64,000 bases of DNA from Acidimicrobiia bacterium (GTDB taxonomy: Bacteria > Actinomycetota > Acidimicrobiia > Spongiisociales > UBA5794): assembly GCA_030065575.1 (NCBI GenBank), contig JASJDZ010000024.1:1717-65716 (forward strand). Direction: 5' to 3'. The notes beneath the pieces are model-generated. The model had not been told where the DNA came from. It saw only the letters and a list, made by a program, of their open reading frames with translations, and did no database searches. Every line of letters starts with the position of its first letter. Positions within the stretch are counted from its first letter, which is position 1. A program made the translations under genes and the position numbers. Below, one piece after another: positions 1 through 64,000 of the stretch.

Positions 1-1
1 A

Positions 2-202
2 ATGCTGCTGCGCGCCGAGCAAGAGGGTCGGGCCGACGACACCGAGGAAGGCATATCGCGCCGGCTCGCCATCTACTGGGAAGAGACAGCACCGCTGTCG
101 GATTACTACCGCGAGACGGGCGGCAAGGTGTTCGAGGTCGACGGTTTGGGCGGTATCGACGAGGTCTTCGGCAGGGTCGCCCTAGCGCTGGCAGTCGACT
201 GA
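2..202 (+). CDS. adk: adenylate kinase, C-terminal fragment (5' end outside window)
   Basis: C-terminal sequence typical of Adk (RRLAIYWEETAPLSDYYR...); lies directly upstream of map as in the conserved adk-map cluster. Confidence 0.8.
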   Translation: MLLRAEQEGRADDTEEGISRRLAIYWEETAPLSDYYRETGGKVFEVDGLGGIDEVFGRVALALAVD

Positions 203-978
203 TGACCGGACGCTTCATGACGATCAAGTCGGCCGCCGACTTCGAGAAGATGAAAGTCGCCGGCGCAGTGGTGGCTTCGGTACACGCTGCCATCCGTGAG
301 GCTGCAGTCCCCGGCGTCACCACACTGGAGCTCGACACCATCGCTCATGAAGTGATTCGAAAGGCCGATTGCCGTCCTTCATTCCTCGGCTACCACGGAT
401 TCCCGGCATCTATCTGCGCGTCGCCCAATGAAGTGATCGTCCACGGCATCCCCGACCGATCCAAGCTGCGGGACGGAGACATTCTCTCCATCGACGTCGG
501 AGCGATCTACGAGGGCTGGCACGGCGATGCCGCATTCACGATGGCTATCGGTGACGTAACACCGGAAGCCCAACAGCTCATCGAAGTCACCGAGCAAGGG
601 CTCTGGGCGGGCATTGCCGCAGCCCGTCCCGGCAACCGGCTCGGTGACGTCGGTGCCGCTATCTCCGCAGTGGCCGCGCCGTATGGTTACGGCGTGGTCC
701 GCGAATACATCGGGCACGGTATCGGAAGGCAGATGCACGAGGCTCCCGATGTTCCCAACTACGGCAAGAAGGGCCGCGGGCTGAAGCTCAAGGCCGGCAT
801 GGCTATTGCGATCGAGCCGATGTTCAATATCGGTACGGCAGAGACGAGCGTCCAGGACGACGGCTGGACCGTCGTGACCCAGGATGGGAAGCTCTCTGCC
901 CACTGGGAGCACACTGTGCTCATAACCAAAGAGGGCCCTGTCGTATCAACGCTTCCTGAGCCAAAGCTGGTTTCCTGA
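202..978 (+). CDS. map: type I methionine aminopeptidase
   Basis: 258 aa; pita-bread fold motifs (VIVHGIP, DILSIDVG, GHGIGRQMHE, IEPM, HWEHTV); position after adk. Confidence 0.95.
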   Translation: MTGRFMTIKSAADFEKMKVAGAVVASVHAAIREAAVPGVTTLELDTIAHEVIRKADCRPSFLGYHGFPASICASPNEVIVHGIPDRSKLRDGDILSIDVGAIYEGWHGDAAFTMAIGDVTPEAQQLIEVTEQGLWAGIAAARPGNRLGDVGAAISAVAAPYGYGVVREYIGHGIGRQMHEAPDVPNYGKKGRGLKLKAGMAIAIEPMFNIGTAETSVQDDGWTVVTQDGKLSAHWEHTVLITKEGPVVSTLPEPKLVS

Positions 979-1022
979 CGCGGTCCTCATGGCGCCGGTG
1001 ACGGCGTGGATCTAGCGGAGCT

Positions 1023-1868
1023 TCAGCTCAGCGACTGGGCCAGCTTCGCCCCGTCGACTTGCGCTGTCTCGAGCAACTCGGTGGCGCTCTCGGGATCGAG
1101 CCCGAATGTCGTAGAGAGCAATGTGGCCGCACCGTCGATGACCTCGGCTTGCGGCAGGGGAGCGCTCAGGCAGGCCACCGCCCTCACTACCGGGTATTCA
1201 ACCGTCACCTCTGGCGGCTCACCGCTCTCGGTAACCGCGTCTCGCAGCTTCTGGGGAAATCCCCATTCGTCAAACAGCCATCCGGCAACCTCGTAGTGCG
1301 TCCAGCCGAACGTGTCCCTCTCCAACTCGATCAGATCCCCGCCTCCGCCTTGCCAATCGGCAAGCACTGCTCTGTAGCGAGGATGGCCGGAGACCAGAAG
1401 CGGCACGGCAATGTCCTGGAGGAGGGCGGCGGAGAAGTTCTCGCTGCTACGGGCTCGATCAAACCGGCGGGATAGAGTTCCTGCGGCCGAGGCCTTCCAG
1501 GCGGCGATTTGCCAGAAGCCGCCTAGGTCGAATCCGGGTGTCGTTACCTGGCTGGTTGCCCGGCTGGCGGCGAGGGAGATCAGCATCGACTCGAGGTGAT
1601 TCTTCCCGAACATGGTCACAGCCTGGGCCACGCCGACGATCGGGTTGCGGGGCGCGTACGCAGCTGAGTTGACCACGGAGAGAATCCGCGCCGATAGGCC
1701 GGGGTCACGACTCACGGTCTCGGCGACCTGGCGCATGTCGCATTCCGGTGCGGAAACCTGCTCGATCGCCATCGTGACGACGCCGGGAATCGTCGGTAGT
1801 TCCATGCCGCCAAGCACGCGCCTCAGGTCGGACCCGGCGTCCTTAGTGCGGGACTTCTTCCTCAGCAT
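1023..1868 (-). CDS. HDOD domain-containing signalling protein
   Basis: 281 aa; N-terminal LPTIPGVV...VSRDPGLSARILSVVNSAAY...G...AV..G pattern typical of HDOD domains. Confidence 0.7.
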   Translation of the reverse strand: MLRKKSRTKDAGSDLRRVLGGMELPTIPGVVTMAIEQVSAPECDMRQVAETVSRDPGLSARILSVVNSAAYAPRNPIVGVAQAVTMFGKNHLESMLISLAASRATSQVTTPGFDLGGFWQIAAWKASAAGTLSRRFDRARSSENFSAALLQDIAVPLLVSGHPRYRAVLADWQGGGGDLIELERDTFGWTHYEVAGWLFDEWGFPQKLRDAVTESGEPPEVTVEYPVVRAVACLSAPLPQAEVIDGAATLLSTTFGLDPESATELLETAQVDGAKLAQSLS

Positions 1869-1878
1869 GTGGCGCTCG

Positions 1879-2907
1879 TCATTCTGCCCTTCTTCCCATC
1901 TTGGTGGCGAAGATGCTCAGGACTCCACCGAGCATCACGTAGCCAATCACTACCTGTGTCATCGCCACAATCTGCCCCGAGGTTGAGGCGGGAAGTACAT
2001 CGCCGTAGCCGAGCGTGGTCATGGTGACAACGCTGTAGTACAGCGGGGACAGACTGGTTTCGTAGGCCCCGTAGTCGATGTCGACGAAGCCGTACAGGAA
2101 GGCAAATAGCACTGCGATGGCTCCGGTCCACAGCACCCACCGGCCGAAACTGCGCCCGCAGTCTGACGTGAGCCACCACAGCCTGTAGACATAAGAGTTC
2201 AGCTTGTTCTTGTGACGGAACTCGTAGAGGTAGTTCTGATCCATGATGGCTCGGCGCACGATATAGGCGCCGGCAAAGTCGGCATCGAGGATGTCGACGC
2301 CGATCCAATCGGCCGTGCTGTACCCGGTGACGGCTTTCACCCGGGAACGGGTGATGTCGGTGTCGCGGAAGATCGCTCCGTCGACGTCGGCCTTGGTGAG
2401 GTCGACACCCGACATGTTGGCCCGTGACATATCGGTGTGCACCAAGGTTGCCTCCCGGAATCGCGCCCCTTTGAGGTTGGCCGTCCGGAGGTCGGCTCCG
2501 GTCAGGTCGGCGTGGGAGAAGGTTGCGTCGTCGAGTTGGCCATTGAACAGGATGGCGTCGGTGAGGTTTGCTCGCCCCATCATGGCGCTGAACCCGTTGA
2601 TATTGGTCAGGTCAGCTCCGGTTAGGTCTGCCCCCAGGAGTTGAGCCTCGTCGATGGTGGCGTCAACCAGGATTGCGTCGCGCAGGCAGGTACCGATCAG
2701 GCGCGCCTGGCTGAGGTTGGCCCCGGACAGATCAGCGCCGGTGAGATCCTTGCCCGACAGGTCGGCACCGGCCAGATTGGCGCCTCCGAGGTAGGCACCG
2801 ACCAGGTCGCCGTCGATGTCGATGTCGGGGTGTTCGGGCGGAAACTCGGGCGCGTCAGACTCCGGATCCGGAGGACCATCCAGCGAATTCAACTGGGACA
2901 AGCTCAT
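1879..2907 (-). CDS. pentapeptide-repeat domain fused to a 2-TM K+ channel pore
   Basis: 342 aa; about 200 aa of A(D/N)LxG-type pentapeptide repeats, then TM-pore-TM with the canonical selectivity filter TTLGYGD; stop lies 11 nt upstream of the HDOD gene start. Confidence 0.8.
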   Translation of the reverse strand: MSLSQLNSLDGPPDPESDAPEFPPEHPDIDIDGDLVGAYLGGANLAGADLSGKDLTGADLSGANLSQARLIGTCLRDAILVDATIDEAQLLGADLTGADLTNINGFSAMMGRANLTDAILFNGQLDDATFSHADLTGADLRTANLKGARFREATLVHTDMSRANMSGVDLTKADVDGAIFRDTDITRSRVKAVTGYSTADWIGVDILDADFAGAYIVRRAIMDQNYLYEFRHKNKLNSYVYRLWWLTSDCGRSFGRWVLWTGAIAVLFAFLYGFVDIDYGAYETSLSPLYYSVVTMTTLGYGDVLPASTSGQIVAMTQVVIGYVMLGGVLSIFATKMGRRAE

Positions 2908-3039
2908 GCTGCGCGATTCCTGCTTGGTACGCCGCTCCTGTCGGCCAAAACACCGGCAAATTCAGGCGTCGTGGGGGACGGATATGTCGCATCTCATCCT
3001 GTGTTCGCCCTCAGCGGTTTGAGCTGATCCGGGTGACCC

Positions 3040-3068
3040 TTGAATACGGGCCGGAGACCCTTTACATT
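3040..3068 (+). promoter_or_regulatory. candidate sigma-70-type promoter for infA (TTGAAT-N17-TACATT)
   Basis: TTGAAT at 3040-3045 and TACATT at 3063-3068 with a 17-nt spacer, about 115 nt upstream of infA. Confidence 0.35.
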
Positions 3069-3181
3069 GTGTCTACGGCAACTCGCCTTGAGTCGCACGT
3101 GGTTCTTCGCGTGCGATTTGCTCACGTCCACAGGAGTTTCTATAGTTGTCGTCCGGCCCAAGTCCGGGCCGGTAATTTCTT

Positions 3182-3403
3182 GTGGCTAAAAAAGACGACG
3201 TAATCGAGGTAATTGGCACCGTCGTCGAGCCTCTTCCGAACGCAATGTTCAGGGTGAAGCTCGACAACGGTCACGAAGTGCTGTGCCATATCTCGGGAAA
3301 GATGCGGATGCACTACATCCGAATCCTCCCCGGGGACAAGGTACGCATCGAGATGTCGCCATACGACCTCGAGCGCGGCAGGATCATTTACAGGTACCGA
3401 TGA
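3182..3403 (+). CDS. infA: translation initiation factor IF-1
   Basis: 73 aa, GTG start; [56 protein letters not shown] is near-consensus IF-1. Confidence 0.97.
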
Positions 3404-3513
3404 AAGTCAAAGCATCCGTCAAAAAAAGGTGTGAGAAGTGCCAGGTCATCCGCCGGCACAGGCGCGTGTTGGTGATTTGCTCCAACCCGCGTTGCAAGCA
3501 GCGTCAGGGGTAA
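3400..3513 (+). CDS. rpmJ: 50S ribosomal protein L36
   Basis: 37 aa [37 protein letters not shown]; ATGA overlap with the infA stop. Confidence 0.95.
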
Positions 3514-3517
3514 TTGA

Positions 3518-3895
3518 GTGGCTCGCATAGCAGGAACCGACCTTCCCAGAGACAAACGTGTTGAGATTGGCCTCACCTACATCTTTGGTGTCGGTCTCAC
3601 CACATCGCACATGATTCTCGATGATCTCAAGATCGATCGGGGTACAGCCGTGCGCGATCTCACCGACAGTGAAGTAGTCAAGATCCGCCAGTACATCGAT
3701 GCCAACCTGACCGTTGAGGGTGACCTCCGCCGCGAGGTCGCACAGAACATCAAGCGGAAGATCGAGATTGGCTCCTACCAGGGGTTCCGTCATCGTCGTG
3801 GTCTCCCGGTACGTGGGCAGCGCACCCACACCAATGCGCGCACTCGCAAAGGCAGGGCAGTTGCCATTGCGGGTAAGAAGAAGGTCACCAAGTAG
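3518..3895 (+). CDS. rpsM: 30S ribosomal protein S13
   Basis: 125 aa [25 protein letters not shown]...; conserved cluster position. Confidence 0.97.
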
Positions 3896-3913
3896 GTCGC
3901 GGAGAGGTAGCAA

Positions 3914-4303
3914 GTGGCGAAGCCCCAGCAACGCAGCCGGCGCAAGGTCAAGAGGAATATCTCCCACGGCCAGGCGCACATCAAGGCGAGTTTTAACAAC
4001 ACAATCATCACGATCACCGATCAAGAGGGTCGGGTCCAGGCTTGGACCTCCGGCGGCTCGGTCGGGTTCAAAGGTTCGCGGAAGTCGACACCATATGCCG
4101 CGCAGGTCGCTGCCGAGCAGGCTGCCCGCAAGGCAGGCGAAATGGGCATGCGCAAGCTCGACGTCATCGTTGCCGGCTCCGGCTCCGGTCGTGAAACCGC
4201 CATTCGCACCCTGCAGAACATGGGCATCGAGGTCACAGGAATCAGGGACGTAACCCCGATTCCGCACAACGGTTGTCGCCCCAAGAAGCGGAAGGGTCGT
4301 TAG
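3914..4303 (+). CDS. rpsK: 30S ribosomal protein S11
   Basis: 129 aa; [18 protein letters not shown]...[11 protein letters not shown] motif. Confidence 0.97.
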
Positions 4304-4305
4304 CC

Positions 4306-4911
4306 ATGGCTCGTTACACCGGACCTCGTACCAAGGTCAGCCGGCGCGCCCGGCAGCTTCTCGATGACAACAAGGCCAAGTACTTCGACCGTCGTCCCTA
4401 CCCACCGGGTGATCACGGACGTGGCCGCATTCGCGAGTCGCAATACCTCATCCAGCTGCGTGAGAAGCAGAAGCTGCGCCACATCTACGGCGTACTCGAG
4501 AAGCAGTTCCGCCGGTACTACAAAGAGGCGAACCGTCGTTCCGGCATCACCGGTACAAATCTGCTTCAGATCCTCGAGTCCCGCCTCGACAACGTCGTCT
4601 ACCGGGCCGGTTTTGCGCGAACCCGCCCCCAGGCCCGCCAGCTGGTCAACCACGGCCATTTCCGCGTCAATGGCAAGAAGGTGGACATCCCCTCGTATCA
4701 GGTGCGGGTCGGAGATGTTGTCACAATCAAAGAGCGCAGCAAAGAGACGTTCGCCGTTCAGCACGCCATCGATACCATCGACCGCTCCGCTCCGGAGTGG
4801 CTGGATGTGAACGTCGATAAGCGTGAGGCCGCCGTCACGGTGATGCCAAGCCGCGAACAGATCGATACAGAGATCAAAGAACAGCTAATCGTCGAGCTCT
4901 ACTCGAAGTAG
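4306..4911 (+). CDS. rpsD: 30S ribosomal protein S4
   Basis: MARYTGPRTKVSRR... start at ATG 4306; the ORF-track start 4273 would overlap rpsK. Confidence 0.95.
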   Translation: MARYTGPRTKVSRRARQLLDDNKAKYFDRRPYPPGDHGRGRIRESQYLIQLREKQKLRHIYGVLEKQFRRYYKEANRRSGITGTNLLQILESRLDNVVYRAGFARTRPQARQLVNHGHFRVNGKKVDIPSYQVRVGDVVTIKERSKETFAVQHAIDTIDRSAPEWLDVNVDKREAAVTVMPSREQIDTEIKEQLIVELYSK

Positions 4912-4938
4912 GCCCAAGCAGAGTCGGAGGAGCAGAGC

Positions 4939-5889
4939 GTGCTCATCGTCCAGCGTCCCCATATTGAAGAAGAGCAGGTCTCAGACAACCGATCACGGTT
5001 CGTCGTTGAGCCGCTCGAGCCCGGATTTGGTCACACGCTGGGGAATACCCTGCGTCGGGCTCTACTGGCTCGCATCCCCGGTGCCGCCGTCACCTCAGTG
5101 CGAATCGAGGGTGTCCACCATGAGTTCTCCACCATCGAAGGTGTTGTCGAGGACGTCGTTGATTTCATCCTGAATCTGAAGCGGGTGGTTCTCCGGATCG
5201 AGGCTGAGGGATCGCAGACGCTATACCTTTCGGCCAAGGGCGCCGGCGAGGTAACCGCAGGAGATCTGAAGGTTCCTGCCGGTGTTGAGATCGTGAACCC
5301 CGACCTTCACCTGGCCACACTTTCGGCCTCCGGTCAGCTCGAGGTCGAGCTCACCGCCGAGCGAGGTGTCGGCTATCGCAGTGCCGAGCGCAACTCTAAG
5401 AGCGACACCATCGGCGTAATCCCCATCGACTCCATCTTCTCCCCGGTGCGCAAGGTCGCCTTCCGGGTCGATGACACCCAGGTCGGGATGGTCACCAACT
5501 TCGACAAGCTAGTGATCGACGTCGAGACCGATGCTTCCCTCTCCCCGAGCGAAGCAGTGTCGTCAGCAGGCAAGACCCTTCGTGAGCTGCTCGGTTTGTT
5601 TGCCGACATGGACGAGGGTGAGGGCCTCGAGCTGGGCGACATCGTCACCGCCGAGTCCACCTCACCGGACCTCGACCTGCCGATTGAGGCGCTCGATCTC
5701 TCCGAGCGTCCCCGCAACTGCTTGCGTCGTGCCCAGATCCAGACGGTGGGTGAGTTGGTCGAGAAGACCGAGGAAGAACTGCTCAACATCACCAACTTCG
5801 GTCAGAAGAGCCTCGAAGAGGTCACCGCCAAGCTCGATGAGCTCGGTCTCTCGCTGACCCACGCCGGTGAGATTGTGGAGGGGGTCTGA
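4939..5889 (+). CDS. rpoA: DNA-directed RNA polymerase alpha subunit
   Basis: 316 aa; N-terminal [21 protein letters not shown] and C-terminal alpha-[23 protein letters not shown]. Confidence 0.97.
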
Positions 5890-6239
5890 TGCCGAAGCCA
5901 AAGAAAGGGCCCCGTCTCGGCGGAAGCCCCTCTCATCAGCGCAAGATCCTGGCCAACCTGGCCGCATCTCTCATTGAGGAGGAGCGGATCACAACCACGC
6001 AGGCTCGGGCCAAGATGCTCCGCCCGTATGTCGAGAAGATGGTTACCAAGGCCCGCCGTGGTGACCTCCATTCCCGCCGTCTCGTGCTGCGCAAGATCCA
6101 GAACAACGATGTCGTAACCAAGCTGTTCGACGATGTTGGCCCTCGCTACGAGGATCGCCAGGGTGGCTACACCCGTATCGTCAAGCTCGGTCCGCGGCGC
6201 GGTGATGGCACCGAGATGGCCATCATCGAGTTCGTCTAA
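5889..6239 (+). CDS. rplQ: 50S ribosomal protein L17
   Basis: 116 aa; [34 protein letters not shown]; follows rpoA. Confidence 0.95.
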
Positions 6240-6253
6240 CTGATCATCAGTCT

Positions 6254-6282
6254 CTCACCGCACTGTGAGACAGTGCGGTGAG
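6254..6282 (+). terminator. perfect 12-bp hairpin after rplQ (no U-tract); 3' arm contains the GTG start of the next gene
   Basis: CTCACCGCACTG-tgaga-CAGTGCGGTGAG read directly from the sequence. Confidence 0.45.
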
Positions 6283-6811
6283 TCGCGTCCGGGACCTGCT
6301 CAACCTGCTCGAGGCGTACGAGCCAACCTCCGGTGAAGCCGAAGCGATGGCTGAGATTCTCGATCTGCTTTTCGATGAGGGGGATGCGCTGTCGGCGGAT
6401 TCTTTTGTGCCGGGCCACATCACCGCAAGCGCGTTCGTCGTTGACTCCAGCCGATCGAAGCTGTTGTTGATCCACCACGGGAAGCTCGACACGTGGTTGC
6501 AGCCCGGGGGTCACGTCGACCCGGGAGAGGATGTGATGGCTGCGGCTCTTCGCGAGGTCGAAGAAGAAACCGGTGTGACGGGTGCCGTGGTTTCCGACGG
6601 CATCTTCGACATCGACGTGCATCCCATTCCTGCGCGGGGCGGCCGTCCTGCCCACACCCACTTCGACATTCGGTTTCTCGTTGAGGCGCGGTCGACGGAG
6701 CTGCGCAAGAGCGATGAGGTGCGTGATCTCCGCTGGGTACCTCTGGCCGACGTGCCTGACCTGGTGACCGATCAATCCGTATTGCGTGCGCTGGGCAAAC
6801 TCACGATTTGA
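6278..6811 (+). CDS. NUDIX hydrolase
   Basis: 177 aa; Nudix box GGHVDPGEDVMAAALREVEEETGV. Confidence 0.8.
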   Translation: MSRVRDLLNLLEAYEPTSGEAEAMAEILDLLFDEGDALSADSFVPGHITASAFVVDSSRSKLLLIHHGKLDTWLQPGGHVDPGEDVMAAALREVEEETGVTGAVVSDGIFDIDVHPIPARGGRPAHTHFDIRFLVEARSTELRKSDEVRDLRWVPLADVPDLVTDQSVLRALGKLTI

Positions 6812-6875
6812 CCGTCATGCAACGAGTAGTAGAGGGGGTCGGGCGGGTAAGCTCGTCCGGGCCTAGAAAACGGAA

Positions 6876-7415
6876 GTGATGATGGGCGAGATCTTCAAGA
6901 GATTCCTGCAGACGCTGCGACTGGAACGCGACGCCTTCGTATGGATGGACTTCAACGACCGCGCCACGGGTGATGCGCTCATCCTCGTCGCGATCACGGG
7001 GCTGTTGAAGTTCGCCGGCTTCTTTGGTGGGCTTCGCTCGCTCTTCAACGTCGGCGCATGGGCTGCGTTGCTGGAGTTCGCTCTCTCTGCGCTGATTGTC
7101 TGGTTACTCTACTCCGGCATAGCCTGGGCTCTGGTGCGGTATGTGGTGCAAGCCGGCGGGGAGTACGCCACCTATTTGCGATTCACGGGTTTCGCCTATC
7201 CGACAACTCTGCTCGCTCTTGCCGCGGCCTATGTACTGAACCGAACCGGCATCATCACCTTCGTCCTCGGATTCGCCTGGTTCGTCTTCATCATCGCCCG
7301 CGGTATCGAGTACGAGAGCGACCTGCCGCGTGACCGCGCCCTGCTCGTAGCCGTTGGCGCCCTGGCCGGCCTGATCGTCGTCAACGCCATATTCCGGTTC
7401 TCGCCGATCGTCTGA
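6876..7415 (+). CDS. Yip1-family integral membrane protein
   Basis: 179 aa, about 5 predicted TM segments; N-terminal region resembles bacterial YIP1-domain proteins. Confidence 0.55.
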   Translation: MMMGEIFKRFLQTLRLERDAFVWMDFNDRATGDALILVAITGLLKFAGFFGGLRSLFNVGAWAALLEFALSALIVWLLYSGIAWALVRYVVQAGGEYATYLRFTGFAYPTTLLALAAAYVLNRTGIITFVLGFAWFVFIIARGIEYESDLPRDRALLVAVGALAGLIVVNAIFRFSPIV

Positions 7416-7442
7416 CGCTTCGATCCTGTACTCTCACTCTCC

Positions 7443-8819
7443 GTGAGCGGACCAGTGCTGAAGAACGACCGAAGGACCATCTTCGGTTGGACCATGTACG
7501 ACTGGGCCAACTCGGCCTACTCGACGACGATTGCCGGAGCCATTCTCCCGGCCTATTTCACGGGAACGGTGGTCCCGGACGCCGGGTACGAGATCTTCGG
7601 GCGGACCGTCGACGGCCAGACCCTGTGGGCCGCCGTGGTGGGCTTCGGAGCCTTTCTGCTGTTCCTGATCATGCCGGTGCTGGGCGCCATCGCCGACTTC
7701 TCAGCCTCCAAGAAGCGCTTCCTCGTCGTCTTCGCCTACGGCGGCGCCGTGTTTTCCTCGGTGCTCTTCTTCATGACCGAGGGCGATGTGATGCTCACTC
7801 TGGGCATCTTCCTGCTCGCCCAGGTCGGCTTCGTTGCCGCCAATGTGTTCTACGACGGATTCCTGCCTGATATCACCACTCCAGATACGATCGATCGGGT
7901 CTCGGCTCGTGGATTCGCCCTCGGCTACTTCGGGGGCGGCCTCCAGTTGCTCCTCGGCTTCCTACTCATTTCCTTCCACGAAGCGGTGGGTATAAGCGAA
8001 GCCATGGCCGCCCGCATCGCGATCTTCTCGGCCGGCGTCTGGTGGGCCTTCTTCTCCTGGTACTCCTTCCGGTACTTCCGCGAAACCGGGACGGCTCAGG
8101 AGCTTCCCGAGCGCTATGCCGGCCGTCCGCGCACACTCGCCTACGTCCAACTCGGCTACGGGCGCACCCTGGCGACGGCGCGGAAGCTGATCAAGTTCAA
8201 GCACCTCCTCTGGTTCCTCATTGCCTACATGCTGTACAACGATGGCGTGCAGACGACGATCAACATGTCGTCTGCGTATGCCGACGACACGCTCGGATTG
8301 GAGACCGCAACCATCGGACTGGCATTCCTCATCGTGCAGTTCATCGCGGTTGGCGGCGCGCTCTTCTTCGGGAGGCTGGCCGATCGCTACGGAACCAAGG
8401 AGGCCATCCTCGTCTCGCTGGTGATCTGGTCGATAATCGCCGTGCTCGCCTACTTCCTTCCCGAAGGTCAGGCATTGCCCTTCTTCGGGGTTGCCGCACT
8501 CATCGGGCTGGTCCTGGGTGGTATCCAGGCGCTAAGCCGGAGCCTCTATGGCTCGATGATCCCTGAGGAGGCTTCAGCGGAGTTCTACGGCTTCTATTCG
8601 GTCTTCTCCAAGTTCTCTGCCATGTGGGGCCCGCTGCTGTTTGCGTTGATCAGCGGCGCTACGGGATCGGGGAGGCCGGCCATCCTCGCCATCATCATCT
8701 TCTTTGTCGCCGGCTTCCTCGTTCTGTTGCGGGTCGATATCGAGGCTGCCCGCCGGTCTAAAGACCGCTGGGTATTCACCGGCGCCGAGGCCGGCGTTGT
8801 CGACGGCGATCTCGGATGA
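7443..8819 (+). CDS. MFS transporter, UMF1 (Atg22-like) family
   Basis: 458 aa; N-terminal IFGW.MYDWANSAYSTTI signature of the UMF1 family; about 12 TM segments. Confidence 0.8.
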   Translation: MSGPVLKNDRRTIFGWTMYDWANSAYSTTIAGAILPAYFTGTVVPDAGYEIFGRTVDGQTLWAAVVGFGAFLLFLIMPVLGAIADFSASKKRFLVVFAYGGAVFSSVLFFMTEGDVMLTLGIFLLAQVGFVAANVFYDGFLPDITTPDTIDRVSARGFALGYFGGGLQLLLGFLLISFHEAVGISEAMAARIAIFSAGVWWAFFSWYSFRYFRETGTAQELPERYAGRPRTLAYVQLGYGRTLATARKLIKFKHLLWFLIAYMLYNDGVQTTINMSSAYADDTLGLETATIGLAFLIVQFIAVGGALFFGRLADRYGTKEAILVSLVIWSIIAVLAYFLPEGQALPFFGVAALIGLVLGGIQALSRSLYGSMIPEEASAEFYGFYSVFSKFSAMWGPLLFALISGATGSGRPAILAIIIFFVAGFLVLLRVDIEAARRSKDRWVFTGAEAGVVDGDLG

Positions 8820-9547
8820 TCACGTACCGACTGGACTTCGCATACGACGGCACCGGATTCCACGGTTATGCCCGTCAACCTCAGGTTCGAACGGTTCAGG
8901 GCGAGCTGGAAGACGCCCTGTTCAAGCTCACCGGGGAGCTGGAGACGGCGGTGGCGGGTCGCACCGACAAGGGGGTACACGCCACGGCCCAGGTGCTCTC
9001 CTTTGCAATCGACGAGGAGCTCGACTGCGGCCGGGTCGTGCGCTCCCTGAATCGGCAACTTGCGCCGGAAATCGCCGTCTCATCGCTGGTAACCGCCCCC
9101 AAAGGGTTCAACGCCCGGTTCTCCGCCATAGGGCGGGAGTACAGCTATCTGATCCTCAATCGCAGCACCCCAAACCCGTTCCTGGCCAGTACTTCCTGGC
9201 ACTACGAGACACCGCTAGATGTCGGGTCGATGAATCGCGGCCTGCAGCATCTGATTGGTGAGCACGACTTCGCGGCTTTCTGTCGCAAGGCGAACAGTCG
9301 AAGCACTGTTCGTCGCCTCGACTCCGCCGAGTGGAGCGCGCGGGCCGACGGAATCCTGGATCTGGCGGTTGCCGCAAGCTCGTTCTGTCATCAAATGGTG
9401 CGCTCGCTGGTTGCTCTTTCCGTTGAGATTGGTCGGGGCCGGGTCGATCCGGATCTAGTCCCCGGAATCCTTGCGTCGCGCGATCGGCAACGGGCAAAAG
9501 GAGCGGCCCCTCCCCACGGTCTCACGCTGGTTGGGGTCCGCTACTAG
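8816..9547 (+). CDS. truA: tRNA pseudouridine(38-40) synthase
   Basis: 243 aa; YDGT.FHGYA.Q....TVQGELE.AL...AGRTDKGVHA..QV motif; ATGA overlap with the upstream gene. Confidence 0.92.
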   Translation: MITYRLDFAYDGTGFHGYARQPQVRTVQGELEDALFKLTGELETAVAGRTDKGVHATAQVLSFAIDEELDCGRVVRSLNRQLAPEIAVSSLVTAPKGFNARFSAIGREYSYLILNRSTPNPFLASTSWHYETPLDVGSMNRGLQHLIGEHDFAAFCRKANSRSTVRRLDSAEWSARADGILDLAVAASSFCHQMVRSLVALSVEIGRGRVDPDLVPGILASRDRQRAKGAAPPHGLTLVGVRY

Positions 9548-9669
9548 CCCGGATGCCCTGGGGCGTGGCGCCGGGTTGGCGCGCGAGGCCCGGATGCCTT
9601 AAGATGCGCAAGCTCCCGTTCCCCACGGGGGCTCCTCCGTGCGCTTTTTCTTGTTTGAGGACTGTCTAA

Positions 9670-10128
9670 ATGAAGCCGAAATTGCAGAAAACCTACTCGC
9701 CGAAGCCGGGCGACCTGAGCCACGATTGGTTCGTCGTCGATGCGGCCGACATTCCCCTTGGCCGTCTGGCTTCGAATGTCGCCCAGATTCTCCGGGGCAA
9801 GCACAAGCCGACCTTCGCACCCCATGTTGACGGTGGCGACTACGTGATTGTCGTCAACGCGGAGAAGGTGGCGGTCACCGGGCGCAAAGAGGAAGAAAAG
9901 GTCTACTACCGGCACTCGGGTTACCCGGGTGGGCTGCGCGCCTCATCGCTGCGCCAGCTGCGGGAGACCTATCCGGATCGTGTCATCAGGAATGCGGTCA
10001 AAGGAATGCTCCCCAAGAACCGGCTGGGACGGCAAGTCCTCGGCAAGTTGAAGGTTTATGCCGGTCCCGACCATCCCCACGCTGCGCAGAATCCGCAGCT
10101 GCTCGACATCAGAAAGGTAGGAGCCTGA
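9670..10128 (+). CDS. rplM: 50S ribosomal protein L13
   Basis: 152 aa; W.VVDA....LGRLAS.VA..LRGKHKP.F.PH.D.GD.VIV.NA. Confidence 0.97.
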
Positions 10129-10520
10129 TGGCAAAGCCGCTCGTTCAAGCTACCGGCCGCCGCAAGAGCTCCATTGCCCGAGTCCGGCTGTATCCGGGCT
10201 CAGGGGAGATGTCGCTCAACGGTCGTCCGCTCGAGAACTACTTCCCCCATGCCGCACTGCGGCAGCGGGTCATGGAGCCGCTCCGTGTGGTTGAAGCTGA
10301 AGGTCAATACGACGTTGTGGCCAAGCTCGAAGGTGGCGGTACCACCGGGCAAAGCGACGCGCTCCGACTCGGCATTGCCCGCGCTCTGGTCGAGGTCGAC
10401 CCCGAGTTCCGTCCCACGCTCAAGAAGGGTGGCATGCTCACCCGGGACGCCCGCCGGGTCGAGCGCAAGAAGTACGGTCTCCGCAAGGCCCGTCGCGCCC
10501 CGCAGTTCACCAAGCGCTAG
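10128..10520 (+). CDS. rpsI: 30S ribosomal protein S9
   Basis: 130 aa; GRRK.S.ARV.L.PG.G...NGR...GGG..GQ..A.R.GI.RAL...R..KKYG..KARR.PQF.KR. Confidence 0.97.
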
Positions 10521-10525
10521 GGCCG

Positions 10526-11845
10526 ATGGCAGGCGTCAATCGCCTCTTTGGCACCGATGGTGTGCGCGGCCGCGCTAACACCGATCTCACCGTCGACATG
10601 GCGTTGGATCTAGCGCGGGCGGCCGGAGAGAGCATGGAGGGCCCGGTGGTGGTGGGGCGTGACACCCGCCGCTCCGGTCCGATGTTCACTACCGCGCTGC
10701 ATGCCGGCTTCAGCTCGGTGGGGGTCGACACGATCGACGTCGGAGTGCTGCCGGTTGGGGGCGTGTCCCGGTTGATCCGCCAGCTCGAGGCGCCCTTAGG
10801 CGTGATGGTCAGTGCTTCCCACAATCCTGCGCACGACAACGGCATCAAGTTCCTCGGGCCGAACGGTGGCAAGCTCGATGATGAGCAGGAAGCGATCATC
10901 GAAACGCGATACCGGCGGGGAGCCCCGTGGAAGCACCCGGATGGAGCACTCATCGGCATGCGGGCCAAGATGCCCGAAGCCATCGATCGTTACGTCGACA
11001 ACCTCGCCGAGAACACGGAATACAGTCTCCGCGGGTTGGAGTTCGTTCTCGACTGTGCCAACGGCGCAGCTTTCGAGGCAGCGCCCCGGCTCCTCGAGAA
11101 GCTCGGTGCCTCGGTTGAGGTTCATGCGGCCAGCCCCGATGGCCTGAACATCAACTCGGGCTGCGGTGCGACGACACCCGAGTATGTCGCTGAGTTCGTC
11201 AACGGCCGGGTGGGGCTGGCGTTCGACGGCGATGCTGATCGGTTGATCGCTGTTGATGAGAACGGCGAGGTCGCCAACGGCGACGTGCTCATGGCCATCT
11301 TTGCGAAGCACCTGAAGGATGCCGGCAAGCTGCGCAACAACACGGTGGTCAGCACCGTCATGGCGAATCTGGGCTTCCGAAAGGCTATGGAGCAGCTCGG
11401 CATCGACGTCGAGGAGACCGCGGTAGGCGACCGCTACGTGTACGAGCGGATGCGTCAGGTCAAGGCTGCGCTCGGCGGCGAGCAATCCGGGCACATCATC
11501 TTCTATCGCGGGACCACCGGCGACGGGCTGCGTACTGCGGTGCGGCTGGCCGAAGTGCTTGCTGCTACCGGCCAGCCTCTGGCCGAGCTGCGCAAGATCA
11601 TCACCGAGTACCCGCAGGTTCTGCACAACATCGTCGTTGCCGACAAAGGCAAGCTCGAGGCATCGGAAGCCATCTGGGGTGCAGTCGGCGACGCCGAGCG
11701 GAAACTGGGCGACGACGGGCGAATCCTGGTGCGGGCATCGGGCACCGAGCCTCTCGTGCGGGTGATGGTCGAAGCCCCAACCGAAGAGGTCGCCGAGGAA
11801 GTCGCCGGCGATGTCGGGGCTGTAGTGACTGTCGCCCTCGGGTAG
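10526..11845 (+). CDS. glmM: phosphoglucosamine mutase
   Basis: 439 aa; FGTDGVRG.AN; active-site SASHNP; GDGDADR; GGEQSGH. Confidence 0.95.
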   Translation: MAGVNRLFGTDGVRGRANTDLTVDMALDLARAAGESMEGPVVVGRDTRRSGPMFTTALHAGFSSVGVDTIDVGVLPVGGVSRLIRQLEAPLGVMVSASHNPAHDNGIKFLGPNGGKLDDEQEAIIETRYRRGAPWKHPDGALIGMRAKMPEAIDRYVDNLAENTEYSLRGLEFVLDCANGAAFEAAPRLLEKLGASVEVHAASPDGLNINSGCGATTPEYVAEFVNGRVGLAFDGDADRLIAVDENGEVANGDVLMAIFAKHLKDAGKLRNNTVVSTVMANLGFRKAMEQLGIDVEETAVGDRYVYERMRQVKAALGGEQSGHIIFYRGTTGDGLRTAVRLAEVLAATGQPLAELRKIITEYPQVLHNIVVADKGKLEASEAIWGAVGDAERKLGDDGRILVRASGTEPLVRVMVEAPTEEVAEEVAGDVGAVVTVALG

Positions 11846-11881
11846 CGTCGGCGGTACTCCCTAGGCCCTTCCCTCCCTCGT

Positions 11882-11925
11882 TCTGGCGTACACAGCGACG
11901 ACATATTGGCGTCAGATCCGCCAAA
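11882..11925 (+). repeat. REP-like palindrome, family 1 (TCTGGCG...CGTCAGA), degenerate copy
   Basis: Outer stem TCTGGCG/CGTCAGA (one G-U on the + strand) with central CATAT; overlapping alternative hairpin TTGGCG/CGCCAA; downstream of glmM. Confidence 0.5.
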
Positions 11926-11977
11926 ACCGGGGGTTCGGTTAGGCTGTCGCCCACAACAGAACACCGACCGGAGATAA

Positions 11978-12125
11978 CCAGAAGCGCCAGCCCTCGCGGA
12001 ACTCAATTCCCTGAGGTGACGAGGTGGAGGGTGATCGATTAGTCGGCGGGTGCCCTCTCGGCCGTCCACGGCCGTGACGAAGCGGAAAAGCCCGGGAGCG
12101 ATCCCGGGGACAAAGCCGCTTCCAA
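11978..12125 (+). ncRNA. glmS ribozyme: glmS ribozyme (GlcN6P-dependent self-cleaving riboswitch)
   Basis: A|GCGCCAG cleavage-site core at 11983/11984; GUGACGAGGUGGAGGGUGAUCGAUUAGUCGGCGGGUGCC core; P3/P4 region GGCCG-UCCA-CGGCC ... CGAAGCGG-AAAAG-CCCGGG..CCCGGG-GACAAA-GCCGCUUCC. It matches the architecture and conserved stretches of Bacillus/Thermoanaerobacter glmS ribozymes as recalled from memory, and sits 55 nt upstream of glmS. Confidence 0.88.
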
Positions 12126-12179
12126 GTGGAGCAAGGTTCCTTGCAGCACACCTCCGGTCCAGCACCAGGAGGTTCCCGC

Positions 12180-14003
12180 ATGTGCGGAATCATGGGCTAC
12201 GTCGGCCCGCAACAGGCGGCTCCCGTACTTCTCGATGGCTTGCGTCGTCTCGAGTACCGGGGTTATGACTCGGCAGGAATTGCCGTCACCAACGGCAATA
12301 TCGATGTCCGCAAGGCCGAAGGCAAGATCGATCGCCTGGCCAGCCTGCTCGATGAGCAGCCCCTACACGGCACGATCGGCATCGGCCATACCCGCTGGGC
12401 GACCCACGGCGTTCCCAGTGATCTGAACGCCCATCCCCATACCGATCCCTCCGGCGAGTTCGTGGTCGTTCACAACGGGATCATCGAGAATTTCCAGAGC
12501 CTGCGCGAGGAGCTGCAGGAAGAAGGGCATGACTTCACCTCCGATACCGACACCGAGATCCTGGCTCACCTCGTTGCCAACGAGTACGAGGGTGATCTCG
12601 AGTCCGCAGTGCGGCAAGCCGTTGCCCGTGCCGAGGGAGCATATGCGCTCGTAGTGATGACCATGCGGGAGCCGGGCAAGATCGTTGCTGTACGTCGCAT
12701 CAGCCCGCTCATCGTCGGCCTCGGCGACGGCGAGACCTTCCTCGCTTCGGACATCCCCGCCGTGCTCCACCGCACCCGGGACTTCCTGATCATCGAAGAC
12801 GGGGAGATGGTTGTCGTAACCGAGGATGGTGCCACCATCGAGACAATCGATGGCGATCCGGTGGCGCGCGACGTACTGCACATCGACTGGGATGCCGAAC
12901 AGGCCGAAAAGGGTGGCTTTGACCACTACATGCTCAAGGAGATTCATGAGCAGCCTGCGGTTGTCACCGAGACGTTGGCAGGGCGGTTGGACGAGGACGG
13001 TACTGCCTGGCTCGAAGATGTCGTCTTCTCCGATGAGTTCGCCCGGGAGTTCGATGAAGTGTGGATCACCGCTTGTGGGACGGCATTCCACGCCGGTCTG
13101 GTCGGCAGGGAGATCTTCCGACGCCTGCTGCGGATCCCGACATACGTCGAGTACGCCCACGAGCTGCGGTACAAGGACCCCCTCATTTCGTCGCGGAGCC
13201 TGACTGTTGCGATCAGTCAGTCGGGCGAGACGGCCGACACTCTGGCGGCAGCCCGGTTGGCCAAAGAGCGTGGCTCGCGTCTGCTGGCGTTGACCAACGT
13301 CGTCGGCAGCACCCTGGCGCGAGACTCCGACGACATTCTCTACACCAGAGCCGGGCCGGAGATCTCGGTCGCCTCAACCAAGGCATATCTGGCGATGCTG
13401 ATTGCTCAGTATCTCCTGGTGCTTCGGATCGGGCGGGTGCGCGGCGTTGTCGATGAAGATCTGGCCAGCCGCGTGGCCCACGGGCTGAGCCTGCTACCGG
13501 GCCAGGTCGAGCAGTTACTCCATCGGGAGGAGGAGGTCATAGCGGCAGCCGAGCAGATTCTGCACGCCGAGGATGTCTACTTCATCGGCCGCGGGCTTGA
13601 CTACGCAGTGGCAATGGAGGGTTCGCTGAAACTCAAAGAGATCAGCTACCTGCACTCAGAGGCAATGCCGGCCGGGGAGCTCAAGCATGGGACGCTGGCT
13701 CTCATCACGGAGGGGACGCCGGTGATCGTCGTGCTCACCCAGCAGGCGCTGTACGACAAGACGATCTCGGCGGTGCAGGAAGTCAAAGCTCGCGGGGGCA
13801 AGGTTCTGGCAGTTGCCTATGACGATGACGAGCAGATCCACAAGTTCGCTCACAGCGTGCTGCGGATCCCGCGTGCCGATGATCTGCTCGGCCCCGTCGC
13901 CGCTGTGGTCCCGCTACAACTCCTCGCCTATCACGTGGCTCGGCTTCGTGGGCATGACATCGACCAGCCGCGCAACCTGGCGAAATCGGTGACCGTGGAA
14001 TAA
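12180..14003 (+). CDS. glmS: glutamine--fructose-6-phosphate aminotransferase
   Basis: MCGIMGYVG start (catalytic Cys2) preceded by AGGAGG; two SIS domains; C-terminal PRNLAKSVTVE. Confidence 0.97.
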   Translation: MCGIMGYVGPQQAAPVLLDGLRRLEYRGYDSAGIAVTNGNIDVRKAEGKIDRLASLLDEQPLHGTIGIGHTRWATHGVPSDLNAHPHTDPSGEFVVVHNGIIENFQSLREELQEEGHDFTSDTDTEILAHLVANEYEGDLESAVRQAVARAEGAYALVVMTMREPGKIVAVRRISPLIVGLGDGETFLASDIPAVLHRTRDFLIIEDGEMVVVTEDGATIETIDGDPVARDVLHIDWDAEQAEKGGFDHYMLKEIHEQPAVVTETLAGRLDEDGTAWLEDVVFSDEFAREFDEVWITACGTAFHAGLVGREIFRRLLRIPTYVEYAHELRYKDPLISSRSLTVAISQSGETADTLAAARLAKERGSRLLALTNVVGSTLARDSDDILYTRAGPEISVASTKAYLAMLIAQYLLVLRIGRVRGVVDEDLASRVAHGLSLLPGQVEQLLHREEEVIAAAEQILHAEDVYFIGRGLDYAVAMEGSLKLKEISYLHSEAMPAGELKHGTLALITEGTPVIVVLTQQALYDKTISAVQEVKARGGKVLAVAYDDDEQIHKFAHSVLRIPRADDLLGPVAAVVPLQLLAYHVARLRGHDIDQPRNLAKSVTVE

Positions 14004-14088
14004 CCCGGAACCTGTCGGATTGGACGGTACGTTTAAAGGTGGGAGGAGCGGTTCAATCCGTCCTGCCGGAAACGACGAAGGGGAGCCC

Positions 14089-16398
14089 ATGTCACAGGTG
14101 ACACCGCAATCCGATCCGAGCCCGGGACGCGGCCTTCCGCTCAGCGCCGCGACCGCCCTGGTCCTTGCCGTGGTGCTCAGCCTCGGCGTGTTTTGGCTGA
14201 CGACCAGCGGGGAGTCGCCGGTTGGCGTCGATCTCAACCTCTCGCCGGGCGATGCTGCGGCCCTGGTCGGGAACGATGGCCAGGTTCCCGTGACGACACG
14301 CGCTCCCGCGCCGCCCGCCGATGACGGCATGTCTGCAATGGAGGAGCCGGGCATCCTCGCTGCACCGCCGACGACCGTTGCCCCGGCCGCAAGTCGTACC
14401 GGGGCTGGTGGAGAGGATTCCATGTCCTCTGCGTTTTCCGTGCTCGCCATGGCCAGTGAGATCACCAATATGGGACCGACCGAGGTTGGCTTTGTCACCA
14501 ACTTCCCGGAGGTCGCCTACGAGTGGCAGCGGGTCGAGATCACGCTGGATGGGCCATTCGATGTCATCTGGCTCGGGGAGCTAAACGGCAATCTGGTCTC
14601 GGTCGGCAACGTGTGGAGCATCGAATCTGAGGGCGCCGAGGGTCACCGGGTCGTCACCGCAGAATCGCCGAACGGTCTCGACTGGCAAGTTGCCGGGGAA
14701 CTTGACCTCCCGAACGGAACATGGGTTTCGCGCGTTGTTAGTGACGGTGAGCGGATCTATGTGCTTGCCGACAGCTGGAACGAGGCGGACGGTACGAACA
14801 CGACCCTTCTCTACTCAAGCGACGACGGCGTGGTTTGGGACGAGCGCCGTCTCGATCTTCGTGCCGGATCCGATGAGCATCTGCATGTGCAGAACGCCGC
14901 GGCAGGGCCGGCCGGGTTGGCAATAGCAGTGTCTTTCGATTCCTACCCGGAGCAGGAGCCATCCCTGCTCGACTTCGGTGACGTGCAACTCGAACTTGAT
15001 CATCGCTCTGGCACCTACAAGCTGTTTGACGCAGCTTCAGGAGACGAGTTGCTCAGTGGCTCGCTTGACGACATATACGGCTCCAGCGCGGACGGGCAGA
15101 CGATCTATCACCCGGAGACCGGCGAGTTGCTGACCACGGTCCCCTGGGAGATCTGGGAGAACGCGTTCAATCGGTTCTACGAGGGGCGCGGCGTCGGCTC
15201 GCCGTTGCCGCTGCCCATCTCATCCGTTGAGCCTGAGGATCCGCCGGTGATAAGCATCGAGCACGATGGCTACGTGATCGTTATCGACGAGTATGCGTAT
15301 GAGTTCTGGGTCGCCGATGCCGAATCGGGAGAGCAGATTGCATCGGGATCAATGGAGTTCGTCTACCAGAGTCCGCCACCGCAGTTCGTCGATCCAGATT
15401 CCGGCGAGGTGCTGCTGAGCGTCACCTGGGACGAGTGGTATCGCGCCGAGGAGGAGTCGTATCGGCTTCTCGGAACCTATCACTACGAGTACACCAGCAG
15501 GACCGAGCTGCTGACATCTACCGACGGTGTCAGCTGGCAATCGACCGAGATCCCGGCGCGACAGGGTGCCCACGTGTCCTCTCTGGTTCCGACCGAGTCG
15601 GGCTTCATTGCCATGGTCAACACTTACGGAGAGTTCGGTGACCAGCGGTCGGTGTGGTCGTTGCGGGATGGTGCCTGGACGAGCACCGAGGCCGAGTCTG
15701 CCGACCTCTGGCTACATCAGGTGGCGATGGCCCAAACCGGGTTCTTTGCTGTCGGAGACGGTTCCGGTGGGCCTGCGCTGTGGTCCTCCCCGGATGGTGT
15801 GAGCTGGGTCTCCGAGTTCGCCATAGTTCCGCAGGATGACGGATCCTACGTGTCGCTGAGCGCAGTTGCGGCCGACGAGAGCGGCACGGTGGGGGCTCTT
15901 GCCCGCCGCGAGAAATGGAACGAGTACGAACCACTTGTCATCGAGAAGGATGGGTACACGTTGCGGTTCGAAGAAGCCGATATCGCCCTTCGGGTCGTCG
16001 ACGCAGCCGGGGTCGACGTCTTGGTGCTCGACTGGTACTCCTTCGAGGAGGACGCTTTTTCGGACGTTGCAACCTGGGACGATGGCGTCACCTACATCAA
16101 CTTGGACAATGGCGATGTGATCGCCATCCCCGACGAGGAGGCCTACGCAGCCATTGAGACCCGATGGGAGGATCAAGGCGCGATGGGGCTCAGCGTCTTC
16201 CTCAAGGACGGCGCGACCTGGTCTGAGGCAATTGTCGAGGTTGAAGGCGGGATGAGTGGTGGCAACCGGCTTCTCATGATCGACGGGCGCATCATCATCG
16301 GCGGTTCCTACTGGCAGGGGGGTGAGGAGCTGTACCGCTCTGAGGTCGTAGAGACTGGATCCTTCGTGGTCATCGTAGGTACGCCGATTGGTGGGTGA
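14089..16398 (+). CDS. membrane-anchored extracytoplasmic protein with BNR/Asp-box repeats (beta-propeller-like)
   Basis: N-terminal TM (LPLSAATALVLAVVLSLGVFWL); three Asp-boxes SSDDGVVW, STDGVSW, SSPDGVSW; ATG 14089 has a GAAGGGGAG Shine-Dalgarno (ORF track begins at 14020). Confidence 0.6.
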   Translation: MSQVTPQSDPSPGRGLPLSAATALVLAVVLSLGVFWLTTSGESPVGVDLNLSPGDAAALVGNDGQVPVTTRAPAPPADDGMSAMEEPGILAAPPTTVAPAASRTGAGGEDSMSSAFSVLAMASEITNMGPTEVGFVTNFPEVAYEWQRVEITLDGPFDVIWLGELNGNLVSVGNVWSIESEGAEGHRVVTAESPNGLDWQVAGELDLPNGTWVSRVVSDGERIYVLADSWNEADGTNTTLLYSSDDGVVWDERRLDLRAGSDEHLHVQNAAAGPAGLAIAVSFDSYPEQEPSLLDFGDVQLELDHRSGTYKLFDAASGDELLSGSLDDIYGSSADGQTIYHPETGELLTTVPWEIWENAFNRFYEGRGVGSPLPLPISSVEPEDPPVISIEHDGYVIVIDEYAYEFWVADAESGEQIASGSMEFVYQSPPPQFVDPDSGEVLLSVTWDEWYRAEEESYRLLGTYHYEYTSRTELLTSTDGVSWQSTEIPARQGAHVSSLVPTESGFIAMVNTYGEFGDQRSVWSLRDGAWTSTEAESADLWLHQVAMAQTGFFAVGDGSGGPALWSSPDGVSWVSEFAIVPQDDGSYVSLSAVAADESGTVGALARREKWNEYEPLVIEKDGYTLRFEEADIALRVVDAAGVDVLVLDWYSFEEDAFSDVATWDDGVTYINLDNGDVIAIPDEEAYAAIETRWEDQGAMGLSVFLKDGATWSEAIVEVEGGMSGGNRLLMIDGRIIIGGSYWQGGEELYRSEVVETGSFVVIVGTPIGG

Positions 16399-16436
16399 TC
16401 GGGAAGTAGCGCGGCTGCACTCGGTACTCTGATCCC

Positions 16437-16811
16437 ATGGAAATCATGGGTATGGGAGTCGATCTGGCCGAAGTGAGCCGGGTGCGCCGCCTGCTCGGCC
16501 GAGACGCGGAGCGTTTTCGCGAGCGATGCTTCACCGACCACGAATGGGCATATGCCCAGCGGTTCCGCGACCCGTCTGAACGGCTCGCCGCCCGCTTTGC
16601 CGGCAAAGAGGCCGTGATGAAGAGCCTCGGTGTCGGATGGCGCCACGTGCCGTGGCGTGATATCGAGATCACCGGTGGCGGAGCGCCAACGGTGAAGCTC
16701 TCCGGAAGAGCAGCGCGGCGTGCCGAGATGCTCGGCGTCGACCGCGTGATGATCACGATCACCCACACCGGCGATCAGGCCCTGGTTATGGCCCTCGCCG
16801 TCGCCGACTAA
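16437..16811 (+). CDS. acpS: holo-[acyl-carrier-protein] synthase
   Basis: 124 aa; GVDL.EV.R..........F..R.FT..E...A.......ERLAARFA.KEA..K..G pattern of AcpS-type PPTases. Confidence 0.88.
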   Translation: MEIMGMGVDLAEVSRVRRLLGRDAERFRERCFTDHEWAYAQRFRDPSERLAARFAGKEAVMKSLGVGWRHVPWRDIEITGGGAPTVKLSGRAARRAEMLGVDRVMITITHTGDQALVMALAVAD

Positions 16812-16817
16812 CCCTGT

Positions 16818-16862
16818 TCTTGCGTAGATCCGTCGGCACTGAGACGACGGATCTACGCATGT
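16818..16862 (+). repeat. REP-like palindrome, family 1 (TCTTGCGTAG...CTACGCATG)
   Basis: Perfect 14-bp stem GCGTAGATCCGTCG/CGACGGATCTACGC (16822-16835 / 16845-16858) between acpS and nnr; outer arms match the family-1 core. Confidence 0.65.
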
Positions 16863-16892
16863 TCGGAAGGGATACGGAGATACAATCTCCCG

Positions 16893-18302
16893 ATGCGCCT
16901 TGTGATCACACCGGAGGAGTCGAACCGGCTCGATGCTGCTTCCGAGGAGCCGGTTGAGATCCTGATGGAGAGAGCCGGTCTCGGGGTTGCGCTGGCGGCG
17001 GCAGCCATGGGAATCGGGTACGGGTCGCGGGTCGCCGTCCTGGCCGGCCGAGGCAACAACGGCGGTGATGGATACGTGGCGGCCCGCTATCTGAAGAACC
17101 GTGGCGCACAAGTTACGGTGCATGCTCTGGGATATCCCCGGGGCGACTACTCACCGGCCCGTCTCGCGGCGATCCGCGCCGCCGCCGCCGGTGTGAAGAT
17201 CGTCGAGCTTGGTGACCCCGAACCGGCAGATCTGGTTATCGATGCACTGTTTGGTGTCGGCTTCCGCGGCGAACTGCCGGGAGCCGTCTTGCCGTGGCTT
17301 GATCACGACGGTGCTGTGCTCTCCGTCGACGTCCCCAGTGGTCTGCAGGCGGGGACCGGGACAGTTGCCGGCGAATCCTTCACCGCAGATGTCACCGTCA
17401 CTTTCCACGCACTCAAGCCCGGCCATCTGCTCGGCGGAGGCCCGGAGAGGTGCGGTTTCGTCGACGTAGTTGATATCGGCCTGAAGGGCGGGGTGCCCGA
17501 ACTGCGGTTGTGCGACGCGGTTGATGCCCCGGTAGCCAATCGCTCCCGAACCGCGCACAAGTGGTCGGTCGGTTCGGTCGCCGTGGTCGGCTCGAGCAGG
17601 GGAATGGTCGGTGCCGGAGTACTCACGGCGCAGTCCGCTCTCAACGCCGGTGCGGGAAGCGCATCGGTGGTTTGTCCGGCGGGAACGCAGGCGCAGGTTG
17701 CGGCAATGACTCCCGGCCTGCTCACCCACGGGTTTGGCAACGACGATCGCTTCGATTCCGACGATCTACCCGCAGTCCTCGAGTACACGGACAGGTTCGA
17801 TGTTGTTGTGCTCGGCCCCGGGCTCGGTTCGGACGATGGGTTCACCGCTGAGTTCGTTGCCCGAAGGGAAGGCAAGCTGCTCATCGACGCCGACGGCCTC
17901 AACAACCTCGGCAGCGTGGACACACTCGCGTCCCGCAAGGACCCGACCATCATCACGCCGCATGCCGGAGAGTTCCGCCGACTGACGGGGCGGGACGCTT
18001 CTCACGAGGCCGCATCGACAGTCCACGAGGAGACGGGAGCCGTTGTCCTGCTCAAGGGCAACCCGACCTTCGTCCTCGGCTCCGAGCGCTGGGTGGTTAC
18101 TTCAGGAGGGCCGGAGCTGGCAACAATCGGAACCGGCGATGTCCTCGCCGGCGTTGTCAGTGCGTTGTGGGCCTGCGGGCTCGACGGCGAGGTGGCCGCT
18201 CGTTCCGGTGCCTTCTGGCACGGTGTCGCCGGCTCGGATCTGGCCTCCCGTCGTACCGTTACCGCAACCGAACTGATGAGCGCAATCGGGGAGTTCCTTT
18301 GA
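16893..18302 (+). CDS. nnr: bifunctional NAD(P)H-hydrate epimerase / ADP-dependent dehydratase
   Basis: 469 aa; N-terminal YjeF_N (GRGNNGGDGYV.AR.L) plus C-terminal carbohydrate-kinase domain (HKW..G.V.VVG.S....GA..L...., GTGDVLAG). Confidence 0.88.
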   Translation: MRLVITPEESNRLDAASEEPVEILMERAGLGVALAAAAMGIGYGSRVAVLAGRGNNGGDGYVAARYLKNRGAQVTVHALGYPRGDYSPARLAAIRAAAAGVKIVELGDPEPADLVIDALFGVGFRGELPGAVLPWLDHDGAVLSVDVPSGLQAGTGTVAGESFTADVTVTFHALKPGHLLGGGPERCGFVDVVDIGLKGGVPELRLCDAVDAPVANRSRTAHKWSVGSVAVVGSSRGMVGAGVLTAQSALNAGAGSASVVCPAGTQAQVAAMTPGLLTHGFGNDDRFDSDDLPAVLEYTDRFDVVVLGPGLGSDDGFTAEFVARREGKLLIDADGLNNLGSVDTLASRKDPTIITPHAGEFRRLTGRDASHEAASTVHEETGAVVLLKGNPTFVLGSERWVVTSGGPELATIGTGDVLAGVVSALWACGLDGEVAARSGAFWHGVAGSDLASRRTVTATELMSAIGEFL

Positions 18303-19414
18303 GGCCTTCGCACGTTGAGGTTGACCTAAACGCCATCTCTCACAACACATCGGTGATCGCCGGTGCAGTCGCCCCCGCCATGCTGTGTGCGGTCGTCAAA
18401 GCAGACGGCTACGGCCACGGCGACGTGCCCTCTGCCGAGATGGCGCTCGACGGTGGCGCACAGTGGCTGGCGGTTGCGCTGGTCGAGGAAGGCATCCGGC
18501 TTCGCGATGCGGGCATCGATGTGCCGGTTCTGCTCCTATCCGAGCCCACCAAGGAGGAAGCCCCTCTCGCCGTGAAATGGAACCTGGTTCCGACCGTCTA
18601 CCGGCGCACCTTCACTGAACTGCTGGCTGCTGAGGTTGACGAGGGCACCGTGCTCCCCGTTCACCTGAAGATCGATACCGGGATGCATCGGGTTGGAGCC
18701 TCACCAGAAGCCGCGCTCGACCTAGCGGTATTCGTCAATGAGCATCCCCGCCTCGAGCTGCAGGGCGTGTGGACCCATTTTTCCGTTGCAGACGAGGATC
18801 CCGTCTTCACCAAGGTGCAGATCGATCGCTTCGACGCGTTCGTAGGCGAACTCAGTAGGCGCGACATCGATCCGCCGCTACTTCATGCTGCGAATACCGC
18901 AGGCGGCCTGATGTTCGATTCCGCTCGCTACTCGATGGTTCGCGCCGGCCTTGGCATCTACGGTCTGCGGCCGGCCGCCGACACCGCACCGGAGCTCGAT
19001 CTGCGGCCGGCGATGCGGGTCATTTCGGCGGTGTCATTCGTGCGCGATCTACCGGCCGGCGCCCGCCCGTCTTACGGCCGGCGGCGTGCCATGCCCGCCG
19101 CAGGCCGGGTGGCCACTGTGCCGATCGGATACGCCGACGGGGTATACCGCCAACTGTCGGCGGTGGGAGGGGAGGTTCTGATCAGGGGCAAGCGCTACCC
19201 ATACGCGGGCACCGTGACGATGGACCAGATTGTTGTCGATGTCGGTAGCGATGACGTTGCGGTCGGTGATGAGGTGGTGGTGATGGGTGCGCAGGGCACC
19301 GATGCGGTCACCGCTGAGGAGTGGGCAGGCTGGATGGATACCATCAACTACGAGGTTGTCTGCAACTTCGGGCCCAGGCTGCCCCGGCACTACCGGAGGG
19401 GCTGTGGTCTCTAA
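18299..19414 (+). CDS. alr: alanine racemase
   Basis: LRPSHVEVDLNAISHN...AVVKADGYGHG (PLP-Lys motif); probable TTG start at 18299 overlapping the nnr stop (ORF track starts upstream at 18167, inside nnr). Confidence 0.88.
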   Translation: MRPSHVEVDLNAISHNTSVIAGAVAPAMLCAVVKADGYGHGDVPSAEMALDGGAQWLAVALVEEGIRLRDAGIDVPVLLLSEPTKEEAPLAVKWNLVPTVYRRTFTELLAAEVDEGTVLPVHLKIDTGMHRVGASPEAALDLAVFVNEHPRLELQGVWTHFSVADEDPVFTKVQIDRFDAFVGELSRRDIDPPLLHAANTAGGLMFDSARYSMVRAGLGIYGLRPAADTAPELDLRPAMRVISAVSFVRDLPAGARPSYGRRRAMPAAGRVATVPIGYADGVYRQLSAVGGEVLIRGKRYPYAGTVTMDQIVVDVGSDDVAVGDEVVVMGAQGTDAVTAEEWAGWMDTINYEVVCNFGPRLPRHYRRGCGL

Positions 19415-20315
19415 CCAGACAATCACTGCCGTACCCGGTGTACTCGTTGGTCACTGGACTGATCTCGATGCGGCCACCGGGGTCACCGTCATCGACCTTC
19501 CCGAGCCCAACCTCGCGGCTTTTGAGGCGAGAGGAGGTGCCCCCGGCACGCGGGAAACCGCCCTGTTGGCTCCGAGCATGAAGCTGGAGACGATTCAGTC
19601 GATTGTGTTCTCGGGCGGATCGGCCTTTGGCCTGGCTACCGCCGACGGGGTGATGCGCGAGTTGGCGGCCGACGGCCGCGGTCACCCCACCCCGGCCGGG
19701 CCGGTCCCGATCGTGCCGGCAGCGATCCTCTATGACCTGTTTGTCGGAGAGAACAAGCCGCCCACCGCAGAGGCAGGTGCCGCGGCCTACCGAGCCAGGA
19801 CTGCAGATCCGGTTGCCCTCGGGTCGGTGGGGGCGGGGACCGGAGCCACGGTCTCGAAATGGTCCGGCTTCGAGAAGATGCGCAAAGCAGGCATCGGATC
19901 GGCGGCGACCCGCGTCGGCACGGCGAGCCTGGGCGTGTTGGCGGCGGTCAATGCCGTGGGTGATGTCGTCGATCTTCGCGGGAACTGGCTCACGGGAGGT
20001 CCGACGCTGCAACCACCCGAAGTCTCCGGGTCCAGACAGAACACCACGCTCGTCGCCGTCGCCACCGATGCTGCCCTGAGCAAGTCCGACCTGCTGCGCT
20101 TGATAGTGCGCAGCCATGATGCACTCGCGGCCACGCTTCGTCCCGCCCATACCCGCTACGACGGGGATATCGTCTTCGCAGTTTCTTGCGGAGAGGAGGC
20201 CGTCGACATGGACCTGCTGGGCGAGGTCACCTTCAACACGACCGCAGCAGCAATCGTGAGTTCGGTCACCAGCGCAACCAGCCTTGCCGGTATCCCGGCT
20301 GTCGACGATGACTGA
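19404..20315 (+). CDS. P1/S58 (DmpA-like) family aminopeptidase
   Basis: ITAVPGVLVGHWTD...TGVTVI....GA.G.RET motif; GTG 19404 overlaps the alr end. Confidence 0.7.
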   Translation: MVSNQTITAVPGVLVGHWTDLDAATGVTVIDLPEPNLAAFEARGGAPGTRETALLAPSMKLETIQSIVFSGGSAFGLATADGVMRELAADGRGHPTPAGPVPIVPAAILYDLFVGENKPPTAEAGAAAYRARTADPVALGSVGAGTGATVSKWSGFEKMRKAGIGSAATRVGTASLGVLAAVNAVGDVVDLRGNWLTGGPTLQPPEVSGSRQNTTLVAVATDAALSKSDLLRLIVRSHDALAATLRPAHTRYDGDIVFAVSCGEEAVDMDLLGEVTFNTTAAAIVSSVTSATSLAGIPAVDDD

Positions 20316-20970
20316 CATACGGCCCGCCGAGGAGCGAGCGGCCGAACTGGCCGAGCTGGCCGCCAGAGTGAATGTCTGCACTGTGTGCCGGCTAGCCGAG
20401 ACTCGCACCAACGTTGTCTTTGGGTCGGGGAATCCCGACGCGGACGTCATGTTCGTTGGAGAGGGCCCCGGCCAGCAGGAGGACGAGCAGGGATTGCCCT
20501 TCGTGGGTAGGTCGGGCCAGCTGCTCGAGCAACTTCTCGGTGAGATCGGGCTTACGCGGGAAGACGTATACATCGGGAATGTTGTCAAGTGCCGACCCCC
20601 GAAGAACCGCGATCCCCGGCAGGATGAGATCGATGCCTGCAAGAGCTACCTGCGAACGCAGCTCGAGTTGATACAGCCAAAGGTGGCGGTGACGCTGGGC
20701 AACTTCGCTTCCAAACTGCTCTTGCGGACCGATACCGGGATCACCCGGTTGCGCGGCAACGCGTACGAATGGTGGGGGAGGTTGTTGGTGCCCACCTATC
20801 ACCCGGCGGCTGCGCTCCGCGGCAGCACGCGGGTACTGGACGAGATGCGGCAGGATTTCCGCACGATCGAAGCCATCATCGCGGGTAAGCTCACGAGGCG
20901 TCCGCCTCAACCGGCCGCCGAACCGGAGCAGCCGGAGCCTGATCCCCAACAATTGGACCTGTTCAATTGA
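20308..20970 (+). CDS. uracil-DNA glycosylase, family 4
   Basis: C..C.L...R...VFG.GNP.A.VMFVGE.PG..ED..G.PFVG.SGQLL and HPAA.LR motifs. Confidence 0.88.
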   Translation: MTDIRPAEERAAELAELAARVNVCTVCRLAETRTNVVFGSGNPDADVMFVGEGPGQQEDEQGLPFVGRSGQLLEQLLGEIGLTREDVYIGNVVKCRPPKNRDPRQDEIDACKSYLRTQLELIQPKVAVTLGNFASKLLLRTDTGITRLRGNAYEWWGRLLVPTYHPAAALRGSTRVLDEMRQDFRTIEAIIAGKLTRRPPQPAAEPEQPEPDPQQLDLFN

Positions 20971-21419
20971 TCGAAATCGCCACCTCCAACCCAGCCGAAA
21001 CGCTGGCACTCGGGCGTCGCCTCGCCGCAATGCTGAGTGCCGGTGATGTCGTCTTGCTCGCCGGGCAGCTCGGCGCCGGCAAGACCATGTTCGCCGCTGG
21101 TGTCGGCGAGGGCCTCGGGGTCGAGGAGCAGCTGACCAGCCCGTCGTTCATCCTGGCAAGGGCGCATCAGGGATTCATGCCGCTCGTCCACGCCGACGTG
21201 TATCGGCTCGGCACCAGTGCAGAGTTCGAGGACCTGGATCTTCCCGAGCAGGCTCGTGACGGTGTGTTGTTGATCGAGTGGGGTGATGCCGTTGCCCATG
21301 GTGTCCCCGATGACCACCTGCTGGTGAAGATCGACATCACCGGAGAGTCAGAGAGGGTGTTCCGGTTCAAAGCTTGCGGAGCCTGGTCAGAGCGGCCGCT
21401 AGAGGAGCTGACGTCGTGA
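20967..21419 (+). CDS. tsaE: tRNA t6A biosynthesis ATPase TsaE
   Basis: 150 aa; L.G.LGAGKT.F..G...GLG........SP.F; part of the tsaE-tsaB-rimI-tsaD operon. Confidence 0.9.
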   Translation: MIEIATSNPAETLALGRRLAAMLSAGDVVLLAGQLGAGKTMFAAGVGEGLGVEEQLTSPSFILARAHQGFMPLVHADVYRLGTSAEFEDLDLPEQARDGVLLIEWGDAVAHGVPDDHLLVKIDITGESERVFRFKACGAWSERPLEELTS

Positions 21420-22132
21420 GGATCCTGGCGATAGACACTGCGACGAGCGCGTCCTCGGTCGCCCTCGGCGAGGGAGACCAGCTGGTAGCCATGTCGGTTC
21501 GCGTGGACCGGCGCGGGCACGGCGGATTCCTCGTCCCCGCCATCGATTTTGCGTTCTCCAGCGCAGACTGGAAGCCGCGGGACATAGATGTCATCGCGGT
21601 CGACGTTGGCCCCGGCCTCTTCACCGGCATCCGGGCCGGAATCTCCACGGCACAGGCGATCGCCGCGGCCATCGGTGCGCCGCTAGTGACTGTGAGTTCG
21701 CTGACGGCGCTGGCCGTTCGGGCTGCGACCGGGCACCGACGAATCTGGCCCGTTGTTGACATCCGGCGCGGGCAGTACGCCACCCGTCCGTTCCGCCCAT
21801 TCCCGGGGGGCGTGGCCCCAGACGGTCCCGCGGAGATCGTTTCCGCTGAGGGGCTGCGCAGCCTCATTGAGTCGGACGCAGATGACACTCTGATCGTCGG
21901 CGACACGGCCGGATTTCCGGCCACTGTGATGAGGGGTCTACATCGCACCAAGATCGGTCGGCCTCGCTACCCATCGGCCGACGTGCTGCTGGAGATCGGT
22001 GCCATCAAGGCGGATCGTGGCGATTTGGTCAGGCCGGAGGATGTCCGCCCGCTCTACATGCGGGAGCCCGACGCCCAGATCAACTGGAGCGACTTCCGCG
22101 AGGAAGGCGTCTGGCCGGGGGCTGCAGAATGA
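21416..22132 (+). CDS. tsaB: tRNA t6A biosynthesis protein TsaB
   Basis: VRILAIDTATSA... start; GTGA overlap with the tsaE stop; DVGPGLFTG.R.G. Confidence 0.88.
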   Translation: MRILAIDTATSASSVALGEGDQLVAMSVRVDRRGHGGFLVPAIDFAFSSADWKPRDIDVIAVDVGPGLFTGIRAGISTAQAIAAAIGAPLVTVSSLTALAVRAATGHRRIWPVVDIRRGQYATRPFRPFPGGVAPDGPAEIVSAEGLRSLIESDADDTLIVGDTAGFPATVMRGLHRTKIGRPRYPSADVLLEIGAIKADRGDLVRPEDVRPLYMREPDAQINWSDFREEGVWPGAAE

Positions 22133-22641
22133 TGGCCGCAACCCTCTCTATCTCGTTCCGCCCGATGCGGGTAGGCGATATCGCCACCGTGCTTGACATC
22201 GAGCGCCGCACCTATCCCGAGCCTTGGAGCGAGGGCGTGTTCCGGGATGAGTTGAATCAGCCGAGTCGCGTCTATCTCGTTGCTGAGGCGGAGGGCGAGA
22301 TGGTCGGCTTCGCAGGGTTGATGCTTGTCGAGGAGGATGCGCATGTGACGACCCTGGCCGTCGACTCTGCCATCCGGCAGCGCTCCGTTGGCACACAGCT
22401 GATGTTGGAGTTGATCGCGGCCGGGCTCGACCGAGGCGCCCGCAATCTGACGCTCGAAGTGCGGGCGACGAACGAGGGAGCACAGCGCCTATACAGCCGC
22501 TTCGGCATGTCTGCGGTGGGCGTGCGCAAGCACTACTACCGGGATGATGATGCGGTGATTATGTGGGTGACCGATATCGACCAGCCCGAGTACGGCGAGC
22601 GGCTCAACGAGATCCGGGCCCTTGTGGAGGAGAGGCGATGA
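22129..22641 (+). CDS. rimI: ribosomal-protein-alanine N-acetyltransferase
   Basis: 170 aa GNAT; L.V....RQRSVGT.L; conserved position between tsaB and tsaD. Confidence 0.85.
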   Translation: MMAATLSISFRPMRVGDIATVLDIERRTYPEPWSEGVFRDELNQPSRVYLVAEAEGEMVGFAGLMLVEEDAHVTTLAVDSAIRQRSVGTQLMLELIAAGLDRGARNLTLEVRATNEGAQRLYSRFGMSAVGVRKHYYRDDDAVIMWVTDIDQPEYGERLNEIRALVEERR

Positions 22642-23651
22642 GCAATCCGCTGATCCTGGGTATAGAAACCAGTTGCGACGAGACCGGCGTGGCCGTAGTA
22701 CGCGGACATGAGGTCCTGGCCTCGGTGCTGTCCTCACAGGTCGATGCTCACGCCCGCTTTGGTGGTGTTGTGCCCGAGGTCGCCGCCCGGGCCCACGTCG
22801 AGGCGATCCGACCGATGGCCCATCTCGCTCTGCGTCAGGCCGGTGTGCACTCCGACCAGCTCGACGCAGTTGCTGCGACTCGCGGGCCTGGTCTCGTCGG
22901 TGCCCTCATGGTCGGCTACTCATTTGCCAAGGCGCTGGCCTGGACGCTCGAAACTCCGTTCATTGGTGTTGATCACATGGAGGGTCACCTTTTTGCACCG
23001 CGGCTGGAGCACAACGAGTTTGAACCACCGGCAGTTGTCCTGCTCGCTTCGGGCGGGCACAGTCAGATCGTCCACGTTCGCAGCTGGGGTACCTATGAGG
23101 TACTCGGCTCTACGATCGATGATGCCGCAGGCGAAGCATTCGACAAGATTGCCCGCTTCATGGGTCTTGGCTTCCCGGGCGGGCCGGCGATCGACCGCGC
23201 AGCAAGTGACGGGGACCCCACGATCGTGAAGTTCCCCAGGGCTTTGCGTGATCGCCCCTACGACTTCTCCTTCTCCGGATTGAAGACCTCTGTTGTCACG
23301 TTCCTCGAGAAGGCCAAAGCCTCCAACACGGTGCCCCCTCTTCCCGACGTGGCCGCTGCAGTGCAGGAGGCCATTGTCGACGTTCTGGTCGACAAGACCT
23401 TCAACGCCGTCGAAGCCACGGGTGTCGATCGGGTTGCGGGAGGTGGCGGGGTGCTGGCCAATCGCCGCCTGCGAGCCAGGCTCCAGGATCAGGCGGATCG
23501 CCGGGGTGTCGCCCTACATTTGCCCTCTCCCGCGCTGTGTACCGACAATGGGGCGATGATCGCCGCGGCGGGGGAGTTCCGGCTCGAGCGCGGGGACCTG
23601 ACGCCCTGGGACATCGACGTCAGTTCATCATTGCGCCTCGCCGACCTGTGA
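22638..23651 (+). CDS. tsaD: tRNA N6-adenosine threonylcarbamoyltransferase
   Basis: MSNPLILGIETSCDETGVAVV; HMEGHL; ATGA overlap with the rimI stop. Confidence 0.95.
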   Translation: MSNPLILGIETSCDETGVAVVRGHEVLASVLSSQVDAHARFGGVVPEVAARAHVEAIRPMAHLALRQAGVHSDQLDAVAATRGPGLVGALMVGYSFAKALAWTLETPFIGVDHMEGHLFAPRLEHNEFEPPAVVLLASGGHSQIVHVRSWGTYEVLGSTIDDAAGEAFDKIARFMGLGFPGGPAIDRAASDGDPTIVKFPRALRDRPYDFSFSGLKTSVVTFLEKAKASNTVPPLPDVAAAVQEAIVDVLVDKTFNAVEATGVDRVAGGGGVLANRRLRARLQDQADRRGVALHLPSPALCTDNGAMIAAAGEFRLERGDLTPWDIDVSSSLRLADL

Positions 23652-23661
23652 CGGCCGGCTA

Positions 23662-24771
23662 ATGCGACGCGGTTTCCGAATCGGTTCGGTGCGGGGCATC
23701 GAGGTAATCGCCGATCTGTCGCTTCTGATCATTGCCGGTTTGCTCACCTGGTCGCTTTACGTCGATTTGGACGCCGCCTTCCCTTCCACCAGCTCAAATG
23801 CCCTGCTGATCGCGGCGCTTGTCGGTGGCGGATTGTTCTTCGGCAGTGTCTTCCTTCACGAGCTGAGCCATTCCCTGGTTGCGCTCCGCCGGGGGCTGCG
23901 AGTACGACGCATCCGGCTCTTCATCTTTGGCGGCGTGTCGGAGATCGAGGAGGAAGCGGAAACTCCGGGCGACGAACTAGCAGTGACGCTGGCGGGACCC
24001 GCGGCATCCATGGGTCTCGGCGTTCTGTTCATTGCGATTGGCTGGCCCCTGGCGTCCACTCTGGAGCTTCCGGCTCGGATCGCGTTGATCATCGGCGTTG
24101 CCAACGTGTCGATCGCCCTGTTCAACTTGCTTCCCGGATTGCCGCTTGACGGCGGGCGGATGCTGCGGGCGCTGCTCTGGCGGCGCAGCGGGGACCGCAG
24201 CCGCGGTACCCGCATTGCGGTCCGGACGGGCCGGGCCATGGGCGTTCTCCTGGGTCTGACCGGTATCGCTCTGGTCGCGGTACTCGGCAATTTCACAGCC
24301 ATCTGGTTCATTGCGGTGGGTTGGTTCCTGTACGAGGCGGCTTCGACTTCCGCCGTCCAGGAGCAGTTCATGTCCCGGATCGAGGGTCTTTCGGTGGCCG
24401 ATGTCATGCGCCGAACCGAGCTGGCCGTCGATGGTGACATGTCCGTCGGTGCTGCGCTGGAGATGCACGGGTGGGGCGACAAGCTGCGGTCCCTGCCGGT
24501 TGCGGTTGACGGCCGGGTGCTGGGAGTGCTCGGTACCCGCGAGGTGCGGCGAGTTGACGACACCTCTCGGCAGGGGACTCTGGTGCGGGATGCGATGACC
24601 CCCATCGGCCCTGGCGACGTGGTCGCCGCCGACACGCCGCTTCGTGAAGCGCTCGCGATGCGCGAGGGAGCAGCCGGCGTTCTCGTGGTCGTCGCAGAAG
24701 GCGAGGTTGCCGGGGTCCTCACCGCTGAAGAACTAGCGACCGTGTTTGGAGATCTACGGAGACGGCGCTAG
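23662..24771 (+). CDS. site-2 (M50) family metalloprotease with C-terminal CBS pair
   Basis: 369 aa; HELSHSL zinc motif in a TM helix; NLLPGLPLDGG; C-terminal CBS-like repeats. Confidence 0.85.
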   Translation: MRRGFRIGSVRGIEVIADLSLLIIAGLLTWSLYVDLDAAFPSTSSNALLIAALVGGGLFFGSVFLHELSHSLVALRRGLRVRRIRLFIFGGVSEIEEEAETPGDELAVTLAGPAASMGLGVLFIAIGWPLASTLELPARIALIIGVANVSIALFNLLPGLPLDGGRMLRALLWRRSGDRSRGTRIAVRTGRAMGVLLGLTGIALVAVLGNFTAIWFIAVGWFLYEAASTSAVQEQFMSRIEGLSVADVMRRTELAVDGDMSVGAALEMHGWGDKLRSLPVAVDGRVLGVLGTREVRRVDDTSRQGTLVRDAMTPIGPGDVVAADTPLREALAMREGAAGVLVVVAEGEVAGVLTAEELATVFGDLRRRR

Positions 24772-24846
24772 ATCTGAGCGTATAGGACTCAGATGTCCTG
24801 AACCGTTTCGGTTCACTTACTCTTGTGCTTTCGGTGTGAATTACCG

Positions 24847-24873
24847 CTAGCACTTGCCTGGGGAGAGTGCTAA
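24847..24873 (+). promoter_or_regulatory. CIRCE operator 1 (HrcA site)
   Basis: CTAGCACTT-N9-GAGTGCTAA versus the consensus TTAGCACTC-N9-GAGTGCTAA. Confidence 0.85.
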
Positions 24874-24876
24874 GCT

Positions 24877-24903
24877 CTAGCAGTCGAAAGATCAGACTGC
24901 TAA
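24877..24903 (+). promoter_or_regulatory. CIRCE-like operator 2 (variant with a swapped base pair)
   Basis: CTAGCAGTC-N9-GACTGCTAA; same geometry, C/G swapped symmetrically in both arms; centre lies 30 bp from operator 1. Confidence 0.7.
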
Positions 24904-24924
24904 CCCTCGGAAGGAGGAAGTCGG

Positions 24925-25212
24925 ATGAATCTCAAACCCCTGGGTGACCGGATCGTGGTCAAGCCCGAGGAAGAGGCCGAGTCGCGGACTGCCAGTGGAC
25001 TCGTGATTCCCGATACCGCCAAGGAAAAGCCCCAGTTGGGCAAGGTACTTGCGGTAGGCCCCGGCGAATTCAAGGACGGGGAGCGGATTCCGCTCGACGT
25101 CAGCGTCGGAGATGTTGTTTTCTACTCGAAGTACGGCGGCACCGAGGTCAAGGTTGAGGGTACTGATTACCTCATCCTCTCTGCCCGCGACGTACTCGCT
25201 GTTCTGGCCTAG
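24925..25212 (+). CDS. groES: co-chaperonin GroES
   Basis: 95 aa; [36 protein letters not shown]. Confidence 0.97.
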
Positions 25213-26868
<1,656 letters not shown>

Positions 26869-26900
26869 CACGGAGTTTCGGCGACTCCGTCGCCGAATCG

Positions 26901-27213
26901 TACCGATACGAGTTCGGGCCCCGATAGGGGCCCGAATCTCGTTGAGGCCACCCCCGCCGCTGGCGGCGGGGGAGCAGAGTGCGCGACATTGGCCTGCAAG
27001 GCAGGCGAGTCCTACCGATGCGATTTCGGGCCCCGAAAGGGGCTCCAAATCTTTGAGGCCACCCCCGCCGCTGGCGGCGGGGGAGCAGAGTGCGCGACAT
27101 TGCCTGCGACTTCGCCGATGCAATCCGAGAAGGCTCTGGAGCCTCGAAAGGGGCCCCGAACTCATGAGGCCCCCGCTGCCGCTTGCGGCAGGGGAGCCAA
27201 GTGCGCGGCATTG
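26901..27213 (+). repeat. three tandem two-hairpin units (periods about 112 and 100 nt) in the groEL 3' region
   Basis: Identical 49-mer at 26943-26991 and 27054-27102, plus a diverged third unit; each unit is hairpin 1 (GNRA-type loop), hairpin 2 (CUNG loop) and a conserved AGTGCGCG(A/G)CATTG tail. Confidence 0.9.
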
Positions 27214-27228
27214 CGACACGAAACCCGA

Positions 27229-27274
27229 GTCTGGCGTAGATAGCGGCGTAATAGCGCCGGACGCTACGCCAGAC
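27229..27274 (+). repeat. REP-like palindrome, family 1 (GTCTGGCGTAG...CTACGCCAGAC)
   Basis: Perfect 11-bp outer stem enclosing inner hairpin CGGCG-TAATAG-CGCCG; lies between convergent groEL and the GerMN gene. Confidence 0.8.
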
Positions 27275-27278
27275 GCGT

Positions 27279-28031
27279 CTAGCCCAGCTGGGCGCTCCAC
27301 TCGGCCCGGGTGATCGGGTCGCACTCCTCGGCGCCGATCTGCTGCCAAAAGGCGTCGCAGGAACCGTTCAGCCGGTACTCGACCGCGCTGATCGAGCTGA
27401 ACTGGAACACGTTGGCGTTGAGAGTCGACAGGAAGACCTGCGCACCCTCGATAGTTGCTACCCCGGGAGGCAGGATGTCGTTGCTGCCGAACTCGATGTA
27501 GGCCGTGCCGTCGACGATGCTGACGCCCTGGAACGAACCGTCGGCGCTTGCCGGCAACGGATTGCGGAAGCCGAGTTGCGTCTCTTCGAGGTCCAGCCCG
27601 GCAGTCATCTCCCGCATGGTCGTAGTGAGGACGAGATCTGTAGCCGGGACAACCCGGTAGACGTAGGTACCCCTGGCTAGATCCGTGCCACCACACGGGA
27701 AGAACACACGCAGCACAGTCGTGCCTTCGTTCTCCTCGGGAGGCTCTTCGAGGCAGACTGCGGGGATGGCGACCGCGGCTGTAGTGGTTGTCACCGTATC
27801 CTGGGTGACGTCCGATCCGTCCTCGCCGGATCCTGGTTCCTCGACAGTGGTCTCCGTCGGGGTTTCATCAGTGTCACCGGCGGCGGCAACCGGTGCCGTC
27901 GTACTCGGTGCTTGGGTGGCCCCCGGTGGCTCCAGCAGGTTCCGGAACGACGTGATCACAATCAGCGCCAGCACAACACTGACGGCTGCGGTCAGCCCGC
28001 GTTGGATCATCTGCAGTGTGCGTCGGTCCAT
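27279..28031 (-). CDS. GerMN-domain secreted/membrane-anchored protein
   Basis: 250 aa; N-terminal TM, T/P/E-rich linker, C-terminal region resembling GerMN domains (VFFPCGG...YVYRVVP...GVSIVDGTAYIEF). Confidence 0.55.
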   Translation of the reverse strand: MDRRTLQMIQRGLTAAVSVVLALIVITSFRNLLEPPGATQAPSTTAPVAAAGDTDETPTETTVEEPGSGEDGSDVTQDTVTTTTAAVAIPAVCLEEPPEENEGTTVLRVFFPCGGTDLARGTYVYRVVPATDLVLTTTMREMTAGLDLEETQLGFRNPLPASADGSFQGVSIVDGTAYIEFGSNDILPPGVATIEGAQVFLSTLNANVFQFSSISAVEYRLNGSCDAFWQQIGAEECDPITRAEWSAQLG

Positions 28032-28114
28032 ACCGGCACCCTAACGAGTGTTGCTCCAGATGAAACGCTTTGCGGACGCCCCTAGGTTCCCGCCCTGCCC
28101 GCGTCTGAGTGCAG

Positions 28115-28711
28115 TCAGACCCAGGCTTCGGCTTCGTAGCGGCGCCGTTCGTATCTCCACTCCCGATCAAGTAGGCCCCAGACCGTGTGGTCCAACCACT
28201 CGTGTCCCACCTTGACCTCATCGCGGAGGGTGCCTTCTTTCAGGAACCCGAGCTTCTGAACAATGCGCTCTGATGCCAAATTGCCTACGGCAATCCGGGT
28301 GACTACCCGGTGCATTTTGAGCTCTTCGAAGGCAATCTGAAGTGCTCGCGCCGTGGCCTCAGTGCCAAACCCCTCGCCGGTCGCGTCGCTGCGAATCCAG
28401 TAGCCGACCTCGCCGATCGAGTTGACTCGTGACGTGAACCAGACCGAGACATTGCCGAGGTGATGGGCTTCGTCATCGAGTGCCCGAATGGCGAAATCGA
28501 AGGCACGCCCGCTTGCCCAGGCGCCGATCGAGTCCCGGACGAACTGGGCGGTAACGCTCCTCTGGTAGTTGACTGCCCAGGGGAGGTACTCGGCCAACTC
28601 GGGCAGAGATGCGCGCACCGCTTCGTGCACCGGTGTTGTGTCCTTGCGCCGAAATGGGCGAAGTACCAGGCGCGGTGAGTACCGCGGATCGTGACCAAGT
28701 AGCTGTGCCAT
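28115..28711 (-). CDS. GNAT family N-acetyltransferase (RimJ/RimL-like)
   Basis: 198 aa; LRPF...D......., GYW......G.G..TEA..A....AF....HR.......N..S......K.GF..EG motif order. Confidence 0.8.
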   Translation of the reverse strand: MAQLLGHDPRYSPRLVLRPFRRKDTTPVHEAVRASLPELAEYLPWAVNYQRSVTAQFVRDSIGAWASGRAFDFAIRALDDEAHHLGNVSVWFTSRVNSIGEVGYWIRSDATGEGFGTEATARALQIAFEELKMHRVVTRIAVGNLASERIVQKLGFLKEGTLRDEVKVGHEWLDHTVWGLLDREWRYERRRYEAEAWV

Positions 28712-28749
28712 CGACCGCAGCTTATCCAGCTATCCCGTAAGGTGCGTCC

Positions 28750-29295
28750 GTGCACGACATTTGGACCCGTCTTGAGGCATTGCCATCGGTCCAGTACCCA
28801 GCCGAGGCTAAGTCGGCGGTATTGGTGCCGCTCTATCGCGATCAGCACCAGCGGGTTCGAGTGATCCTCACCCGACGCCCCGACCATATGCGTACCCATC
28901 CCGGCGACGTTGTCTTCCCGGGTGGGCGGCTGGAACCGGGAGAATCACCGGAAGCGACCGCAATCCGGGAGGCATGCGAGGAAATCGGGTTACCTCCCGA
29001 TGGTGTCGAGGTAGTCGGTGGGCTCAGCCCAACTACGACGCGCAGCCGGCGCAACTTGATCGTTCCGGTCGTGGCCAAGGTGCGGCGTCCAGATCAGTAC
29101 GTGCTGCAGGAGGAAGAAGTCGCAGCCGTAATCGAACCGACCATGATGGAACTTCTCGATGACGGCCGGTGGCGGACGTCCTTGTGGTTTGGCCGCCGCA
29201 TGTGGTTCTACGACTTCCCCGAGGGGACCATGTGGGGAGCCACCGCCTTCATGATGCGTGAGTTCCTGGGCTGGCTCCGCGGCGAGTCCGACTAG
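28750..29295 (+). CDS. NUDIX hydrolase (CoA pyrophosphatase-like)
   Basis: 181 aa; Nudix box FPGGRLEPGESPEATAIREACEEIGL; upstream LTRR.....H.G motif typical of the CoA pyrophosphatase subfamily. Confidence 0.75.
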   Translation: MHDIWTRLEALPSVQYPAEAKSAVLVPLYRDQHQRVRVILTRRPDHMRTHPGDVVFPGGRLEPGESPEATAIREACEEIGLPPDGVEVVGGLSPTTTRSRRNLIVPVVAKVRRPDQYVLQEEEVAAVIEPTMMELLDDGRWRTSLWFGRRMWFYDFPEGTMWGATAFMMREFLGWLRGESD

Positions 29296-29660
29296 AGGGG
29301 TCCCTGGGTCACGGCGTAGAGCGTCGCCACGATGCTGGCGCCGAGGGCAGCAAGCAGCATCACCATCTGGGCGGGAGTCAGCTTGCTCAGGAACCGGTAG
29401 ATCGCGGGCTGGCGGGGATGCGGGCTTGGCTCATCGGCCGCATCGGTGGCGATGATCTCACGAGCCTCATCGGCCACCGCCGTCAGCACGAGCACCTTGT
29501 AGCCACCCGTGATCATCTGCATCATCGGAAAGGCGCCACCCAGGTTGTCGGCCGTGACCAGAGCGTCGATCCCGGCTTCGTCGAGGATCGCCACAGCCAG
29601 GTCGGCTTCGAGTCTGGTGTTGAATGCGGCTACTTCAGATGTCGGTTCCATCGCCTGCAT
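29292..29660 (-). CDS. DUF2007-like small protein with C-terminal TM helix
   Basis: 122 aa; N-terminal beta-alpha-beta region LEADLAVAILDEAGIDALV...YKVLV; C-terminal MVMLLAALGASIVATLYAV; overlaps the end of the decarboxylase gene. Confidence 0.45.
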   Translation of the reverse strand: MQAMEPTSEVAAFNTRLEADLAVAILDEAGIDALVTADNLGGAFPMMQMITGGYKVLVLTAVADEAREIIATDAADEPSPHPRQPAIYRFLSKLTPAQMVMLLAALGASIVATLYAVTQGPL

Positions 29661-31044
29661 TATCGATCATCTCCCACAGTGCGTTGACGTGGGTGGATGA
29701 TGTCGTCGTTTGCCCGATGGAAACCCGAATTGCGCTCTGTTCTCCCAGGGTTGTTGGCGTAACTGCGACCCTCCCCGACGCGTTGAGTCGATTCGCCAGA
29801 TCTGTTGTCGCTTCGTTGCCATCTACGTGCCTGAAGACAACGAGGCCAAACGGGTGCGGGGCCACCACCTCAAACCGGGGATCGTTGTTCAGACGCATGG
29901 CGAGATCCTGGGTCAACTGGATGTGCTCCCGGATGTGATAGCGAATCCCTTCCGCCCCATAGTGACGCAGAACGAACCAGAGCTTGAGAGACCGGAACCG
30001 GCGCCCCAGCGGTACGTGCCAGTCGCGATAGTCGATCACCTTGCCCGACAGAGTCGCTTCGTTGCGCAGATACGGAGGCAGGATGCTCATGGCGTCGAGC
30101 AACGGGCGGCGGTCGGCCACGTAGTAGAGGTTGCAGTCGAAGTTGGTGAACATCCACTTGTGTGGGTTGAACGTGTAGCTGTCGACCAGCTCGAGGCCAT
30201 CCTGGTGGCGGCGAAACTCCGGGCAGATCATGGCACTGCCCGCATAGGCTGCGTCGACATGTGCCCACATGTCGTTCTCCCGGGCGATCGTTGCGATTGC
30301 CCGCACCGGGTCGACGGCGGTGGTCGCCGTGGTCCCGATGCTGATGGCTACGAACGCAGGGTGGAGCCCGTCGGCGCGATCCGCCGCAATCTGGGAAGCC
30401 AGGGCTCCAGGATCCATGGCGTATTCGGCATCGGTGGGGATGATGCGGACATGCGAGAACCCGGCGATCCGTGCTCCCTTCTCTACTGAGGAGTGGGTCT
30501 GATCGGATGCGTAGACGACGAGCTTGTCCAGGGGTGCGTGCTGCGTGGCAACCTCCCGGGCCGTCACCAACGCCACGAGCGACGAATCGGACGCGCTCAT
30601 CTGAATCACGCCGCCGCCGGGCCCTGTTGTCTTCCACTCCTCAGGCAGGCCGAGCAGATCGACGAACCAGTCGACTACCACCGTCTCGAGTTCGGTTGCC
30701 GCCGGAGATGTCGACCACAGCATGCCCTGGACACCCAGACCGGCGGCCGCCATCTCGCCGAGCAGCGAGGGCCCCGAACTGTTGGCCGGGAAGTAGGCAA
30801 ACCAGCTCGGCGATTGCCAGTGAGTGACACCGGGCATGATGATCCCGTCGAGATCCCGCATGACGTCTACGAACGGTTCGGGGTGCTCCGGCGCGGCCGC
30901 GGGGAGTGCGTCCCTGATTGCCCCCGGCTCAACGTGCGAGTTGACCGGATACTCAGCGACGTTGGCAAGGTAGTCGGCGACCCAGTCGACCATCTCGTAC
31001 CCGCGCCTGCGGAACTCGTCGGGGTCCATGTGGTACGAAGTCAC
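29635..31044 (-). CDS. PLP-dependent aromatic-L-amino-acid decarboxylase (group II)
   Basis: 469 aa; THWQSPSWFAYFPANSS.PS.LGEM, SPAATELE, PLP-lysine motif NPHKWMFTNFDC. Confidence 0.88.
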   Translation of the reverse strand: MTSYHMDPDEFRRRGYEMVDWVADYLANVAEYPVNSHVEPGAIRDALPAAAPEHPEPFVDVMRDLDGIIMPGVTHWQSPSWFAYFPANSSGPSLLGEMAAAGLGVQGMLWSTSPAATELETVVVDWFVDLLGLPEEWKTTGPGGGVIQMSASDSSLVALVTAREVATQHAPLDKLVVYASDQTHSSVEKGARIAGFSHVRIIPTDAEYAMDPGALASQIAADRADGLHPAFVAISIGTTATTAVDPVRAIATIARENDMWAHVDAAYAGSAMICPEFRRHQDGLELVDSYTFNPHKWMFTNFDCNLYYVADRRPLLDAMSILPPYLRNEATLSGKVIDYRDWHVPLGRRFRSLKLWFVLRHYGAEGIRYHIREHIQLTQDLAMRLNNDPRFEVVAPHPFGLVVFRHVDGNEATTDLANRLNASGRVAVTPTTLGEQSAIRVSIGQTTTSSTHVNALWEMIDNAGDGTDI

Positions 31045-33008
31045 GGCGTTGGCCCGTTTCCTATGTAGCGGTCCAGCCAGTCGAGGAACTCGTTGTACCA
31101 GTGCACCGAGTTACCCGGCTTCTCGATCCAGTGGCCCTCGTCGGGGTAGTAGACGAGCCTGGCGTCGACGCCCTTCTGCTTGAGGATCCCATAGAGAACC
31201 AGGCCCTGGGTGATGACAACCCGGTAGTCCTTCTCGCCGTGGATGACCAGCGTTGGTGTCTTCATGTCTTCAGTGTGGGCTACCGGACTCCAGCGCAACA
31301 CGGCGTCGAGGTCCTCCCATGGGGTTCCGCCAACGGCGGCCTCGCGTCCGGCGGTCACGTCGCTGGCCCACTGTCCGAGCAGGTCGGTGACGCCGGCATG
31401 GCAGATTGCTGTCGCAAACCGGTCAGTGTGGCCGATCAACCAGCTCACCAGGTAGCCGCCGTACGATCCTCCCGCAATCGCCATTCGGTTCTCATCGATG
31501 AACCCCTGAGCCAGCAAGTGATCAGTGGCAGCCATGATGTCTTGCATCGGCTTGTCACCCCACGCCCCCCGGATTGATCGGGTGAAGTCATCACCGAATG
31601 AGTCGGAGCCGTGGAAGTTCACCGTTACAACGACGTAGCCGGCTGCGGCAAACGCTTGGGTGTTCCACCGCCAGTGCCACGAACCGCCGGAAGCGTTGTG
31701 CGGTCCGCCATGGATGTTGTGGAGCAGCGGCCACTTTCGCGAGCCGTCGAACCCGGGCGGATAGACAACATGAGCCTGGATGGGAGTTCCGGCGGCACCA
31801 TTGAAGGTGAACTCGGCGGTTGGTCCCAGCGCCAGATCTTCAAGGGCCGCGTTGTTGAAGCCACCGACCGTGCGGATCCCGCTTTCGGCGAGGATGGCTA
31901 CGTCGGCGGGACGAGCCGGCGATTCTGTGCGGAGCCAAACGGGTCCCCGGGTTGGGCGCGGACCGTGCGAATAGTCCTCGGCGGTCAATTGTGTCGGCGT
32001 GTCCGTGCCGTGGGGGAGGAGGAACACGGCCATGCTGCCCTCATCTGTGGCGTGGAGCACCAGGTCGGAGTCGACCGTGTACTCCCAGCCACCGGCAGAC
32101 CTGTCCCACCACGGGGCCAGATCGCGCTTCTGTTTCGTCTCCCGGTCAAAGCTGACCAGCTTCACCTGGTCGGCGTAGTAGTCGGGTTCGTGTTGTTCTC
32201 CGAATGCGATGTGCCTGCCGTCCGGGCTGTAGCGGGGACGGAACTGCTGGGCGGGGAGCGAATCTCGGGGTTCGAGGAGCTGCGGGCTCGGGTCGGCGAT
32301 CGATACGGTATGAACGGCAAAGCGGACCCGGCGGCGCGGGTCGGGCTCGATGTCCACGGTGAAAGCCACTTCACCGCCGTCCGGCGAGACGTCGAATACC
32401 GCGCCGACGTCATCAAGAGCAATCAGCCGATCCAGTTCGGGGGTCAAGTCGGTGAGGATCTGGGAATCGACATCGAGGCGGAACAGGTGGTGGATCTCGC
32501 CTGCAACAAGCCAGCGATTCCAGAATCGATAGACGGTTCTTTCCGTTGCCACCGGCTCCGTTCCTGCCTCGTTGCGGCGCTCGAGCTCCTCCGCAGTGGC
32601 AGCGATGCTGGGGAAGCCGTCGAATAGGGGGGCGGCAACGACGAGGCCCTGGCCGTCGGGTAACCACTTCGCAGCAGCGACGCCCAGCGGCAGATCTGTT
32701 ATGCACTCCGGTTCGCCTCCCGCAAGGTCCATGAGGTGCAGCTGAGGCTTGGCGTCGGCTTCAGGCTTGCGAATGAAAGCCAGGCGGGTGCCATCTGCGG
32801 ACAACGCCGGCTGCGAGCTCGAGCGGGCGGAGCTGGTAATGGGTCGCTTCTCACCGACATCGGTCACCCGCCACAGGCGGGTTGTTCCCTCGTTCTCGTC
32901 GAGGTCGTAGGTAGTGACGGGAACGATGGCGAAGTGGCCGTCGAGATGCGGCTCAGGCTGGCCAACTCGAGCCATGTTCCAGAGATCGATCGCAGTCAAG
33001 TAGCTCAT
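31041..33008 (-). CDS. S9 family serine peptidase (beta-propeller + alpha/beta hydrolase)
   Basis: 655 aa; nucleophile elbow GGSYGGY; C-terminal HGEKDYRV and PDEGHW; ATGA overlap with the decarboxylase start. Confidence 0.88.
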   Translation of the reverse strand: MSYLTAIDLWNMARVGQPEPHLDGHFAIVPVTTYDLDENEGTTRLWRVTDVGEKRPITSSARSSSQPALSADGTRLAFIRKPEADAKPQLHLMDLAGGEPECITDLPLGVAAAKWLPDGQGLVVAAPLFDGFPSIAATAEELERRNEAGTEPVATERTVYRFWNRWLVAGEIHHLFRLDVDSQILTDLTPELDRLIALDDVGAVFDVSPDGGEVAFTVDIEPDPRRRVRFAVHTVSIADPSPQLLEPRDSLPAQQFRPRYSPDGRHIAFGEQHEPDYYADQVKLVSFDRETKQKRDLAPWWDRSAGGWEYTVDSDLVLHATDEGSMAVFLLPHGTDTPTQLTAEDYSHGPRPTRGPVWLRTESPARPADVAILAESGIRTVGGFNNAALEDLALGPTAEFTFNGAAGTPIQAHVVYPPGFDGSRKWPLLHNIHGGPHNASGGSWHWRWNTQAFAAAGYVVVTVNFHGSDSFGDDFTRSIRGAWGDKPMQDIMAATDHLLAQGFIDENRMAIAGGSYGGYLVSWLIGHTDRFATAICHAGVTDLLGQWASDVTAGREAAVGGTPWEDLDAVLRWSPVAHTEDMKTPTLVIHGEKDYRVVITQGLVLYGILKQKGVDARLVYYPDEGHWIEKPGNSVHWYNEFLDWLDRYIGNGPTP

Positions 33009-33091
33009 ACCGGCAAGTTAGCCGTACTCGCGGGTCCGGCCGAATAGGTACGAACTGCCCTGGGCGACGGGGCAGATCACCGGTAGAAACG

Positions 33092-34165
33092 GTGTATGCC
33101 AGGAGCAACCACGAATCAGTGCGACCGGGCCCGCAAGCCGATCCGTATGGGCGCAAAGGCTCTGTAGCGGTGCTGCGGCTTCCCGATCTCAAGCAGGCAC
33201 GTGAGTACCTCGCTGGATGCGACAACCCGTTCGTGGCGGTGCATCTGGCCCGGCTGGAGGATTCAGAAGCCGATGTGACGCGACTGCAGGCTGCGATCGC
33301 CGAGTCTCCGCCGGTTGTGGCCGCTTTGGCCGCCCAGCGTGCCGACGGGAGTTGGGGAAGTCACAACCGGGAGCTGAATCGGCTCCTGCCCACGCTGTGG
33401 ATGGTCAAGACACTGCAGGATCTCGGTCTGTCTCGGAACTGTGATCAGTCGCGACGGGGCATCGAGTTCCTCGCGGCCGTCGGCCATACGGATGAGGGGG
33501 CCTTTTCGATATCAGGTAGCCGCGACGGTGTACTCAGCTGCTACGTAGGAATCGCAGCTCTGGTCTATCTCGAGGGTGGGTTCGCCGAGCACGCACACAG
33601 CCAGCTGCAGTGGATTCTGCGGCATCAAGAGATCAGGGTCGCCGGCGCAGATCGACGCCCTACGCCGGCAGCCGAGTGGGGTGGCTACCTCAAGACGAAG
33701 TACGGGGGCTGCCTGGCGGAAACGACCTGTCTCGTCGGCCTCCTGCGTACGTCACGCGCTCTTGCCGCTGCCGGACACGCTGATGGTGAGCCCCTGATAG
33801 CGGAGACCAGGCGAGCGTTCCTCGAACGTCGCCTCATCTACACCTCAGGTGGCGAGGTGGTGCCGCTGGCGGTCAACCCGGCCAAGGCAGAGACCTGGCT
33901 GGCACCAACCTTCCCGCTCGACTGGCGAGTGGATCTCATCGAGGTCATCGACTTCGTTGGCCGCACCGGACCTCCCGATGATCGCATCCAGCCCGCCGTT
34001 GACCGACTGGTGGAGTTCCAGCGAGAGGACGGAACCTGGCCGTTGCTGCGGGCATATCCCCCGGCAGGCCTTCCCGGACTGGAGCGGCCGTCGACCCGCC
34101 GGCCCAGCGCCATGGCCACCATGCGTGCAGTTGCCGCCTTGGGGACTCTCGAGTCGGTGCCCTAG
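33092..34165 (+). CDS. hypothetical protein with prenyltransferase/squalene-cyclase-like QW repeats
   Basis: 357 aa; QRADGSWG and QREDGTWP QW-type motifs suggest an alpha/alpha toroid; start codon uncertain. Confidence 0.4.
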   Translation: MYARSNHESVRPGPQADPYGRKGSVAVLRLPDLKQAREYLAGCDNPFVAVHLARLEDSEADVTRLQAAIAESPPVVAALAAQRADGSWGSHNRELNRLLPTLWMVKTLQDLGLSRNCDQSRRGIEFLAAVGHTDEGAFSISGSRDGVLSCYVGIAALVYLEGGFAEHAHSQLQWILRHQEIRVAGADRRPTPAAEWGGYLKTKYGGCLAETTCLVGLLRTSRALAAAGHADGEPLIAETRRAFLERRLIYTSGGEVVPLAVNPAKAETWLAPTFPLDWRVDLIEVIDFVGRTGPPDDRIQPAVDRLVEFQREDGTWPLLRAYPPAGLPGLERPSTRRPSAMATMRAVAALGTLESVP

Positions 34166-34923
34166 GACACGGTGGCCGGTGAGCGAGCTTCCACCCGACG
34201 GGGGAGGCCGATGCGAACATCCACGCCATTCGAGTAGTGAACGATCGGCTCCGTGGTCCCAATTTCGTAGCCCGCGGCGGCGACGAGCTGGTCGTCCAAG
34301 TGAACCAGCGCTGCCTTCTGCAGCGGCCAGGTCGGATGATCAACGGGGGCATAGGCCAGCCGGGAGCCCAGCATCGTGTAGAGGCCCCAACGAGCCGTCA
34401 GGAACCGCTCGAGAGGGCTCTGCGCGTCCTCGGGAATTGCCGGACCCGGCGTGACCGACAGTCGGCTCGACGCGTTCTGCGGTCCCGGCCAGCGCCGTCG
34501 CGTCTGGTACTCGGTGCTGTCCCCTGTTTCTCGGATAGCCATCTCCGCCCACATGTAGGGCAGCCGATATGCGGTCCGGGCCACCGCCACCGGGAGCAGG
34601 CGGGTGATGTCGAGGGAATCGAACCACACACCGGGACGGCCCGAGGAGTCCCGTACATAGGTGCGAACGTTCGTCTCCGGGAACGTGCCGAAGTATGGGA
34701 TCGCCGGCGTCCGGGGAATGCGAATACGCTGCATCTCGAAGGCAACCAGACCGACCCAGGCCGAGCCCTCAATGGTGTCGGCCGTCAGCCCGGCGGGCAG
34801 GTTCCGATCGACCTGCTCGGGGGCTACAGGCCAGTGAACGTAGGTGAGCCGCTTCCACGACTGCAGCATCACCGGGCGGCGCACCGGCGCAGGCGTGGTG
34901 AGGGGATGGAGTTTCGTCGCCAT
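34162..34923 (-). CDS. DUF2071 (YqjF-like) family protein
   Basis: 253 aa; W..L...HW.V.PE.V...LP.GL..D...G.AWVG.V.F.M...R......P....F.E.NVRTYV pattern. Confidence 0.7.
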   Translation of the reverse strand: MATKLHPLTTPAPVRRPVMLQSWKRLTYVHWPVAPEQVDRNLPAGLTADTIEGSAWVGLVAFEMQRIRIPRTPAIPYFGTFPETNVRTYVRDSSGRPGVWFDSLDITRLLPVAVARTAYRLPYMWAEMAIRETGDSTEYQTRRRWPGPQNASSRLSVTPGPAIPEDAQSPLERFLTARWGLYTMLGSRLAYAPVDHPTWPLQKAALVHLDDQLVAAAGYEIGTTEPIVHYSNGVDVRIGLPRRVEARSPATVS

Positions 34924-34971
34924 GCACTGGATTCGGCGCCGGACCCGCTGCGAGATGGGGTTTGGGCTAGC

Positions 34972-35044
34972 TGTGTGGAGTTCGATTGCATCGCCCCTGT
35001 GTGGAGTTCGGTTGTACCGAACTCCAAGCTGATTGCATCAGCCC
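34972..35044. repeat. two adjacent family-2 REP-like units (GGAGTTC hairpin + GATTGCATC dyad)
   Basis: tgtgtGGAGTTCGATTGCATCGCCCC, then tgtgtGGAGTTCGgttgtaCCGAACTCCaagCTGATTGCATCAGccc; the last unit overlaps the cimA stop codon. Confidence 0.75.
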
Positions 35045-36621
35045 ACACCGTTCCGCTTGACGTGACGCAGCAACCCGATGACCAGGCCTTCAACGACAGC
35101 CTTCCAGGAGGCATCGATGATGTTCTCGTGCACGCCAACGGTGCCCCAGCTCGCCTCAACGTCTGAGTGCTCGGTGAGGACACGAACCCGAGCGCTGGTG
35201 CCATCACTGGAATCGAGGTCGCGCACCCGGTAGTCGGTCAGGTGGATGTCTGCCACCTCCGGGAACGTTCTGATCAGAGCCGCACGCAATGCCCGGTCGA
35301 GGGCGCTCACCGGCCCATCGCCCTCACGGGTTGTGACGACGCGCTCATCGCCGACGTGAACCTTGACTGTTGCCTCAGCTATGACCTGTTCGTCTCGGTG
35401 CTCGACGAACACGCGGTACGACTCGAGCTCGAAGAAGTCCTGTTCCCAACCCTGCGCCTCGCGCAACAGAAGCTCGAACGATCCGTCTGCGGCCTCGAAC
35501 TGATAGCCCAGATGCTCGAGCTCCTTGATGCGGTCAACGACCCGCTGCGCATCCTGCGATGACAGCTCGAGGCCTTGCGCCTGCGCCTTGGCCAGGACCG
35601 TAGACCGGCCGGCAAGCTCCGAGACGACGACCCGGGTGGCATTGCCAACCGAGTCCGGGCTCATGTGCTCGTAGGCATCGCTGCGCCGGGCCAGGGCCGA
35701 GGTGTGGAGACCCGCTTTGTGAGTGAACGCAGAGCTTCCCACGTACGGGATGTGTGGGTCGAGAGTCAGATTCACTAGATCGGCCAGGTGATGGGAGACC
35801 CGCGTCAGCCGGGGGAGCCGCTCCTCCGGGATGGTCTCGAAACCCATCTTCAGCGCGAGGTTCGGGATCAAGGAGCAGAGATCTGCGTTCCCGGTCCGCT
35901 CGCCGTAGCCGTTGATGCAGCCCTGCACCTGATAGACGCCTTCGAGGACGGCAGTGATCGAGTTGCCGACGGCCATGCCGGAGTCGTTGTGGAAATGACA
36001 GCCCAGAGTTGCATCACCCAAGGCCTCTCCCACTTCGCCGACTATCCGCTGTACCTCGTGAGATAGGAACCCACCGTTGGTGTCGCAGAGCACGAGCCGC
36101 TCCGCCCCGGCGTCGTGGGCGACCCGAAGTGCGTTGACGGCGAAACCCGGATTGGCCCGATAACCGTCGAAGAAGTGCTCGGCATCGAAGAAGACCCTGC
36201 GCCCCTGAGAGCGCAGATACTCGACGGAGTCACCGATCATCGCCAGCGCTTCGTCGTTGCTGGTGCGCAAGGCGTGCTCGACGTGATAGTCCCACGTCTT
36301 TCCGACGAGGCAGATGACATCTGTGTCGGCTGCAAGCAGGGCGGCGAGCTGCTCGTCGTCCTCCGGTCTGGCGTTGGCCTTGCGGGTTGCGCCAAATGCC
36401 ACCAGCGTTGACGACTCGAGATTGAGCTCGGTCTTGGCCCGTTGGAAGAACTCATCGTCCTTGGGGTTTGCTCCCGGCCAGCCACCCTCGATGTAGGCGA
36501 CTCCCAGGCTGTCCAGGAGAGATGCCACCTTGAGTTTGTCCCGCGCCGTCAGCGAGATGCCCTCCTGCTGAGTGCCGTCGCGGAGAGTTGTGTCATAGAT
36601 CTCGACGGATTGCTTGCCCAT
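35038..36621 (-). CDS. cimA: (R)-citramalate synthase (LeuA/CimA family)
   Basis: MGKQSVEIYDTTLRDGTQQEGISL...YIEGGWPGANPKD.EFF; C-terminal LeuA-dimerisation-type domain; ATG 36621 has a GGGAG Shine-Dalgarno (ORF track starts at 36684). Confidence 0.85.
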   Translation of the reverse strand: MGKQSVEIYDTTLRDGTQQEGISLTARDKLKVASLLDSLGVAYIEGGWPGANPKDDEFFQRAKTELNLESSTLVAFGATRKANARPEDDEQLAALLAADTDVICLVGKTWDYHVEHALRTSNDEALAMIGDSVEYLRSQGRRVFFDAEHFFDGYRANPGFAVNALRVAHDAGAERLVLCDTNGGFLSHEVQRIVGEVGEALGDATLGCHFHNDSGMAVGNSITAVLEGVYQVQGCINGYGERTGNADLCSLIPNLALKMGFETIPEERLPRLTRVSHHLADLVNLTLDPHIPYVGSSAFTHKAGLHTSALARRSDAYEHMSPDSVGNATRVVVSELAGRSTVLAKAQAQGLELSSQDAQRVVDRIKELEHLGYQFEAADGSFELLLREAQGWEQDFFELESYRVFVEHRDEQVIAEATVKVHVGDERVVTTREGDGPVSALDRALRAALIRTFPEVADIHLTDYRVRDLDSSDGTSARVRVLTEHSDVEASWGTVGVHENIIDASWKAVVEGLVIGLLRHVKRNGVG

Positions 36622-36636
36622 TGCCGCTCCCGATAA

Positions 36637-36662
36637 GGAAAACCCCCCGCTCTTGCGGAGGG
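36637..36662 (-). terminator. intrinsic terminator of the cimA leader (attenuator)
   Basis: Minus-strand CCCUCCGC-AAGA-GCGGGGGG followed by UUUUCC, 15 nt upstream of the cimA ATG. Confidence 0.7.
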
Positions 36663-36700
36663 TCGCAGGGGCGCACACGCCCATCAGTGGGGCGTGGCGC

Positions 36701-36730
36701 CTAAGTAATGATGATCACGTTGCTGTTCAT
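36701..36730 (-). CDS. Ile-rich leader peptide MNSNVIIIT
   Basis: ATG AAC AGC AAC GTG ATC ATC ATT ACT TAG on the minus strand. A strong hairpin follows (GCGCCACGCCC-CACUGAU-GGGCGUGUGCGC, 36671-36700), then the terminator. Confidence 0.65.
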   Translation of the reverse strand: MNSNVIIIT

Positions 36731-36934
36731 TGGCCGCGCAGTATGGACTAGATGGTTTCTGCGGTCAAGCCTGGTCTTGCATACCAGTTTCTGGCATGCC
36801 GGGGGCCTAGGGACCTCGGTCCCGCCGATGGGTCCTTTGGTCCTCGTTTTGGCGGGACTTCCGCCTCAGGCCCTTGGTCCCCGGCAGAGGGACATATCGG
36901 CATCTGTATATGGCTGAGGGCGAATGCAACAATC

Positions 36935-36970
36935 GGATTCGCTCCGTCGCATATGCGGCGAAGCGAATCG
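36935..36970 (+). promoter_or_regulatory. 36-nt near-perfect palindrome upstream of the molybdoenzyme gene
   Basis: GGATTCGC-tc-CGTCGCAT|ATGCGGCG-aa-GCGAATCG. A third complementary arm GCGAAT at 36920-36925 allows alternative pairing. Confidence 0.4.
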
Positions 36971-36991
36971 TTCGAAAAAGAGGTCGGAATC

Positions 36992-39283
36992 GTGGCACGG
37001 GTAAAGCTCGACATCACGCGTCGTGCGTTCCTCAAGGGTGGCTTGGCTACCGGTGGGCTAGCAGTAATGGCTCCTACGGCCTCGATCGGCGCCGTCAACG
37101 GGATGCTCAACGCACAAGATCCCTGGTACCGCGAAGGCGCGATCGAGACCACTTACAACGTTTGTGACGTATGCCCATGGCATTGCGGCATCGTTGTGCA
37201 AACTGTCAATGGCGTCGTTCGCAAGATCGATGGCAACCCCAAGGACCCGAAGAGCAGAGGCATGCTCTGCGCCCGCGGCCAGGGTGGCGTTTCGTTCATG
37301 TACGACCCCGACCGACTCCAATCGCCGATGATTCGAACCGGCGAACGTGGGTCGGGCCAGTTCAGAGAGGTCACCTGGGAAGAAGCTCTCGACTACACGG
37401 CCGCGGCGCTGCTCGACATCAAAGACAAGTACGGCGAAGAAAGCCTCGCAGTCTTCGCCCATACATCCGGTGATCACTGGTTCGCCGATCACTTTGCCCA
37501 AGCCTGGGGGACCCCCAACGCAGCCAAGCCATCATCCTCGCTCTGCCTCAGCCCCCGTGATGAGGCGGCAACTCTGACTTATGGGTCGGCCGTCGGCGGT
37601 CATGAACCGGTCGATTGGGATGGCATCCAGGCGATGACCCTCATCGGCAGCCACATCGGGGAGGATGCGCGCAACACGGTGATGCAGGACTTCGCCAACG
37701 CTCACGCCCGTGGCGCCAAAGTGATCGTGGTAGATCCGCGGTTCTCGAGTGTTGCGGCCAAGGCCGACTACTGGTTGCCCATCAAGCCGGGCACCGACAC
37801 TGCGCTGATGCTGGCCTGGATGAACGTTCTCATCGCCGAGGATCTCTACGACAAGGCCTATGTCGCGGAATGGGCCGAGGGCTTTGACGATTTGGCGGCT
37901 CATGTCGCCGAGTTCACTCCCGACTGGGCGGCCGGTATCACCGACCTCCCGGCCGCCCAGATTCGGGAGACAGCTCAGGTCATGGGGGCAAATCTACCGC
38001 GCGCCGCGGTCATCCCCGGACGTCACACGGTTTGGTACGGCAACGACAGTCAGCGGATGCGGGCTACCTACCTGGTCAACACGCTTCTCGGTGCCTACGG
38101 CCGGGAAGGCGGGATGTACTTCAACAAGAGCGCTTACCTGGAAACGTACCCGCACCCGCCCTACACCGTCGCCGGCAGCTCAGGCGGTTGCTCTGCCGAG
38201 CCCGGCGAGGAGACTGCGGAACTGCCTCTCGGCCCGACCGGCAAGGCCCGGGCCGACGGGGTACGTGAGTCGTTCATGCGGGGCCCAACGGCGATGCAGG
38301 AGCTCATTGATCCAATGATTTCCGGCGATCCGTATCCGATCAAGGGCCTCATTGCCTACGGGGTCAACATGCTCAACTCGATCCCGAACCCGCAGAAGAC
38401 GATTGAGGCTCTCAAGGCTCTCGAGTTCGTGGTTGCCATCGATGTTCTGCCCCAGGAGCACATCGCTTGGGCGGATGTCGTGCTGCCTGAGGCGACCTAC
38501 CTGGAGCGGTACGAAGACCTGTTGACCGTCTCCCATAGGACACCGTACATCGCGCTGCGCGAGCCGGCTGTTGATCCTCTCTACGACACGAAACCCGGTT
38601 GGTGGATCTCCCGTGAGCTCGGCACCCGGGTCGGTCTCGACGCTTTCTACAAGTGGGAGAACATCGAGGAGTACATCGACAAGCGGCTGATTTCGGTCGG
38701 CTCCAACATCGAGGGGCTCAGAGAAGAGGGTGGAATCATCACCCAGAACGGGAAGCCATACCTGGAGGACTTCGACGGGTCGTCGCCCTTCGGCACCGGG
38801 TCCGGGAAGATTCAGCTGTACTCACAAGATCTTGCCGAGGCCGGCCACGAAGCGATGCCGGTATACGAGCCCGTCGACGAGCCGCCGACCGGCTTCTTCC
38901 GGCTTCTGTACGGGCGCAGCCCGGTGCACACTTTCGCCAAGACGCAGAACACACCGGTCTTGCATGACATCGATCCGGAGAATGAAATCTGGGTGAATGC
39001 CGACGCTGCGGAGCAGCTCGGTGTGGCCGATGGTGACTACGTCATGCTGGAGAACCAGGACGGTGCTCGCAGCGGTCCGGTCAAGGTGAAGGCAACCGAG
39101 CGGATTCGCCGGGACGCCGTGTACATGGTGCACGGATTCGGGCAGAACGCACCCGGGCTCACCAACGCCAATGGCAAGGGTGCCAGCGACACGAAGTTGC
39201 AGACCCGGTACAAGCTCGATCCCATCAGCGGGGGAGCGGGGATGAGAGTCAACTTCGTCAGACTCGACAAGGAGGGAGTGTGA
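36992..39283 (+). CDS. Tat-exported molybdopterin oxidoreductase, PhsA/PsrA-like catalytic subunit
   Basis: Twin-arginine signal ITRRAFLKGGLATGGLAVMAP; 4Fe-4S motif CDVCPWHCG...LCARG; about 760 aa, the size of thiosulfate/polysulfide reductases; GTG 36992 preceded by AAGAGG. Confidence 0.8.
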   Translation: MARVKLDITRRAFLKGGLATGGLAVMAPTASIGAVNGMLNAQDPWYREGAIETTYNVCDVCPWHCGIVVQTVNGVVRKIDGNPKDPKSRGMLCARGQGGVSFMYDPDRLQSPMIRTGERGSGQFREVTWEEALDYTAAALLDIKDKYGEESLAVFAHTSGDHWFADHFAQAWGTPNAAKPSSSLCLSPRDEAATLTYGSAVGGHEPVDWDGIQAMTLIGSHIGEDARNTVMQDFANAHARGAKVIVVDPRFSSVAAKADYWLPIKPGTDTALMLAWMNVLIAEDLYDKAYVAEWAEGFDDLAAHVAEFTPDWAAGITDLPAAQIRETAQVMGANLPRAAVIPGRHTVWYGNDSQRMRATYLVNTLLGAYGREGGMYFNKSAYLETYPHPPYTVAGSSGGCSAEPGEETAELPLGPTGKARADGVRESFMRGPTAMQELIDPMISGDPYPIKGLIAYGVNMLNSIPNPQKTIEALKALEFVVAIDVLPQEHIAWADVVLPEATYLERYEDLLTVSHRTPYIALREPAVDPLYDTKPGWWISRELGTRVGLDAFYKWENIEEYIDKRLISVGSNIEGLREEGGIITQNGKPYLEDFDGSSPFGTGSGKIQLYSQDLAEAGHEAMPVYEPVDEPPTGFFRLLYGRSPVHTFAKTQNTPVLHDIDPENEIWVNADAAEQLGVADGDYVMLENQDGARSGPVKVKATERIRRDAVYMVHGFGQNAPGLTNANGKGASDTKLQTRYKLDPISGGAGMRVNFVRLDKEGV

Positions 39284-39284
39284 C

Positions 39285-40064
39285 ATGAGTCAATACGCAT
39301 TCCTCCTCGATCTCGGCCGCTGCATCGGATGTCAGGCATGTGTGGCCTCGTGCAAGGTCGGCAACGAGCTCGGTATCGGGCAGCAGTACATCGAGCTGAT
39401 CGAAAAGACTCATGGCGAGTTCCCCAACCTCACCGGCGGGTGGGACAACCACCGCTGCTACCACTGCGGTGACGCCGCCTGTATCGCTGTGTGCCCCACC
39501 GGTTCCCTGTTCAAAGAAGACGGTCTCACTCGTCTCGACCGCAGCACCTGCAGCGGATGCTCGTACTGCACCGAGGCCTGCCCCTATGACATCCCGGTGA
39601 TGTGGGAGGGCAAGTCGAGCAAGTGCGACGGCTGTGCAGACACAGTCAAGGCCGGCGGCAGCCCTTGGTGCGTGGGAACCTGCCCGAGCATGGCGCTCGA
39701 GTACGGGCCCCGCGAAGAGATCCGGGCCGAAGCACATCGTCGTGCTGACGCTCTGCGCAACCGCTATCCGAACGCTCAGGTGTACGGCGAAACGCAGGCC
39801 GGCGGGCTCGGGATGCTGGTCGTGATGCCAGATGATCCCGAGCTGCTTGACATCCCGATCGACCCGAAGACGCCGTTCATGGCGCAGGCATGGCAGAAGA
39901 TCGTTCAGCCTGCCTCCGTCGGCATCACCATCGGTGCTGCGGTTGTCGCCGGAGCTGCAGCCGTTGTCGCCAGGCGACGGCACGAAGAGGAGCTCGACGA
40001 GCTCGAAGCGGCGGGCGTGATCAGCGGGCACGGAGATGAGAAGGAGCAGGAGGAGGACGAATGA
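39285..40064 (+). CDS. 4Fe-4S ferredoxin-type electron-transfer subunit (PhsB/FdnH-like) with C-terminal TM anchor
   Basis: 259 aa; CIGCQACV.SC, C.HC.DAAC...CP, CSGCSYC..ACP, C..C cluster motifs; C-terminal hydrophobic helix IVQPASVGITIGAAVVAGAAAVV. Confidence 0.85.
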   Translation: MSQYAFLLDLGRCIGCQACVASCKVGNELGIGQQYIELIEKTHGEFPNLTGGWDNHRCYHCGDAACIAVCPTGSLFKEDGLTRLDRSTCSGCSYCTEACPYDIPVMWEGKSSKCDGCADTVKAGGSPWCVGTCPSMALEYGPREEIRAEAHRRADALRNRYPNAQVYGETQAGGLGMLVVMPDDPELLDIPIDPKTPFMAQAWQKIVQPASVGITIGAAVVAGAAAVVARRRHEEELDELEAAGVISGHGDEKEQEEDE

Positions 40065-40744
40065 CCACGCAGAAGGTTCCACTCGGCGATCGTGAGGTCC
40101 TTCGCTACCGCAAGCGGCCCAGAATCGTCCACGCCATCCTCGCCAGCTCGTTCCTGATCCTCCTCCTCACCGGCTTGGTGATCCTGTGGCCGGCCCTGTC
40201 GTTTCTCGCCCCGGGTGGGGCGACACGGTGGCTGCACCGGGTAGCTGCCGTCGGGTTCATGTCGGTGCCGATCGTGTATCTGATCGTCGATCGTGAGGGC
40301 GCCAAGGAGCTGATGGTTGACTCGTTCAAGTACGACCGGGACGACTGGCGCTGGATCAAGAGGTTCTGGTCGTATGCCTTTGGGCACACCGCCAACATGC
40401 CCAAGCAGGGGCGCTTGAACGCAGGTCAGAAGATGCATCACGCCCTGGTGATGCTCCTCTCGGCCTCAATAGTCGCCTCCGGATTGGCGCTGTGGTTCTT
40501 CATGCCATCGCTAGGTCCGACCGGACAGGCATGGGCTGCCGTGATCCACGATCTTTCGATGCTGGCACTGACGTTGCTGTTGGTGGGGCATCTCTATTTC
40601 ACCTTCGTCTACAAGGCGCTCTCGGGTATGACCCGTGGCTACGTCGATATCGATGAAGCCCGGCTCGAGCACGCCAAGTGGGTGGAGGAACTCGAGCAAG
40701 AAGCAGCCGAAGAGGCTGCAGAGGAAGACAAACAAGCAGTTTGA
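40061..40744 (+). CDS. cytochrome b membrane subunit (FdnI/PhsC-like)
   Basis: 227 aa; 4 TM with conserved His (RIVHAI.., WLHR.., KMHHALV.., VIHDLS..GHLYF); ATGA overlap with the upstream gene. Confidence 0.7.
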   Translation: MTTQKVPLGDREVLRYRKRPRIVHAILASSFLILLLTGLVILWPALSFLAPGGATRWLHRVAAVGFMSVPIVYLIVDREGAKELMVDSFKYDRDDWRWIKRFWSYAFGHTANMPKQGRLNAGQKMHHALVMLLSASIVASGLALWFFMPSLGPTGQAWAAVIHDLSMLALTLLLVGHLYFTFVYKALSGMTRGYVDIDEARLEHAKWVEELEQEAAEEAAEEDKQAV

Positions 40745-40792
40745 CACAAGAAGGGCTCGCAATGCCGAGCTCGCATCAAGAAAGGGAAAGCA

Positions 40793-41758
40793 ATGAACAT
40801 GCTCCGTCGCATGTCTCTGATAGCGCTGGTCCTCGCCTTCGGACTCATCGCCGCCGCCTGTGGTGGCGACGACGACACAACCGATGCAACCCAGGGAGAC
40901 GCGCAGCCGCTGGAGACAACCACCGAGGCTCCGGCCGAGACAACCGAGGCTCCGGCTGAGGAGACCACAACGACCGCAGCTCCGGAATTCGATCTGGTTG
41001 CCGCCGTCCAGGAATACGAAAGCACCATCCCCGACGGGTGGATGAACGTCGGTGACGTCACCTCGTTCAAGGATGCACTTGCTGCCAGCGGTGGTCTGGT
41101 TATCGATGTGCGTCAGCCCAACGAGTACGAAGAGGGTCACATCCCGGGCGCAATCAACATCCCGCTGCGTGAACTCGCCGCCAATGTTGACAAGATCCCG
41201 ACCGACAAGGCCGTCTACGTGTACTGCCAGTCCGGCTTCCGTGCCGGTGTTGCGGTTTCCGCAATCCGCCTGATGGGCTACGACAACGCATTGGCGTACA
41301 AGGACAGCTACCTGGGTTGGACCGAGGCCGGTGAAGAGGTCTCGACCGACCCCGTCGAGGCTGAGGTCTTTGGCGATCCCGGGTTTGCTCCCGAGCTCGT
41401 TGCTGCCGTCGATGACTATCTGTCCACCCTTCCCGATGGATGGGGCATCATCCGTTCCGTCGAGGATGTGCAGGGCGCTCTCGACGCCGGTTCCGTCATC
41501 CTCGATGTCCGCAGCGACGGCGAGTTTGAAGAGGGTCACATCGAAGGTGCGATCCTGACGCCGCTGCGTACCATCTCCACGGCGGAGAACACCGCCAAGA
41601 TCCCGACCGACACGCAGTTCATCATCCACTGCAAGTCTGGTTGGCGGGCGACCATCGCCATGCCGGTAATCGGGGTCCTCGGATTCGATAACTGGAAGGT
41701 CTTCCCCGGCGGCTGGAACGCCTGGGTCGATGCCGGAGCGCCTGTCGTCACCGGCTGA
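40793..41758 (+). CDS. lipoprotein with two catalytic rhodanese domains (sulfurtransferase)
   Basis: Lipobox LIAAAC; two rhodanese domains, each with an active-site loop (CQSGFRAG, CKSGWRAT). Confidence 0.85.
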   Translation: MNMLRRMSLIALVLAFGLIAAACGGDDDTTDATQGDAQPLETTTEAPAETTEAPAEETTTTAAPEFDLVAAVQEYESTIPDGWMNVGDVTSFKDALAASGGLVIDVRQPNEYEEGHIPGAINIPLRELAANVDKIPTDKAVYVYCQSGFRAGVAVSAIRLMGYDNALAYKDSYLGWTEAGEEVSTDPVEAEVFGDPGFAPELVAAVDDYLSTLPDGWGIIRSVEDVQGALDAGSVILDVRSDGEFEEGHIEGAILTPLRTISTAENTAKIPTDTQFIIHCKSGWRATIAMPVIGVLGFDNWKVFPGGWNAWVDAGAPVVTG

Positions 41759-41780
41759 TCTCCAAGATCGGTAACAAGAG

Positions 41781-41810
41781 AGAAGGGGCCGGTTCGCCGG
41801 CCCCTTTCTC
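41781..41810 (+). terminator. Rho-independent terminator after the rhodanese gene
   Basis: GGGGCCGG-UUCG-CCGGCCCC followed by UUUCUC. Confidence 0.85.
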
Positions 41811-41813
41811 GCG

Positions 41814-41857
41814 TCTTGCGTAGCGTGCGGCGTAATGGCGCCGGTATCTACGCCAGA
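41814..41857 (+). repeat. REP-like palindrome, family 1 (TCTTGCGTAG...CTACGCCAGA)
   Basis: Outer arms as in the 27229 copy; inner hairpin CGGCG-TAATGG-CGCCG. Confidence 0.75.
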
Positions 41858-41906
41858 GTGATTCACGAGATTGTCCGAGACCCTCTGCGGATGTAATGTC
41901 TGCCGC

Positions 41907-41945
41907 ATGACATTGAGCAACAGCTGGTGGTGGTCGAGGCGGTAA
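41907..41945 (+). CDS. Trp-rich leader peptide MTLSNSWWWSRR
   Basis: ATG ACA TTG AGC AAC AGC TGG TGG TGG TCG AGG CGG TAA; three consecutive UGG codons, 25 nt before a terminator and 73 nt before the trpS start. Confidence 0.65.
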   Translation: MTLSNSWWWSRR

Positions 41946-41969
41946 CTGCCTTCGCGCGCCATTCAGCAA

Positions 41970-42001
41970 CGCCGGAGGCACCAGCCCCGGCGTTTTCTCT
42001 T
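41970..42001 (+). terminator. intrinsic terminator of the trpS leader (attenuator)
   Basis: CGCCGG-A-GG-CACCAG-CC-CCGGCG followed by UUUUCUCUU, ending 17 nt before the trpS GTG. Confidence 0.7.
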
Positions 42002-42017
42002 GACGAGAGGATCGAAA

Positions 42018-43004
42018 GTGGATAGGCAACGAGTCTTTTCCGGGTTACAGCCCACCGGTAACGTTCATCTGGGCAACTACCTGGGAGCGTTGCGCAACTG
42101 GGTGAAACTGCAGGATTCGTACGACTGCGTCTATTGCGTCGTCGACCTCCACGCGATCACGGTCGACTACGACCCGAAGCAGTTCGAGCAGGACCGCATC
42201 GAGGCGGCCAAGGTGCTGCTGGCTTGCGGCATCGACCCGGACAACTCCCTGTTCTACTTCCAGAGTCAGGTCCCGCAGCACAGCGAACTGGCTTGGATTC
42301 TCGGTTCGATGACGCCGACCGGCGTGCTCAACCGAATGACGCAGTACAAGGACAAGGTCGCCAGAGGTGAGGCAGCCAATCTCGGTCTCTATTCGTACCC
42401 GGTGCTGATGGCCGCTGACATCCTGCTCTATCACGCCAATCTGGTTCCGATTGGTGACGACCAGCGGCAGCACCTCGAGATGACTAGGGATCTTGCGGAG
42501 CGGTTCAACAACCGATTCGGAGACGTCTTCCCGGTTCCGGACGCCCTCATTCCTGAGACGACCGCCCGGGTTATGTCGCTTGCGGACCCGACCGCAAAGA
42601 TGTCCAAGTCGGATCCCAATGAGAAGAGCCGTGTGCTCATCCTCGACTCCCCAGACGTGGTCCGGAAGAAGATCAAGTCGGCGGTGACTGACTCCGATCC
42701 GGAGGTCCGCTTCGATCCCGAGAACAAGCCGGGCATCTCGAACCTGCTCGAGATCATGTCCTCATGCACGGGCGGGACGATCGACGATCTGGTGGGCGAG
42801 TATGCGCACGGCGGCTACGGGAAGTTCAAGGAGGCCGTTGCCGAGGCGGTCATTGCTGAGTTGGCGCCGATTCGGAGCGCCTATCAGAACTATGACGACG
42901 AGGAAGTGGCTCGGGTAATGCGTCGCGGCGCTCTCGACGCCCGTACCCAGGCCGAGGGCTTCCAACAGATGGCCCGCGAAGCCACGGGTCTAGCTGCGAT
43001 CTGA
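42018..43004 (+). CDS. trpS: tryptophan--tRNA ligase
   Basis: VFSG.QPTG..HLGNYLGA (HIGH-type), KMSKS at AKMSKSD; GTG 42018 preceded by GAGAGGA (ORF track begins at TTG 42000, inside the terminator U-tract). Confidence 0.93.
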   Translation: MDRQRVFSGLQPTGNVHLGNYLGALRNWVKLQDSYDCVYCVVDLHAITVDYDPKQFEQDRIEAAKVLLACGIDPDNSLFYFQSQVPQHSELAWILGSMTPTGVLNRMTQYKDKVARGEAANLGLYSYPVLMAADILLYHANLVPIGDDQRQHLEMTRDLAERFNNRFGDVFPVPDALIPETTARVMSLADPTAKMSKSDPNEKSRVLILDSPDVVRKKIKSAVTDSDPEVRFDPENKPGISNLLEIMSSCTGGTIDDLVGEYAHGGYGKFKEAVAEAVIAELAPIRSAYQNYDDEEVARVMRRGALDARTQAEGFQQMAREATGLAAI

Positions 43005-43015
43005 GGCACACTCCA

Positions 43016-43076
43016 CCCCCGTTCTGGCGTCCGAGAGCGGAACATATTCCGATTTGGGACGCCAGAGTTGTGGGGG
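43016..43076 (+). repeat. REP-like palindrome, family 1 (TCTGGCGTCC...GGACGCCAGA) with CCCCC/GGGGG extension
   Basis: 10-bp outer stem (43023-43032 / 43057-43066), inner hairpin CGGAA-CATA-TTCCG; the last two stem base pairs differ from other copies in a stem-preserving way. Confidence 0.75.
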
Positions 43077-43116
43077 AGTCTCACCGTCGCGTGTCGCTGC
43101 CTCCGTGCCAGAGGGG

Positions 43117-43407
43117 TCAGCTCTGATCTCCTGATTCCTTCGCCCTTTCCTCGGCGAGGAACTGCTGGTACTTGCGTCCCTCTCGACCGCTTGTATCGAT
43201 GTAGTACGAAGCGACATGGAAGGCGACGCCGAGCCCCCATCCGATCGTGATCCAGTACGCCCAGTCCACTCCGCCGACCCTCAGGTCGAGGAACCAAAGG
43301 AAGGCGTTGATGATCACGAACGTGGCCACATGCCACATCATGTCCGAGTACTCCTTGGCGCGCTGTCGTGCTCGCTCCTCTGGGGTCGTTGCCTTCTGGC
43401 GGGCCAT
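43117..43407 (-). CDS. 2TM-domain small membrane protein
   Basis: MARQKATTPEERARQRAKE...HVATFVIINAFLWFLD...WAYWITIGWGLGVAFH; ATG 43407 preceded by AGGAGG. Confidence 0.6.
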   Translation of the reverse strand: MARQKATTPEERARQRAKEYSDMMWHVATFVIINAFLWFLDLRVGGVDWAYWITIGWGLGVAFHVASYYIDTSGREGRKYQQFLAEERAKESGDQS

Positions 43408-43588
43408 TGCTCCTCCTGTTCGCTCGAGGCTCACGTCCTGGTTACATTGTGCATGGCTCTGTGAGGCGGGTCATCGATCAGGAGATGGTACGCCCGATCA
43501 ACCGATCAGTTGACTACAAATCGCCACTCGGTCGATACCGCTCGGGATACCGGTGGTTCACTCTGTGGAGAACGAGAAAGGAAGGGTG

Positions 43589-44491
43589 ATGGCGGTAATC
43601 GAGGTAGAGAACCTCATCAAGAACTACGGCGGAACGAATGTTGTCGACGGCATCTCATTTGGCGTCGAAGCAGGAGAGATCTTTGGGATTGTCGGCCCCA
43701 ACGGTGCCGGTAAGACGACAACCGTTGAGTCGGTCTCCGGCCTGCGTGTTCCCGATGGCGGCTCGATCAGTGTGCTCGGCCTGGATCCGCAGCGCGACCA
43801 CTACGAGGTGGCGCAGCGAGTGGGTGTGCAGCTGCAGGAGAGCAGGTTGCAGGACAAGATCCGGGTCCATGAGGCCCTGGAGCTCTATGCGTCCTTCTAC
43901 GACACACCTGCAGACTGGGGTTCGCTCCTCGATCGGCTGGGCCTCGAGGGCAAAGCCAACGCCGGCTACTCGAGCCTCTCAGGCGGGCAGAAGCAACGCC
44001 TTGCCATTGCCCTCGCCCTGATTGGAACGCCCGAGATTGCAATACTCGACGAGCTGACCACCGGCCTCGACCCCCAGGCTCGTCGCGACGTGTGGGGCAC
44101 GATCGAGCAGATCCGTGACAGCGGGGTGACAGTCGTTCTCGTCACCCATTTCATGGAGGAGGCGGAGCGGCTGTGCGATCGCATCATGGTCGTCGACCAG
44201 GGTCGGGTGCTCGCCCTCGACACGCCCAGCGGTCTCATCAAGCGCATCGGAGCGGGTCAGGTCATTCGATTCCGACCCTCTGCGGAGGTGGCCGACTCAG
44301 AGTTGTCCGCACTTCCCGGCGTCGAAGGCGTTCTCCGGAAGGGGGAGATGGTCGAAATCGCGGGCACCGACGATGCGGTGCATGCCGTCACTTCGTTCCT
44401 GGCCCAGCGTCAGATCATTGCCCATGAGCTTCGGATAGAACAGAACAGCCTCGAGGATGCCTACCTCGCTCTGACCAAGGAGGGCAAGTGA
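43589..44491 (+). CDS. ABC transporter ATP-binding protein (ABC-2/DrrA-like)
   Basis: Walker A GPNGAGKTT, signature LSGGQKQRL, Walker B AILDELTTGLD. Confidence 0.9.
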   Translation: MAVIEVENLIKNYGGTNVVDGISFGVEAGEIFGIVGPNGAGKTTTVESVSGLRVPDGGSISVLGLDPQRDHYEVAQRVGVQLQESRLQDKIRVHEALELYASFYDTPADWGSLLDRLGLEGKANAGYSSLSGGQKQRLAIALALIGTPEIAILDELTTGLDPQARRDVWGTIEQIRDSGVTVVLVTHFMEEAERLCDRIMVVDQGRVLALDTPSGLIKRIGAGQVIRFRPSAEVADSELSALPGVEGVLRKGEMVEIAGTDDAVHAVTSFLAQRQIIAHELRIEQNSLEDAYLALTKEGK

Positions 44492-45243
44492 TGTCGTCGT
44501 CAGCCACCATGAAGCTTGCCCAATCTGAGACCAGGCTCTTTCTCCGTGACCCTATAGCGCTGTTCTTTGGGCTGGTCTTCCCTTCGGTGTTGCTGCTTGC
44601 CCTCGGCTACTTCTTCCCCGGCTTCGGCGACGAACCGGCGGCTGATCTCGGCGGATTGCGGTATATCGACACGTACACCCCGATCGCAATCGGCTTGGGC
44701 CTGGCCACGTTGGGGCTCGTGACCTTGCCACCCATTCTCGGGACCTATCGCCAGTTCGGGATACTGCGGCGTTTGCGTACCACCCCCGTCCATCCGGCCC
44801 GGCTGCTGTGGGCGTTGATGGCTCTACACATCGTTGTGGCCGTCCTCGCACTCATTGCGGCGATGACTGTTTCGATCGTCGCTTTTGATGTCGTGTTCCC
44901 CGAGAACTTCGTTGCGTTCGTGCTTGTCTTCTTGCTGTCGGCCGCATCCATCTTCTCGGTTGGGCTGCTCGTCGGAGCCATCGCAAGGACGACTTCGTCG
45001 GGCGCAGCCATAGGAATGTCGATCTACTTCCCGTTCCTGTTCCTGGGCGGCGTGTGGATCCCCCGCCAGGTCATGCCCGACGGTTTGCGGTTCGTCAGCG
45101 ATCTGACGCCGCTGGGAGCTGCTGTGGGGGCCATGGATGATGCGTGGTTCTCCGGCACAGTGGATGTTGCCCACCTTCTGGTCATGGCCGTCTACGTCGT
45201 CGTTGTTGGCTTGCTGGCGATCCGGGTATTCCGCTGGGAGTGA
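44488..45243 (+). CDS. ABC-2 type transporter permease
   Basis: 251 aa, 6 TM; ATGA overlap with the ATPase gene. Confidence 0.8.
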   Translation: MMSSSATMKLAQSETRLFLRDPIALFFGLVFPSVLLLALGYFFPGFGDEPAADLGGLRYIDTYTPIAIGLGLATLGLVTLPPILGTYRQFGILRRLRTTPVHPARLLWALMALHIVVAVLALIAAMTVSIVAFDVVFPENFVAFVLVFLLSAASIFSVGLLVGAIARTTSSGAAIGMSIYFPFLFLGGVWIPRQVMPDGLRFVSDLTPLGAAVGAMDDAWFSGTVDVAHLLVMAVYVVVVGLLAIRVFRWE

Positions 45244-45274
45244 TGCTCGTTGGAGCGACGAGCGGGAGCTAGGA

Positions 45275-46486
45275 ATGGCAGATAGCCCGACGCTGGGGTC
45301 GTGGGAGACCTGGATGGACCGATTCTTCGTCTGGTCTGCCTACGTTGGCCTGGCCATTTCATCGGCAATTGCCCTGATCGGGAGATGGGATGAGAAAACG
45401 GCCGGACTGGCCGTGCTCGCGGCGCTTTGGACATGGCTTGTGCTCAGCCGGGCGGGAAGACCCACAGAGCTCAGCCAGTGGGCGCTACGGATATACCTTG
45501 TCGGCTTCTTTGCCTTCGGTATGGCCCTCATGTGGCAAAGCCCCGTGTTCCTGGTCTACGGCATCTCGGGCTTCTACCACGCGGCTCTGCTGCGACCCTG
45601 GTGGACCTCTTTCGTCGGCGTTACCGCAGCGAGCCTCGTGGTGCACGCCACCATCATCATCAACGATCGGCGGCTCAGCGCCTGGTTGATCTACGGCGGA
45701 ATCGTTGCGATTCAGACGGCGGCGGTGTGGATCGGCCTATACGGCGGGGCGAGACTCACCGACGTAGCCGACGAGCGAAAGCGCACCGTGCAGCAGCTCG
45801 AGGAGACGCTCGCCGAAAATGTTGGGCTCCACGCTCAGCTTGTTGCCCAGGCCCGTGAGGCCGGTGTTTTCGATGAGCGGCAGCGAATGGCGCGTGAGAT
45901 CCACGACACCATCGCGCAAGGGCTGACCGGTGTCATCACCCAGATAGAGGCGGCAGAGCAGTCGTGGGGAGACGAGAGCGAGCTGAGGAGGCATCTCGAT
46001 CTTGCGCAGGGTATTGCCCGAGACAGCCTCGAGGAGGCGCGGCGGTCGGTCCAGGCGATCCGTCCGGGGCCGCTGGAGCGGAGTCGGTTGCCCGACGCCA
46101 TTGCTGAGGTGGTGGCACAGTGGTCGGATGCTGAGGGTGTCGAAGTCGAGGTCCACACGACTGGTGAGCCGCAACCCCTGCACCCGGATGTCGAGGTGAC
46201 CCTGCTTCGGGCCACTCAGGAGGCATTGGCGAACGTTGCCAAGCACGCAGGGGCCACCCGGGTGGGCGTGACCCTGTCGTTCCTGGGTCGGGCTGTTGCT
46301 CTTGACGTTCGCGACGACGGCGTGGGCTTCGATGCCGGTAGGCCGACAGCCGAAGGTCACTACGGTCTGGCCGCAATGCGGCAGCGCGTCGAAGACGTCA
46401 AGGGCGTGATGGAGGTGGAGTCTGCGCCCGGCGAGGGAACGGCGATCGCCATTACCATCGAAACCGAAGGTGCAGTAGATGAGTGA
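45275..46486 (+). CDS. sensor histidine kinase (HisKA_3 / NarX-DesK type)
   Basis: Multi-TM N-terminus; H-box REIHDTIAQGL; HATPase N/G boxes (ALANVAKHA, DDGVGF, GYGLAAMRQR). Confidence 0.88.
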   Translation: MADSPTLGSWETWMDRFFVWSAYVGLAISSAIALIGRWDEKTAGLAVLAALWTWLVLSRAGRPTELSQWALRIYLVGFFAFGMALMWQSPVFLVYGISGFYHAALLRPWWTSFVGVTAASLVVHATIIINDRRLSAWLIYGGIVAIQTAAVWIGLYGGARLTDVADERKRTVQQLEETLAENVGLHAQLVAQAREAGVFDERQRMAREIHDTIAQGLTGVITQIEAAEQSWGDESELRRHLDLAQGIARDSLEEARRSVQAIRPGPLERSRLPDAIAEVVAQWSDAEGVEVEVHTTGEPQPLHPDVEVTLLRATQEALANVAKHAGATRVGVTLSFLGRAVALDVRDDGVGFDAGRPTAEGHYGLAAMRQRVEDVKGVMEVESAPGEGTAIAITIETEGAVDE

Positions 46487-47123
46487 AACCCCGATTCGTG
46501 TCCTGATCGCCGACGACCATCCGGTCGTCCGGGACGGGTTGCGCGGCTTGTTCGCCGGGGATCCCGGCTTCGAGGTTGTCGGCGAGGCGGAGAATGGGCG
46601 AGAGGCGGTTGACCGCATCGCAGTCTTTGAACCCGACGTTGTTCTGATGGATCTGAGAATGCCGGTGCTCGACGGCGTCGGAGCCACGCGCGAGATCGTC
46701 GACCGTGGCCTGAGCGCCCGTGTCCTCATTGTCACGACCTACGACACGGAAAGCGATGTGCTTCCTGCCATCGAGGCAGGGGCAACGGGCTATCTGCTGA
46801 AGGACACACCCCGAGACGAGTTGCGCAAGGCCGTGCGAGCTGCCGCAGCTGGTGAGTCGGTGCTTTCGCCCCCTGTGGCGAGACAGCTCCTCGGGCAGGT
46901 TCGTCAGCCGTCCAGAGACACGCTCAGCGATCGTGAGCTGGAGATTCTGGCGACAATGGCGAAGGGGGCTACAAACAAGGAGATTGCGGCGCAGCTGTTC
47001 ATCAGCGAGGCCACGGTCAAGACTCACCTGATTCACATATACGAGAAGCTCGGGGTCAAAGACCGGGCGGGGGCGGTCGGCGCCGGGTACGAGCGCGGCC
47101 TCCTGACTCCAGGCGAGCGCTAG
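46479..47123 (+). CDS. NarL/LuxR-family response regulator
   Basis: REC domain (VLIADDHPVVRDG...DVVLMDLRMP) plus LuxR HTH (LSDRELEIL...GATNKEIA..LFISE.TVKTH). Confidence 0.92.
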   Translation: MSETPIRVLIADDHPVVRDGLRGLFAGDPGFEVVGEAENGREAVDRIAVFEPDVVLMDLRMPVLDGVGATREIVDRGLSARVLIVTTYDTESDVLPAIEAGATGYLLKDTPRDELRKAVRAAAAGESVLSPPVARQLLGQVRQPSRDTLSDRELEILATMAKGATNKEIAAQLFISEATVKTHLIHIYEKLGVKDRAGAVGAGYERGLLTPGER

Positions 47124-47551
47124 CGGGTGACGATTTCTTCGACCATGGCGACGGCTTGATCGACGCCGATGGCCGTCATCGGCGTCAGCTCTATCCCCAG
47201 CCCGATGTCGGTCACCGGAATCGAGATGGCCACAGCCTGCGACGGTGGTGTACCTACTGTTGCCGTCATGGCGAGCAGCCTCTCCGGGGTGCTGTAGTGG
47301 CTCATTGCCGACTGGACCTCGGGGTCGGGCACCACCCGGGTAGCGGTTGTCTCGCTCACATCGACGCTGGCGTCGACAAAGACCACGGTCTCCGCTTCTG
47401 CCATCTCGAGCGCGAGTTCGGGGGTCAGCTGCATCACCGACCGAACTGACACGCCGGGCAGTTCGAGGGCGCTGATTCGGTCGGCAACGACACGACCTGC
47501 GCCGTCATCCGAGCGCAGGTCGTTGCCGTAGCCAATAACCAGTGAACGCAA
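47120..47551 (-). CDS. hoxW: hydrogenase maturation endopeptidase
   Basis: 143 aa; VIGYGNDLRSDDGAG motif; directly downstream of the large subunit. Confidence 0.85.
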   Translation of the reverse strand: MRSLVIGYGNDLRSDDGAGRVVADRISALELPGVSVRSVMQLTPELALEMAEAETVVFVDASVDVSETTATRVVPDPEVQSAMSHYSTPERLLAMTATVGTPPSQAVAISIPVTDIGLGIELTPMTAIGVDQAVAMVEEIVTR

Positions 47552-47560
47552 GGCCGCCTC

Positions 47561-49000
47561 TCAGCCCCGCCTCACCGAGGACAGCACGGTGCCCTCATGG
47601 TCGAGGAGAGTCACATCCAGCGGCATCTTGCCGACGGCATGCGTCGAGCAGCTCAGACACGGGTCAAAAGCCCGAATCCCGGCTTCAATGCGGTTGAGGA
47701 TCCCCTCCGGGATTTCCGGCCCGTCGACCCACTCCTTGGCAATCTGAAGAACCGTTGCGTTCATCGGCAGGTTGTTCTGACCCGTCGCAATGATCATGTT
47801 GACGTCTTCGAGCAGGCCGGACTCATCCACCGAGTAGTCGTGGAACAGAGTTCCCCGGGGTGCCTCGGACACTCCCACCGCATGGCGATGGTTCACTCCG
47901 GCCGTCGCACGGACATTCGCATCGAGAATCGAGTCGTCCTCGACGAACACCCGCATCAGCTCGGTAGACGCCAGAATCTCGATCAGTCGGGCGTAGTGAT
48001 AGAAGAACGACGAGTTAGCCGTTCCCCCGGCCCTCTCCCGATACGCCTCGAGCGCTTCGTCGGCCAAAGGCGACCCCATTGTCTTGCAGACATTGAGCCG
48101 GGCCAGCGGCCCAACCCGGTAGATGCCCTCGTTGACGTTGTCGCCGGGTGCAACCATCGGCTTGAAGTACGGGGACTTCAGGTACGAGTCTCGCCTAGTG
48201 GCCTCGCCGATGAGCTCCCGGTAGTTGGCCGGGTCGACGTTGTCGGCGACGACGTTGCCGTCGGCATCGACGAACTTCAGGTGACCGTCGTAGTTCTCCC
48301 ACGTGCCCGCATCGTTGGCAAGGCCGAGATGCAAGCTGGGGAAGAGCCCGAAGTTATTGATCTCCCGCTCGAACTTACCGATCATCGAGATGAAGATCGC
48401 AAGCGCGTCCTCAGCGGTCTGCTGTGCCTCGTCGAGGCCGGCGAGGATCTCGCTTCGCACCTCCTCGGTCATCGGGTTGGCTATGCCGCCGGGCACTATT
48501 CCCGGTGAATGAACCTTGCGGCCGGCAATGGCCTCGAGGACCCGCTGGCCAAACCCGCGCAACCTGATGCCGCGTCGCGCCAGTTCGGGCTCGGCGCTCA
48601 TCACGCCGAACACGTTCCGCGTTGCGGGATCGTGGTCCCAACCCAGCAGCATGTCCGGAGAGCTCAGGTGGAAGAAGCTCAAGGCGTGACTCTGGATGAA
48701 CTGGCCGAGGTTGACTACCCGGCGCAGCTTGACCGCGGTGCTAGGAATCCGGACACCCATGATGGCGTCGCCGGCCTTGGCGGAAGCGAGCAGGTGGCTG
48801 ACCGGGCAGATACCGCACGTGCGTGCGGTCAGGCTCGGCATCTCCCAAACCGGCCGGCCCTTACAGAACTCCTCGAATCCACGGAACTCCACTACGGAGA
48901 ACCGGGCTGAGTCGACTGCGCCGGCGTCGTCGAGTTCGATTGCGATCTTGGCGTGACCCTCGATTCGGGTCACCGGATCAATGATGACTGTGTTACTCAT
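47561..49000 (-). CDS. hoxH: [NiFe] hydrogenase large subunit, NAD-linked bidirectional type (group 3d-like)
   Basis: RIEGH; [10 protein letters not shown]; C-terminal DPCLSCSTH. Confidence 0.92.
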
Positions 49001-49008
49001 CTCTTACC

Positions 49009-49551
49009 TCAACCCCATCGGATGGCTTCGCCCCGATTCGGGGGAAGGGCGCCCTCGAGCAGGGCTTCTAGAGCGGCCTGGATACGGTCTGCGGGCGGAG
49101 GGCAGCCGGGGAGGAAAGCATCCACCCTGATCGCCTTGTGCACCGGCAGGACCCGAGGCAGTAGCGGAGGAACGATTCCTTCCTTCTCCGGGATCTGCCC
49201 GTCGCGGTCGGGGGCGTCCACATAGACCGCCTTGACGATCTCGATTGGATCCCCGAGCGGGTTGCGCATGGCGGTCACATTTCCGGATACAGCGCAGTCG
49301 CCGAAGGCAACCACCAGGCGGGAGTTCTCCCGGATGTGAAGCGCTTCCCGGAGGTTGTCCTCGTTGGCGAGCGCTCCCTCGACGAAGGTCACATCGACGT
49401 CCTGCGGGAACTCCTTGACGTCGGCGATCGGGCTGTAGACCACGTCGGCGACTTCAGCCAGCTCAAACAGCCATTCGTCCATGTCCAGGAAGGACATGTG
49501 GCATCCAGAGCAGCCTCCTAGCCACGCGGTGGCAATTCGTGCTCGTGTCAC
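49009..49551 (-). CDS. hoxY: [NiFe] hydrogenase small subunit (NuoB-like)
   Basis: GGCSGCHMS motif; GTG 49551 preceded by GGAGGAGG, with a GTGA overlap on the hoxU stop (ORF track start 49575). Confidence 0.88.
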
Positions 49552-50288
49552 TTGGCCTCCTCCGGGTAGAGCCATTCGTGGCGATTGCGGGCAAGCGCAA
49601 GGCGCTTGATCATGGCCGGGTCATGTTCCATCTCGCCGACGGCGCGGCCCTGGTAGGACAGTGCACCGGTCGGGCACACAGCGACACACTTGCCGCACCA
49701 GGTACATGACATTGACTCGCCCCACGGCTTGTTCATCTCGGTGATCAGATGAGCGGACTCTCCGCGGTAGCTGATGTCCCAGACGTGAGCGCCCTCGATC
49801 TCGTCGCACACCCGCACACAGCGTGTGCAGAGGATGCAGCGGTTTGGGTCGAACACGTACTTCGGGTGGCTGGCGTCAATCTGGCGCTTCGGCGACTGGG
49901 GGTCGTACCGAACGTGATCCATGCCGGTCTGCACTGCCATGTCCTGCAGTTCGCAGGCGCCGTTGGAGACACAAACCGCACACACGTGGTTGCCTTCTGC
50001 GAAGAGCAACTCCAGGACCGACTTGCGATAGGCCCGCAACCTCGGAGTCTCTGTCTTGATCTCCATGTCGGCAACGCAGGTGGTTGCGCATGCCGGGCGT
50101 AGCCGATGGTCCTCGGCAACCTCGACCACGCAGACGCGGCAGCCGCCCCAAACGGAGATTCCTTCGAGGAAGCACAGCGACGGGATGGGAATGCCGAGGC
50201 GTCGGGCGCACTCCAGCACGGACTCGCCGACGAAGGCTTCATGCTCGACGCCATCGAAATGGACGGTGACTGTTGGTCGTCTATCCAT
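49548..50288 (-). CDS. hoxU: diaphorase Fe-S subunit (NuoG N-terminal-like, 2Fe-2S + 4Fe-4S)
   Basis: 2Fe-2S C..C..C cluster region, [11 protein letters not shown] and [13 protein letters not shown] motifs; ATG 50288 preceded by AAGGAGG. Confidence 0.88.
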
Positions 50289-51909
50289 GAGCGACCTCCT
50301 TGGCAAGCAGCGCTTCGTATTCGGATCGGAAGTACTGGAGCGTGCTCAACACGGGGTTGGGCGCTGCCTGTCCCAGTCCGCAGAGGCTGGTGTCCCGGAC
50401 AACCGTGCACAGGTGCTCGAGATCACGTAGGTCTCCACGAGTCCCGTGGCCATCGACAATGCGTTGCAGGATGTTGTGCATCTGCACCGTGCCGGCTCGG
50501 CACGGGGTGCATTTCCCGCAGCTCTCGTCCATGGAGAACTCCATGAAGAACTTGGCGACGTCGGGCATGCTCTGGCTGTCATCCATCACGATGAGACCGC
50601 CGGAGCCCATGATCGAACCGAGCTCGCGCAGGCTCTCGTAGTCAACGGGGGTATCGAGGAACTTGGATGGGATGCAGCCGCCGGAGGGGCCTCCGGTTTG
50701 TGCTGCCTTGAACGTCCCTCCGTCGGGTACTCCACCGCCGATCTTCTCAACGATGTCCCGCAGCGGCGTTCCCATCGGAACCTCGATCAGCCCGGTGTTA
50801 GTGATGTCGCCCGCAAGGGCAAACACCTTCGTCCCGGTGCTCTTTGCGGTGCCGATCGACGCAAACCATTCGCCGCCGTTGTTGATGATGGGGGCGATGT
50901 TGGCGAGGGTCTCAACGTTGTTGATCATCGTTGGGTGGCCCCAGAGACCGGAATCGGTCGGGTAGGGCGGCCGTAGCCGTGGCGTGCCCCTCCGGCCCTC
51001 GATGGATGCCATCAGCGCTGTTTCCTCACCACAGACGAAAGCGCCGGCGCCAATTCGGATCTCGACGTTCAAGCTGAACTTGGTGTCGAGGATCCTCCGG
51101 CCCAGCAATCGGTTGCGGCGGGCCACACGAATGGCTCGATCCAGCCGCTCGATGGCTCGGGGATACTCGGCGCGCACGTAGATGTAGGCATCGCTGGCAC
51201 CGGTCGCGTAGGCGGCGATGGCTATGCCTTCGATCAATCGGTGCGGATCGTCCTCCATGATGGTGCGATCCATGTAGGCACCGGGGTCACCTTCGTCACC
51301 GTTGGCGACAACGTACTTGGTGTCACCGGCGGCAGCGCTGAGGAGCGACCACTTGCTCGCAACCGGGTAGCCGGCGCCTCCGCGGCCCCGGATACCAGCC
51401 GTGCGGATCTCGTCGATGACCGCCTTCGGCTTCATCGTGGTCAGCGCCTTCTCGAGGGCTGAGTAGCCGCCGTGAGCGACGTACGACTCGATGCGGTCCG
51501 GATTGATGATGCCGCCGTTGGCGAGGACGATGCGCTCCTGGCTGGTGAAGAACGGTATGCCGGTGTCGAGTTGATGCTCGGGCAGGGGCTCCTCGTTGAT
51601 CACGTGGCTGCGAACGATTTCCCTGCTGAGCTCCGGAGTCACCTTCTGGTAATCCGTCTCTTGTCCACCGCGCCGCATCATGCGCATCAGCGGGCCGGCG
51701 CTACATAGGCCCATACAGCCGGTCGGGATGACCTGGACCTCCAGTTGCATGTCCTCGCGCTCGACCATGTCTTCTACCGCGTTGATCACCGCCCCGGCGC
51801 CTGCCGAGATACAGGCCGTGCTGCCGCACGCCTTGACTCGCCAGCGGGTTCGGAAGCGCGCTTCGCGCTCGCGCTCGGAGACTTCGTGTAGATCGATTGG
51901 TGCAGCCAT
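50281..51909 (-). CDS. hoxF: diaphorase NAD(P)H/FMN-binding subunit (NuoF-like)
   Basis: [24 protein letters not shown] motifs; N-terminal thioredoxin-like 2Fe-2S region. Confidence 0.92.
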
Positions 51910-52445
51910 CAGCTACCCCCTCCCACCGCAGCGGCGACCAGTTCGAGCGTCGACTCTGTGTTCTGGTGGCTGAGTACCTCGCCGTCGAACACGACGACTG
52001 GAGCCAGGCCGCAGGATCCGAGACATCGAGCAGTCTTCAGAGTCAGGCTGCCATCGGCGGCCGTCTCTCCGGCGGGGACGTCATATGCTTCGCTGACGCC
52101 CTGCACGATGTCATCTGCGCCCTTGACGAAGCAGGCGGTTCCGGTGCAAACGGTGCACGAGTGGTCGCCTGGAGGGTCGAAGGTGAATAGCTCGTAGAAG
52201 GTGGCTACCCCATAGACCATGCTCGGCGGGAGCCGTAGAGCCCTGGCGACGTAGACCAGGATATCCTCCGACAGATTGCCGAAGACGTCCTGGGCGACGT
52301 GCAGGGTCTCAATGAGCTGATCCTGGGAGTAGCGACCTCGCTTCAGCTGCTTGTCGACGAGTTCGAACCTGTTGTCACCAGAAGGATGGTCCCCTTGCTG
52401 ACGGCCCGAGGTCTCGGCGGCACGGCGCGTTGTTGTGTCGCTCAT
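51909..52445 (-). CDS. hoxE: diaphorase 2Fe-2S subunit (NuoE-like)
   Basis: 178 aa; CTGTAC...C.G.CGLAPV cluster motif; first gene of the operon. Confidence 0.88.
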
Positions 52446-52621
52446 TGAACCTCACTTGAGTGTCTGCCCCACCATGGTCTGTATAGGCCCATTTCTCCAG
52501 GGGACAATGGCCCAACGGAAGGTGACTGATGGAGCGGAAAACCCTGTGTCTCGCAAAGGATATGCAGTAGCCCGCATGTAAAGAGGGAGGTCGCAGCAGA
52601 CCCCTGCCGAAACCGCCCTAT

Positions 52622-54253
52622 TTAGCCGCCGGCTCCCGGTGGAATCTCCCCGAAGAACTCGACCAAGCGACGGTCGGCATCGTCTCCGAAGAGCATCTCG
52701 GCTACCTCGCGGATACCCTCGGCGTTGCGCACGTCTTCGGCGGGCACCACCTGGGTGATCTTCGACCGGCGCCGCATGAAGTCCTCGAGTTTCGTGATCA
52801 TCTCCGTGCCGGCGGCAACGTGAAGCTCCACTCGCAAATAGTCGGCATTCTCCATGATGTCGGTCCCCATCGACGGGTCGAGCCGGATCTCGTCGAGCAT
52901 GTCGAATGCCCGGCGTCCGTAGCGTCGCCACAGCCGATCCGACAGCGGCTCCACGTCGGGCTTATGCCGCAGATCGTCGAGCTTCATCAAGCGAGCCTGC
53001 CGGTAGAACTCCTCACGAGTTGGCTTTGCCGGCTCGCCGTACCAAGTGTGGGTGTCCTCCTCCAGCGGGATACCGAGCTCTTCGACCGCCTCGGCAACCT
53101 CCTCGCCAACGTTGAGGCAGTCGGTCAGCTTGCCACCGAAGATCGATATCACCCGGCGCCCGAAGTCGACCTCGATCTCGTGCTTGCGACTCAGCTTGGT
53201 CCAGTCGACTTCGCGCATGTCGTCGCCACCCGTCTTCACGACCAGGGGCCGGACTCCGGAACGATCGGCGATGATGTCGGCTTCGGTCAGCGGGTTCTCG
53301 AGATCGAGACGGGCGTTGATCTGTCCGAGTAGGAATTGGCGGTCCTCGTCAGTGACCGCTGTGTAGGGATCGTCGACTCTCGTGTCGGTCGTTCCGATTA
53401 CAGAGCGGCGACCCATCGGGATCACGTAGAAAAGGCGGCCCGTATCGTCGAAGAAGGCCAGCACCCGTTCGCTCTTGGTGATCTTGGGGACAATCAGGTG
53501 GATGCCCTTCGAATAGACGACGCGGTGCTTCGTCTTGAGCCCGAATTGGCTGTTGAGCCCGTCAATGAACGGCCCGGCAGCGTTGATGATCATTCGGGCG
53601 TTGCAGGTGAACTCCCGCCCGTCGCCATCGACATCACGCAAGGTGGCCTTCCACCCGGCGTCGGTGCGCTCGGCATCGACCAACTCGACATAGTTGGCTG
53701 CGGTGGCGCCAACATCCATTGCGGAGCGGACGAAGCTGAACACGAATCGTGAATCGTTGTCGGGAAGGTAGGCGTCGTAGTACTCGATCCCGCCGCGAAC
53801 GCCGTCGATGTTGACGACTGGCTCTTCCTTCTTGATCTTGTCGGCGCTCAGCAGCCTCGGCCCGTGAGTCTTGAAGCTCCCGATTCCCCAGTACGCGGTG
53901 GCGCCCATGATGGCCAGCCAGGGCGGGAAAGGGGAGCTCTTGTCGAGGGCGGCCATGAACGGTATCGGCTTGATGTTGTCGGGATACGACTTGATCAGGC
54001 GGTTCCGGGAGACACAGAGTTTGCGAACGAGGAAGAACTCATAGCTCTCCAGGTACTTGAATCCGCCCCATACCAAGTTGGACGACTCCTGGCTCGTGAA
54101 TGCGCCGAAGTCGGCGCGATCGATCAGGGCTACCGAAGCGCCGCGACCGGCCAGAACGGCCGCCGATACGGCGCCATTGATACCGCCGCCGACGATCAGA
54201 ACGTCGAATGATCCGTTGTCGAGCTTGCTGAGACTTTGGGTGCGTAGTGCCAT
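52622..54253 (-). CDS. glpD: FAD-dependent glycerol-3-phosphate dehydrogenase
   Basis: 543 aa; N-terminal FDVLIVGGGINGA dinucleotide fold; GGKLTD; C-terminal alpha-helical GlpD domain. Confidence 0.88.
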   Translation of the reverse strand: MALRTQSLSKLDNGSFDVLIVGGGINGAVSAAVLAGRGASVALIDRADFGAFTSQESSNLVWGGFKYLESYEFFLVRKLCVSRNRLIKSYPDNIKPIPFMAALDKSSPFPPWLAIMGATAYWGIGSFKTHGPRLLSADKIKKEEPVVNIDGVRGGIEYYDAYLPDNDSRFVFSFVRSAMDVGATAANYVELVDAERTDAGWKATLRDVDGDGREFTCNARMIINAAGPFIDGLNSQFGLKTKHRVVYSKGIHLIVPKITKSERVLAFFDDTGRLFYVIPMGRRSVIGTTDTRVDDPYTAVTDEDRQFLLGQINARLDLENPLTEADIIADRSGVRPLVVKTGGDDMREVDWTKLSRKHEIEVDFGRRVISIFGGKLTDCLNVGEEVAEAVEELGIPLEEDTHTWYGEPAKPTREEFYRQARLMKLDDLRHKPDVEPLSDRLWRRYGRRAFDMLDEIRLDPSMGTDIMENADYLRVELHVAAGTEMITKLEDFMRRRSKITQVVPAEDVRNAEGIREVAEMLFGDDADRRLVEFFGEIPPGAGG

Positions 54254-54375
54254 AACGGCGAGTTTACTCGTGCAGAATTGGTACCGGTTCCATTCCTGGG
54301 CCTCCTCGGGTGAGCTTGGTGGTTACTGCTCTCCTGTTACGCTGCCGCGGGCTGGCATCACCGTGGAGGGATGAG

Positions 54376-55533
54376 GTGGAGATCGACATCGGTATTGCGA
54401 AATCGGGCCGGCGCGCCTGGGGCTTCGACGACATTGCGATTGTACCTTCGCGGCGCACGCGCGACCCGGAAGACGTAAGTCTCTCCTGGGAGATCGACGC
54501 TTTCACTTTTGGGCTGCCCATGATGGGCGCAGCCATGGACTCGGCGGTGAGCCCGACGACGGCCGTTCAGATCGGCAAACTGGGCGGTTTGGCGGTGCTC
54601 AACCTCGAGGGGTTGTGGACCCGCTACGAGGATCCGACTCCGATCTATGAGCAGATCGGTGCGGCTCCGGCTGCCGAAGCGACCGCACTCATCCAGCGGC
54701 TCTACGCCGAGCCGGTGAAGCCGGACTTGATTGGCAAACGAGTTGAGGAGATCAAGGCGGGCGGGGTGCTCGCCGCAGCCAGCCTCACCCCACAGCACGT
54801 TGAGGATTTGCATCATCATGCGCTGAATGCCGGTCTGGACATCCTGGTCGTGCAAGGCACCGTCGTCTCGGCCGAGCACGTTTCCACACGTGTCGAGCCG
54901 CTCGACCTGTTCAAGTTCATCGCCGAAGTGCCGGTGCCGGTGATCGTCGGGGGAGTCGCCTCCTACTCGGGCGCACTACACCTCATGCGCACCGGCGCAG
55001 TCGGCGTCCTGGTTGGAGTCGGTCCCGGGGCGGCATGCACTTCGCGTGGTGTCCTGGGTATCGGTGTTCCGCAAGCGACTGCTATCGCCGATGCTGCCGG
55101 GGCGCGGACCAGGTACCTCGAAGAGACCGGTCGGTATGTGCACATCATTGCCGACGGGGGCATGCGCACCGGCGGCGATATCGCCAAGGCCATTGCCTGC
55201 GGTGCCGATGCGGTGATGCTTGGTTCCCCCCTCACCGCAGCTGCCGAGGCACCCGCCAAGGGCAACCACTGGGGCATGGCCACCTTCCACCCCACCCTTC
55301 CTCGCGGGACCAGGGTCAAGACGGGGGAGTTGGGCAGCCTCGAGGAGATCCTGGTTGGGCCTGCGCACGAGAATGACGGCCGGCTCAATCTCTTTGGAGC
55401 GTTGCGCGTCTCGATGGCAACAACCGGCTACGCCGATGTGAAGGAGTTCCAGAAGGCGGAGGTGATGGTTGCCCCCGCCCTGCAGACCGAAGGCAAGGCG
55501 CTGCAGAAGTCTCAGCAAGTGGGGATGGGCTAG
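54376..55533 (+). CDS. guaB3: GuaB3-type IMP dehydrogenase-related protein (no CBS insert)
   Basis: VEIDIGIAKSGRRAWGFDDIAIVPSRRTRD start typical of GuaB3; GVGPGAACTSR; GTG 54376 preceded by GGAGGG. Confidence 0.8.
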   Translation: MEIDIGIAKSGRRAWGFDDIAIVPSRRTRDPEDVSLSWEIDAFTFGLPMMGAAMDSAVSPTTAVQIGKLGGLAVLNLEGLWTRYEDPTPIYEQIGAAPAAEATALIQRLYAEPVKPDLIGKRVEEIKAGGVLAAASLTPQHVEDLHHHALNAGLDILVVQGTVVSAEHVSTRVEPLDLFKFIAEVPVPVIVGGVASYSGALHLMRTGAVGVLVGVGPGAACTSRGVLGIGVPQATAIADAAGARTRYLEETGRYVHIIADGGMRTGGDIAKAIACGADAVMLGSPLTAAAEAPAKGNHWGMATFHPTLPRGTRVKTGELGSLEEILVGPAHENDGRLNLFGALRVSMATTGYADVKEFQKAEVMVAPALQTEGKALQKSQQVGMG

Positions 55534-55536
55534 CTC

Positions 55537-57099
55537 ATGGTCGGCTCCGCTGGGCACGCGTCGACCGGGGACTTCGACAAGGTCCTCGTATTGGACTTCG
55601 GGGCGCAATACGCACAACTCATCGCCCGCCGCGTGCGCGAGGCCCATGTCTTCTCAGAGATCGTTCCCCGCACCATCACGGCAGCCGAGGTGATGGAGCA
55701 CGAACCGGCAGGGATCATCCTCTCCGGCGGTCCGGCGTCGGTGTATGCGCCGGAGGCATATCAGATCGACCCGGAGATCCTCGACCTCGGAGTACCAACG
55801 CTCGGCATTTGCTACGGCCATCAAGTCATCGCACATGAGCTCGGGGGAGAGGTAGCAAGCAACGATGTCGCCGAGTACGGCCGAGCCCACCTGACTGTTG
55901 CTGCTCCGTCGCTGCTGCTGCGGGGGCTGCCCGAGGAGCAGGTCGTGTGGATGAGCCATCGTGACGCTGTGGTCACCCCTCCAGATGGCTTCAGCGTGGT
56001 AGCCGCCACACCGGACTCGCCGGTCGCAGCGATGGAAGACCGCCGCCGCAACATATACGGCGTTCAGTTCCATCCTGAAGTAGCACACACCGACCGGGGC
56101 CAGGAGATACTGAAGCACTTCCTCTATGAGGCCTGCAGAGCGCGACCTCTCTGGACCCATGCCAGCATCATCGAGCACTCTGTAGATGCGGTGCGAGCCG
56201 GAGTTGGTGACGGCACTGTCATCTGTGGCCTGTCCGGGGGAGTCGACTCATCGGTGGCGGCGGCGCTCGTCCACAAGGCCGTCGGCGATCAGCTCGTGTG
56301 CGTGTTCGTCGACCACGGTTTGCTGCGCAAAGACGAGGCGATCCAGGTCGAGGACACGTTCAGATCCAGCTTCCATATGAACTTGATTCATGTGAATGCC
56401 GAGGATCGGTTCCTCGATGCGCTTGCCGGGGTCGTCGATCCGGAGCAGAAGCGCAAGATCATCGGGGAGACCTTCATCCGGGTGTTTGAAGAGGTCGCGG
56501 CCGAGGTCAGCGATGCCCGCTTCCTCGTTCAGGGGACGCTGTATCCGGATGTGATCGAATCGGGCACAGCCGACGCGGCCAAGATCAAGAGTCATCACAA
56601 CGTTGGTGGCCTTCCCGAGGACATGGAGCTCAGCTTGATCGAGCCGCTGCGGGATCTGTTCAAGGACGAAGTGCGGGCAGTCGGAGAGGAATTGGGCATC
56701 CCTGAGGAGATTGTGTGGAGGCAGCCCTTCCCCGGCCCGGGGCTGGCGGTCCGGATCATTGGCGAGGTCACCCGGGAACGGCTCGACATCTTGCGATCCG
56801 CCGACGCCATCGTGCTCGAAGAGGTAAGGCGAGCCGGCCTCTACAACGACTTGTGGCAGAGCTTTGCCATCCTGCCGGCTATCCGGTCGGTCGGGGTGCA
56901 GGGTGACGGAAGGACCTATGCCTACCCGATCGTGATCCGGGCGGTAACCAGCGAGGACGCTATGACCGCCGACTGGGCCCGCCTGCCCTACGAGGTCCTG
57001 GAGCGGATTTCCTCCCGGATCATCAACGAAGTGCCGGGAATCAACCGGGTCGCCTACGACGTCTCATCCAAGCCGCCTGCCACCATCGAGTGGGAGTGA
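55537..57099 (+). CDS. guaA: GMP synthase (glutamine-hydrolysing)
   Basis: GATase ([14 protein letters not shown]) plus ATP-PPase SGGVDSSV; C-terminal KPPATIEWE. Confidence 0.97.
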
Positions 57100-57187
57100 A
57101 ACCGCGGCGCCGGGGGGAGCAACACCTCAAGTGACTAGTCGGTAGGGTCGATACCCAAGCAATGCGGGCGCCAGAAGGGCAACACAG

Positions 57188-59566
57188 GTGAGTTGGAGCG
57201 CAGACCCAGAGCTTCTTCAGATGTTCCTCGATGAGATCAATGAGCGCTCCGCGCGACTCATCGAGGGCGGCCAAGCTATGAAGGCCGGCAACGTCGATGA
57301 CGAGATGGCCGGAGTGATGCTGCGCGAGGGCCATACCATCAAAGGCACGGCGCGGGTGATGGGATTCGAGGCAATTTCCGACGCCGGCAAGATGATCGAG
57401 GATCTGTGGCGCGGTGTGAAATCCGGCGAGATCGAGCCGTACCCCAATCTGGGACGCAGTCTGGTGACCCTGTGCGAGACGCTCGAACCGGCAACTCAGG
57501 CCGACCCCGACACGGGTAGCCCAGACATGATCGAGGCAATGGAGAAGCTCAATCGTGCCACCGGCTACATGCTCGGTGCCGAAGCTGCAGCAGGTGGTGG
57601 TGCGCCGGATTCCTCTTCACCGCCGGCCGCCGAACCGGCCCCTGATGGCGACCTCGCCGACGTCGTCCAACTGCCGGGAACGGTGGGAGTAGATGACGCG
57701 CCTTCCTCCGAGCCGGAGTCGCCGGCACCGGAGCCGGCCGCCGAACCGCCTCCCCAGCCCGAAACCGCCGAAACACCGCCAGCGGCTCCCGAGCCCGAAG
57801 CCGAGCCTGCAGTCAGGGCGGAGGCTCCAGCTCCGCCCCCAGTAGTCGCTCCGTCCACTGCACCTGAGCCAAGCCCAACTGTTGCGCCCGTTGAGCGTGC
57901 TCCCCAACCGCGATCGGTGCCCCTCGACTCTACGCCGCGCCAGGAGCTCATCGGCTCCGTGCCGGGTGATGACCCTGAGATGTACGGGCCGGACCTGGGA
58001 GGTCTGCTCGGTGCCCTCGAGAACTGGGCGTCGGGACAAACCATCCAGGTCAGCGCCGGTCGTCTCTATCGCCTCATCAACTACGTAGCCAGCATGCGCG
58101 TCGAGCTCGACAGCATGCTCGGCGAGATGCGATATGCGCCGAAGGTCACCATCGAAATGGTCGAGCGAATGACCGACCTGGTGCGCGCCACCTCGGCGCT
58201 GGAGATGAACGCCATGGAGCTTGGCGCGGTTCCGGTGCGCCAGATGACGAATACGCTGCCGCAGCTAGTGCGCTACCTCGCCAAGAAACTCGGCAAGGAG
58301 GTCCGCTTTGAGATCGCTGCGGCCGATGACCTGGACATCGACCGACAGGTGCTCGACAAGATCTCCGATCCCGTGCGCCAGCTCATTGTCAACGCCATCA
58401 ACCACGGCATCGAGCTGCCGGCACAGCGGGAAGCAGCCGGCAAGCCGTCCACCGGGGTCATATCCGTGTCGCTGGCTCGACACGGAGGCAGTTTTGATGT
58501 CGTTGTGCGAGATGACGGCGCGGGTATCGACTATCAGTCCGTGCACCAGCTTGCGGTTTCGCAGGGTCTGATCGACCCCGACTCGCCGCTCGATGTCGAC
58601 ACGCTCCGCCCGATTCTGTTCTTCCCCGGATTCACCACCAAGGCCGGTGACGAGCTCAACAGCGTGGGTGCGGGCCTGTCGAACGTGGCCGACGCCGTCG
58701 AGTCTCTCTACGGACGGATCCGCATCGATTCTGAGGCCGGGATAGGCACAACCGTCACCCTTGTTGTTCCAACGGTGCGCGATTTGCAGCGGGTACTGAT
58801 TGTCGATTCGGGTGGCACGAGATGGGGTATCCCCGAGGCGGTCATCGATGCCATGATCCCGATCGAGGACGCCAAGATGACAACAACAGGGGATCGGCAG
58901 ACCCTCTTGCTGGACGGCTCAGAGCTACCGACGGCGCCAATCGCCAATGTCGTTGGCGCGACCGACGGTCGCCCGCCGGTTCAGGTCGTAGCTCTGTCTC
59001 ACCGTGCGGGCAAGGCGGCGGTAATCGTCAACGAGGTGCTCGGTATCCGCGAGGTAGCGGCGAAGGAGCTCGGCCCCGTAGTTGCAGGCCCATCGCACAT
59101 CACCGGTGCTGCGCTGATGGGTGGCGGAGAAGTGGTGCTCGTACTCGACGCTGGGGCAGTGGTTCAGCTGTGCCAGGCGGTTCCGAAGCCGGTAGCGCCT
59201 CGCTCCCGGATCCTTGTTGTTGACGACTCGCAGGGTGCCCGTGCCGTCATCGCCGGTTCGCTGGCGTCGAGCGGTTTCAGCACCAGCGTCGCGGAGAGCG
59301 GTTTTGAAGCGCTCGAGGTGCTCAACGAGCAGCACATTGATGCGCTTGTCGTCGACTTCTCGATGCCGGCGCAAGACGGTGTCGAATTGGTGCGCAAGGT
59401 CCGGCAGACGGGCAACCAACTGCCCATTGTGATGCTGTCGGGTGTCGCCAAGACCGAGGATCAACAGCGTGCGATCGAAGCTGGGGTCAATGCCTTCTTC
59501 GAGAAGGCCGACTTCCGCGAAGGTGCTCTGGCCGCCCAGCTGCGGGAGCTGCTCGGTACTTCGTAG
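57188..59566 (+). CDS. CheA-like hybrid histidine kinase (Hpt - P/A-rich linker - HATPase - CheW-like - REC)
   Basis: Hpt motif REGHTIKGTARVMG; N-box VNAINHGIE; DDGAGID; CheW-like RVLIVDSGGTRWGIP; REC ILVVDDSQ...VVDFSMP...K. Confidence 0.85.
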   Translation: MSWSADPELLQMFLDEINERSARLIEGGQAMKAGNVDDEMAGVMLREGHTIKGTARVMGFEAISDAGKMIEDLWRGVKSGEIEPYPNLGRSLVTLCETLEPATQADPDTGSPDMIEAMEKLNRATGYMLGAEAAAGGGAPDSSSPPAAEPAPDGDLADVVQLPGTVGVDDAPSSEPESPAPEPAAEPPPQPETAETPPAAPEPEAEPAVRAEAPAPPPVVAPSTAPEPSPTVAPVERAPQPRSVPLDSTPRQELIGSVPGDDPEMYGPDLGGLLGALENWASGQTIQVSAGRLYRLINYVASMRVELDSMLGEMRYAPKVTIEMVERMTDLVRATSALEMNAMELGAVPVRQMTNTLPQLVRYLAKKLGKEVRFEIAAADDLDIDRQVLDKISDPVRQLIVNAINHGIELPAQREAAGKPSTGVISVSLARHGGSFDVVVRDDGAGIDYQSVHQLAVSQGLIDPDSPLDVDTLRPILFFPGFTTKAGDELNSVGAGLSNVADAVESLYGRIRIDSEAGIGTTVTLVVPTVRDLQRVLIVDSGGTRWGIPEAVIDAMIPIEDAKMTTTGDRQTLLLDGSELPTAPIANVVGATDGRPPVQVVALSHRAGKAAVIVNEVLGIREVAAKELGPVVAGPSHITGAALMGGGEVVLVLDAGAVVQLCQAVPKPVAPRSRILVVDDSQGARAVIAGSLASSGFSTSVAESGFEALEVLNEQHIDALVVDFSMPAQDGVELVRKVRQTGNQLPIVMLSGVAKTEDQQRAIEAGVNAFFEKADFREGALAAQLRELLGTS

Positions 59567-59605
59567 GACAGGCCATTTCAACCCGCACCGGCCGGTTTTT
59601 CACCG

Positions 59606-59651
59606 TTTTGGCGTAGACCTGGTTCATATGTGAAGCCTAGATACGCCAGAA
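59606..59651 (+). repeat. REP-like palindrome, family 1 (TTTTGGCGTAG...TACGCCAGAA)
   Basis: Outer stem with one U-G pair on the + strand; central CATATG; lies between convergent cheA-like and HNH genes. Confidence 0.7.
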
Positions 59652-59740
59652 CCAAGGGGACGATGCGGTCGGTAGGCGCGCAAGAATGACCGCGGTCAGC
59701 GGCGTTGCACGGTATTTGCCCCAACCTTGCCTGAGTTCGG

Positions 59741-60865
59741 TCAGCCACCCACTAGATCCGGCGCCCGTGCCCGGGCCCTGACGAACAGCCGCTTCTGCGG
59801 TGGGGATTCCGGGTCGATGCGCAGCCCCATGCCGTGAATGACGACGTGATGATGGAACCAGCACAGCGTCGTCAGATTCTCCGGGTCGTGACTGCCTCCG
59901 TCGGAACGAGGCGTGACGTGATGTGGCTGCAGCCGGTAGCGGCTGTTGCAGCCGGAGATTGTGCAACTGCCGTCCCGCCACGCAACGAACCGGCGGGTTG
60001 CAGGAGGAATCGAGCGGGTAGCGGGGGAGTGGATCACGGGCCTGCCCCGCTCGAGCCCGACGATCTGAACCCGGCCGACACAGAGGATCCTCTCCAAGGT
60101 TCGTGGCCCGACCCGATGCCCGTAGGCAATCTCAGCACCGGCCTCGCCCTTCGTTGGCCCGGCCAGGGAAGCATCTACGAGCACGGTCGCGACTGGTTCG
60201 GACCGAGTACTCGACCCGGCCGGCTCATATCCGTCGAGTGAATCCTGTGCGATGGAAACTGCGGCATCGGCCATCCTCTGCCACTTGGCGATCGCCGGGC
60301 CGGGGAGATCGTTGAACATGTCAGCTCGCTGCTCGAGTGCCTTGGTGAGGATGCGGTGCTCAAACCCGGGCAGTTCCACGACCGTGCGCCCGCCGGAGCC
60401 GTCAAAGGTGTCTTGGATGAAGAGGCGGCGGTCGCTGAAAAGGTCGGTCTCGTCCAAAGCTGTGATGTTCCGCTGGCGATGGCGGAGACGGGCGACGCCG
60501 CTGATGTCATATCCGAAAGAGCGTTCCAGTGTGTCCTCATCCGCTCCTGAGTTGGCGAGGCGCGAGGTAGCGACGATTCGGTCAAACGCGTAGCTGCCTT
60601 CCTCGGCTGCTTTCTGGAGCTCTGGACGGTCGGGCAGGCAGCGAGCAGCGTGGACGAGATCGCGGGCGGTGGTGTCGGAGACATCCAGCCGGGCCCGCAC
60701 CCACTCCTGCAGCGACCGGGCCCCATCAACCATCCGAACCTGTCGGCGATCCAGCTCCCGCAGGCTCTCTGCCTGGCGGGCTCGGAGCCTGGTGACCAAC
60801 AACTCACATGCCAGAACATCCTGTTCCAGCTGGTCGGTTGTGGTGTCGAAGTCGGTATCCAACAT
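59741..60865 (-). CDS. DUF222/HNH endonuclease family protein
   Basis: 374 aa; N-terminal DUF222-like region; C-terminal C.I.GC......HH......GG.......L..LC..HH HNH motif. Confidence 0.85.
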   Translation of the reverse strand: MLDTDFDTTTDQLEQDVLACELLVTRLRARQAESLRELDRRQVRMVDGARSLQEWVRARLDVSDTTARDLVHAARCLPDRPELQKAAEEGSYAFDRIVATSRLANSGADEDTLERSFGYDISGVARLRHRQRNITALDETDLFSDRRLFIQDTFDGSGGRTVVELPGFEHRILTKALEQRADMFNDLPGPAIAKWQRMADAAVSIAQDSLDGYEPAGSSTRSEPVATVLVDASLAGPTKGEAGAEIAYGHRVGPRTLERILCVGRVQIVGLERGRPVIHSPATRSIPPATRRFVAWRDGSCTISGCNSRYRLQPHHVTPRSDGGSHDPENLTTLCWFHHHVVIHGMGLRIDPESPPQKRLFVRARARAPDLVGG

Positions 60866-60920
60866 GCCGACAACGTATCAACCGGGTGTGACAAGAAACC
60901 CCTGGCTACGATCGGCCCGG

Positions 60921-61355
60921 ATGGATAGTTGGAGCCAAGTTGTCGAACACGCTCGCCGCCTCGGGCCGGACTGTTTCATGGCCACCGTTCGACCCGATGG
61001 CCAGCCCCATCTTGCCGTCGTGTCCCCTGGCTTCACCGATGACTCGCTTGTCGTTGCGACGTGGGAGACATCTGTCAAGGCCCGCAACCTGCGTGCCGGA
61101 AGCGGCGTCATGTTCCACTGGGTCGTAAGGGAGGAAACCGGCAACGACATGCTGTTGGCTCGCGGGAGACCCGGCCTTGTCGATGGCGGTCGTCGCAGGC
61201 TGGAGCTTTGGGAGCGTGACTGCCTGCCTTACGACCCGAGTGACTGGTACGACGGACCTGATGACCCCCGGTTGCTCTGGATCGAGGTGAAGCCGACCTA
61301 TGCGTCCCTCCAGCGCAACCTCGGTCAGGACGGCACCTCGGTCTGGCGCGCATGA
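60921..61355 (+). CDS. PNPOx-like (split-barrel flavin-binding) family protein
   Basis: 144 aa; CFMATVRPDGQPHLAVV...ARNLRAGSGV pattern resembling pyridoxamine-5'-phosphate-oxidase-family proteins; start chosen at ATG 60921. Confidence 0.5.
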   Translation: MDSWSQVVEHARRLGPDCFMATVRPDGQPHLAVVSPGFTDDSLVVATWETSVKARNLRAGSGVMFHWVVREETGNDMLLARGRPGLVDGGRRRLELWERDCLPYDPSDWYDGPDDPRLLWIEVKPTYASLQRNLGQDGTSVWRA

Positions 61356-61804
61356 GTTCCGGACCGCGACTGATCATCGTCTGCGGGCTACCCGGATCGG
61401 GAAAGACCACCCACGCTGAGCAGCTCGCTGCGCTTCATGGTGGCTTCCGGCTCTCGGCAGACGATTGGATGGGAGTTCTCGACATCAACCTGTGGGACGG
61501 GGATGCCCGGGATCGGATCGAACGCCTGCAATGGGAGCTTGCCCAGGATCTACTGCGGCGTGGCCAGACCGTGATCATCGAGTGGGGGACGTGGGGGCGA
61601 TCGGAACGCGATGCCCTGCGGGAGGGAGCCAGAGCCCTGGGTGCCGCCGTCGAACTGCACTACCTCGATGAACCAATCGAGGTTCTGTGGGAACGGGTCC
61701 GAGACCGAGGTCTGGAAGACCCGCCGATGACGCGAGAACAACTCGAGTCCTACGCCGATACCATCGATGTGCCGACCGACGAAGAGCTGGCACTGTACGA
61801 CTAA
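61352..61804 (+). CDS. P-loop kinase-like ATP-binding protein (AAA_33-like)
   Basis: 150 aa; Walker A GLPGSGKTT; ATGA overlap with the upstream gene. Confidence 0.7.
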   Translation: MSSGPRLIIVCGLPGSGKTTHAEQLAALHGGFRLSADDWMGVLDINLWDGDARDRIERLQWELAQDLLRRGQTVIIEWGTWGRSERDALREGARALGAAVELHYLDEPIEVLWERVRDRGLEDPPMTREQLESYADTIDVPTDEELALYD

Positions 61805-61835
61805 CCCTGACCTTCGGTGCCTTCGGCACACCCCG

Positions 61836-61877
61836 GGTTCCGTTGCATGGAACTCGACGGCGATTGCATCGCCCCCC
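61836..61877. repeat. family-2 REP-like unit flanking the IS (left side)
   Basis: GGTTCC-gttgcat-GGAACTC gac GGCGATTGCATCGCC CCCC. Confidence 0.7.
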
Positions 61878-62150
61878 TTATCTGAGTGGTGGCGCGTGTG
61901 TCAATGGGTGTGTGCTGTTGTTTTCCTTTTTGGTTGTTGGGACGTGTCGGTGTCCGGCCTTATCTGGGTGCGCGAACTGGGTGGGTTCGGCGACATGATG
62001 TTGGTGGGGTCCCCGTTTCGGGTGCGGCCGTTCGATCTACCAGGGTGCTCCGCAGTTGGGGTGCGGGCAACAGGGGGGTTGCGGGAACCGGCCGCGTGAC
62101 TATCGGCGATGTTCGGATGCGTGACACGTCATAGCTTTCGGGTTTAGTTG
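61878..62150 (-). ncRNA. candidate bridge (guide) RNA region in the transposase-distal non-coding arm
   Basis: The 273-nt non-coding arm holds an internal copy of the IS end (61958-61970 vs 61876-61888, 12/13). It also holds the reverse complement of the junction/target (62050-61 vs 63335-46, 11/12). Confidence 0.35.
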
Positions 62151-63176
62151 TTAGTTGGGTGGGATCTCGGTCCAGGCGTCGTCGCCGAGACGCTGCAGGA
62201 TGTGGTGGATACGTCGGGTGTGTTTGCGGGCCACGGAGAGCGCGGCGCGTGAGGCGCCGATTCGGCGGCGGGCCGCTCGGTAGTACTGGTGGTCGGGGGA
62301 TTGACGTTTAGAGGCATGTTGGGCGGCTTCGACTAGGGCCCAGCGCAGTGTGGGTGAGCCTTGGCGGGCGAGTTTGCCGGGTGGGCCGTGCCCGTCGGAG
62401 TCGTTGACGGTGATGTCGAGTCCGGTGAACCGCACCGCTTGTTTCGAGGACGTGAACCGGCGGGTGTCGCCGATCTCGGCCCAGATGATGGTGGCCAGCA
62501 ACGGTCCGATCCCCCACAGGGTCTGGAGGGCGATGCAGCCTGGTTGGTGTCGCCCGATACGTTTCAGGTCGCCACGGAGTGTCTCGATACGGCGGGTGAG
62601 GTCGTCAACGATCCCGATTGCTTCGGTCACGTAGCGGTGTCCTGCCTCCGATAGGTCCGCGGCGGCGAGGAGCTGATGCCCCTCGTCACTTGTCAGCGCC
62701 GAGATTGATGGTGCACCTTGGTGGAATAGTTGCGCGTGGATGCGTTGGAGCCAGCTGCGCCGTGTTGTCATCAACTGGTGGTATAACCGTGCCAAGGTCC
62801 GTACCTCGAGCACATGGGACGGCGGGATCCACGATTCCGGGATCCGGTTCTCCATCAGCAGCAATCGCAGATGCGCCGCATCGGCTCGATCCGTTTTGGC
62901 GCGTTTCTTCGGACTCTTCAACCACGCCGTCTCTGCCGGCTCCGCGACATGCGCTTCGATCCCGGCCGCGGCGAGCTCTTCAACCACGTACCGCCATCCG
63001 GTGCAGCCTTCCACTGCGAATGCCACGTTGTCGTCGCTGTCAAAGCATGCCAGCCAGGCCCTCAACTCGGCTCGCGTCCCTCCAATCCGGCCCCGCGTCA
63101 ACTCACCCGTGGCCGTATCCGCATACTCGAATGTGTTCTGAGCACGATGCACATCCAATGCTCCTACGATGGACAT
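62151..63176 (-). CDS. IS110-family transposase/recombinase
   Basis: N-terminal VGALDVHRAQ (DEDD RuvC-like) and C-terminal LQTLWGIGPLLATIIWAEIGDTRRF (Transposase_20 HhH); ATG 63176 preceded by GGGGAGG. Confidence 0.9.
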   Translation of the reverse strand: MSIVGALDVHRAQNTFEYADTATGELTRGRIGGTRAELRAWLACFDSDDNVAFAVEGCTGWRYVVEELAAAGIEAHVAEPAETAWLKSPKKRAKTDRADAAHLRLLLMENRIPESWIPPSHVLEVRTLARLYHQLMTTRRSWLQRIHAQLFHQGAPSISALTSDEGHQLLAAADLSEAGHRYVTEAIGIVDDLTRRIETLRGDLKRIGRHQPGCIALQTLWGIGPLLATIIWAEIGDTRRFTSSKQAVRFTGLDITVNDSDGHGPPGKLARQGSPTLRWALVEAAQHASKRQSPDHQYYRAARRRIGASRAALSVARKHTRRIHHILQRLGDDAWTEIPPN

Positions 63177-63348
63177 CGAGACCTCCCCTCGATAGCTCCG
63201 CCCCAACACTGGGGCCACTCACACAGAATTGTGTCTGAGCCGAGAGGAGGTCTCACTCATCACATCTACCCCCGCACTTCGTGCGGCGGTACTTTGCCCC
63301 CGCTGCGCGGGGGGACTGACAATCCGGTACCTTCCCCCCACTGCGGCA

Positions 63349-63406
63349 GAGTTCCATCGCATGGAACTCCAAGCTGCCCGCAGGGCAGCCGCTGTTTGCA
63401 TCAGCC
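63349..63406. repeat. family-2 REP-like unit flanking the IS (right side), with extra internal hairpin
   Basis: GAGTTCC-atcgca-TGGAACTC caa GCTGCCC-gca-GGGCAGC c GCTGTTTGCATCAGC. Confidence 0.7.
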
Positions 63407-63424
63407 GGGGATTGACACCTTGGC

Positions 63425-63619
63425 CTAGCTCTCCGGGACGATACGACCGCGGAGGCGGGGGAACTTGGTCGGGGCGTGGGCGTAGCAATACTCACGCTTG
63501 TTGTATCGCGAGAGCGTGGTGTCGCAATCTCGCTTGGCGCAGGTACGTAACTCGTCGGTCGCTTTGGGCGGCCGGGCAGTACCCAGAATCCTCTTACCTT
63601 TGAGTGTGCTGTCAGACAT
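63425..63619 (-). CDS. small conserved-looking CCCH zinc-ribbon-like protein (function unknown)
   Basis: 64 aa; C-x5-C-x13-C-x2-H spacing (RTCAKRDCDTTLSRYNKREYCYAH); AAGGA Shine-Dalgarno about 10 nt upstream. Confidence 0.5.
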   Translation of the reverse strand: MSDSTLKGKRILGTARPPKATDELRTCAKRDCDTTLSRYNKREYCYAHAPTKFPRLRGRIVPES

Positions 63620-63674
63620 CTTGTGCGATTCCTTTTCTCAGTCCGCGTCCCCACGAACCGGTGAACACAGCCGG

Positions 63675-63923
63675 TCAGTTTTCCTGGCCGCCGGCTGCCT
63701 CTTGCTCTATAAACGCACGGATACGGTCTAAAAGTTCCTGCGGTGGTTCATCTCGACCGCACTCTTTGATCCGTTCTTTCAGGCGAGACTCGAAATCAAA
63801 CGCATCCATGCAGGGACCACATCTGCGCAAATGCCATCGAACCCTGAGGCGGCGTGACCAAGTGAGTTCCTCGTCGATGTACTGGTAGAGGTAGTCAACC
63901 GCGTTGGCGCATTCGGCTTTCAT
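63675..63923 (-). CDS. rsrA: zinc-binding anti-sigma factor (ZAS; RsrA/RshA-like)
   Basis: 82 aa; HLRRCGPC (H-x3-C-x2-C) ZAS motif; ATGA overlap with the upstream sigma-factor stop. Confidence 0.8.
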   Translation of the reverse strand: MKAECANAVDYLYQYIDEELTWSRRLRVRWHLRRCGPCMDAFDFESRLKERIKECGRDEPPQELLDRIRAFIEQEAAGGQEN

Positions 63924-64000
63924 TGGCTCGGTCCCGTGAGTCCGCGTTGTTCAGCTAAAGACCACAACTTCTTTTGCAGCGCTTTTCTTCCCCGGTGCAG
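63920..64000 (-). CDS. ECF sigma factor, C-terminal fragment (SigH/SigR-like; 5' end outside window)
   Basis: The minus-strand frame reads LHRGRKALQKKLWSLAEQRGLTGPSQ*, the region-4 end typical of SigH/SigR; translationally coupled to the ZAS anti-sigma gene. Confidence 0.65.
   Translation of the reverse strand: MHRGRKALQKKLWSLAEQRGLTGPSQ

Follow-up and report, generated by a model that had tools for sequence, protein, structure and literature searches.

The window analysed here, a stretch of 64 kb from the metagenome-derived genome of an Acidimicrobiia bacterium, carries a groES-groEL operon on its + strand. The open reading frame list contains groES (24925-25212, 95 amino acids), whose orthologues in relatives match Pfam Cpn10, and groEL (25228-26868, 546 amino acids), which ends with the stop codon TAA at 26866-26868. 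The GroEL of the window is 84-98% identical to proteins of Acidimicrobiia named chaperonin GroEL; an exact look-up of its sequence gave no record. The consensus of the CIRCE operator is the inverted repeat TTAGCACTC-N9-GAGTGCTAA. Upstream of groES a CIRCE operator, CTAGCACTT-N9-GAGTGCTAA, was read in the sequence at 24847-24873 (+ strand). To judge from this element, groES-groEL is a heat-shock operon of the HrcA type that is transcribed on the + strand. Downstream, a convergent open reading frame of 250 amino acids with an N-terminal membrane anchor occupies 27279-28031 on the - strand; the window copy gave no Pfam match and its orthologues gave a weak match to Germane. The intergenic region ends, 5 nt from the stop of this convergent frame, with a REP-like palindrome containing GTAG (27229-27274, no strand assigned, -34.4 kcal/mol). 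It belongs to a dispersed family and has a sister copy at 41813-41857, so that the REP palindrome of the initial annotation is upheld. A similar palindrome is also present behind the groEL module of two relatives, L011 and L015. A scan of positions 24500-28500 gave no promoter-like site. The sequence TTGGCC-N18-TACCGA was considered as an internal promoter and rejected, because the final T of the -10 element is missing. The terminator scan called none within the repeat array described below, and no tRNA or tmRNA was found. The literature yielded nothing specific on repeats downstream of groEL or on RNAs from the groEL 3'-UTR.

Between groEL and the convergent frame lies a tandem repeat. Tandem Repeats Finder reported one array at 26894-27214 (period 111, 2.9 copies, 79% matches, score 357), which bears out the three tandem units that had been described behind groEL; no other array in the 64-kb window has a period longer than 21 nt. 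The units are direct, head-to-tail and all on the + strand. A module is about 100-113 nt long and consists, in this order, of a small hairpin SH, situated 8-10 nt after the stop codon, a (T)ACCGAT linker, a strong or long GC-rich hairpin (H1), a second hairpin of free sequence (H2) and a GGAGCAGAG..GCGAC tail. The (U)ACCGAU linker is single-stranded and conserved. Unit spacings were 112, 113, 101, 134, 104 and 102 nt, a series that is not one of multiples of 3.

In unit 1, SH (26877-26897, + strand, as are all parts of the array) reads TTCGGCGAC-TCC-GTCGCCGAA and folds with -14.3 kcal/mol. It is followed by H1 (26908-26942), an extended GC-rich stem with a GAUA loop and UUGAGG behind it (-29.8 kcal/mol, z -7.3), which begins 40 nt after the groEL stop and is a candidate intrinsic terminator and 3'-end hairpin of groESL. 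H2 (26951-26972, CCCCCGCCG-CTGG-CGGCGGGGG, -22.7 kcal/mol) and the tail (26973-26991, AGCAGAGTGCGCGACATTG) complete the unit. The SH of unit 2 (26992-27006, GCCTGC-AAG-GCAGGC, -10.5 kcal/mol) is a perfect hairpin though its sequence is wholly unlike that of the SH of unit 1. The H1 of this unit (27022-27051, -19.1 kcal/mol) has a GAAA loop and one G.U and one C.C in its stem, H2 (27062-27083) is identical to that of unit 1, and the tail lies at 27084-27102. Units 1 and 2 have an exact run of 50 nt in common (26942-26991 and 27053-27102); the identical 49-mer noted previously was real, if one nucleotide too short. In unit 3 the SH position (27103-27120) is degenerate (-2.7 kcal/mol) and H1 (27137-27158) carries an A.C and a G.U in its stem (-13.5 kcal/mol, z -0.7); neither is better than shuffles. 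The H2 of unit 3 (27168-27198), CCC(G)CUGCCG-CUUG-CGGCAGGGG with outer pairs, folds with -22.8 kcal/mol (z -3.3), and the tail is at 27195-27213 (AGCCAAGTGCGCGGCATTG). The sequence AGTGCGCG(A/G)CATTG has exactly three occurrences with 0 mismatches, in the array only, in agreement with the conserved tail attributed to each unit. The hairpins of the initial annotation were likewise recovered, as SH and H1 of units 1 and 2 and the H2 of all units fold stably.

Stability declines along the array for H1 (-29.8, -19.1 and -13.5 kcal/mol in units 1, 2 and 3) and for SH (-14.3, -10.5 and -2.7 kcal/mol), while every H2 folds with about -22.7 kcal/mol. Decay of the downstream copies is expected if the copy next to the stop codon carries most of the function. 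The 5' half of unit 3 is identical at 43/45 positions to the single unit of L010 and its middle at 19/20 to units of L011 and L009, while for its H2 and tail units 1 and 2 are the nearest relatives. The H1 of unit 3 is chimeric, with a 5' arm of the L010 type and a 3' arm of the common type. By these identities unit 3 is a mosaic formed by recombination, and its H1 is weakened. The change had been read as an arm swap that keeps the stem; the A.C, the G.U and the z of -0.7 speak instead for a recombination junction that weakens it.

The 3' flanks of groEL were taken from relatives with 86-98% identical GroEL. Homologous units were present directly 3' of the groEL stop in L005-8, L009, L010, L011, L012, L014 and L015-18, in which GroEL is 93-98% identical to that of the window; in relatives with the module it is found directly behind the stop every time. 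Genomes that carry the module include GCA_029979685.1, GCA_029980125.1, GCA_947258985.1 and GCA_029979655.1, as well as the 2.8-Mb contig_34064 of ERZ25039495. Three copies in the window compare with one in L010, two in L009 and L011, at least four in L012 and none in L013, counts from short-read metagenome assemblies that could be mis-estimated. L005 and L015 have one copy consisting of SH and H1 only, without H2 and tail, and L014 has one copy plus extra H2-like segments. In L012 and L015 the downstream gene differs and is on the + strand, and the module remains behind groEL. Judged from these flanks, the module follows groEL and not the neighbouring gene. The tails vary among units (GTGCGCGAC, GTCGCGAC, GTTGCGAA, GACGCGAT), and a related tail motif, GGAGCRGAG.CGCGA, was found inside the arrays of the relatives only. 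The H2 position in relatives is taken by perfect hairpins of 4-11 bp with at least eight unrelated sequences. More distant relatives have sequence-unrelated tandem arrays at the same spot, with a period of 108 in L019/L020 and periods of 65 and 19 in L022/L023. In the 135 kb covered, all arrays with a period of at least 65 nt lie in this one intergenic region 3' of groEL. For the arrays of L019 and L022, homology to the window unit was rejected, since the HMM found nothing in them. A loose likeness of one hairpin, CACCC..CTGG..GGG, was seen between these arrays and the window unit, and a transposase of the IS481 family is located 3' of the array in L019.

Covariation was computed on 15 units for the two modelled hairpins, SH and H1 (18 pairs). 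Of all cells 95.2% were paired, compared with 80.8% in shuffles, half of the pairs (9/18) had changed on both sides, and the covariation score was 0.403 against 0.126 in shuffles and at most 0.107 in slid controls. For SH, 5/8 pairs had changed on both sides in relatives; H1 was 98.7% paired across the 15 units. The initial annotation had set structure-preserving covariation among homologues as a test, and for SH and H1 it is present above shuffle and slid controls. Its argument from GNRA and CUNG tetraloops fared less well. The GAUA loop of unit 1 is not GNRA, and the loops differ in relatives, both at H1 (GAAA, GATA, GGAA, GAGTA, GGGTA, GAGAA, AATC) and at H2 (GGA, GAA, GAG, GTA, GCA, CCTG), although on the groEL strand the H1 loops have G first and A last in 14/15 units. 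Nor is a structure confined to the sense strand borne out energetically, as both strands of the whole array fold equally (-204.0 versus -204.1 kcal/mol). G.U and A.C wobbles numbered 5 versus 6, and per-unit energies were better on the + strand in 12/15 units by only about 1-6 kcal/mol. Given variable loops, a balance of G.U and A.C and equal folding of both strands, the tetraloop argument for selection on a sense-strand RNA is weak. Between the covarying hairpins lie the conserved single-stranded motifs UACCGAU, UGAGGCC and GGAGCAGAG. A plain terminator does not explain these motifs or the well-kept H2.

Outside the groEL 3' region no unit was detected by a covariance model in 142 kb, nor in the window with the filters off, and none by HMM in about 135 kb. 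Because the unit was found only behind groEL in the DNA searched, it is neither a MITE nor a REP of the dispersed kind. Matches of the tail pattern GGAGC..AGTGCGCG.CATTG in 185,579 GTDB species genomes and in JGI metagenomes were all in coding sequence and due to chance; this pattern was too specific for those scans, because relatives have tails of the GTCGCGAC type. The intergenic region had no blastn match among plasmids and phages, and the unit-core pattern had none among viral contigs. The check for a mobile element that had been proposed earlier gave no sign of one, with no plasmid or phage match by blastn and no further covariance-model copy in 142 kb. At the gathering threshold Rfam had no match in this region for the window and 7 relatives, and at permissive thresholds the best sub-threshold hits were implausible (E at least 0.18), which agrees with the earlier remark that no RNA family could be named. 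A MITE was rejected because the unit ends are not mutual inverted repeats, target duplications are absent and dispersed copies were not found in the 142 kb searched, and a CRISPR array because the units directly adjoin one another and are homologous from end to end. An operator resembling CIRCE or HAIR in the tail or around H1 was rejected too, with only GAGTGC in common and the left half-site 9 nt upstream missing. Mini-ORFs were considered, as GGGGGAG-N4-GTG at 26979 and 27090 opens frames of 25 and 26 codons that end at the TGA of TGAGGCC. They were rejected because the start is lost in L012 (GTCGC), an equivalent frame does not exist in L009/L011 and the spacings are not multiples of 3.

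An intrinsic terminator requires a GC-rich hairpin directly downstream of the gene, and H1 of unit 1 is such a hairpin. In the window, H1 is followed by UUGAGG, UUUGAGG and AUGAGG, which are poor U-tracts. In the single-unit relatives runs of U follow H1, with CUCGUUUUCCCC in L015, AUCUUUUGGG in L010 and CCUGUUCUUGCGUU in L005; their U-tracts (GUUUUCC, CUUUUGG and UGUUCUUGCGUU, respectively) are better than those of the window. T after H1 versus A before H1 amounted to 3.9 versus 3.6 per 12 nt (p = 0.36). Mycobacterial RNA polymerase requires a U-tract, and NusG helps at suboptimal terminators (PMC3993855). By the mycobacterial standard the window units would terminate weakly.

With moderate confidence, the array is interpreted as a locus-specific tandem duplication, variable in copy number, of a terminator or stabiliser module at the 3' end of groES-groEL. 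Rather than a novel type of RNA, it is most likely a duplicated terminator/stabiliser region of the ordinary sort. RNA polymerase starting at the CIRCE-controlled promoter would transcribe through groEL, and in the nascent RNA SH and H1 would fold. Termination or stabilisation presumably occurs at H1, which would be an intrinsic terminator, suboptimal and poor in U, and at the same time a barrier against 3'-to-5' exonucleases. Any polymerase that reads through H1 would run into the following copies and, last of all, the REP palindrome. From such a barrier and such read-through it follows that the array may provide serial fail-safe termination, stabilisation of the mRNA and shielding of the convergent gene. 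Recombination between units, slipped-strand or unequal, may add and remove copies; unit 3 is a recombinant, and the additional copies are probably nearly neutral. The stems appear to be kept partly by selection, and may also be kept by template-switch mutations, in which the two arms are rewritten together; hairpins can arise and persist through template switching (PMC8794818). Against this interpretation stands the absence of the decay gradient of the window from L009, L011 and L012, the inner copies of which retain strong H1 stems. Among the functions suggested in the initial annotation a 3'-UTR stabiliser array fits best, as the array lies behind the groEL stop, follows groEL, shows compensatory change and, by the scan of 142 kb and the plasmid and phage searches, is not a fragment of a dispersed mobile element. 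Nothing was seen in support of discrete sRNAs or a protein-binding array, and 24500-28500 is devoid of promoter-like sites.

The copy number of 0 to at least 4 among relatives with 93-98% identical GroEL could also mean that the groEL 3' region is a hot spot of tandem duplication, caused by a highly transcribed gene, many GC hairpins and slippage, in which only the first SH and H1 are functional and the repeats are an idle, neutral minisatellite. The decayed mosaic of unit 3, the unrelated arrays at the same place in L019/L020 and L022/L023, and the location of every array with a period of at least 65 nt in 135 kb all suit such a hot spot. So does the SH of unit 2, which forms a perfect palindrome with the GCCTGC before it, as one template switch would produce (PMC8794818). 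However, H2 remains near -22.7 kcal/mol in the three window units and is in relatives swapped for other perfect hairpins without decay, and the inner copies of L009, L011 and L012 have strong H1 stems, so that we regard an idle minisatellite as somewhat unlikely. It overlaps the preferred duplication of a terminator/stabiliser module and differs from it only in whether the extra copies add function. That the module is instead an RNA device dedicated to the groESL transcript of this Acidimicrobiia clade and maintained by selection, either a stabiliser or decay element tunable by copy number or a source of 3'-UTR-derived RNA, with the three unrelated arrays reflecting convergent selection and not a hot spot, is doubtful.

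The conserved single-stranded motifs between covarying hairpins could belong to a trans-acting or otherwise dedicated structured RNA, with an sRNA of about 100 nt per unit or binding of a protein, UACCGAU or GGAGCAGAG as seed or site, and an array that supplies several copies per transcript. The G..A bias of the H1 loops on the groEL strand is consistent with this, as is the far better match of the unit on the + strand (trivial for a non-palindromic unit), and 3'-UTR-derived sRNAs are an established class (PMC7038943). Such an RNA is nevertheless very unlikely, given that the region lacks a promoter-like site, the tail varies among units and Rfam holds no matching family. Moreover, a function in trans would be dispensable, because the close relatives L005 and L015 miss H2 and tail and L013 misses the whole module. 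It is most improbable that a mobile or dispersed repeat (a MITE, a cluster like REP/BIME or MIRU) landed behind groEL by chance. The array does adjoin a genuine REP-like palindrome whose family is dispersed, L019 has an IS481-family transposase behind its array, and period and copy-number variation resemble those of mycobacterial MIRU-VNTR loci. Yet neither the covariance model (142 kb) nor the HMM (about 135 kb) gave a copy elsewhere, the tail pattern had only chance coding matches in GTDB and JGI, and plasmids, phages and viral contigs gave none. The direct head-to-tail units have neither terminal inverted repeats nor target duplications, their spacings are not multiples of 3, and the mini-ORF starting with GTG at 26979 is not conserved in L009, L011 and L012. 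The stems are near-perfect palindromes, and the balance of G.U and A.C and the equal folds of both strands are exactly what a constraint at the level of DNA would give, whether by cruciforms or by sites for DNA-binding proteins, for example in replication-transcription conflict, with no role for RNA. The H1 loops, though, are biased to G..A on one strand, and the position right after the stop together with the U runs in single-unit relatives fits a transcript 3' end. Besides, no operator-like non-hairpin repeat was seen, the tail sharing only GAGTGC with CIRCE and having no left half-site, and a DNA-level element is hardly probable.

If the array is indeed a duplicated terminator/stabiliser module, it is a clear natural example of the evolution of a bacterial transcript end, in which a multi-hairpin module was duplicated, recombined and lost in a narrow clade and stems were rewritten with pairing kept. 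It would then be useful for the annotation of Acidimicrobiia genomes, with the caution that covariation in perfect palindromes does not prove a functional RNA. A single feature is unusual, the occurrence of unrelated tandem arrays behind groEL in three lineages. Should this recurrence reflect selection and not a hot spot, it would point to a hitherto undescribed way to tune chaperonin mRNA levels.

REP/BIME clusters in enterobacterial 3' UTRs stabilise the upstream mRNA. Like these, the groEL array consists of clustered, GC-rich extragenic palindromes between convergent genes that can block 3' exonucleases, and a true REP-like palindrome adjoins it. BIMEs, in contrast, are dispersed in hundreds of copies of alternating REPs, whereas the groEL unit occupies a single place head-to-tail, with neither dispersed copies in the 142 kb and about 135 kb searched nor alternating orientation. 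MIRUs of mycobacteria occur at many loci and contain small ORFs coupled to the flanking genes. With MIRU-VNTRs the array shares an intergenic tandem repeat (about 50-110 bp), an actinobacterial lineage and a copy number that differs between close relatives (0, 1, 2, 3 and at least 4), but the groEL unit is confined to one locus in the DNA searched, its spacing is not a multiple of 3 and the mini-ORF from GTG 26979 is absent from L009, L011 and L012. The 3'-UTR-derived sRNAs, of which NarS is an example (PMC7038943), are similarly structured RNAs at an mRNA 3' end that share its terminator. They differ in that close relatives do without most of the groEL unit, that this unit is present in several tandem copies and that, from sequence alone, it bears no sign of processing or of a conserved seed. 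Intrinsic (Rho-independent) terminators in tandem, among them suboptimal, U-poor ones of Actinobacteria (PMC3993855), resemble the array in the GC-rich hairpin that immediately follows the stop codon of a highly expressed operon, in the U runs of the single-unit relatives and in several serial hairpins before a convergent gene. Unlike them, the window copies have no U-tract of 7-9 nt, each unit has another two conserved hairpins as well as conserved linkers, none of them required by a terminator, and the series here is a recent tandem duplication of variable copy number.

The groEL gene in front of the array encodes a protein 84-98% identical to proteins named chaperonin GroEL in Acidimicrobiia MAGs. 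A CIRCE operator (CTAGCACTT-GCCTGGGGA-GAGTGCTAA, N9 spacer; 24847-24873, + strand) lies ~50 nt upstream of groES; this makes groES-groEL a heat-shock operon transcribed from the + strand and implies control by HrcA. The gene order (M50 peptidase, groES, groEL, array, a convergent hypothetical gene and a GNAT acetyltransferase) is common to several relatives. From the groEL stop (TAA, 26866-26868) to that of the convergent 250-aa ORF (27279-28031, - strand), the intergenic region measures 410 nt, and in the window and two relatives it is closed by a REP-like palindrome (GTCTGGCGTAG..CTACGCCAGAC, containing GTAG). The copy reported at 27229-27274 was indeed found there and belongs to a dispersed family, with copies at 41813-41857 and, partially, at 11882-11900, as well as in the DNA around groEL of two relatives (L011, 3876-3912; L015, about 3729-3768). 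On the strand opposite groES-groEL an open frame of 934 codons (24892-27696, - strand) extends across the array; such frames are typical of high-GC DNA, and it was not counted as a gene. Elsewhere in the window a full-length glmS ribozyme was detected (11972-12132, + strand; 101.5 bits vs a gathering score of 37).

In the 64-kb window only one tandem array exceeds a period of 21 nt. Tandem Repeats Finder places it at 26894-27214, with 2.9 copies of a 111-nt period, 79% matches and a score of 357, and the tail AGTGCGCG(A/G)CATTG occurs three times without mismatch, exclusively within it. This confirms the three tandem units described in the initial annotation. Units 1 and 2 do share an identical run (26942-26991 = 27053-27102), which is 50 nt long and not 49. 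In units 1, 2 and 3, respectively, the small hairpin SH folds at -14.3, -10.5 and -2.7 kcal/mol, the following hairpin H1 at -29.8, -19.1 and -13.5, and the second hairpin H2 at -22.7, -22.7 and -22.8. Because of these repeat, identity and folding-energy figures, the repeat and most of its hairpins are real, far beyond chance. H1 of unit 3 is not better than shuffled sequence (z -0.7), contrary to the claim that this unit keeps both stems. Behind the groEL stop two mutually exclusive small hairpins can form, at 26871-26889 (CGGAGU/ACUCCG) or 26877-26897 (UUCGGCGAC/GUCGCCGAA). Relatives keep only the second.

The 3' flanks of relatives were read from DNA fetched around close GroEL homologues (pieces L005-L023). 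The same module directly follows the groEL stop in relatives with 93-98% identical GroEL. It opens with SH and a linker in which CCGA is invariant (usually TACCGAT), followed by H1, a long GC hairpin lengthened by flanking GAG/CTC-type pairs, a ..TGAGGCC linker, H2 and, as its tail, a GGAGCAGAG(T)(G/C)GCGAC-type sequence. The window holds three copies. Single copies are present in L005-L008 (four identical assemblies, SH and H1 only), L015-L018 (SH and H1 only, then GTTTTCC and the REP palindrome), L010 (a variant, type B) and L014 (plus extra H2-like segments); L009 has two plus a third SH, L011 two followed by the REP palindrome, and L012 four plus fragments. L013 (GroEL about 94% identical) has no copy and a different downstream gene (DUF2171); one long, perfect, unrelated hairpin, TTTGGCGTCAGAAACCGGAAC-ATG-TTCCGGTTTCTGACGCCAAA (3645-3700), takes the module's place. 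As the next gene in L012 and L015 is a different one on the + strand, the module goes with groEL and not with the convergent gene.

A covariance model, R1, built from SH, linker and H1, recovered 16 units at E <= 4e-10 and, at 2.3e-05, unit 3 of the window; every one lies behind groEL and reads on the + strand. In the R1-guided alignment of 15 units standard pairs fill 95.2% of the cells versus 80.8% in shuffles, a value reached by 0 of 500 shuffles, and both sides have changed in 9 of the 18 pairs. The structure-preserving covariation expected among homologues was found: the score is 0.403 against 0.126 in shuffles and at most 0.107 with partners slid by 1-3 columns, in an alignment that, being fitted to R1, favours the structure, although the hairpins are obvious by eye. 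The SH arms read, for example, TTCGGCGAC/GTCGCCGAA, GCCTGC/GCAGGC, GTTGCGATC/GATCGCAAC or CTCGGCAGC/GCTGCCGAG. The most striking case of pairing kept despite changed sequence is H2, where arms of CCCCCGCCG, CCCC, CAGC, CCGCC, CCTGCCGC, CCTGTTCCCGC or TCGCCC are each perfectly complemented.

Which strand acts was less clear, and this was the weak point of the original argument. The modelled helices contain 5 G.U and 6 A.C cells, so that wobble pairs pick no strand. Folding energies of the whole array are all but equal, -204.0 kcal/mol for the + strand and -204.1 for the minus, which contradicts a structure confined to the sense strand; single units favour the + strand in 12 of 15 cases, by only a few kcal/mol. 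T is not enriched after H1 relative to A before it. Nor are the loops sense-strand GNRA and CUNG tetraloops throughout: in 14 of 15 units the H1 loop has G first and A last (GAAA, GATA, GGAA, GAGTA, GGGTA, GAGAA; the exception is AATC), and H2 does not keep its CUNG loop in relatives. The groEL sense strand is favoured by this loop bias, by U runs 3' of H1 in single-unit relatives, and by persistence of the module in L012 and L015, where groEL alone can transcribe it as 3' UTR. Of the selected RNA structure first proposed, hairpin conservation in relatives stands; the sense-only tetraloops and the preserved stems of unit 3 do not.

Unit 3 is a mosaic. Its first 49 nt match the single unit of L010 at 43/45, its middle is identical to the L011 and L009 units at 19/20, and its H2 and tail are nearest to those of units 1 and 2 in the window. 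The supposed stem-preserving arm swap in its H1 is a mosaic junction falling in the H1 loop, which weakened the stem. In L012 the first unit carries an H1 of the TTTGGGGCCC type and units 2-4 one of the TTCGGGCCCC type, the latter also occurring in window units 1 and 2; this indicates that units have recombined unequally and exchanged sequence with one another. SH of window unit 2 (GCCTGC-AAG-GCAGGC) stands in place of the GCCTGCGAC..GCCGCCGA junction present in L012 and at the window unit 2/unit 3 boundary, and its right side copies its left arm perfectly. Such a signature is expected of template-switch mutation, which can build or mend hairpins in a single step (PMC8794818). Part of the 'compensatory' change may therefore be mutational and not selected.

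Copies away from groEL were found neither by R1 in 142 kb (window and relatives' flanks), nor by R1 with filters off in the window, nor by a full-unit HMM in about 135 kb, and the tail motif lies inside arrays only; within the DNA searched a dispersed element was thus ruled out. Neither blastn, proposed initially as a check for a known MITE and run against plasmids and phages, nor a unit-core pattern in viral contigs gave a match. Tail-pattern scans of GTDB species genomes and JGI metagenomes returned chance matches in coding sequence only and say little, the pattern being too specific for relatives' tails. Rfam had no match for the unit, so that a known RNA family was rejected, in line with the initial reading, and no tRNA-like gene is present. 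A coding unit was also ruled out, since the spacings (112 and 113 nt in the window; 101, 134 and 104 in L012; 102 in L009 and L011) are no steady multiple of 3 and small frames are not conserved. An SD-like GGGGGAG-N4-GTG opens frames of 25 and 26 codons (26979-27056 and 27090-27170, + strand), both stopping at the conserved TGA of TGAGGCC; they are not conserved in L009, L011 and L012 and so are probably meaningless.

In more distant relatives the intergenic region behind groEL also holds tandem arrays, with no similarity to the window unit detectable by sequence. L019 and L020 (GroEL 88%) have a period of 108 in 2.2-2.6 copies (3698-3935, and 3842-4122 running to the contig end); L022 and L023 (GroEL 86%) have periods of 65 and 19 (3223-3402 and 3423-3468). 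Folding of these arrays favours the + strand over the minus by 20-27 kcal/mol, with more G.U pairs. Directly after the L019 array lies an IS481-family transposase gene (4013-5149; rve, HTH and LZ_Tnp_IS481 domains). All arrays with a period of at least 65 nt in the 135 kb examined lie behind groEL, and this recurrence of unrelated arrays at one locus is what raises the interest of the finding. The site is either a tandem-duplication hot spot or under selection for repeated hairpins.

On balance we favour, with some reserve, a tandem 3'-end module of the groESL transcript serving as a serial weak terminator or stabiliser. H1 would both hold back exonucleases and serve as an intrinsic terminator, suboptimal and poor in U; SH and H2 would be accessory hairpins, and the copies, lastly the REP palindrome, would act in series ahead of the convergent gene. 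That actinobacterial polymerases need a U-tract and that NusG helps at weak terminators (PMC3993855) makes serial weak terminators plausible, though unproven. We infer that transcription would pass through the array, that termination or stabilisation would occur there and that extra copies may be of some benefit. On the last point a closely related explanation is a possible, though clearly less probable, rival: the extra copies may be neutral minisatellite growth, with which the variable copy number and mosaic units are compatible, while the pairing kept in H2 speaks against it. We give little weight to an sRNA or structured RNA of dedicated function, with conserved hairpins on one side and, on the other, no promoter-like site in 24500-28500 and the empty Rfam search; to a mobile element, which the variable copy number might suggest and the restriction to one locus within the DNA searched does not; or to a DNA-level element, compatible with the equal folding of both strands and less so with the loop bias. 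The feature is real and well conserved, and the array is best classed under a known kind, as a terminator/3'-UTR hairpin module that has been duplicated in tandem and behaves like a VNTR.

Follow-up and report, generated by a model that had tools for sequence, protein, structure and literature searches.

Candidate isoleucine leader peptides with an unconventional attenuator layout upstream of citramalate synthase genes in Acidimicrobiia

How is the citramalate synthase gene, cimA, controlled in bacteria of the class Acidimicrobiia? The question is raised by a locus in which a nine-codon open reading frame with three consecutive isoleucine codons, a hairpin and a terminator precede cimA, an arrangement that a reading made from the sequence alone (hereafter, the sequence-only reading) had attributed to classical ribosome-mediated attenuation. 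The locus lies on the minus strand of the window, i.e., the whole stretch of 64,000 nucleotides analyzed, from contig JASJDZ010000024.1 of an Acidimicrobiia bacterium (assembly GCA_030065575.1). The G+C content of this DNA is about 63%, and the window sequence was matched in marine-sediment DNA metagenomes only, with no match among RNA runs. The relevant features, in the order in which RNA polymerase would encounter them, are as follows.

36763-36768, minus strand: -35 box, TTGACC (promoter scan)
36740-36745, minus strand: -10 box, CATACT, 9 nt 5′ of the leader ATG (promoter scan)
36701-36730, minus strand: leader mini-ORF, MNSNVIIIT-stop, nine codons plus TAG (sequence; frame kept in relatives)
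36707-36715, minus strand: putative control codons ATC ATC ATT (Ile-Ile-Ile), with GTG (Val) before them at 36716-36718
36670-36701, minus strand: hairpin P1, 12 pairs with one bulged U and a 7-nt loop (folding, covariation)
36665-36669, minus strand: 5-nt spacer between P1 and the terminator (sequence)
36639-36664, minus strand: intrinsic terminator T with its U tract (folding, scan)
36627-36631, minus strand: Shine-Dalgarno sequence of cimA, GGGAG, 5 nt 5′ of the ATG (sequence reading)
35038-36621, minus strand: cimA, 527 amino acids, the putatively regulated gene (TIGR00977)

The assignment of the downstream gene as cimA is borne out by profile searches: its product scores 676.9 bits against the TIGR00977 citramalate synthase equivalog, well above the cut-off of 450, and falls well under the cut-offs of the 2-isopropylmalate synthase models. 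The closest homologues among the matches listed come from Acidimicrobiia MAGs, in which the homologues carry the name citramalate synthase. Many database copies of this protein are labelled 2-isopropylmalate synthase.

The mini-ORF is present as originally described, reading ATG AAC AGC AAC GTG ATC ATC ATT ACT TAG from 36730 to 36701 on the minus strand. The strong hairpin behind it, with arms GGCGCCACGCCC / GGGCGUG(U)GCGCC (36701-36670), is confirmed as well, but it does not start one nucleotide after the end of the ORF, as had been stated; rather, the outermost pair of P1 can take the G of TAG, so that the base of the hairpin lies at or inside the stop codon. Likewise, the 8-bp terminator core, CCCUCCGC-AAGA-GCGGGGGG (36662-36643), and its UUUU stand, but the stem extends to 10 pairs, GACCCUCCGC-AAGA-GCGGGGGGUU (36664-36641), and the last U (36639) is separated from the cimA ATG (36621) by 17 nt, not 15. 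The U tract is short, with four U ending at 36639 and followed by CCUU. The 131-nt leader folds into exactly P1 and T (-57.6 kcal/mol, z = -2.65 versus shuffles). The promoter, TTGACC-17-CATACT, is the sole sigma-70-like site in 700 nt, with 0.1 expected in the promoter scan, and because its -10 box lies only 9 nt before the leader ATG, the transcript is predicted to be leaderless or nearly so, with a 5′ UTR of 0-4 nt. No Shine-Dalgarno sequence is present 5′ of the mini-ORF in the window.

If this arrangement controls cimA, it should be conserved; indeed, the sequence-only reading had called for an alignment of the cimA upstream regions of relatives and held that absence of the mini-ORF and terminator from these regions would speak against attenuation. 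We scanned one genome per species and retained the best 80 of 588 matches, which are cimA loci with 59-88% protein identity. Simple inspection of these 80 identified the layout, that is, a -10 box, a short ORF with terminal Ile codons, a hairpin at the stop codon and a terminator, directly 5′ of cimA in 55 of the 79 assessable loci. A covariance model, R1, built from 52 of these 55 leaders, matches the window once (36637-36718, 64 bits, E = 9e-14) as well as 76 of the 80 Acidimicrobiia cimA loci, two of the remaining four being without relevant upstream DNA. The element is located immediately before cimA in 58 of the 76 loci, and in 18 more distant ones it lies about 2 kb upstream, at the head of a leuB-ilvE-cimA operon, as in locus L075, where leuB (NF002898, 490 bits versus a cut-off of 393) and ilvE (NF005146, 436 versus 279) precede cimA. 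In these 18 loci, 80-200 nt of untranslated RNA separate the element from leuB.

A protein-blind scan of metagenome contigs with the pattern ATCATYATYNNNTAGGCGCAYAC returned 47 matches, of which 45 are full elements and two are chance matches in A+T-rich or unrelated DNA. All of the 45 with enough downstream DNA precede either cimA, at about 90 nt, or leuB-ilvE-cimA, and thus, the element is specific to cimA-containing transcription units. Far from being missing before cimA orthologues, the Ile-rich mini-ORF and its terminator are conserved, and the arrangement recurs, with covariation, in about 120 independent related Acidimicrobiia loci from genomes and metagenomes. The promoter is similarly retained, with TTGAC(G/C/A) at an equal distance in related loci, CATACT in 51 of the 77 elements, and a -10-like hexamer 6-12 nt 5′ of the start codon in 66 of the 77. 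No Shine-Dalgarno-like sequence was found between the -10 hexamer and the leader start among these elements, and the position of the promoter suggests that the leader mRNA is leaderless or nearly so. The arrangement of an Ile mini-ORF and a terminator before cimA is real and exceeds what chance would produce.

The short ORF appears to be translated, given the conservation of its frame and the synonymous exchange of its Ile codons. Of 64 loci that could be assessed, 63 have their first ATG or GTG downstream of the -10 box in the reading frame that closes at the P1 stop codon, uninterrupted by any other stop (p = 4e-29, one third being expected), and ATC and ATT swap freely among the leaders, with Ile retained. 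The predicted peptides, of the form M-x(3-12)-[IV]-I-I-X-stop, are 7-16 residues long, mostly 11-12, with variable N-terminal halves. Positions -4 to -2 are Ile or Val, Ile occupying position -2 in 69, position -3 in 60 and position -4 in 53 of 74 leaders, whereas position -1 accepts various residues (T, P, D, R, A and others), so that the control codons end exactly one sense codon ahead of the stop. ATT accounts for 33% of the Ile codons in the leaders versus 8.6% in the cimA genes. In the clade with the leuB-ilvE-cimA operon, the run is mixed, with Ile and Val (e.g., VIIIR, TIVIP, ISVVS), as would suit an operon for the whole set of branched-chain amino acids.

The two helices are conserved as structures. 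In an alignment of 77 elements fitted to the model, standard pairs occupy 92% of the cells, 15 of 19 pairs have changed on both sides, and compensatory cells number 152 versus 45 in shuffles, a value that none of 500 shuffles attained; when the partner columns were slid, pairing dropped to 31-63%. Both hairpins contribute, with double-sided changes in 8 of the 10 modelled pairs of P1 (90% of cells paired) and in 7 of the 9 pairs of T (94%). An independent MAFFT/RNAalifold run recovered the cores of both helices, compensatory changes included. Distances are fixed to a comparable degree. P1 starts either on the final stop-codon nucleotide or on the one that follows, which is probably why 57 of the 77 stops are TAG, and the spacer between P1 and T measures 4 nt in 41 of the 77 elements and 3-6 nt in 74 of them. 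The length of the P1 loop, conversely, is free, from 2 to 14 nt. A U-tract terminator with a G+C stem of 9-10 bp is conserved between the leader ORF and the structural gene.

The strongest control for the match between codon and pathway is a second leader. Three metagenome contigs that carry the Ile element (L085, L107 and L108) also encode leuA, identified by NF002086 (695 bits versus a cut-off of 532) and TIGR00973 (643 versus 599), preceded by a leader that ends in Leu-Leu-Leu-Thr-TGA. Its hairpin, CGGCGAGCGC...GCGCUCGCCG, begins at the stop codon and is followed after about 4 nt by a terminator, CCCCCUGAGCC...GGCCAGGGGG-UUUUU, such that the geometry equals that of the Ile type, whereas the stem sequences are unrelated. 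The control codon thus matches the pathway product, Leu before leuA and Ile before cimA. A geometry-based scan of the examined DNA for other amino acids returned the Ile type only, and a scan limited to Leu codons found the Leu type. Together, the conserved frame, the positions of the Ile residues, the covariation and the Leu sister leader support the original suggestion that the Ile codons serve as a tRNA-Ile sensor for cimA, and we consider it probable that the element is a ribosome-mediated transcription attenuator that responds to charged tRNA-Ile.

What, then, would link a stalled ribosome to the terminator? Attenuators read tRNA charging through the speed of the ribosome on the leader, and their output is termination. 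The sequence-only reading had assumed the classical version, with an antiterminator pairing that could not be discerned by eye, and had proposed folding of the minus strand for mutually exclusive structures. Folding yielded P1 and T only. When the ORF together with 0-13 nt of P1 was forced to remain unpaired in 52 leaders, as a ribosome would impose, T was never lowered, and its pair probability under all masks was at least 0.9 in nearly all of the 52. The segment running from the loop of P1 to that of T, folded alone, gave weak, inconsistent and non-conserved structures. An all-against-all column scan of the 77 elements revealed P1, T and their register shifts but no conserved alternative helix of at least 4 bp. 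Finally, a kinetic antiterminator, in which the 5′ arm of T would pair with the freed strand of P1, was not found either, the pairing being 0.412 versus 0.407 in shuffled sequences, and the Leu sister leaders similarly yielded no antiterminator. By these computations, the mutually exclusive structures of classical attenuation are absent, not just hard to see, so stalling must be coupled to read-through in some way other than that of the trp or ilv paradigm.

A classical three-structure attenuator, with an antiterminator that pairs P1, through its 3′ arm, with the 5′ arm of T and is weak, non-canonical or purely co-transcriptional, nevertheless deserves consideration, given that the succession of ORF, hairpin and terminator mimics the 1:2 and 3:4 structures of trp-type attenuators and that, in many loci, the P1 3′ arm shares a 3-bp GCG/CGC pairing with the upper end of the T 5′ arm. 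This scenario seems unlikely to us in view of the masking, column and kinetic results and of the Leu leaders described above; furthermore, the predicted stall position would keep P1 intact anyway. Frameshifting or read-through at hungry Ile codons, which would carry the ribosome through T, was also tried as a coupling and rejected. All three frames are mostly open (45, 37 and 48 of 52), in a setting of G+C-rich DNA; in the window, the -1 frame stops 14 nt after the leader stop, and inspection for translational bypass or -1 frameshift signals found neither a match of take-off and landing codons nor a slippery heptamer.

Given the fixed geometry and the lack of an antiterminator, we read the element as an Ile-tRNA-sensing attenuator of non-classical design, predicted to be leaderless, in which the stalled ribosome itself possibly acts as the antiterminator. 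When Ile is ample, a 70S ribosome would load at the 5′-terminal AUG, reach the stop codon, melt P1 and depart, whereupon T would fold in RNA polymerase and yield a transcript of about 93 nt; when charged tRNA-Ile is scarce, the ribosome would park on the Ile codons, and transcription would continue into cimA. The ribosomal helicase, at the mRNA entrance, lies about +11 to +13 from the first P-site nucleotide, according to values from other bacteria. If codon -2 were in the A site, the stop codon would occupy +10 to +12 and P1 would start at +12/+13, placing the base of P1 at the mRNA entrance, so that an Ile-starved ribosome would leave P1 intact and abut it. With the stop codon in the A site, 6-9 nt of the 5′ arm of P1 would be drawn into the channel and P1 would be destroyed. 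In the starved state, only about 4 nt and a helix end would therefore link T to the parked ribosome, whereas in the replete state P1 would be unwound two codons further on, leaving 20-30 nt of slack, or the ribosome would be gone, and T would form. The stem of an intrinsic terminator has to close, within the exit channel of the polymerase, until only 7-9 nt separate it from the RNA 3′ end; in view of this requirement, we propose that a short tether would block T and result in read-through, whereas a long tether, or no ribosome at all, would permit termination. P1 probably doubles as a pause hairpin that buys time for loading, a leaderless ribosome being expected to load only after about 30 nt have emerged.

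This tether model, which we prefer among the possible couplings but hold to be less likely than not, would account for the sign of regulation, the absence of an antiterminator, the fixed distances, the free loop and the reuse of the geometry. The coupling through a tether is a model without direct precedent and is the uncertain part of the explanation. By classical logic, a stalled ribosome that leaves both P1 and T intact would predict termination. A broader notion, namely, that Acidimicrobiia possess a class of attenuators in which a parked ribosome sterically blocks T, the same design being reused with Ile for cimA and with Leu for leuA, is at this point tentative.

Several explanations dispense with attenuation as the main output. 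Mycobacterial leaderless uORFs with poly-Cys runs have been proposed to control translation or mRNA decay through stalling, and the cimA mini-ORF could conceivably act in the same manner, with T merely a constitutive partial terminator. Actinobacterial leader ORFs that lack the full set of attenuator parts are indeed known (PMC1262725), and no antiterminator was found here. This alternative is quite unlikely, however: the U-tract terminator is conserved and covaries across the 77 elements, neither P1 nor T sequesters the cimA Shine-Dalgarno sequence in the predicted folds, and in 18 loci the element is separated from leuB by the long untranslated RNA mentioned above. Masking of the cimA ribosome-binding site by the 3′ arm of P1 was tried as a specific candidate and rejected, the duplex energies being no better than those of shuffles (mean z = 0.09). 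GCACAC motifs near some start codons had hinted at such pairing.

The sequence of P1 itself suggests another possibility, i.e., that the hairpin binds a trans-acting protein or tRNA which decides on termination, with the Ile codons being secondary. Within the Ile type, P1 (GCGCAYACG...CGUGUGCGC) is conserved beyond the need for pairing, and control by a protein was at one time suggested for the actinobacterial LEU element (PMC1262725). Yet the P1 loop varies freely in length, five loci (L005, L016, L018, L062 and L076) have quite different P1 sequences with pairing kept, and the P1 of the Leu type occupies the identical position with an unrelated sequence. An Rfam cmscan of 36300-37300 (E ≤ 10) returned no leader, riboswitch or T-box family match and only three sub-threshold chance matches (two miRNA models and one viral frameshift element), and a trans-acting factor would leave the conservation of codons and frame unexplained, all of which makes this reading very unlikely. 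Barely credible is the view that promoter, ORF and terminator, although they make up a complete unit of about 93 nt, constitute a separate micropeptide or small RNA gene, with cimA served by its own promoter, because the 17-60 nt between T and cimA are too short to hold a promoter, the peptide is conserved in its Ile run and in the distance from that run to P1 but not in its N-terminal half, the link to cimA or leuB-ilvE-cimA is exclusive, and the control codon becomes Leu before leuA.

How does the proposed Ile attenuator compare with known systems? An Ile leader on cimA was not familiar to the sequence-only reading, and our full-text literature search on cimA or citramalate synthase with leader peptides, attenuators or T-boxes likewise found no relevant description. 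In Deltaproteobacteria, an Ile T-box may precede a cimA-like gene. The closest familiar likeness is with the enterobacterial leaders of ilvGMEDA (ilvL), ilvBN (ivbL) and thr (thrL), in which codons for the end product are followed by a terminator and a biosynthetic gene; by analogy, the signal in the cimA leader would also be tRNA charging read by a translating ribosome. ThrL mixes Thr and Ile codons, and in the cimA leaders Thr is enriched just ahead of the Ile run. The enterobacterial leaders, however, have a Shine-Dalgarno sequence, 14-32 codons, control codons in segment 1 and a 2:3 antiterminator that excludes the 3:4 terminator, whereas the cimA leader is predicted to be leaderless, has 7-16 codons with a hairpin at the stop and no antiterminator, and its control codons end exactly one codon before the stop.

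For the ribosome-as-antiterminator model, the nearest precedent is provided by Escherichia coli pyrBI and pyrE, which have no RNA antiterminator and in which the terminator hairpin is kept from forming by a ribosome that closely trails RNA polymerase (Turnbough and Switzer). These systems sense UTP via polymerase pausing, and their leader ORF runs into or adjoins the terminator. In the cimA leader, by contrast, a folded P1 lies between the ORF and T and would act as a collapsible tether; the stop codon is located about 37 nt (P1 plus spacer) 5′ of T in the window and in all relatives, so that occlusion by the ribosome could act solely through folded P1. Ile T-box riboswitches, such as those of actinobacterial ileS, respond to the same signal, tRNA-Ile charging, in a 5′ leader. 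T-boxes bind the tRNA directly, through Stem I and a T-box antiterminator or anti-sequestrator, and require no translation, whereas the cimA leader contains no such structure and no Rfam match to one.

Within the Actinomycetota, a precedent for leaderless leader peptides comes from the experimentally tested ilvBNC leader of Corynebacterium glutamicum, whose peptide, MTIIRLVVVTARRLP, contains branched-chain control codons and is encoded by a transcript that begins a single nucleotide away from the leader start codon and lacks a ribosome-binding site (PMC11857589). Its regulation is translation-dependent and involves a terminator; the 292-nt leader forms three overlapping hairpins that serve as anti-antiterminator, antiterminator and terminator (PMC11857589). 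The C. glutamicum leader controls ilvB and responds to Ile, Val and Leu, whereas the Acidimicrobiia element, predicted to control cimA, is about 93 nt long and has two non-overlapping hairpins. In a survey of Actinobacteria that covered neither cimA nor Acidimicrobiia, Seliverstov et al. (2005) identified trp attenuators, ilvB leaders that overlap terminators, Cys leaders without terminators, the LEU pseudoknot before leuA, and ileS T-boxes, with components often missing (PMC1262725). The cimA element resembles these candidates in being an actinobacterial leader peptide devoid of some classical attenuator parts. Most actinobacterial leuA genes have the LEU pseudoknot element (PMC1262725), in place of which a Leu leader is present in the contigs described here. 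Caution in reading actinobacterial "leaders" as functional is called for by the ilvB leader of Streptomyces coelicolor, in which mutation of the candidate control codons left regulation unchanged (summarized in PMC1262725).

As read from comparative sequence evidence, the cimA element would extend leader-peptide attenuation to a new target gene and a new clade, with an architecture of two hairpins and no antiterminator. To our knowledge, control of the citramalate route has until now been known mainly as feedback inhibition of the enzyme, and the element would be the first described RNA-level control by tRNA charging of this threonine-independent route to isoleucine. The leaders further document predicted leaderless regulatory mini-ORFs in a largely uncultured class of actinobacteria. 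In addition, the control codon provides a built-in label that tells CimA (Ile leader) from LeuA (Leu leader), paralogues that are often confused by homology alone. With its fixed geometry, free sequence, two amino acids and no antiterminator, this unit of about 93 nt would be a compact and tractable test system for steric control of an intrinsic terminator by the ribosome, a live question in the study of transcription-translation coupling.

The metagenome contigs that carry both the Ile element and leuA (L108, L085 and L107) present a sister attenuator ahead of leuA, positioned in L108 as follows:

about 9690-9580, record strand minus: leuA leader
9536-7806, record strand minus: leuA

The encoded leader peptides are MRERLFVESLLLT, MRVYQFVTDLLLT and MRTRVIDGLLLT in these contigs, and, in each case, the hairpin starts at the TGA stop codon and is followed, after approximately 4 nt, by the terminator. 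The Leu-type leaders share the geometry of the Ile element, whereas their stem sequences are unrelated. The LeuA encoded downstream of the sister leader has a 60-residue N-terminal extension rich in K, A, G and P.

The loop of P1, the hairpin that begins at the Ile leader stop codon, contains an ATG (36682-36684, minus strand) in frame with cimA, so that mechanical ORF calling lengthens the gene product to 548 aa (35038-36684). The conserved cimA start, at 36621, is the one preceded by an SD, and the upstream ATG is absent from relatives.

Acidimicrobiia-type cimA (60-76% identity) is also present on four contigs (L014, L038, L061 and L062) from MAGs whose record titles read Saprospiraceae or Acidobacteria, and all of these except L038 additionally carry the Ile leader. 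The occurrence of such loci in MAGs labelled otherwise suggests binning or labelling errors.

The surroundings of cimA in the window include:

34162-34923, minus strand: DUF2071 (COG2071) protein gene, on the same strand as cimA and 115 nt downstream of it
36797-36812 and 36871-36886, plus strand: 16-nt repeat arms
within the repeat nest, plus strand: inverted repeat GTCCCGCC/GGCGGGAC
36936-36969, plus strand: 17-nt palindrome with a perfect centre, just ahead of the GTG at 36995
36995-40744, plus strand: divergent PhsABC/PsrABC-like operon

The products of the divergent operon, which together make up a PhsABC/PsrABC-like respiratory reductase, are a molybdopterin oxidoreductase with a Tat signal, a 4Fe-4S dicluster protein and a membrane subunit of the cytochrome b561 type. 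Among NCBIfam models, the oxidoreductase best matches thiosulfate reductase PhsA, at 499 bits, short of the 694-bit cut-off. Between the leader promoter and the phsA-like gene lies a dense nest of inverted repeats (36797-36886 and 36936-36969). This region has no match in Rfam, and the plus strand of 36790-36997, when folded as RNA, reaches -96.8 kcal/mol (z = -3.0); the nest may serve the oxidoreductase operon as an operator or as a structured 5′ UTR. A similar motif, GGGTCCCGCC, occurs in tandem copies upstream of the Leu leader of L107.

Codon use in the Ile leaders relates to two sites in the window:

36707-36709, minus strand: ATT Ile codon
36716-36727, minus strand: codons before the Ile run, considered together with the corresponding codons in L001-L080

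ATT, a rare Ile codon, accounts for 33% of leader Ile codons vs 8.6% in cimA genes and, in the window and related loci, mostly occupies the second or third place of the run. Given that one tRNA decodes both ATT and the other leader Ile codon, the preference may adjust how fast the leader is decoded or help to leave the ORF free of structure. Immediately ahead of the run, Thr is strongly enriched: positions -5, -6 and -7, counted back from the stop, each hold Thr in 21-28 of 74 leaders. This pattern recalls the thr operon of enterobacteria, whose leader mixes Thr and Ile codons. These codons could simply reflect an A/C-rich, structure-free codon choice; alternatively, they could provide a second input, whereby Thr shortage would favour the Thr-independent route.

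Follow-up and report, generated by a model that had tools for sequence, protein, structure and literature searches.

A probable ribosome-mediated transcription attenuator in the leader of trpS from Acidimicrobiia

The trpS locus and its leader

The window (the whole 64-kb stretch of DNA that was analysed) is placed by its TrpS in the class Acidimicrobiia of the Actinomycetota. It carries a 328-codon open reading frame (ORF) starting at GTG 42018 that was identified by Pfam as a class I Trp/Tyr tRNA synthetase and that corresponds to trpS (Table 1). A rhodanese gene lies upstream, and because it possesses a terminator of its own the trpS leader can be treated as a separate intergenic unit. A consensus promoter and terminator scan flagged this rhodanese-side hairpin on the minus strand only. 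Its T-rich tail there (CTCTCTTGTT) is better than the TTTCTC that comes after it on the plus strand, and the hairpin may act in both directions. We also noted that metatranscriptome contigs reached the very high depth of 290–620, rich in variant letters, over the 3′ end of the rhodanese gene (41608–41715), against a depth of about 14 on either side; a conserved domain shared by many strains has probably been cross-mapped here.

The intergenic region contains a 12-codon ORF (ATG ACA TTG AGC AAC AGC TGG TGG TGG TCG AGG CGG TAA) with three consecutive TGG codons, the stop codon of which is separated from the trpS start by 72 nt. A previous sequence-only reading of this DNA had described a 12-codon mini-ORF with three UGG codons at 41925–41933, and all of its positions proved correct when the sequence was read again. 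The window has a single other TGGTGGTGG, at 10647, which falls within a long ORF and not in its frame. No other relevant WW or WWW mini-ORFs were found in the 64-kb window, and in shuffled windows of this size about 0.3 WWW mini-ORFs of up to 30 codons are expected. A composite signature, consisting of TAnnnT, a gap of 6–8 nt, RTG, an ORF of up to 25 codons and a strong hairpin with a T-run, occurs once on both strands of the window, at the trpS leader.

A hexamer resembling a −10 element lies 7 nt before the leader ATG and matches TATAAT at three of six positions. In all 12 loci compared (the window and 11 related loci described below) TAnnnT is situated 6–9 nt ahead of the leader ATG; nine of them have TTGnCn at a −35-like distance, and a tenth has the weaker TTCTCT. 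We infer a sigma-A-type promoter for the leader, with transcription starting from the A of AUG 41907 or a neighbouring nucleotide. No purine-rich Shine-Dalgarno sequence was found ahead of the leader ATG in the 12 loci, and with the −10 element so close to the ATG this points to an mRNA that begins at or next to the AUG. The leader ORF is thus probably translated from a leaderless mRNA, a detail that was absent from the sequence-only reading. In mycobacteria, leaderless genes are recognised by a −10 element in place of a Shine-Dalgarno sequence before the start codon, and initiation needs no more than an AUG or GUG at the 5′ end (PMC4633059). The consensus scan, which used E. coli-type criteria, flagged neither the leader promoter nor the attenuator terminator on the plus strand, because these criteria are too strict for the leader −10 element and for a terminator stem with a bulge. 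A 5′ hairpin at 41894–41915 that appeared in the first fold was rejected; it overlaps the predicted −10 element, lies upstream of the predicted transcription start site and is probably not part of the RNA.

Table 1. Positions of genes, predicted signals and predicted RNA structures at the trpS locus of the window
Feature	Coordinates	Strand	Basis or remark
Upstream rhodanese gene	40793–41758	+	Pfam
Terminator hairpin of upstream rhodanese gene	41783–41806	+	5′ boundary of the trpS unit, outside the attenuator
−35-like hexamer TTGTCC	41871–41876	+	Predicted; TTGnCn 17–18 nt upstream of the −10 in 9/12 loci
−10-like hexamer TAATGT (TAnnnT)	41894–41899	+	7 nt before leader ATG
Leader ORF MTLSNSWWWSRR*	41907–41945	+	ATG 41907–41909, TAA 41943–41945
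Three consecutive Trp codons (putative sensor)	41925–41933	+	Read in sequence; W at codons 7–10 in 12/12 loci
Hairpin 1:2 (anti-antiterminator)	41923–41967	+	−24.3 kcal/mol, z −3.8
Antiterminator 5′ arm, region 2 core UGCCUUCG-C-GCG	41947–41958	+	Within conserved CGCGCGCC motif
Intrinsic terminator hairpin (regions 3:4)	41968–41994	+	−19.6 kcal/mol, z −4.7
Antiterminator 3′ arm CGC-CGGAGGCA	41970–41980	+	Overlaps terminator 5′ arm
U-tract UUUUCUCUU	41993–42001	+	Read in sequence
trpS Shine-Dalgarno GAGAGGA	42005–42011	+	Read in sequence; GAGAGGATCGAC kept in close relatives
trpS, tryptophanyl-tRNA synthetase	42018–43004	+	GTG start; Pfam PF00579 (tRNA-synt_1b), E 3.9e-81

Alternative RNA structures and their conservation in related loci

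Taken from its AUG through the U-tract, the leader RNA folds into two hairpins at −45.9 kcal/mol (z −3.8), where the mean energy of shuffled sequences is already −32 kcal/mol. In the first of these, hairpin 1:2, region 2 is paired with the Trp codons and with the three sense codons that end the ORF, and the stop codon occupies the apical loop. The small hairpin around the stop codon that had been proposed from the letters (GGCGG at 41938–41942, UAA, CUGCC at 41946–41950) is real, extends to GAGGCGG/CUGCCUU and forms the tip of this larger structure. The second is the terminator, in which 41968–41979 pairs with 41984–41994 around the loop ACCA, with a bulged A at 41976; none of 200 shuffled sequences folded as well. 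Both sequence and folding bear out the earlier claim of a terminator whose U-tract ends at 42001, 17 nt before the trpS GTG at 42018.

An antiterminator of 11 bp (−16.1 kcal/mol, z −2.6) is formed by UGCCUUCG and GCG (41947–41954 and 41956–41958) with CGC and CGGAGGCA (41970–41980) when folding is confined to the RNA from 41946 to 41983, that is, with region 1 held by a ribosome and region 4 not yet made. The previously suggested pairing of CCUUCG (41949–41954) with CGGAGG (41973–41978) forms within this larger helix, so that folding of the leader, which had been recommended as a check, yielded the terminator, hairpin 1:2 and the antiterminator alike. As the 3′ arm of the antiterminator overlaps the 5′ arm of the terminator, the two helices are mutually exclusive. 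Masking of the ribosome footprint in equilibrium folds left the terminator ahead in the window and in close relatives. Given that the terminator is favoured at equilibrium (−19.6 versus −16.1 kcal/mol), the switch would have to be kinetic, in line with the accepted view of E. coli trpL, and because equilibrium masked folds are unable to show such a switch, truncated co-transcriptional folds were used instead. The first fold also paired the U-tract with the trpS Shine-Dalgarno sequence (UCUCUU/GAGAGG, 41995–42011). Considered as a second, translational layer of control, this hairpin was rejected, being not conserved and no better than shuffled sequences, and it is probably due to chance.

We compared nine genome and 14 metagenome loci of the Acidimicrobiia type, with TrpS at least about 58% identical. 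An orthologous leader was present in 11 further loci (L081, L082, L083, L001, L002, L084, L089, L005, L007, L009 and L092), all from Acidimicrobiia metagenome-assembled genomes with TrpS 59–92% identical, and the search for a conserved W-rich mini-ORF in relatives that the sequence-only reading had called for was thereby answered in its favour. The common layout comprises an ORF of 11–13 codons, the conserved CGCGCGCC segment, the antiterminator and the terminator. The leader peptides of the window and its relatives are MTLSNSWWWSRR, MAMTQSWWRWLQR, MALTNVWWWLRR, MTMTSNWWWAKQ, MTSTLYWWCSQR, MAMAHSWWCSQR, MNANGRWWWRS, MSVNRLWQVWTG, MVQSGRLWWWNPH, MTDRSRTWWWAFR, MDAVLQWWWLSEI and MTTRFANWWWQA. 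They have two or three Trp at positions 7–10 (WWW, WWC, WWRW or W..W) and no other conserved residue; L001 and L002 have WWC, and L089 has only two Trp codons, which are separated. The distance from the ATG to the first TGG is either 18 or 21 nt in all 12 loci, and since its length changes by multiples of three the reading frame is kept. About half of the Acidimicrobiia-type trpS loci compared lack the element (for example L003, L004, L006, L008 and L085–L088). One of these, L003, has four tandem ACGGACT heptamers directly upstream of the trpS Shine-Dalgarno sequence, at about 2935–2965.

The spacing of the leader features is also preserved. The last Trp codon lies 9–15 nt before the leader stop in the 12 loci, and in 11 of them, L089 being without the motif, 5–8 nt separate the stop codon from the conserved CG.GCG core of region 2 that follows it. 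In the window the 5′ arm of the antiterminator begins 2 nt past the stop. Taking the general size of a ribosome footprint, this stop-to-region 2 spacing means that a terminating ribosome would cover the 5′ arm whereas one stalled on the UGG codons would not. In every locus the terminator stem is followed by a T-run of 4–7. In the RNA made before region 3, between 7 and 15 of the 15 nucleotides that follow the stop are paired with the ORF in each of the 12 loci, and the Trp codons take part in pairing with region 2 in ten. WWW is kept in L005 and L092 though unpaired with region 2, and so is not kept only for RNA pairing. The gene upstream encodes a rhodanese in the window, L002 and L082; in L001, L081 and L083 it appears, from the flanking sequence, to be divergent. 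With the leader present beside differing upstream neighbours, the element follows trpS and not the gene upstream.

Covariation was counted on an alignment running from the leader stop to the U-tract, because a MAFFT alignment of the whole leader misaligned the ORF region of distant loci; for the same reason the 1:2 helix was scored in each sequence separately. For the antiterminator, 87% of cells were paired over the 12 sequences, compared with 30–58% in controls with a slid partner, and three pairs showed compensatory changes, a number equalled in 36 of 500 shuffles. These comprised a change from C-G to A-U in L005 and from U-A to G-C in L009 and L092; a further G-C for C-G in L007, visible by hand, was hidden by an alignment gap. 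The antiterminator also formed in all 12 loci in folds truncated before region 4. For the terminator, 88% of cells were paired on the same alignment, with two compensatory pairs (41 of 500 shuffles reached this number), and at the base of the stem A-U is replaced by C-G in L005 and L007. The consensus structure returned by RNAalifold was the lower stem of the terminator. The covariation is modest, with few compensatory pairs among 12 related sequences, and thus supports the predicted structures without doing so overwhelmingly.

Proposed attenuation and competing explanations

Searches for known regulatory elements gave no match to the leader. A scan of 41600–42200 against Rfam with E values up to 10 found no T-box, no Trp_leader (RF00513) and no other leader family, so that the leader is not assignable to a curated family. 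No T-box (RF00230) reached the gathering score in the 13 Acidimicrobiia-type loci scanned, versus T-boxes of 124–146 bits upstream of trpS in all three Bacillaceae loci scanned (L021, L039 and L073). TRAP sites were sought as 9–11 (G/U)AG triplets spaced by 2–3 nt, and no TRAP-like array of even five or more triplets was present in 41801–42020 or elsewhere in the 64-kb window.

We consider it likely, from the sequence comparisons, that the trpS leader is a classical ribosome-mediated transcription attenuator responding to the supply of charged tRNA-Trp. This was also the interpretation of the sequence-only reading and it gains support from the comparison, the hallmarks being kept in 12 Acidimicrobiia-type loci: the reading frame of the Trp codons is maintained as the remainder of the peptide drifts, and both helices show compensatory pairing.

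The model that follows is inferred as regards the site and leaderless nature of the start, the translation of the ORF and ribosome stalling on it, and both termination and the physiological response in the cell. Transcription from the −35 (41871–41876) and −10 (41894–41899) elements would begin exactly at, or beside, the A of AUG 41907, and a 70S ribosome would probably initiate on the 5′ AUG without a Shine-Dalgarno sequence. When Trp-tRNA-Trp is plentiful the ribosome would cross the three UGG codons and reach the UAA at 41943, its footprint covering 41947–41958; after its release the ORF would pair again with region 2 in the 41923–41967 hairpin. With the ribosome either at the stop or released, region 3 would be free for region 4, the terminator (41968–41994) and U-tract would form, and RNA polymerase would stop some 20 nt short of trpS. 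If Trp starvation, low TrpRS activity or a TrpRS inhibitor makes charged tRNA-Trp scarce, the ribosome would stall on the UGG run (41925–41933) and hold region 1. The naked 41947–41958 segment would then capture 41970–41980 as it is transcribed, pre-empting the terminator and allowing read-through into trpS. The outcome would be homeostatic feedback on TrpRS activity, which is the job of T-boxes in Bacillota.

Several other explanations were weighed against this model. The leader might be a switch that binds a ligand, a tRNA or a protein, such as a riboswitch or a T-box-like or TRAP-like element, with the small ORF incidental and untranslated. Translation of the ORF is itself a prediction, and UGGUGG also pairs with a conserved CGCCA in ten of the 12 loci, which could make its conservation partly structural. 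However, neither a T-box nor any other Rfam family matched at E values up to 10, the (G/U)AG triplet array is absent, all 12 loci preserve the ATG, its reading frame, the place of the stop and the distance to the −10 element, with drift of the peptide confined to residues other than Trp, and L005 and L092 retain WWW in the absence of pairing with region 2; we therefore regard a binding switch as unlikely. It is a distinctly unlikely account, too, that the mini-ORF controls translation of trpS, by reinitiation, coupling or unmasking of the Shine-Dalgarno sequence, and leaves transcription alone. An Actinomycetota precedent does act on a downstream ribosome-binding site (bioRxiv 10.1101/834739), and the 41995–42011 hairpin of the first fold joined the U-tract to the Shine-Dalgarno sequence. 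Yet that hairpin is neither conserved nor better than shuffles, a canonical GC-rich stem is directly followed by a T-run in every locus, the alternative helix competes with the terminator stem and not with the Shine-Dalgarno sequence, and a stop codon 72 nt from the trpS start is too far away for coupling.

Leaderless small ORFs are common in Actinomycetota (PMC4633059), and the leader could accordingly be an independent gene for a small Trp-rich peptide with its own terminator, or the hairpin a constitutive insulator terminator, in either case without regulation by Trp. This is very improbable: the peptide is unconserved except for W, the conserved antiterminator would be left unexplained, the element was found only beside trpS, and trpS, as an essential gene, would be silenced by a constitutive terminator lying 17 nt ahead of it with no intervening promoter. 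GC-rich sequence does fold readily, as the shuffle mean of −32 kcal/mol attests, and the ORF and hairpins might have come together by chance, but against this stand the z-scores of −3.8 and −4.7, the expectation of about 0.3 WWW mini-ORFs per shuffled window and the retention of the element by 11 further loci whose TrpS is as little as 59% identical. Conservation effectively refutes a chance juxtaposition.

Transcript evidence came from one metatranscriptome RNA run, the assembled contigs of which have a depth of about 4 and in which 5′ and 3′ ends are not readable. A contig of a near-identical strain spans 41949–42191 and extends into trpS, so read-through RNA exists; in this single run no RNA contig covered 41770–41931. 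The pattern is compatible with the attenuation model, to which it lends slight weight.

Relation to known attenuators and distribution

The closest relatives of the proposed mechanism are in Streptomyces. In 2005, leader-peptide attenuators were predicted ahead of trpS and leuS in Streptomyces and compared with gamma-proteobacterial pheST, the classical synthetase operon under leader-peptide attenuation; the S. avermitilis trpS2 candidate has a short ORF with one or more Trp codons followed by alternative hairpins (PMC1262725). These trpS leaders resemble the one described here in phylum, regulated gene, short Trp ORF and alternative hairpins. RNA-seq of S. lividans revealed leaderless leaders before trpS, leuS, alaS, thrS and trpE (PMC8079986). 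Transcription of S. lividans trpL2-trpS is leaderless, as we predict for the window leader, and TrpL2 (MMTRTCTQLWRAA) has one Trp, with no U-rich tract found past its hairpins (PMC8079986). The Acidimicrobiia leaders, in contrast, have two or three mostly consecutive Trp codons and a canonical U-tract terminator, and are in that sense more canonical. The title of Vecchione and Sello (2010) reports ribosome-mediated transcriptional attenuation of a Streptomyces TrpRS gene (S. coelicolor trpRS1), and describes that gene as an auxiliary, antibiotic-resistant paralogue. The contrast drawn by the sequence-only reading, that a T-box would be the more familiar Gram-positive solution for a synthetase gene, is real: the Bacillaceae trpS loci scanned have T-boxes and the Acidimicrobiia loci none. 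In view of these precedents, however, attenuation of a synthetase gene by a leader peptide is not unusual for Actinomycetota.

Other systems share some of these features. As in E. coli trpL (RF00513), the regulatory codons lie in segment 1, the stop just before segment 2, and a 2:3 antiterminator competes with a 3:4 terminator. The window leader differs from trpL and from pheM-pheST in having no Rfam match, in being probably leaderless instead of Shine-Dalgarno-led and in belonging to another phylum, and whereas trpL controls the trp biosynthetic operon, it would control trpS. The Streptomyces trpE leader TrpL1 (MFAHSTRNWWWTAHPAAH) is likewise leaderless, with a WWW run and hairpins followed by a U-rich stretch (PMC8079986), but it controls a biosynthetic gene and encodes a longer peptide of 18 aa. 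The 64-kb window showed no trp biosynthetic gene preceded by a Trp-run leader. In mycobacterial polycysteine small ORFs, too, a leaderless short ORF senses an amino acid by stalling on a codon run, but these act on translation, unmasking a downstream ribosome-binding site (bioRxiv 10.1101/834739). In the window leader, by comparison, the helix is predicted to compete with an intrinsic terminator, and masking of the Shine-Dalgarno sequence is not supported. The trpS T-box of Bacillota has the same input, charged versus uncharged tRNA-Trp, and the same output, a terminator or an antiterminator before trpS. The T-box binds tRNA directly and needs no translation.

The mechanism is therefore one already known, and the trpS leader leaves the understanding of attenuation unchanged. 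The trpS leader belongs to an unstudied class of bacteria and to no Rfam family, and a full-text literature search found nothing on attenuators in Acidimicrobiia. It supplies a well-supported cis-regulatory annotation for a class known almost only from metagenomes, and indicates that, in Actinomycetota, aminoacyl-tRNA synthetase genes under leader-peptide attenuation are found well beyond Streptomyces. The 12 aligned leaders could form the basis of a covariance model, and the probable leaderless start offers a compact case for the coupling of translation from a 5′-terminal AUG to RNA polymerase. We tentatively raise the further possibility that this is a distinct, Acidimicrobiia-specific RNA family, of an origin independent of the Streptomyces leaders, in which a leaderless Trp-run mini-ORF governs the housekeeping (and possibly only) trpS. 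Such a family would fill the niche occupied by the T-box in Bacillota and would provide a compact natural model of leaderless 70S initiation synchronised with transcription.

Beyond the Acidimicrobiia, no WW mini-ORF was found upstream of trpS in any of about 140 loci. The best 80 TrpS relatives in each collection that fell outside the class belonged to Clostridia, Bacilli, Opitutae and a few Proteobacteria, at 47–57% identity. There were no other Actinomycetota among the best 80 relatives in each collection (L010–L080 and L095–L160), an absence that could come from the pattern-based search or from the history of this particular trpS. Two loci labelled as Verrucomicrobia, L010 (about 2800–2960) and L096 (about 1350–1470), have about ten tandem CTAGAA hexamers before trpS, followed by an imperfect inverted copy (GTTTTAGTTCTAG...), and the array with its copy would form a long repeat hairpin.

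What the first reader, a model, noticed from the sequence alone, without database searches (positions are those of the whole stretch)
61876..63346. IS110-family element whose non-coding arm carries copies of its own end and of the insertion junction (candidate bridge RNA guides)
The element (about 61878-63339) encodes one DEDD/HhH recombinase, has no terminal inverted repeats, and is bounded by C6 runs. In the 273-nt arm distal to the recombinase stop there are three matches. (a) 61958-61970 CCTTATCTGGGTG repeats the left junction 61876-61888 CCTTATCTGAGTG (12/13), and the similarity continues into ...CGCG. (b) 62050-62061 CCGCAGTTGGGG is the reverse complement (11/12) of CCCCCACTGCGG, which spans the right junction at 63335-63346. 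(c) 62073-62091 GGGGGGTTGCGGGAACCGG weakly resembles the reverse complement of the right end. Internal segments matching donor ends and target are what the bispecific bridge RNAs recently described for IS110/IS1111 recombinases would produce. The inferred target is the junction between two family-2 REP-like units. This gives a concrete donor/target guide hypothesis for this element.
Basis: partly seen in the sequence, partly recalled or inferred. Interest (0 to 1): 0.7.

Follow-up and report, generated by a model that had tools for sequence, protein, structure and literature searches.

The report
IS1111-type insertion sequence with bridge RNA

Summary
The element is real, but it spans 61877-63265 on the minus strand (1389 bp), not 61878-63339. 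Other copies and relatives diverge from the window immediately outside ...GGGTAG|ATGTGATG (5' end) and ...CAGATAAG|GGGGGC (3' end). An uninterrupted copy of the joined flanks exists in a related contig.

It is IS1111-like. It encodes a DEDD/Ser transposase, has a 274-nt non-coding region downstream of tnp, and has short subterminal inverted repeats.

That region encodes a ~190-nt structured RNA (62130-61941, minus strand) conserved across 81 diverse relatives, with covariation support. Four loop segments match the element's own target and ends:
- CCCCCCU (62072-62078) is complementary to the core AG plus the right flank GGGGG.
- GGUAG (62037-62041) equals the left flank plus core.
- ACAUC (61997-62001) is complementary to the IS 5' end.
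- CAGAUAAG (61959-61966) equals the IS 3' end.

Across 113 insertion sites and 72 different guides, the guides covary with their own flanks.

Match (b) is a structural hairpin matched by chance to DNA outside the element. Match (c) overlaps a true target guide but was paired with the wrong partner.

Verdict: a new member of a known kind, of modest interest.

The parts
61877..63265 (-). Insertion sequence, 1389 bp, counted with one copy of the AG core at its 3' end (61877-61878, CT on the + strand).
   Evidence: Copies encoding the identical transposase (L081, L082, L083) and relatives at 71-88% identity (L086-L090) diverge from the window just outside these points.
63266..63270 (-). Left half of the target, GGT plus core AG (CTACC on the + strand).
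   Evidence: GGGTAG precedes ATGTG in the window, L081, L082, L086 and L087. The L088 clade has GGGAG there, and its RNA changes in step.
61872..61876 (-). Right half of the target, GGGGG.
   Evidence: GATAAG|GGGGGC is found at all four distinct sites of the identical element and in L086/L087. Positions +1 to +5 are the ones that covary with the guide.
62151..63176 (-). Transposase CDS: 341 aa plus stop, ATG at 63176.
   Evidence: Pfam PF01548 and PF02371; NCBIfam NF033542 at 152.6 bits against a cut-off of 140. The KTDxxD motif and the serine align to IS621.
63177..63265 (-). 5' leader. Its first bases pair with the ribosome-binding site and start codon.
   Evidence: Fold of -54.4 kcal/mol, z -4.66, 0 of 200 shuffles as stable.
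61941..62130 (-). Bridge/seek RNA core (~190 nt). Closing stems are 62123-62130 with 61941-61948, and 62114-62117 with 61953-61956.
   Evidence: A profile built from 77 distant relatives hits the window only here, E 4e-24. Covariation is shown.
62024..62095 (-). Target-binding loop. The basal stem is 62085-62095 with 62024-62033; the apical hairpin is 62050-62066.
Evidence: Basal stem is 98.9% paired and apical stem 85.2% paired across 81 sequences, with compensatory changes.
62072..62078 (-). Right-target guide CCCCCCU, on the 5' side of the target loop. It is complementary to the tnp-sense strand: AG core plus GGGGG.
   Evidence: 7/7 with this element's own site. Family-wide identity to the element's own flank at +1 to +5 is 0.95-0.73, against 0.74-0.30 for other elements' flanks.
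62035..62041 (-). Left-target guide GGUAG (62037-62041), followed by AU (62035-62036), which matches the first two bases of the IS 5' end (handshake-like).
   Evidence: Identity to own flank at -1 to -3 is 1.00/0.97/0.88, against 0.73/0.80/0.68 for others. Variants GACAG, CAAAG, GAGAG and GGGAG track their flanks.
61997..62001 (-). Right-donor guide ACAUC, complementary to core G plus ATGT of the IS 5' end.
   Evidence: Identity at IS position +4 is 0.92 for own element against 0.48 for others. Examples: GCCAUC with GATGGC, CUCAUC with GATGAG, CACAUC with GATGTG.
61971..61992 (-). Hairpin of the donor-binding loop.
   Evidence: 97.8% paired, and 3 of its 5 pairs show changes on both sides.
61958..61966 (-). 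Left-donor guide CAGAUAAG (61959-61966), plus G (61958), which equals the first base of the right flank.
   Evidence: 8/8 with the IS 3' end. The following base equals the first flank base at 111 of 113 sites: G/G 95, C/C 8, T/T 8.
61883..61888 (.). 3' subterminal inverted repeat, TGAGTG on the + strand. Its partner CACTCA is at 63254-63259.
   Evidence: Read directly from the sequence. Relatives have 15-16-bp repeats at the same offset.
61899..61904 (-). -35 hexamer TTGACA of a promoter that is completed (TAAG|AT) only when the 3' end is joined to the 5' end.
   Evidence: 78 of 92 distinct family 3' tails have a hexamer matching at least 4/6, placed 16-18 nt upstream of TAAG. At control offsets, 0-4 of 92 do. 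No promoter is found in the integrated form.

Best explanation
This is an intact IS1111-type member of the IS110 family, spanning 61877-63265 on the minus strand. It sits between GGT-AG and GGGGG inside an array of REP-like hairpins.

The 274-nt region after the transposase stop codon encodes a ~190-nt RNA in the same sense as tnp. That RNA forms two guide-bearing loops inside a common closing stem.

In the target loop, the 5' side (CCCCCCU) pairs with the tnp-sense strand of the core plus right flank. The 3' side (GGUAG) pairs with the opposite strand of the left flank plus core. In the donor loop, the 5' side (ACAUC) pairs with the start of the element, and the 3' side (CAGAUAAG) pairs with the opposite strand of its end. 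One or two bases after each 3'-side guide match the other DNA partner, as 'handshake' bases do in IS621.

Inferred cycle:
1. The DEDD/Ser recombinase excises the element as a circle joined at CAGATA-AG-ATGTGA.
2. The junction completes a promoter: TTGACA, 18 nt, TAAGAT.
3. That promoter drives tnp and, downstream on the same transcript, the RNA.
4. The RNA-protein complex then aligns the circle junction with GGTAGGGGGG and recombines at the shared AG without a target duplication.

Shown here: the ends, the target, RNA conservation and structure, and guide/DNA covariation. Inferred: RNA expression and processing, circle formation, promoter activity and catalysis.
For: Ends and target:
- Searches show four distinct sites for the identical element, plus relatives.
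- One search shows the joined flanks match an unoccupied site in L083, with a 22-nt identical block across the junction.

Protein.

RNA:
- nhmmer E 4e-24, a single hit, on the minus strand.
- 88.3% of cells paired against 29-45% when partners are slid; 165 cells with changes on both sides against 53 in shuffles, reached by 0 of 500 shuffles. There are many U-G pairs that would be C-A on the other strand.

Guides:
- mean contiguous match of the guide to its own right flank is 4.12, against 1.36 for shuffled flanks (maximum 1.77 in 2000 shuffles), over 113 sites and 72 guides.
- left-target and right-donor guides.
- table of variants.

The guide order (segment complementary to the top strand lies 5' of the segment complementary to the bottom strand) and the downstream position of the non-coding region match IS1111-type seekRNAs (PMC11187229) and the RE location reported in PMC11208160.

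Junction promoter. Hybrid promoters are known in this family (PMC12288879).
Against: - There are no expression data. No RNA 5' or 3' ends are known, and no promoter of its own was found in the integrated copy.
- Thermodynamic support for the fold of this one sequence is weak: z -1.3 for the whole arm and -2.2 for the core.
- The outer closing stems are paired in only 76-77% of cells.
- The donor guides hardly vary across the family, so covariation for the donor rests mainly on one position.
- The subterminal repeat is only 6 bp, below the 7-17 bp quoted for IS1111.
- No Rfam family matched.
- The transposase was not placed in a tree with named IS1111 and IS110 members.
Confidence: 0.85

Rival explanations
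1. The element runs to 63339, and the arm carries copies of the left junction (a), the right junction (b) and the right end (c) as guides.
For: The strings exist. L082 resembles the window as far as 63384.
Against: Upstream of 63265, L081 has different DNA. L082 is a diverged REP-like mosaic with compensatory hairpin changes. L086-L090 share nothing beyond (G)GGTAG or GGGAG. Match (b) is reached by 19 of 400 shuffles, and its arm segment is a covarying hairpin.
Confidence: 0.03
2. The internal copy of the end and the other segments act as DNA sites, for example extra transposase-binding sites or alternative ends. No RNA guide is involved.
For: The internal CAGATAAG is identical to the true end. 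In three related loci another element is inserted exactly there.
Against: Helices are kept by compensatory and U-G changes, which makes sense only for an RNA of the tnp sense. Guide segments on opposite sides of loops track both strands of the flanks, as in characterised bridge and seek RNAs (PMC11208160, PMC11187229).
Confidence: 0.05
3. The guide RNA lies in the 5' arm (IS110-type layout), and the 3' arm is only a structured 3' UTR.
For: The 5' leader is very stable.
Against: The true 5' arm is only 89 nt. Its structure is a simple occlusion of the ribosome-binding site. All four segments that covary with flanks and ends lie in the 3' arm.
Confidence: 0.02
4. The copy in the window is an inactive relic. 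The RNA and guides are recognisable, but the element no longer moves.
For: The window holds one copy, and the subterminal repeat has decayed to 6 bp.
Against: The reading frame is open with catalytic residues in place. All four guides match their DNA perfectly. Copies 98.5-99.9% identical sit at four different sites in several samples.
Confidence: 0.1

Closest known systems
IS1111-type elements with seekRNA: ISEc11, ISPa11, ISKpn4, ISPst6 (Siddiquee et al. 2024, PMC11187229)
   Same: - DEDD transposase of about 340 aa.
- Long non-coding region downstream of tnp.
- Subterminal inverted repeats set in from the ends.
- Short RNA carrying one segment complementary to the top strand, placed 5' of one complementary to the bottom strand.
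- The two segments overlap at the insertion point.
- Specific target and no duplication.
   Different: - Actinobacterial, high-G+C clade.
- Subterminal repeat of only 6 bp in this copy (15-16 bp in relatives).
- Serine motif reads S-D instead of S-G/T-G.
- Nothing here has been tested experimentally.
- Protein relationship to those elements was not measured.
IS621 bridge RNA system, IS110 group (Durrant et al. 2024, PMC11208160; Hiraizumi et al. 2024, PMC11208158)
   Same: - Two internal loops, each with two guides that read opposite strands on either side of a 2-nt core.
- The core is included in the pairings.
- One or two 'handshake' bases after the 3'-side guide match the other DNA.
- A junction promoter forms in the circle.
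- Read on the strand opposite to tnp, the core here is CT, and the 5'-side/3'-side roles are as in IS621.
   Different: - The RNA lies downstream rather than upstream of tnp.
- Guide order is reversed relative to the tnp strand.
- Guides are shorter: 3+2 and 5+2 nt for the target, about 4+1 and 6+2 nt for the donor.
- Both loops sit inside one closing stem.
- The protein is only distantly related (E 3e-4).
ISPpu9 and ISPpu10 of Pseudomonas putida (PMC12288879)
   Same: - IS110-family elements inserted in REP sequences.
[quoted passage not shown]
- Structured 5' UTR that limits translation.
- Hybrid junction promoter in ISPpu10.
   Different: - Different host phylum.
- Sequence relationship not tested.
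- No sign here of separate Ssr9-like modules or of an antisense RNA (not tested).

Membership tests
IS110 family (DEDD transposase elements) | Transposase with an N-terminal DEDD/RuvC-like domain (PF01548) and a C-terminal PF02371 domain. | tested here: met
   PF01548 at E 6e-12 and PF02371 at E 1.4e-17. NF033542 scores 152.6 bits against a cut-off of 140.
IS110 family (DEDD transposase elements) | Catalytic acidic residues and the C-terminal serine are conserved. | tested here: met
   The alignment to IS621 covers KTDxxD and places the S of NDSDG opposite the serine of YESG. LDVH and VEG motifs are present. The first D and the E were judged by motif only.
IS110 family (DEDD transposase elements) | Site-specific insertion with no terminal inverted repeats and no target duplication beyond a shared core. 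| tested here: met
   The same GGTAG|...|GGGGG context is found at four sites. AG is present at both junctions. The joined flanks equal an unoccupied site.
IS1111 group | The longer non-coding region lies downstream of tnp. | tested here: met
   274 nt downstream against 89 nt upstream, once the ends are corrected.
IS1111 group | Subterminal inverted repeats of 7-17 bp. | tested here: inconclusive
   This copy has only 6 bp (TGAGTG/CACTCA), placed 6 nt from each end. Relatives have 15-16 bp at the same offset.
IS1111 group | Transposase falls in the IS1111 clade; C-terminal GL-P----S(T)G motif. | not tested
   No named IS1111 sequences were at hand for a tree. The motif reads GLDITVNDSD: GL and S are kept, while P and G are not.
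Bridge RNA / seekRNA | A conserved structured non-coding RNA in the long non-coding end, in the same sense as tnp. | tested here: met
   Found in 140 of 171 sequences scanned, the 170 loci plus the window. Covariation shown. Profile hit at E 4e-24. U-G pairs fit the tnp-sense strand only.
Bridge RNA / seekRNA | Loop segments that pair with both strands of the target on either side of the core and covary with it. | tested here: met
   For this element the matches are 7/7 and 5/5.
Bridge RNA / seekRNA | Loop segments that pair with the donor, that is, the joined ends of the element. | tested here: met
   CAGAUAAG matches 8/8 and ACAUC 5/5 for this element. Covariation is seen at IS position +4 only, because the other positions are invariant.
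Bridge RNA / seekRNA | The RNA is expressed, binds the transposase and is required for transposition. | not testable with these tools
   No transcript or biochemical data are available.
Rfam RNA families | A match to a curated covariance model. | tested here: not met
   No family matched the arm at E up to 10.

The most novel reading that the evidence does not exclude
Read on the strand opposite to tnp, this clade has the same CT core, the same 5'-side/3'-side guide roles and the same handshake position as IS621. IS1111-type elements would then be IS110-type recombination modules whose site polarity is inverted relative to the genes. That predicts the first strand exchanged is the strand antisense to tnp. 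This compact copy has a 6-bp subterminal repeat and guides of 5-8 nt, so it would be close to a minimal natural version that relies on RNA alone to recognise its ends.
Probability: 0.4. Interest if true: 0.45.

Novelty: new member of a known kind. Interest (0 to 1): 0.35.

Why it matters
The window gains a correct annotation: exact ends, target, RNA gene and four guides for an undescribed high-G+C member of the RNA-guided IS110/IS1111 recombinases.

The comparative set gathered here covers 72 natural target guides and 113 insertion sites. It gives a rule for this clade: 3 nt, then the AG core, then 5 nt, plus one handshake base. That rule could be used to predict targets of related elements in Mycobacterium, Rhodococcus and soil Actinomycetota, or to choose candidates for programmable recombination in high-G+C hosts.

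It does not change what is known about how such elements work.

Tried and rejected
- **Rfam scan of the region:** only three chance-level hits, none in the arm.
- **Search for further copies, empty target sites or orphan RNA genes in the window:** none found.
- **Sigma-70 promoter scan of the integrated element:** none found. The terminator-like sites it reported are on the + strand, in the A/C-rich tail, and were not pursued.
- **Single-sequence folding:** only weakly better than shuffles, so the argument rests on covariation.
- **RNAalifold on 81 sequences:** recovered the two loop stems and the donor hairpin but not the outer stems. I added those by hand and tested them; they are the weakest helices.
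- **Small middle hairpin (62012-62022):** not aligned consistently by MAFFT, so it was left out of the counts.
- **A second AACAUC-like segment near the RNA 5' end (about 62105-62112):** considered as the right-donor guide and rejected, because it changes in the L088 clade while the IS 5' end does not. The segment at 61997-62001 covaries instead.
- **Covariance model:** not built. A sequence profile that left out the window clade was enough to show homology.
- **Host taxon:** not determined.

Full report
**What is in the sequence**

The minus strand of 62151-63176 encodes a 341-aa protein with the two Pfam domains of IS110-family transposases. It passes NCBI's IS110 'RNA-guided transposase' model. 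Its alignment to the solved IS621 recombinase covers the KTDxxD motif and the catalytic serine.

**Where the element really ends**

The identical protein is encoded on five other public contigs. Relatives at 82-88% and 71% identity were also fetched.

Aligned in the tnp sense, all of them share sequence from ATGTGATGAGTGAGACC... to ...CACTCAGATAAG. They differ from one another outside those points.
- Upstream, the window, L081 and L082 share only ...GCGGGGGTAG.
- L086 and L087 share ...GCGGGTAG.
- The L088 clade has ...CAGGGAG.
- Downstream, all window-clade copies continue GGGGGC and then diverge.

The element is therefore 61877-63265. AG is present at both junctions, at 63266-63267 and 61877-61878.

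The stretch 63266-63345 is host DNA made of G+C-rich hairpin modules. Its resemblance to L082 shows compensatory hairpin changes typical of REP-like repeats, and L081 has different DNA there.

Joining the window's two flanks gives a sequence that occurs uninterrupted in contig L083. The identical block across the junction is 22 nt: GCGGGGGTAG|GGGGGCGATG.

**The wider family**

Scans of genome and metagenome collections gave 160 loci encoding relatives at 51-62% identity, one of them a duplicate of L082. Most are from Actinomycetota, including Mycobacterium and Rhodococcus.

Comparing near-identical copies within clusters defines their ends:
- 5' end: flank|(G)AAAG-ATGACATGTGATGGGGACCCC...
- 3' end: ...GGGGGTCCCCAACACAGATAAG|flank

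This means 15-16-bp subterminal inverted repeats set 6 nt in from each end. In the window copy the repeat at that offset has shrunk to 6 bp, at 61883-61888 and 63254-63259.

A long non-coding region downstream of tnp, together with subterminal repeats, is what separates the IS1111 group from the IS110 group (PMC11187229 section 6; PMC11208160 section 12).

**The RNA**

The region after the stop codon is homologous across the family. A motif screen found it in 140 of 171 sequences, the 170 loci plus the window. Eighty-one sequences below 92% identity were aligned.

A profile built from 77 of them, leaving out the window clade, hits the 64-kb window once, at 62107-61941 on the minus strand, E 4e-24.

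I named a structure of six helices: two closing stems, the basal stem of the first loop (split into two by a bulge), the apical stem of the first loop, and the hairpin of the second loop. Results:
- 88.3% of cells are paired, against 29-45% when partners are slid by 1-3 columns.
- 165 cells have changes on both sides, against 53 in column shuffles (reached by 0 of 500).
- Many pairs are U-G, which would be C-A on the other strand, so the RNA has the sense of tnp.
- The closing stems are the weakest helices, at 76-77% paired.

Single-sequence folding is only marginally better than shuffles, and no Rfam family matches.

**The guides**

Four single-stranded segments vary between relatives in step with DNA outside the RNA gene (table).

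(i) The 5' side of the first loop is CCCCCCU in the window (62072-62078).
- Its complement matches the AG core and flank positions +1 to +5.
- Identity to the element's own flank is 0.95, 0.93, 0.80, 0.86 and 0.73. Identity to other elements' flanks is 0.74, 0.44, 0.49, 0.34 and 0.30.
- There is no signal beyond +5.
- The mean contiguous match is 4.12, against 1.36 for shuffled flanks (maximum 1.77 in 2000 shuffles).
- The test covers 113 sites and 72 guides.

(ii) The 3' side of the first loop is GGUAG (62037-62041).
- It equals flank positions -3 to -1 plus the core: own 0.88-1.00, others 0.68-0.80.
- Variants GACAG, CAAAG, GAGAG, GGGAG and GGTAG each match their own flank.

(iii) The segment just 5' of the second hairpin is ACAUC (61997-62001).
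- It is complementary to core G plus the first four bases of the element.
- Position +4 agrees in 0.92 of own pairs against 0.48 of others.

(iv) The segment just 3' of the second hairpin is CAGAUAAG (61959-61966).
- It equals the last eight bases of the element.
- It is nearly invariant, as the ends themselves are.

The base after (iv) equals the first flank base at 111 of 113 sites: G/G 95, C/C 8, T/T 8. The base after (ii) equals the first base of the element in all cases.

In IS621, bases in this position are the 'handshake guides', which pair with the non-cognate DNA after strand exchange (PMC11208158 section 11).

For the window element all four guides match perfectly: 7/7, 5/5, 5/5 and 8/8.

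**Comparison with known systems**

[quoted passage not shown] Here the order is the opposite relative to the tnp strand. That is what Siddiquee et al. report for IS1111-type seekRNAs: the top-strand match lies 5' of the bottom-strand match (PMC11187229 section 9 and abstract).

Read on the other strand, the core here is CT, as in IS621, and the two layouts coincide. This last point is my inference.

- (a) contains guide (iv) and its handshake base, so it is right. The extra similarity beyond CAGATAAGG has no support from relatives.
- (b) is the loop and 3' half of the apical hairpin of the target loop (62050-62066). The stem is kept by compensatory changes: CCGCA/UGCGG, CUGC/GCAG, CCAC/GUGG. 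Its supposed partner lies outside the element. An equal match arises in 19 of 400 shuffled arms.
- (c) spans part of the basal stem and guide (i). The guide's partner is the flank at 61872-61876, not the 'right end'.

**Expression (inferred)**

No sigma-70-type promoter is found in the integrated element. Joining the 3' end to the 5' end would give TTGACA (61899-61904), 18 nt, then TAAG|AT.

Across the family, 78 of 92 distinct 3' tails carry a hexamer matching at least 4/6 at 16-18 nt from TAAG. At control offsets, 0-4 of 92 do. Hybrid junction promoters that drive tnp and the guide RNA are documented for IS621, ISEc11 and ISPpu10 (PMC12288879).

The 89-nt leader folds at -54.4 kcal/mol (z -4.66), with the first bases of the element paired to the ribosome-binding site and start codon. 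This would limit translation.

**Verdict**

The gist of the finding holds: the element is an IS110-family element whose distal arm encodes a bispecific guide RNA. One boundary, one of the three matches and the inferred target are wrong, and two guides were missed.

The element is an undescribed but typical member of a known class. No paper in the searched library deals with this actinobacterial clade.

Noticed in passing
window 63177-63265 (minus strand): The 5' leader forms a very stable structure (-54.4 kcal/mol, z -4.66). GAGACCUCCUCUCG at the element's start pairs with CGAGGGGAGGUCUC, which covers the ribosome-binding site just before the ATG. This is probably a translational brake. Relatives show the same logic: GGGGACC at the start pairs with GGTCCC next to GGAGG.
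   Followed up: partly
window 61899-61904 and the ends 61877-61880 / 63264-63265: A -35 hexamer TTGACA lies 18 nt from TAAG at the 3' end. A -10 (TAAGAT) exists only if the 3' end is joined to the 5' end. A -35-like hexamer at this spacing is conserved in 78 of 92 family tails.
   Followed up: yes
L049 4243-5849; same left junction in L145 (1407-1426) and L165 (1825-1844): A second, different IS110-family element, with its own transposase and an upstream non-coding region, is inserted exactly between CAGATAAG and GCTGGGC of the first element's guide-RNA gene. That is the internal copy of the donor end. It also ends in AG. It looks like an element that targets another element's bridge-RNA gene.
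   Followed up: partly
L083 about 1409: An unoccupied target GCGGGGGTAG|GGGGGCGATG lies about 90 nt downstream of the occupied one in the same REP-like array.
   Followed up: yes
window 61835-61855, 63349-63369, 35004-35024; also 63266-63345: REP-like palindromes GAGTTC...GAACTC flank the element and occur once more in the window. The DNA between the right-hand palindrome and the element is a chain of G+C-rich hairpins. In L082 these differ by compensatory changes.
   Followed up: partly
related loci, e.g. L029 about 4290-4310 and L011 about 4295-4310: Most relatives carry about 270 extra nt between the RNA and the 3' end. This stretch holds a conserved Shine-Dalgarno-like GGAGG followed by a start-codon/one-codon/stop mini-ORF (ATG-ACT-TGA or ATG-GCT-TGA). 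The window clade lacks the segment.
   Followed up: no
window 62400-62432 (protein residues about 252-262): The catalytic serine motif reads GLDITVNDSD here and GLD[IV]TV.SSD in most relatives. That is S-D where IS110/IS1111 transposases are reported to have S-G or T-G.
   Followed up: partly
window 61884-61923 (+ strand): A terminator-like G/T-rich stem followed by a T run sits on the strand opposite to tnp, in the element's A/C-rich tail. It would meet transcription entering from the upstream gene at 61352-61804.
   Followed up: no
window 63675-63923 (minus strand) and 59741-60865 (minus strand): Neighbouring reading frames look, by eye only, like a zinc-binding anti-sigma factor (H-x3-C-x2-C motif) and an HNH endonuclease of the kind common in Actinomycetota. 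This fits the actinobacterial relatives of the element. The host taxon was not determined.
   Followed up: no
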